This document shows positions 1 to 23,240 of a stretch of DNA of 23,240 bases, one piece after another (the stretch's first letter is position 1; every line of letters starts with the position of its first letter). Under the pieces are notes generated by a model. It did no database searches, was not told the origin of the DNA, and saw only the letters and a program-made list of their open reading frames with translations. A program made the position numbers and the translations under genes. The DNA lies in UHGV virus genome UHGV-0143097; one strand, written 5' to 3'. Origin of the DNA: a virus.

Positions 1-6906: not shown

Positions 6907-8734
6907 ATTTGAGCTTAAGGCGTTGATCACCGGTGTCGACAGGCTTTCTCCCGCGCTGTCGAAAATGCAAAAGAAAATCCGGGGATTTAAACGCCAGGCT
7001 GAAGAAGCGTCACAGGGTGGGCTGGCGCTTGGTGGCGGACTGGCTGCGGGTCTGACGCTTTCCCTGAAATCTTATGCCGATCAGGAAAATGCCGCCACCG
7101 GGCTGAAAGTTGCCATGATGGATGCGAACGGTGAGGTCGGAAAGCGCTTTCAGGACATCAATAAACTGGCTATTGGTCTGGGTAACCAGCTACCCGGTAC
7201 AACGGCTGATTTCCAGAACATGATGCAGATGCTGGTGCGTCAGGGGATCCCGGCAGAAAACATTCTGGGCGGTGTGGGTAAAGCGACAGCTTATCTTGCG
7301 GTACAACTGAAAAAAACACCGGAAGCGGCTGCCGAGTTTGCCGCAAAGATGCAGGATGCTACCGGAACGGCGTCAGAAGACATGATGGGGCTGTTCGACA
7401 CTATCCAGAAGGCGTTTTATCTGGGCGTTGACGATACCAACATGTTGTCCTTTTTCACTAAAACCAGTTCTGTTCTGAAGATGGTGAACAAGGACGGTCT
7501 TCAGGCTGCACAGAGCCTTGCCCCCATCAGCGTCATGATGGATCAGATGGGGATGAACGGGGAGTCGGCAGGTAATGCCCTGCGAAAAGTTATCCAGTCC
7601 GGATTAAGCGTTAAGAAAATCAGGGACGTCAATAAAATCATGGCCCGCCAGAAACTCGGAGTACAGCTCGATTTTACTGACGGCAAAGGGAGTTTTGGCG
7701 GTCTTGATAACATGTTCAGGCAACTGGCAAAGCTGCGAAAACTGACCGACGTCAAGCGAACAGGCGTACTTAAGGCAATATTTGGTGATGATGCCGAAAC
7801 CCTTCAGGTGGTCAATGCCCTGATCGATAAAGGAAAGGATGGCTACGATCAGATCCAGCAGAAGATGAATAAACAGGCCAGCCTGAATAAACGTGTTCAG
7901 GCTCAGCTTGGTACGCTGTCCAACCTGTGGGAGGCAATGACGGGGACCGCAACTAACGGCCTTGCGGCTATTGGCGGCGCATTTTCTGGTGACGCCAAAA
8001 ATATCACGCAATGGCTGGGGGAGTTGGGGGAAAAATTCACGAAGTTTGCGGATGAAAATCCCCGGGTTATTCGCGGCGTCGTCGGGCTTGCTGCCGGTCT
8101 TGCGATTCTGAAACTGGGATTGATGGGCGTGGGCAGTGCCATCAGTATTGTCAGCAGGATTATGTCGATGACGCCGATTGGCATGATTGCGACGGCGATT
8201 GCTCTGGCTGCGGGATTAATTATCACTAACTGGGATGTTGTCGGACCTTATTTTAAGAAGCTCTGGGAAACCATTGGTCCTTATTTTGAGGCTGGCTGGG
8301 AACTTCTGAAGAAAGTTTTTGCCTGGTCGCCGCTGGGAATGGTGATCAATAACTGGGGACCGGTTGTTAAGTGGTTTCAGGATATGTGGGACAAGCTGAA
8401 GCCAATTATTGAGTGGTTTACCGACAGTTCCGGTGACACGGTCGATGCCATTAACTCTGCGCAGTGGGGCGCGGGTGCTTATGATGCTTATGGGACGGGA
8501 ATACCGGCGCGGGGATACACACCTTATCCGGCGGTGGATCCGGCTCAGTCAAACAACGCCTCCGGTGCCACAGGCCCGAATCCCTTCATGATTAACAAAG
8601 CTTCTGCGCCAAAAGTTGATGGTGAGATCAAGGTATCTTTTGTGAATTCGCCTCCGGGGATGCGGGTTATGGAAACGCGATCCAGCGGTTTTGATATAAA
8701 TCACGATGTTGGCTATACGCATATTGGCAGATGA
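6899..8734 (+). CDS. Tail tape measure protein
   Basis: 611-aa protein rich in Ala/Gly with a hydrophobic segment, immediately after the chaperone pair; AGGAG upstream. Confidence 0.8.
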   Translation: MAEFELKALITGVDRLSPALSKMQKKIRGFKRQAEEASQGGLALGGGLAAGLTLSLKSYADQENAATGLKVAMMDANGEVGKRFQDINKLAIGLGNQLPGTTADFQNMMQMLVRQGIPAENILGGVGKATAYLAVQLKKTPEAAAEFAAKMQDATGTASEDMMGLFDTIQKAFYLGVDDTNMLSFFTKTSSVLKMVNKDGLQAAQSLAPISVMMDQMGMNGESAGNALRKVIQSGLSVKKIRDVNKIMARQKLGVQLDFTDGKGSFGGLDNMFRQLAKLRKLTDVKRTGVLKAIFGDDAETLQVVNALIDKGKDGYDQIQQKMNKQASLNKRVQAQLGTLSNLWEAMTGTATNGLAAIGGAFSGDAKNITQWLGELGEKFTKFADENPRVIRGVVGLAAGLAILKLGLMGVGSAISIVSRIMSMTPIGMIATAIALAAGLIITNWDVVGPYFKKLWETIGPYFEAGWELLKKVFAWSPLGMVINNWGPVVKWFQDMWDKLKPIIEWFTDSSGDTVDAINSAQWGAGAYDAYGTGIPARGYTPYPAVDPAQSNNASGATGPNPFMINKASAPKVDGEIKVSFVNSPPGMRVMETRSSGFDINHDVGYTHIGR

Positions 8735-8750
8735 CGGAACCAGATATAAT
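8724..8750 (+). promoter_or_regulatory. Candidate sigma-70 promoter of the moron
   Basis: -35 TTGGCA (8724-8729), 15-bp spacer, consensus -10 TATAAT (8745-8750), placed about 37 bp upstream of the moron ATG at the 3' end of the tape measure gene. Confidence 0.4.
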
Positions 8751-8786
8751 TTGTCTTTAAGTTTGTTATCAACTGAAGGGAAATCT

Positions 8787-9164
8787 ATGGGTCTGTTACA
8801 TGCCATTATAGGTAATGCCGGTGAAATTAATGCATCAGATGCACAACAGGAATTAGGGGCTGTTTTAGGTGAGGGAGAAAATGTCGAACTTGCCTATAAA
8901 CTCATTCGTGACCAAATTATTCTGACTAACAGAAGGTTAATTTTTATTGATAAGCAGGGTGTCACAGGGAAAAAAGTCGAGTATCGTTCGATTCCATATA
9001 AATCTGTGACAAACTTTTCTATTGAAACCGCCGGGCATCTTGATCTTGATGCTGAAATGAAGATATGGATTTCTGGTATTGCAGAACCGATAAAAAAACA
9101 GTTCAGTAAAGGAGCAAACATTTATAAATTGCAGGCCCATCTGGCTCAAAAAATAGCAGGGTAA
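8787..9164 (+). CDS. Moron: 125-aa bacterial PH-like (DUF1696-type) protein
   Basis: ATG at 8787 with GAAGGGAAA RBS; AT-rich by eye relative to flanking tail genes; motifs RRLIFIDKQGVTGKKVEYRSIPY and LDAEMKIWISG resemble small bacterial PH-domain proteins (from memory). Confidence 0.6.
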   Translation: MGLLHAIIGNAGEINASDAQQELGAVLGEGENVELAYKLIRDQIILTNRRLIFIDKQGVTGKKVEYRSIPYKSVTNFSIETAGHLDLDAEMKIWISGIAEPIKKQFSKGANIYKLQAHLAQKIAG

Positions 9165-9188
9165 ACCTTACATTAATTTATGTCTTTC

Positions 9189-9214
9189 ATGCCCACTTCG
9201 GTGGGCATTTTTAT
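9189..9214 (+). terminator. Rho-independent terminator of the moron
   Basis: Perfect hairpin ATGCCCAC-TTCG-GTGGGCAT followed by TTTTAT. Confidence 0.65.
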
Positions 9215-9227
9215 ATCCGGAGTTTAT

Positions 9228-10505
9228 ATGACGTGGAAAGGCAGGCTTCAGGACGCGTCATTTCGCGGCGTGCCGTTTAAGGTCGAAGAAGAAAGTGCGG
9301 GAACAGGTCGCCGTGTGGAAACGCACGAATACCCGAACCGCGACAAACCCTATACCGAAGATCTGGGAAAAGTCACTTTCCGCCCGTCCATCACGGCTTA
9401 TGTGGTGGGAGATGACTGCTTTGACCAGCGCGATCGCCTGATTGACGCGCTGAATAAACCCGGTCCCGGCACGCTTGTCCATCCGACATACGGTGAGCTG
9501 AAAGTCTGTGTTGACGGGGAAGTTCGGGTCAGCACATCGAAAAGTGAAGGACGTATTGTCCGCTTTGACCTGAAGTTTGTCGAAGCAGGAGAGCTCTCTT
9601 ACCCCACATCAGGTGCGGCGACGGCGCAGACGCTGATGTCATCCTGTTCTGCACTGGATGACTGCATCAGTGACAGCTTCAGCGGTTTCAGTATCGATGG
9701 CGTGGCGGATTTCGTGCAGAACGACGTTATCGGTAATGCCTGCACAATGCTTGGGTATGTTTCTGATGCGATGAAAGTGGTGGATTCTGCCGTATCGGAT
9801 GCCGCCAGGCTGTTGCAGGGGGATATCTCGGTACTTCTGCCGCCGCCATCGTCAGGCAAAAATTTCGTTGAGCAGGTGCAGAAAATGTGGCGTACCGGGA
9901 AACGCCTTTATAGTAACGCCAGCGACCTAGTCACCATGATCAAAACGCTTTCCGGTATCAGCCTCGGCAGCGATCTGCAACCGCGCGGCGTCTGGAAAAC
10001 GGACAGCAAAACTACCGCCACGGCAACGCAGCAGCGCAACGTGGTTGCCAGTACCCTTCGTACTACCGCAATCAGCGAAGCGGCATATGCCGTCACCCGA
10101 TTGCCTGCGCCCACATCTTCCGCAGTGATGCAGAATGCCGCAGTGGGGCAGTCAACAACACCCGCGCAGAGCACCGGCTGGCCTTCCGTCACGCATCCGG
10201 CACTGAACAATGCACCGGCGGTGAAAAACACGGTTGATCTGCCAACGTGGGAAGAACTGACCGACATTCGCGACACGCTGAATACGGCAATTGATAAGGA
10301 GTTGTCCCGTACAACCAGTGATGCGCTGTTTCTGGCGCTGCGCCGGGTGAAAGCAGATCTGAATGCGGATATCAACACGCGCCTTGAACAGTCTGCGCGG
10401 ATCATTCAGCGCACGCCGGATGAGGTTTTACCCGCGCTGGTGCTGGCGGCGACCTGGTTTGATAACGCGGCGCGTGACGCGGACATTACCCGGATATTAT
10501 CGTGA
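9228..10505 (+). CDS. DNA circulation protein (Mu gpN-like)
   Basis: 425-aa ORF after the tape measure, in the Mu N position; start placed at the ATG at 9228 (GGAG upstream) because the ORF-track start at 9180 lies inside the terminator hairpin. Confidence 0.6.
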   Translation: MTWKGRLQDASFRGVPFKVEEESAGTGRRVETHEYPNRDKPYTEDLGKVTFRPSITAYVVGDDCFDQRDRLIDALNKPGPGTLVHPTYGELKVCVDGEVRVSTSKSEGRIVRFDLKFVEAGELSYPTSGAATAQTLMSSCSALDDCISDSFSGFSIDGVADFVQNDVIGNACTMLGYVSDAMKVVDSAVSDAARLLQGDISVLLPPPSSGKNFVEQVQKMWRTGKRLYSNASDLVTMIKTLSGISLGSDLQPRGVWKTDSKTTATATQQRNVVASTLRTTAISEAAYAVTRLPAPTSSAVMQNAAVGQSTTPAQSTGWPSVTHPALNNAPAVKNTVDLPTWEELTDIRDTLNTAIDKELSRTTSDALFLALRRVKADLNADINTRLEQSARIIQRTPDEVLPALVLAATWFDNAARDADITRILS

Positions 10506-10512
10506 GGATGCT

Positions 10513-11193
10513 TCATCGCCATTGCTCCCCAAATACAAAACCAATTTCAGCCAGTGCCACGTCCATTTTTTCGATGAACTCCGGCACCATCTCGTCAAAA
10601 CTCGCCATGTACTTTTCATTCCGCTCAATCACGACATAATGCAGGCCTTCACGCTTCATGCGCGGGTCATAGTTGGCAAAGTACCAGGCATCTTTTCGCG
10701 TCACCCACATGCTGTACTGCACCTGGGCCATGTAAGCCGATTTTATTGCCTCGAAACCACCGAGCCGGAATTTCATGAAATCCCGGGAGGTAAACGGGCA
10801 TTTCAGTTCAAGGCCGTTGCCGTCACTGCATAAACCATCGGGAGAGCAGGCGGTGCGCATACTTTCGTCGCGATAGATGATCGGGGATTCAGTAATATTC
10901 ACGCCGGAAGTGAATTCAAACAGGGTTCTGGCGTCGTTCTCGTACTGTTTTCCCCAGGCCAGCGCCTTAGCATTAACTTCCGGAGCCACACCGGTGCAAA
11001 CCTCAGCCAGCAGGGTGTGGAAGTAGGACATTTTCATGTCAGGCCACTTCTTTCCTGAGCGGGGCTTTGCTATCACGTTGTGAACTTCTGAAGCGGTGAT
11101 GACGCCGAGCCGTAATTTGTGCCATGCATCATCCCCCTGTTCGACAGCTCTCACGTCGATCCCGGTACGCTGCAGGATAATGTCCGGTGTCAT
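10513..11193 (-). CDS. exo: Lambda exonuclease (Red alpha)
   Basis: 226-aa protein ([37 protein letters not shown]...) that I recognise as essentially lambda Exo; its start overlaps the bet stop. Confidence 0.95.
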
Positions 11194-11975
11194 GCTGCCA
11201 CCTTCTGCTCAGTGGCTTTCTGTTTCAGGAATCCAAGAGCTTTCACTGCTTCGGCCTGTGTCAGTTCTGACGATGCGCGAATGTCGCGGCGAAATATCTG
11301 GGAACAGAGCGGCAATAAGTCGTCATCCCATGTTTTATCCAGGGCGATCAGCAGAGTGTTAATCTCCTGCATGGTTTCATCGTTAACCGGAGTGATGTCG
11401 CGTTCTGGCTGACGTTCTGCAGTGTATGCAGTATTTTCGACAATGCGCTCGGCTTCATCCTTGTCATAGATACCAGCAAATCCGAAGGCCAGACGGGCAC
11501 ACTGAATCATGGCTTTATGCCGTAACATCCGTTTGGGATGCGACTGCCACGGTCCGGTGATTTCTCTGCCTTCGCGGGTTTTGAATGGTTCGCGGCGGCA
11601 TTCATCCATCCATTCGGTAACGCAGATCGGATGATTACGGTCCTTGCGGTAAATCCGGCATGTACAGGATTCATTGTCCTGCTCAAAGTCCATGCCATCA
11701 AACTGCTGGTTTTCATTGATGATGCGGGACCAGCCATCAACGCCCACCACCGGAACGATGCCGTTCTGCTTATCAGGGAAGGCGTAAATTTCTTTCGTCC
11801 ACGGATTAAGGCCGTACTGGTTGGCGACGATCAACAATGCGATGAACTGCGCATCGCTGGCATCACCTTTAAATGCCGTCTGGCGAAGAGTGGTGATCAG
11901 TTCCTGTGGGTCGACAGAATCCATGCCGACACGTTCAGCCAGCTTCCCTGCCAGCGTTGCGAGTGCTGTACTCAT
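11190..11975 (-). CDS. bet: Recombinase Bet (Red beta), single-strand annealing protein
   Basis: 261-aa protein ([20 protein letters not shown]...) that I recognise as lambda Bet. Confidence 0.95.
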
Positions 11976-11980
11976 CCGTT

Positions 11981-12397
11981 TTATACCTCTGAATCAATAT
12001 CAACCTGGTGGTGAGCAATGGTTTCAACCATGTACCGGATGTGTTCTGCCATGCGCTCCTGAAACTCAACATCGTCATCAAACGCACGGGTAATGGCTTT
12101 TTTGCTGGCCCCGTGGCGTTGCAAATGATCGATGCATAGCGATTCAAACAGGTGCTGGGGCAGGCCTTTTTCCATGTCGTCTGCCAGTTCTGCCTCTTTC
12201 TCTTCACGGGCGATCTGCTGGTAGTGACGCGCCCAGCTCTGAGCCTCAAGACGATCCTGAATGTAATAAGCGTTCATGGCTGAACTCCTGAAATAGCTGT
12301 GAAAATATCGTCCGCGAAATGCCGGGCTGATTAGGAAAACAGGGAAGGGGGGTAGTGAATGCTTTTGCTTGATCTCAGTTTCAGTATTAATATCCAT
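11981..12397 (-). CDS. gam: Gam, RecBCD inhibitor
   Basis: 138-aa protein ([13 protein letters not shown] ... [21 protein letters not shown]) matching lambda Gam long form. Confidence 0.95.
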
Positions 12398-12495
12398 TTT
12401 TTATAAGCGTCGACGGCCTCACGAAACATCTTTTCATCGCCAATAAAAGTGGCGATAGTGAATTTAGTCTGGATAGCCATAAGTGTTTGATCCAT
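12331..12495 (-). CDS. kil: Kil-like host cell division inhibitor
   Basis: [36 protein letters not shown] matches lambda Kil as recalled; AGGAG RBS; overlaps gam and cIII. Exact start and end are uncertain. Confidence 0.7.
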
Positions 12496-12628
12496 TTTTT
12501 GGGACTCCTGGCTGATTAAGTATGTCGATAAGGCGTTTCCATCCGTCACGTAATTTACGGGTAATTCGTTCAAGTAAAGATTCGGAAGGGCAGCCAGCAA
12601 CAGGCCACCCTGCAATGGCATATTGCAT
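12464..12628 (-). CDS. cIII: CIII, inhibitor of FtsH-mediated CII degradation
   Basis: Hand translation of the minus strand gives [54 protein letters not shown] (54 aa), which I recognise as lambda CIII; AAGGAG RBS. It is below the ORF-track size cutoff. Confidence 0.85.
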   Translation of the reverse strand: MQYAIAGWPVAGCPSESLLERITRKLRDGWKRLIDILNQPGVPKNGSNTYGYPD

Positions 12629-12700
12629 GGTGTGCTCCTTATTTATACATAACGAAAAACGCCTCGAGTGAAGCGTTATTGGTATGCGGTAACGCCGCGC

Positions 12701-13069
12701 TCAGGCGGCTTTGATAGTCATATCATCTGAATCAAATATTCCTGATGTATCGATATCGGTAATTCTTATTCCTTCGCTACCATCCATTGGAGGCCATCCT
12801 TCCTGACCATTTCCATCATTCCAGTCGAACTCACACACAACACCATATGCATTTAAGTCGCTTGAAATTGCTATAAGCAGAGCATGTTGCGCCAGCATGA
12901 TTAATACAGCATTTAATACAGAGCCGTGTTTATTGAGTCGGTATTCAGAGTCTGACCAGAAATTATTAATCTGGTGAAGTTTTTCCTCTGTCATTACGTC
13001 ATGGTCGATTTCAATTTCTATTGATGCTTTCCAGTCGTAATCAATGATGTATTTTTTGATGTTTGACAT
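12701..13069 (-). CDS. ea10: Ea10-like early protein
   Basis: 122-aa ORF in the lambda ea10 position between cIII and ral; the sequence matches lambda Ea10 as I recall it. Confidence 0.75.
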   Translation of the reverse strand: MSNIKKYIIDYDWKASIEIEIDHDVMTEEKLHQINNFWSDSEYRLNKHGSVLNAVLIMLAQHALLIAISSDLNAYGVVCEFDWNDGNGQEGWPPMDGSEGIRITDIDTSGIFDSDDMTIKAA

Positions 13070-13088
13070 CTGTTCATATCCTCACAGA

Positions 13089-13115
13089 TAAAAAATCGCC
13101 CTCACATTGGAGGGC
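13089..13115 (-). terminator. Rho-independent terminator between ral and ea10 (tL2-like)
   Basis: Hairpin GCCCTC-N6-GAGGGC at 13098-13115, followed on the minus strand by GATTTTTTATCT. Confidence 0.5.
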
Positions 13116-13251
13116 AAAGAAGATTTCCAATAATCAGAACAAGTCGGCTCCTGTTTAGTTACGAGCGACATTGCTCCGTGTATTCACTCGTTGGAATGAA
13201 TACACAGTGCAGTGTTTATTCTGTTATTTATGCCAAAAATAAAGGCCACTA

Positions 13252-13452
13252 TCAGGCAGCTTTGTTGTTCTGTTTACCAAGTTCTCTGGCAATCATTGCC
13301 GTCGCTCGTATTGCCCATTTATCGACATATTTCCCATCTTCCATTACAGGAAACATTTCTTCAGGCTTAACCATGCATTTCGATTGCAGCTTGCATCCAT
13401 TGCATCGCTTGAATTGTCCACACCATTGATTTTTATCAATAGTCGTAGTCAT
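13252..13452 (-). CDS. ral: Ral, restriction alleviation protein
   Basis: 66-aa protein MTTTIDKNQWCGQFKRCNGCKLQS... that I recognise as lambda Ral. Confidence 0.9.
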   Translation of the reverse strand: MTTTIDKNQWCGQFKRCNGCKLQSKCMVKPEEMFPVMEDGKYVDKWAIRATAMIARELGKQNNKAA

Positions 13453-13522
13453 ACGGATAGTCCTGGTATTGTTCCATCACATCCTGAGGATGCTCTTCGA
13501 ACTCTTCAAATTCTTCTTCCAT
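13436..13522 (-). CDS. Tiny acidic ORF (28 aa), lambda orf28-like
   Basis: Hand translation gives MEEEFEEFEEHPQDVMEQYQDYPYDYDY with AAGGTG RBS, overlapping the ral start by 17 nt; below the ORF-track cutoff. Confidence 0.35.
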   Translation of the reverse strand: MEEEFEEFEEHPQDVMEQYQDYPYDYDY

Positions 13523-13558
13523 ATATCACCTTAAATAGTGGATTGCGGTAGTAAAGAT

Positions 13559-13593
13559 TGTGCCTGTCTTTTAACCACATCAGGCTCGGTGGT
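13559..13593 (+). repeat. Copy 2 of the 34-bp conserved element, upstream of sieB
   Basis: TGTGCCTGTCTTTTAACCACATCAGGCTCGGTGGT, matching 3743-3776 at all but 2 positions. Confidence 0.6.
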
Positions 13594-13665
13594 TCTCGTG
13601 TACCCCTACAGCGAGAAATCGGATAAACTCTATTCACCCCTACAGAGAGCAAAAGAGAAACGCCG

Positions 13666-14247
13666 ATGAACAACTCATGGTGGCAGGAACTAATGCATTT
13701 TTTCCTGCAAGGAATGACACTTAAACAGTTGATTCATATGCTAATCATCCTGATCATATTGATTATTGTTATGCCGGTAAGCGTAAAAGAATGGATAAAC
13801 CTGCATAATCCAGAAATCCTTCCTCATTACTGGATGTATTACATCCTGTTGTTTTGCGTTAGCTATGTGCTTAACGGCGTTGTTAATTCCGCTTATCACG
13901 CTGTGACTGAAAGAATTGAGGTATTCGCTGCTCAGAAGCGCAAATCTAAAGAAGAAAAATATGTGCAAGATTTGTTTGATTCGTTAACTCTTGGAGAAAG
14001 AGCGTATTTGGCATTCGCTGTAGCCGCGAATAACCAGCTAAAGACAGAAAAGGGAAGCCCTGAAGCAATCTCATTGCTCGAAAAAGGGCTTCTTATTCGG
14101 ATACCTTCTGCTACTGGATATCCTGAAATCGACCGTTTTGTTATCCCGGAACGCTATAGAAATGAGTGCTACATTAGGTTTGCTGGGAAGAAAGACAGTC
14201 TTATGGATGAACTTATCGCTCAGGATAAGCATGGCAAAAACAAGTAA
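13666..14247 (+). CDS. sieB: SieB, superinfection exclusion / abortive infection membrane protein
   Basis: 193-aa protein with hydrophobic N-terminal segments (MNNSWWQELMHFFLQGMTLKQLIHMLIILIILIIVMPV...), matching lambda SieB as recalled; transcribed against the early operon. Confidence 0.85.
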   Translation: MNNSWWQELMHFFLQGMTLKQLIHMLIILIILIIVMPVSVKEWINLHNPEILPHYWMYYILLFCVSYVLNGVVNSAYHAVTERIEVFAAQKRKSKEEKYVQDLFDSLTLGERAYLAFAVAANNQLKTEKGSPEAISLLEKGLLIRIPSATGYPEIDRFVIPERYRNECYIRFAGKKDSLMDELIAQDKHGKNK

Positions 14248-14262
14248 TTAGCAAATGATTTA

Positions 14263-14535
14263 TCATCTCGCCGTCAGTTGTTTTGATTTCCTGTAGCCTG
14301 CCGCGTAAATGGCTACGTTTGGCAGGCAAACACTTCCACTGCATTCATCAACTTTCTTGCAGCGAAGACTTCCGAGTGATGCTGCTTTGTCTGCTCTGAC
14401 GCAACCAGAGAGCTTTAGCGCAATTTTTCGCGCCAGTCGCTGCTCTTGCATCGCCTGTTCACGTTGAGCCTGTCTGCGTGCTCTGCGGCGATTTCTGGCG
14501 TTATCGTCAGCCAGATATGTAATGACTACTGTCAT
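14263..14535 (-). CDS. N: N-type transcription antiterminator with arginine-rich motif
   Basis: Start placed at MTVVITY (GGAGG RBS); ARM NARNRRRARRQAQREQ; C-terminus AIYAAGYRKSKQLTAR resembles the P22/phage 21 class of N proteins rather than lambda N. Confidence 0.75.
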   Translation of the reverse strand: MTVVITYLADDNARNRRRARRQAQREQAMQEQRLARKIALKLSGCVRADKAASLGSLRCKKVDECSGSVCLPNVAIYAAGYRKSKQLTAR

Positions 14536-14591
14536 GTTGACCTCCGATGAAACAACTTTGGAATTGATAGTGATTGCAAAGTGGTTTCTGG

Positions 14592-14620
14592 CCCCTCGAA
14601 TTGAGGGGCAGAAAGAGCAT
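14592..14620 (-). promoter_or_regulatory. nutL-like site (boxA plus boxB hairpin)
   Basis: Minus-strand RNA reads UGCUCUUUCU (boxA-like) directly followed by the hairpin GCCCCUC-AAUUC-GAGGGGC with no U-tract after it, about 60-85 nt upstream of the N start. Confidence 0.5.
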
Positions 14621-14924
14621 CTCGCCACCTAATAGGTCGATGCTCGGATCGAGAGATTTAATTAACCTCGGTTTTGAAGTTATGCATTCACATAAATCCT
14701 CCTGTTGCATGTGCAGCATTGGCTGTGTTTGGCGGCTGCATTTCGCCTATGGAATTGACTTTGGCGGTGACGCGCCGGGTGCTTATCTTCCGGTTGCCGT
14801 CGTGCAGCTGCACTTCACGTCACCCCAAAGCCAACTACTCTTTGGTTCCCGCATTTCGGCGGGACAATCCCATCAATGTTAAAGAGCCTGCCAATCTGTT
14901 CCGTTTGGCTACCAGCGTCCTGCT

Positions 14925-15018
14925 GATGGTTAAAGAATACTGTAGGTATTTTATTTTGTAAATACTCAAGGTATTTATTTTGGTGAAATAATGATAAGCA
15001 AATGAATACAAAGGATAT
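14925..15018 (-). promoter_or_regulatory. Candidate OL/pL: three ATAC-N5-(G/A)TAT operator-like sites with a leftward promoter
   Basis: Sites ATACTGTAGGTAT (14937-14949), ATACTCAAGGTAT (14962-14974) and ATACAAAGGATAT (15006-15018), each followed by a T-rich tract; on the minus strand -35 TTTACA, 17-bp spacer, -10 TATTCT overlap sites 1 and 2. Confidence 0.4.
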
Positions 15019-15105
15019 TTATTTTTTCGGCGTCTGCTTGTTCAGTGCTTTTTATGCGGGATATGTGAAGTGGATCCCGATAGCTATTGCTGCCGGGATT
15101 ATGGG

Positions 15106-23240: not shown

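What the first reader, a model, noticed from the sequence alone, without database searches (positions are those of the whole stretch)
8724..9214. Self-contained moron (promoter, ORF, terminator) encoding a PH-like protein inside the tail gene cluster
Between the tape measure and DNA-circulation genes sits a 125-aa ORF with a consensus -10 TATAAT, its own RBS and a perfect terminator hairpin directly downstream. It is AT-rich by eye relative to the tail genes and interrupts an otherwise tightly coupled operon. The protein resembles small bacterial PH-domain (DUF1696-type) proteins, whose function is unknown.
Basis: partly seen in the sequence, partly recalled or inferred. Interest (0 to 1): 0.6.

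Follow-up and report, generated by a model that had tools for sequence, protein, structure and literature searches.

The report
PH-domain cargo gene in prophage tail operon
An AT-rich accessory gene for a small ring-forming bacterial PH-domain protein sits in a swap-prone slot between two tail genes of an SfV-like prophage; it is a typical prophage "moron", its role is still unknown, and the tail does not need it.

Summary
Window 8787-9164 (+) is a 125-aa ORF with an RBS. Upstream is TTGGCA-15 nt-TATAAT, and downstream a UUCG-loop terminator hairpin. GC is 38% against 52-56% in the flanking tape measure (TMP) and DNA-circulation (gpN) genes.

The protein is a clear PF08000/PHb1 member (E=3e-48). 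It is 50-53% identical to the solved Shewanella ring proteins 3DCX/3HSA, and all eight ring-interface binding-site residues are conserved.

It is accessory. SfV, SfII and SfI have an empty site. Of 1094 complete E. coli genomes with this junction, 28 carry the gene, four of them with IS1 inside it. The same slot holds at least four other unrelated AT-rich cargo genes.

The cassette has moved between phage lineages, leaving a TMP-end scar in Edwardsiella phages. It is under strong purifying selection.

A similar hairpin is already present in the empty site, so this junction was never tightly coupled. The promoter has a suboptimal 15-nt spacer, reads TATAAC in Edwardsiella alleles, and is untested.

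PHb1 homologues sit in lysogeny modules of unrelated phages, which points to expression in lysogens. Function remains unknown. This is a new member of a known kind and of moderate interest.

The parts
8690..8734 (+). Cargo-linked variable 3' end of the tape measure gene (left edge of the exchangeable cassette)
   Evidence: TMP genes of all cargo types are 94-100% identical to the window until about the last 45-90 nt. They then diverge in a way that tracks the cargo type.
8724..8729 (+). -35-like hexamer TTGGCA (5/6), inside the last TMP codons
   Evidence: Read directly from the sequence. It is part of the only 11/12 promoter-like match in the window. It is conserved in the Edwardsiella cassettes.
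8745..8750 (+). -10 hexamer TATAAT (6/6), 15 nt after the -35
   Evidence: It is identical in 11 IMG/VR E. coli-type copies and reads TATAAC in the Edwardsiella alleles. Activity is not tested.
8775..8780 (+). Ribosome-binding site GAAGGG, 6 nt before the ATG
   Evidence: GGAAGGGG is conserved in the Edwardsiella alleles.
8787..9164 (+). 125-aa PHb1 (PF08000 / DUF1696) gene with no hydrophobic segment
   Evidence: - Pfam bPH_1 at E=3.1e-48.
- PDB 3DCX and 3HSA at E about 1e-39, with 53% and 50% identity.
- AlphaFold model with pLDDT 81; Foldseek TM 0.80/0.85 to 3DCX.
- Binding-site residues D42 D55 Q57 K63 E80 D86 D88 E90 are all present.
- Against the Edwardsiella alleles pN is 0.05-0.06 and pS 0.73-0.77.
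9189..9213 (+). Intrinsic-terminator hairpin (8-bp stem, UUCG loop) plus T-run; right edge of the cassette
   Evidence: Sequence common to all + strand cargo types resumes at the T-run, before the shared gpN RBS.
9219..9230 (+). gpN RBS GGAG and ATG start (backbone, conserved in the empty site and in all + strand cargo types)
   Evidence: CCGGAGTTTATATG is shared by the window, SKA5 and M00057; SfV/SfII read CACGGAGTTTATATG or TACGGAGTTTATATG, and PD7 is close (TTCGGAGTGTATATG).

Best explanation
**What it is.** The segment from about 8690 to 9213 is an exchangeable accessory cassette (a moron). It sits in a recombination hot spot between the tape measure and DNA-circulation genes of SfV-like, Mu-type-tail temperate phages. 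Its cargo is a functional, horizontally acquired PHb1 (PF08000) gene that plays no part in tail assembly.

**Shown here.**
- The gene is present or absent among near-identical tail modules.
- At least four alternative cargo genes occupy the same slot.
- The base composition is foreign.
- The cassette has transferred between phage lineages.
- The ORF is under strong purifying selection.
- The protein has the PH fold and a fully conserved ring-interface binding site.

**Inferred mechanism.**
1. In a lysogen the gene is transcribed on its own from TTGGCA-15-TATAAT, with a start site near 8757, and transcription stops at the UUCG hairpin.
2. During lytic growth, Q-antiterminated late transcription reads through the hairpin into gpN.
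3. By homology with 3DCX/3HSA, the 125-aa cytoplasmic protein assembles into pentameric dome-shaped rings. Their acidic inter-subunit sites bind a protein partner, probably a membrane-associated complex.
4. This alters the lysogen's envelope or stress physiology, or its sensitivity to superinfecting phage.

**My split for the physiological role.**
- Host envelope/stress function of the same kind as cellular PHb1: about 0.35.
- Phage exclusion or defence: about 0.25.
- A lytic-cycle role: about 0.15.
- Something else: the rest.

The stated confidence (0.75) is for the core claim only: an accessory moron cargo that encodes a functional PHb1 protein and is not a tail component.
For: **Accessory nature and hot spot.**
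- SfV, SfII and SfI have an empty site.
- 28 of the 1094 genomes with the junction carry the gene.
- An even sample of 60 junctions gave 2 PH, 29 empty, 16 with other cargo and 13 with only part of the query matched (12 gpN only, as in SfIV-type tail modules, and 1 TMP fragment).
- Counts of the other cargo types are 85, 79 and 55 genomes. A fifth type was also found. One cargo lies on the opposite strand.

**Compatible with viable phage.** The plaque-forming Edwardsiella phage EPP-1 and an apparently complete E. coli prophage both carry it.

**Mobility.**
- The Edwardsiella cassettes carry a decayed second copy of an E. coli-type TMP C-terminus, placed after their own TMP stop.
- The E. hoshinae prophage has 95-99% E. 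coli-type flanks around a 73-84% patch spanning about 8350-9215.

**Selection.** pN is 0.05-0.06 against saturated pS. Between EPP-1 and E. hoshinae pS is 0.20 with zero amino-acid changes.

**Signals.** Q antitermination in this phage group is described in PMC3851460.

**Protein.** The ring and binding site are described in PMC2817789.

**Expression in lysogens is suggested by position.** PHb1 genes lie co-oriented with the repressor and integrase in Lactococcus ul36, in a Vibrio P2-like prophage and in Peptostreptococcus-type prophages.
Against: - There is no expression data.
- The promoter spacer is 15 nt, so it is not called by the standard 16-18-nt scan. The -10 reads TATAAC in all three Edwardsiella alleles, and no canonical promoter is found there.
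- The terminator-like hairpin also exists in cargo-free phages, so it may serve the backbone.
- PHb1 has no hit to known defence models and no conserved gene neighbours.
- It is 60-66% identical across phyla, which is unlike fast-evolving defence or exclusion genes.
- The gene is disrupted by IS1 in 4 of 28 genomes, so it is dispensable at least there.
- In this window the tail module is a 5.1-kb remnant, so intactness here proves little.
Confidence: 0.75

Rival explanations
1. Late-operon passenger. The gene has no working promoter of its own. It is made only during lytic growth by read-through from the tail operon, and it serves the phage at that stage, for example in timing, DNA delivery or host takeover.
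For: - The gene has the same orientation as the tail genes and its own RBS.
- The promoter is non-canonical and is degenerate (TATAAC) in the Edwardsiella alleles.
- Late transcription in this phage group is Q-antiterminated and would pass the hairpin (PMC3851460).
- The gene has been retained under purifying selection in a plaque-forming phage.
Against: - The slot holds unrelated cargo genes, one on the opposite strand. Position in the tail operon therefore says nothing about function.
- In at least three other phage lineages the homologue sits with the repressor and integrase, not with late genes; in Min1 it lies at the genome end.
- The 11/12 promoter match is unlikely by chance.
Confidence: 0.15
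2. The gene is not an insertion. PH is an old resident of this tail module, and the 'empty' SfV-type junction is a deletion that kept the terminator and part of the leader.
For: - The empty site retains a hairpin with the same core as the PH terminator.
- It also shares a 9-mer, AGTTTGTTA, with the PH 5' leader.
- The E. coli-type and Edwardsiella-type PH alleles are as diverged (79% nt) as the tail genes of those lineages (72-77%).
Against: - GC3 is 0.30 against 0.57-0.63 in all neighbouring genes, so composition has not ameliorated.
- The Edwardsiella cassette carries a duplicated relic of a foreign TMP end, which is a scar of acquisition.
- The 9-mer match is short, and the alignment to the 3' UTR is equally possible.
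- Either direction leaves the gene accessory.
Confidence: 0.25
3. Dedicated anti-phage factor (superinfection exclusion or part of a defence system), analogous to HK97 gp15 or the lactococcal Sie proteins.
For: - The tail-operon moron next to a TMP gene has the same layout as HK97 gene 15 (PMC3594210).
- The alternative cargo genes in the slot are all envelope-targeted small proteins: a signal peptide, a lipobox or a TM anchor.
- Homologues lie next to defence-like genes. One neighbour is a SIR2 protein that hits PADLOC models. Another is a Schlafen/AlbA_2-HATPase protein.
- ul36 ORF124 occupies the integrase-adjacent slot where lactococcal sie genes lie (PMC6127208).
Against: - There is no TM segment; the maximum 19-residue hydropathy is 0.58.
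- There is no PADLOC hit.
- The very high cross-phylum conservation and the many chromosomal, non-prophage copies with no defence context are atypical for exclusion genes.
- bIL285 'sie285' is only a distant bPH_3-SHOCT relative. The text available to me names only sie309 and sie312 as giving phage resistance and does not mention a result for sie285.
Confidence: 0.25
4. Decaying hitch-hiker with no function.
For: IS1 insertions in 4 of 28 genomes. The gene is rare. In this window it lies in a dead tail fragment.
Against: Synonymous sites are saturated while only 5-6% of non-synonymous sites have changed. There are zero amino-acid changes at pS 0.20. All binding-site residues are intact.
Confidence: 0.03

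Closest known systems
HK97 gene 15 moron (Juhala 2000; Cumby 2012; reviewed in PMC3594210)
   Same: A single small gene added inside a tail operon next to the tape measure gene. Its GC content differs from the neighbours, it has its own promoter-like and terminator signals, and it has bacterial homologues outside prophages.
   Different: gp15 is an inner-membrane protein with a shown exclusion phenotype. The PH protein has no membrane segment and no tested phenotype. The PH gene lies downstream of TMP, not upstream, and in a myovirus (Mu-type) tail module.
PHb1 proteins of PF08000: Shewanella loihica 3DCX and S. amazonensis 3HSA (Xu et al. 2010, PMC2817789)
   Same: The same family (E about 1e-39, 50-53% identity), the same fold (TM 0.80-0.85), the same length, and all eight residues of the inter-subunit binding site.
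   Different: Those are chromosomal genes, whereas this one is phage cargo. Ring assembly of this protein is inferred, not tested. The function of the whole family is unknown.
PHb1 genes in phage lysogeny modules: Lactococcus ul36 ORF124 and Microbacterium Min1 ORF77 (noted in PMC2817789)
   Same: Phage-borne PF08000 members in accessory positions, with the same invariant residues.
   Different: They are 34-38% identical to the window protein and lie next to the integrase/repressor or at a genome end, not in a tail operon.
Cargo hot spots of temperate phages (for example the P2/P4 defence hot spots; recalled from my own knowledge, not checked here)
   Same: A fixed inter-gene slot in a conserved module that carries many alternative, AT-rich, unrelated genes across near-identical phages.
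   Different: This slot lies between TMP and gpN of SfV-like phages. None of its five cargo types matches a known defence model. I found no paper describing this slot.

Membership tests
Moron (Hendrix/Juhala definition as given in PMC3594210) | Extra DNA absent from closely related phage genomes at the same site | tested here: met
   SfV, SfII and SfI have an empty site. 28 of the 1094 E. coli genomes with the junction carry the gene.
Moron (Hendrix/Juhala definition as given in PMC3594210) | [quoted passage not shown] | tested here: met
   GC is 0.384 and GC3 0.302, against 0.52-0.56 and 0.57-0.63 in the neighbours.
Moron (Hendrix/Juhala definition as given in PMC3594210) | Own promoter | tested here: inconclusive
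   TTGGCA-15-TATAAT is the only 11/12 match in the window, with P about 0.002 at this place. However, the spacer is 15 nt, the standard scan is negative and the Edwardsiella alleles read TATAAC.
Moron (Hendrix/Juhala definition as given in PMC3594210) | Own terminator | tested here: met
   An 8-bp stem, UUCG loop and T-run at -14.8 kcal/mol, z = -4.8. A similar hairpin also exists in the empty site.
Moron (Hendrix/Juhala definition as given in PMC3594210) | Expressed from the repressed prophage | not testable with these tools
   This needs transcript or protein data from a lysogen.
Pfam PF08000 bPH_1 / PHb1 | Profile match above the gathering threshold over the full domain | tested here: met
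   163.2 bits against a cut-off of 27.7, covering residues 3-122 of the protein and positions 2-121 of 122 in the profile.
Pfam PF08000 bPH_1 / PHb1 | PH-like beta-sandwich capped by a C-terminal helix | tested here: met
   The model has pLDDT 81.4. Foldseek gives TM 0.80/0.85 to 3DCX_A, followed by 3B77 and eukaryotic PH domains.
Pfam PF08000 bPH_1 / PHb1 | Conserved acidic inter-subunit binding site (D42 D55 Q57 K63 E80 D86 D88 E90 of PHb1(sl)) | tested here: met
   All eight residues are present, and numbering is identical to the query. They are invariant or nearly so in 26 homologues, including the phage copies.
Pfam PF08000 bPH_1 / PHb1 | Pentameric dome-shaped ring | not testable with these tools
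   Only a monomer could be modelled. The ring is inferred from 50-53% identity to 3DCX/3HSA.
Superinfection-exclusion proteins of the gp15 / Sie type | Membrane insertion (TM or hydrophobic N-terminus) | tested here: not met
   The maximum 19-residue Kyte-Doolittle value is 0.58, so there is no hydrophobic segment.
Superinfection-exclusion proteins of the gp15 / Sie type | Blocks genome entry of incoming phage | not testable with these tools
   This needs phage challenge assays.
Known anti-phage defence systems (PADLOC-DB v2) | Match to a defence-protein model | tested here: not met
   No family matched at E<=1. The ul36 and Vibrio homologues also gave none at E<=0.01.
Tail structural or assembly component | Conserved in all phages sharing the tail module | tested here: not met
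   The gene is absent from functional SfV, SfII and SfI and from most E. coli prophages with the same TMP and gpN.

The most novel reading that the evidence does not exclude
The PHb1 ring is a prophage-delivered cap that docks on an inner-membrane protein complex. In doing so it protects the lysogen, either against envelope stress or by blocking the channel through which superinfecting phage DNA enters. If so, this easily cloned E. coli cassette would give the first function for PF08000, a family conserved at 60-66% identity from Clostridia to Gammaproteobacteria and uncharacterised since its structures were solved in 2008-2010. It would also define the TMP-gpN slot of SfV-like phages as a hot spot for lysogen-protection genes.
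Probability: 0.2. Interest if true: 0.65.

Novelty: new member of a known kind. Interest (0 to 1): 0.35.

Why it matters
PF08000 is a widespread and unusually well conserved bacterial family with solved ring structures but no known function. Here one member is packaged as a roughly 520-bp cassette in E. coli prophages, alongside natural isogenic comparators: the empty site and at least four other cargo genes in the same slot. That makes the family's function directly testable in a model organism.

The work also documents a cargo hot spot between the tape measure and DNA-circulation genes of SfV-like phages. I did not find this slot described in the literature. Apart from that, the element is an ordinary prophage accessory gene.

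Tried and rejected
- **Standard promoter scan (16-18-nt spacer).** It found nothing upstream of the PH gene in the window, in EPP-1 or at the other cargo genes.
- **PADLOC.** No hit for PH or for any alternative cargo.
- **PHROGs.** Only families of unknown function.
- **Rfam.** Nothing in the region except a sub-threshold isrB hit caused by the hairpin. There are no tRNAs.
- **Gene-neighbourhood clustering.** Across 52 species-representative loci I found no partner conserved beyond taxonomic synteny. Three individual chromosomal contexts were uninformative.
- **Literature.** Searches for a PF08000 function, for YvbH/YozO/YjqA, for the RefSeq accession and for a TMP-gpN hot spot gave nothing beyond Xu 2010 and the lactococcal prophage paper. 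Mahony 2008 could not be read.
- **bIL285 'sie285' as a homologous exclusion protein.** It is bPH_3 plus SHOCT, only 27% identical over 62 residues, so it is a weak lead at best.
- **EPP-1 TMP end.** I first read the TMP-end-like sequence in EPP-1 as the decayed end of EPP-1's own TMP. Translation showed EPP-1's TMP has its own complete C-terminus, so the extra copy is a foreign relic.
- **Identity to the PDB structures.** My early estimate of 57-60% was wrong. The counted values are 53% and 50%.
- **Source of the window.** The whole window is not present as such in any of 5426 complete E. coli genomes, and the source strain was not identified.
Full report
**1. The observation**

- An ATG at 8787 opens a 125-codon frame that ends at TAA 9164. 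The longer mechanical ORF from 8706 overlaps the tape measure gene. It is not supported, because homologues start at the same M-G.
- GAAGGG at 8775-8780 is a plausible ribosome-binding site.
- TATAAT lies at 8745-8750 and TTGGCA at 8724-8729, separated by 15 nt.
- The stem ATGCCCAC/GTGGGCAT with a TTCG loop lies at 9189-9208, followed by a T-run. It folds at -14.8 kcal/mol, z = -4.8 against shuffles.
- The ORF has GC 0.384 and GC3 0.302. The tube, chaperone, tape measure and gpN genes have GC 0.52-0.56 and GC3 0.57-0.63.
- The neighbours are a tape measure protein (PF10145, 6899-8734) and a DNA-circulation protein (PF07157, 9228-10505).

**2. The setting**

The window is a mosaic of prophage pieces.
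- An integrase and an SfV-like early region come first.
- A 5.1-kb fragment of an SfV-like, Mu-type tail module follows. It starts in the middle of the sheath gene at 5392 and ends 12 nt before the stop of a truncated gpN, at 10493.
- After that comes a lambda-like region: exo/bet/gam, sieB, N, cI, rusA, Q, a porin, lysis genes and an OspG/NleH-like kinase.

The tail module here is therefore dead. No complete E. coli genome in the collection holds the window as a whole.

**3. The gene is accessory and the site is a hot spot**

- SfV, SfII and SfI match the two flanks at 95-97% identity but lack about 433 bp. Their TMP stop and gpN start are 45-61 nt apart.
- Among 5426 complete E. coli genomes, 1094 hold this junction and 28 hold the PH segment. 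In four of these IS1 interrupts it.
- An even sample of 60 junctions gave:
  - 2 with PH;
  - 29 empty;
  - 12 with one of two genes of about 170-176 aa;
  - 1 with a 225-aa gene;
  - 3 with an OB-fold gene;
  - 12 in which only gpN matched;
  - 1 in which only a short TMP fragment matched.
- Direct counts of the other cargo types are as follows.
  - The SKA5 type (170 aa, signal-peptide-like N-terminus) is in 85 genomes.
  - The OB-fold type (tRNA_anti-like, membrane anchor, encoded on the opposite strand) is in 79 genomes.
  - The M00057 type (225 aa, lipobox LLGGC) is in 55 genomes.
  - A fifth, PD7 type (176 aa, N-terminal TM) was found but not counted.
- All the cargo segments have a lower GC content than the tail genes (GC 0.32-0.43 against 0.52-0.56).
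- All 13 IMG/VR contigs with a close PH gene have the order TMP-PH-gpN.
- PH-bearing phages can be complete and viable. E. coli isolate 362 has an apparently full prophage. Edwardsiella phage EPP-1 was isolated by plaque assay.

**4. Boundaries and mobility**

- TMP genes of all cargo types are 94-100% identical to the window until the last 45-90 nt. They then diverge in a cargo-linked way.
- On the right, common sequence resumes at the T-run and the gpN ribosome-binding site (TTTTTATATCCGGAGTTTATATG).
- Two observations show movement between lineages.
  - In the Edwardsiella phages the PH cassette follows the phage's own complete TMP C-terminus. It brings a decayed second copy of an E. coli-type TMP end (…VVMEFE*TQIG*IDVNHDAEHTSIGR*).
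  - The E. hoshinae prophage has tail genes 95-99% identical to the window on both sides, but an Edwardsiella-type patch (27-84%) from about 8350 to 9215.
- I could not decide whether the SfV-type empty site is ancestral or a deletion. It keeps a hairpin with the same core and shares a 9-mer with the PH leader.

**5. Signals**

*Promoter.*
- The standard scan (16-18-nt spacer) calls no promoter here.
- When spacers of 15-19 nt are allowed, TTGGCA-15-TATAAT is the only site in the window, on either strand, with at least 5/6 plus 6/6 matches. About 0.38 are expected per window.
- The chance of such a site on the + strand within 90 nt upstream of the ORF is about 0.002. The criteria were chosen after seeing the site.
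- All eleven E. coli-type IMG/VR copies keep it. The Edwardsiella alleles examined keep TTGGCA and the spacing but read TATAAC (the tested EPP-1 region gave no canonical promoter).
- Promoter activity is thus plausible in E. coli and doubtful in Edwardsiella.

*Terminator.*
- The terminator is strong. However, a similar hairpin sits in the empty site, where the SfII record annotates it as a terminator. Every + strand cargo ends in its own terminator just before gpN.
- So this junction was never tightly coupled, and the hairpin may serve the backbone.
- Late genes of this phage group are under Q antitermination (PMC3851460). That would let late transcription pass the hairpin.

**6. The protein**

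- Pfam bPH_1 (PF08000, formerly DUF1696) matches at E=3.1e-48 over the whole domain.
- The PDB sequences 3DCX and 3HSA match at E about 1e-39 without gaps, at 53% and 50% identity.
- An AlphaFold model (pLDDT 81.4) superposes on 3DCX at TM 0.80/0.85. It then hits 3B77 and eukaryotic PH domains.
- Xu et al. (PMC2817789) describe pentameric dome-shaped rings. A conserved, mostly acidic site is built from two adjacent subunits: D42, D55, Q57, K63, E80, D86, D88 and E90. All eight are present here at the same numbers. They are invariant or nearly so in 26 homologues, including the phage copies.
- There is no hydrophobic segment.
- The family is unusually conserved. Proteins from Photobacterium, Clostridium, Paenibacillus and Bacillus are 60-66% identical to the window protein.
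- Selection is strongly purifying.
  - Window against the Edwardsiella alleles: pN 0.05-0.06 with pS 0.73-0.77.
  - EPP-1 against E. hoshinae: pS 0.20 and no amino-acid change.

**7. Clues to the role**

- Chromosomal homologues are solitary genes without conserved neighbours.
- PADLOC has no model for the family. The PHROG family is of unknown function.
- In other phages the gene lies in accessory positions, in most cases co-oriented with the repressor and integrase.
  - Lactococcus ul36 has the order cI, protease, ORF355, PH, int.
  - A Vibrio P2-like prophage has cI, PH, a SIR2 protein and int. The SIR2 protein hits PADLOC models.
  - Peptostreptococcus-type prophages have HTH, Schlafen/AlbA_2-HATPase, PH and int.
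  - In Min1 it lies at the genome end.
- Xu et al. already noted ul36 and Min1. They also reported that B. subtilis YozO belongs to the sigma-W envelope-stress regulon and that YvbH fractionates with membranes. They proposed that the ring caps a membrane-associated complex through protein-protein contacts.
- The lactococcal 'sie285' gene is a PH-domain protein of another family (bPH_3 plus SHOCT) and only distantly related.

**8. Most likely mechanism**

*Shown:* this is an exchangeable, foreign-composition, selectively maintained cargo gene, not needed for the tail, that encodes a PHb1 protein with an intact binding site.

*Inferred:*
- It is transcribed in the lysogen from its own promoter, stops at the hairpin, and is read through during lytic growth.
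- The protein forms pentameric rings that bind a protein partner, probably at the membrane.
- This changes the lysogen's envelope or stress physiology, or its susceptibility to other phages.

The phage copy is nearly as conserved as the cellular ones. I therefore rate a host-type PHb1 function (about 0.35) slightly above a dedicated exclusion function (about 0.25). A lytic-cycle role gets about 0.15.

**9. Comparison with what is known, and novelty**

- The layout is that of the classic HK97 gene 15 moron next to a tape measure gene (PMC3594210). That product, however, is a membrane protein with a shown exclusion phenotype.
- Phage-borne PHb1 genes were noted in 2010, and RefSeq already names this one 'PH domain-containing protein'.
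- What I did not find described is the TMP-gpN slot as a multi-cargo hot spot.
- Verdict: a new member of a known kind. Interest is moderate, mainly as a handle on the unknown function of PF08000.

Noticed in passing
window 5387-5394 and 10490-10497: The 5.1-kb tail-gene fragment is bounded on both sides by the same 8-mer, CCGGATAT. The fragment starts in mid-sheath at 5392 and ends in gpN at 10493. On the left it is fused to a cro-like small ORF (ATG 5211), and on the right it abuts a lambda-like exo gene on the minus strand.
   Followed up: partly
L005 2850-2944 (Edwardsiella phage EPP-1); also L014 and L015: After the phage's own complete TMP stop lies a decayed second copy of an E. coli-type TMP C-terminus with two in-frame stops, directly upstream of the PH gene. 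It looks like a scar of cassette acquisition.
   Followed up: yes
L015 (Edwardsiella hoshinae NBRC 105699 prophage), equivalent to window 8350-9215: The tail genes are 95-99% identical to the E. coli-type window on both sides of an Edwardsiella-type patch of about 870 bp. This indicates recent exchange of tail modules between Escherichia and Edwardsiella prophages.
   Followed up: partly
L003 1914-2426; L010 1023-1700; L009 965-1411 (minus); L086 724-1254: Four unrelated cargo genes of lower GC than the tail genes occupy the same TMP-gpN slot in other E. coli prophages. Their products carry a signal peptide, a lipobox, or a membrane anchor (two of them, one being an OB-fold tRNA_anti-like protein). 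None has a PADLOC hit, and only the OB-fold protein has a Pfam hit.
   Followed up: partly
H62-H65 (four E. coli genomes), equivalent to about window 8876: IS1 is inserted inside the PH gene at the same position in four genomes.
   Followed up: no
L007 3450-5737 (Vibrio prophage 10N.286.45.B12_PE001); L082 713-2692: PHb1 genes lie directly beside defence-like genes between the repressor and integrase. One neighbour is a 612-aa SIR2 protein that hits PADLOC Aga-SIR2 and PDC-S65 models. The other is a 510-aa Schlafen/AlbA_2-HATPase protein. Whether PH works with them is unknown.
   Followed up: partly
window 12583-12641 (minus): Rfam match to the Lambda cIII thermoregulator element (88.5 bits), within the lambda-like gam/kil/cIII region.
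   Followed up: no
window 17798-18880 (minus) and 22300-23190 (plus): A porin gene lies between the Q antiterminator and the lysis genes, and an OspG/NleH-like kinase ORF lies downstream of the lysis cassette. These are further prophage cargo genes in the same window.
   Followed up: no
window 4445-5119 (minus), 15492-16208 (minus), 13666-14247 (plus): Two S24-peptidase cI-like repressors and a sieB homologue show that at least two prophage immunity regions are joined in this window.
   Followed up: no
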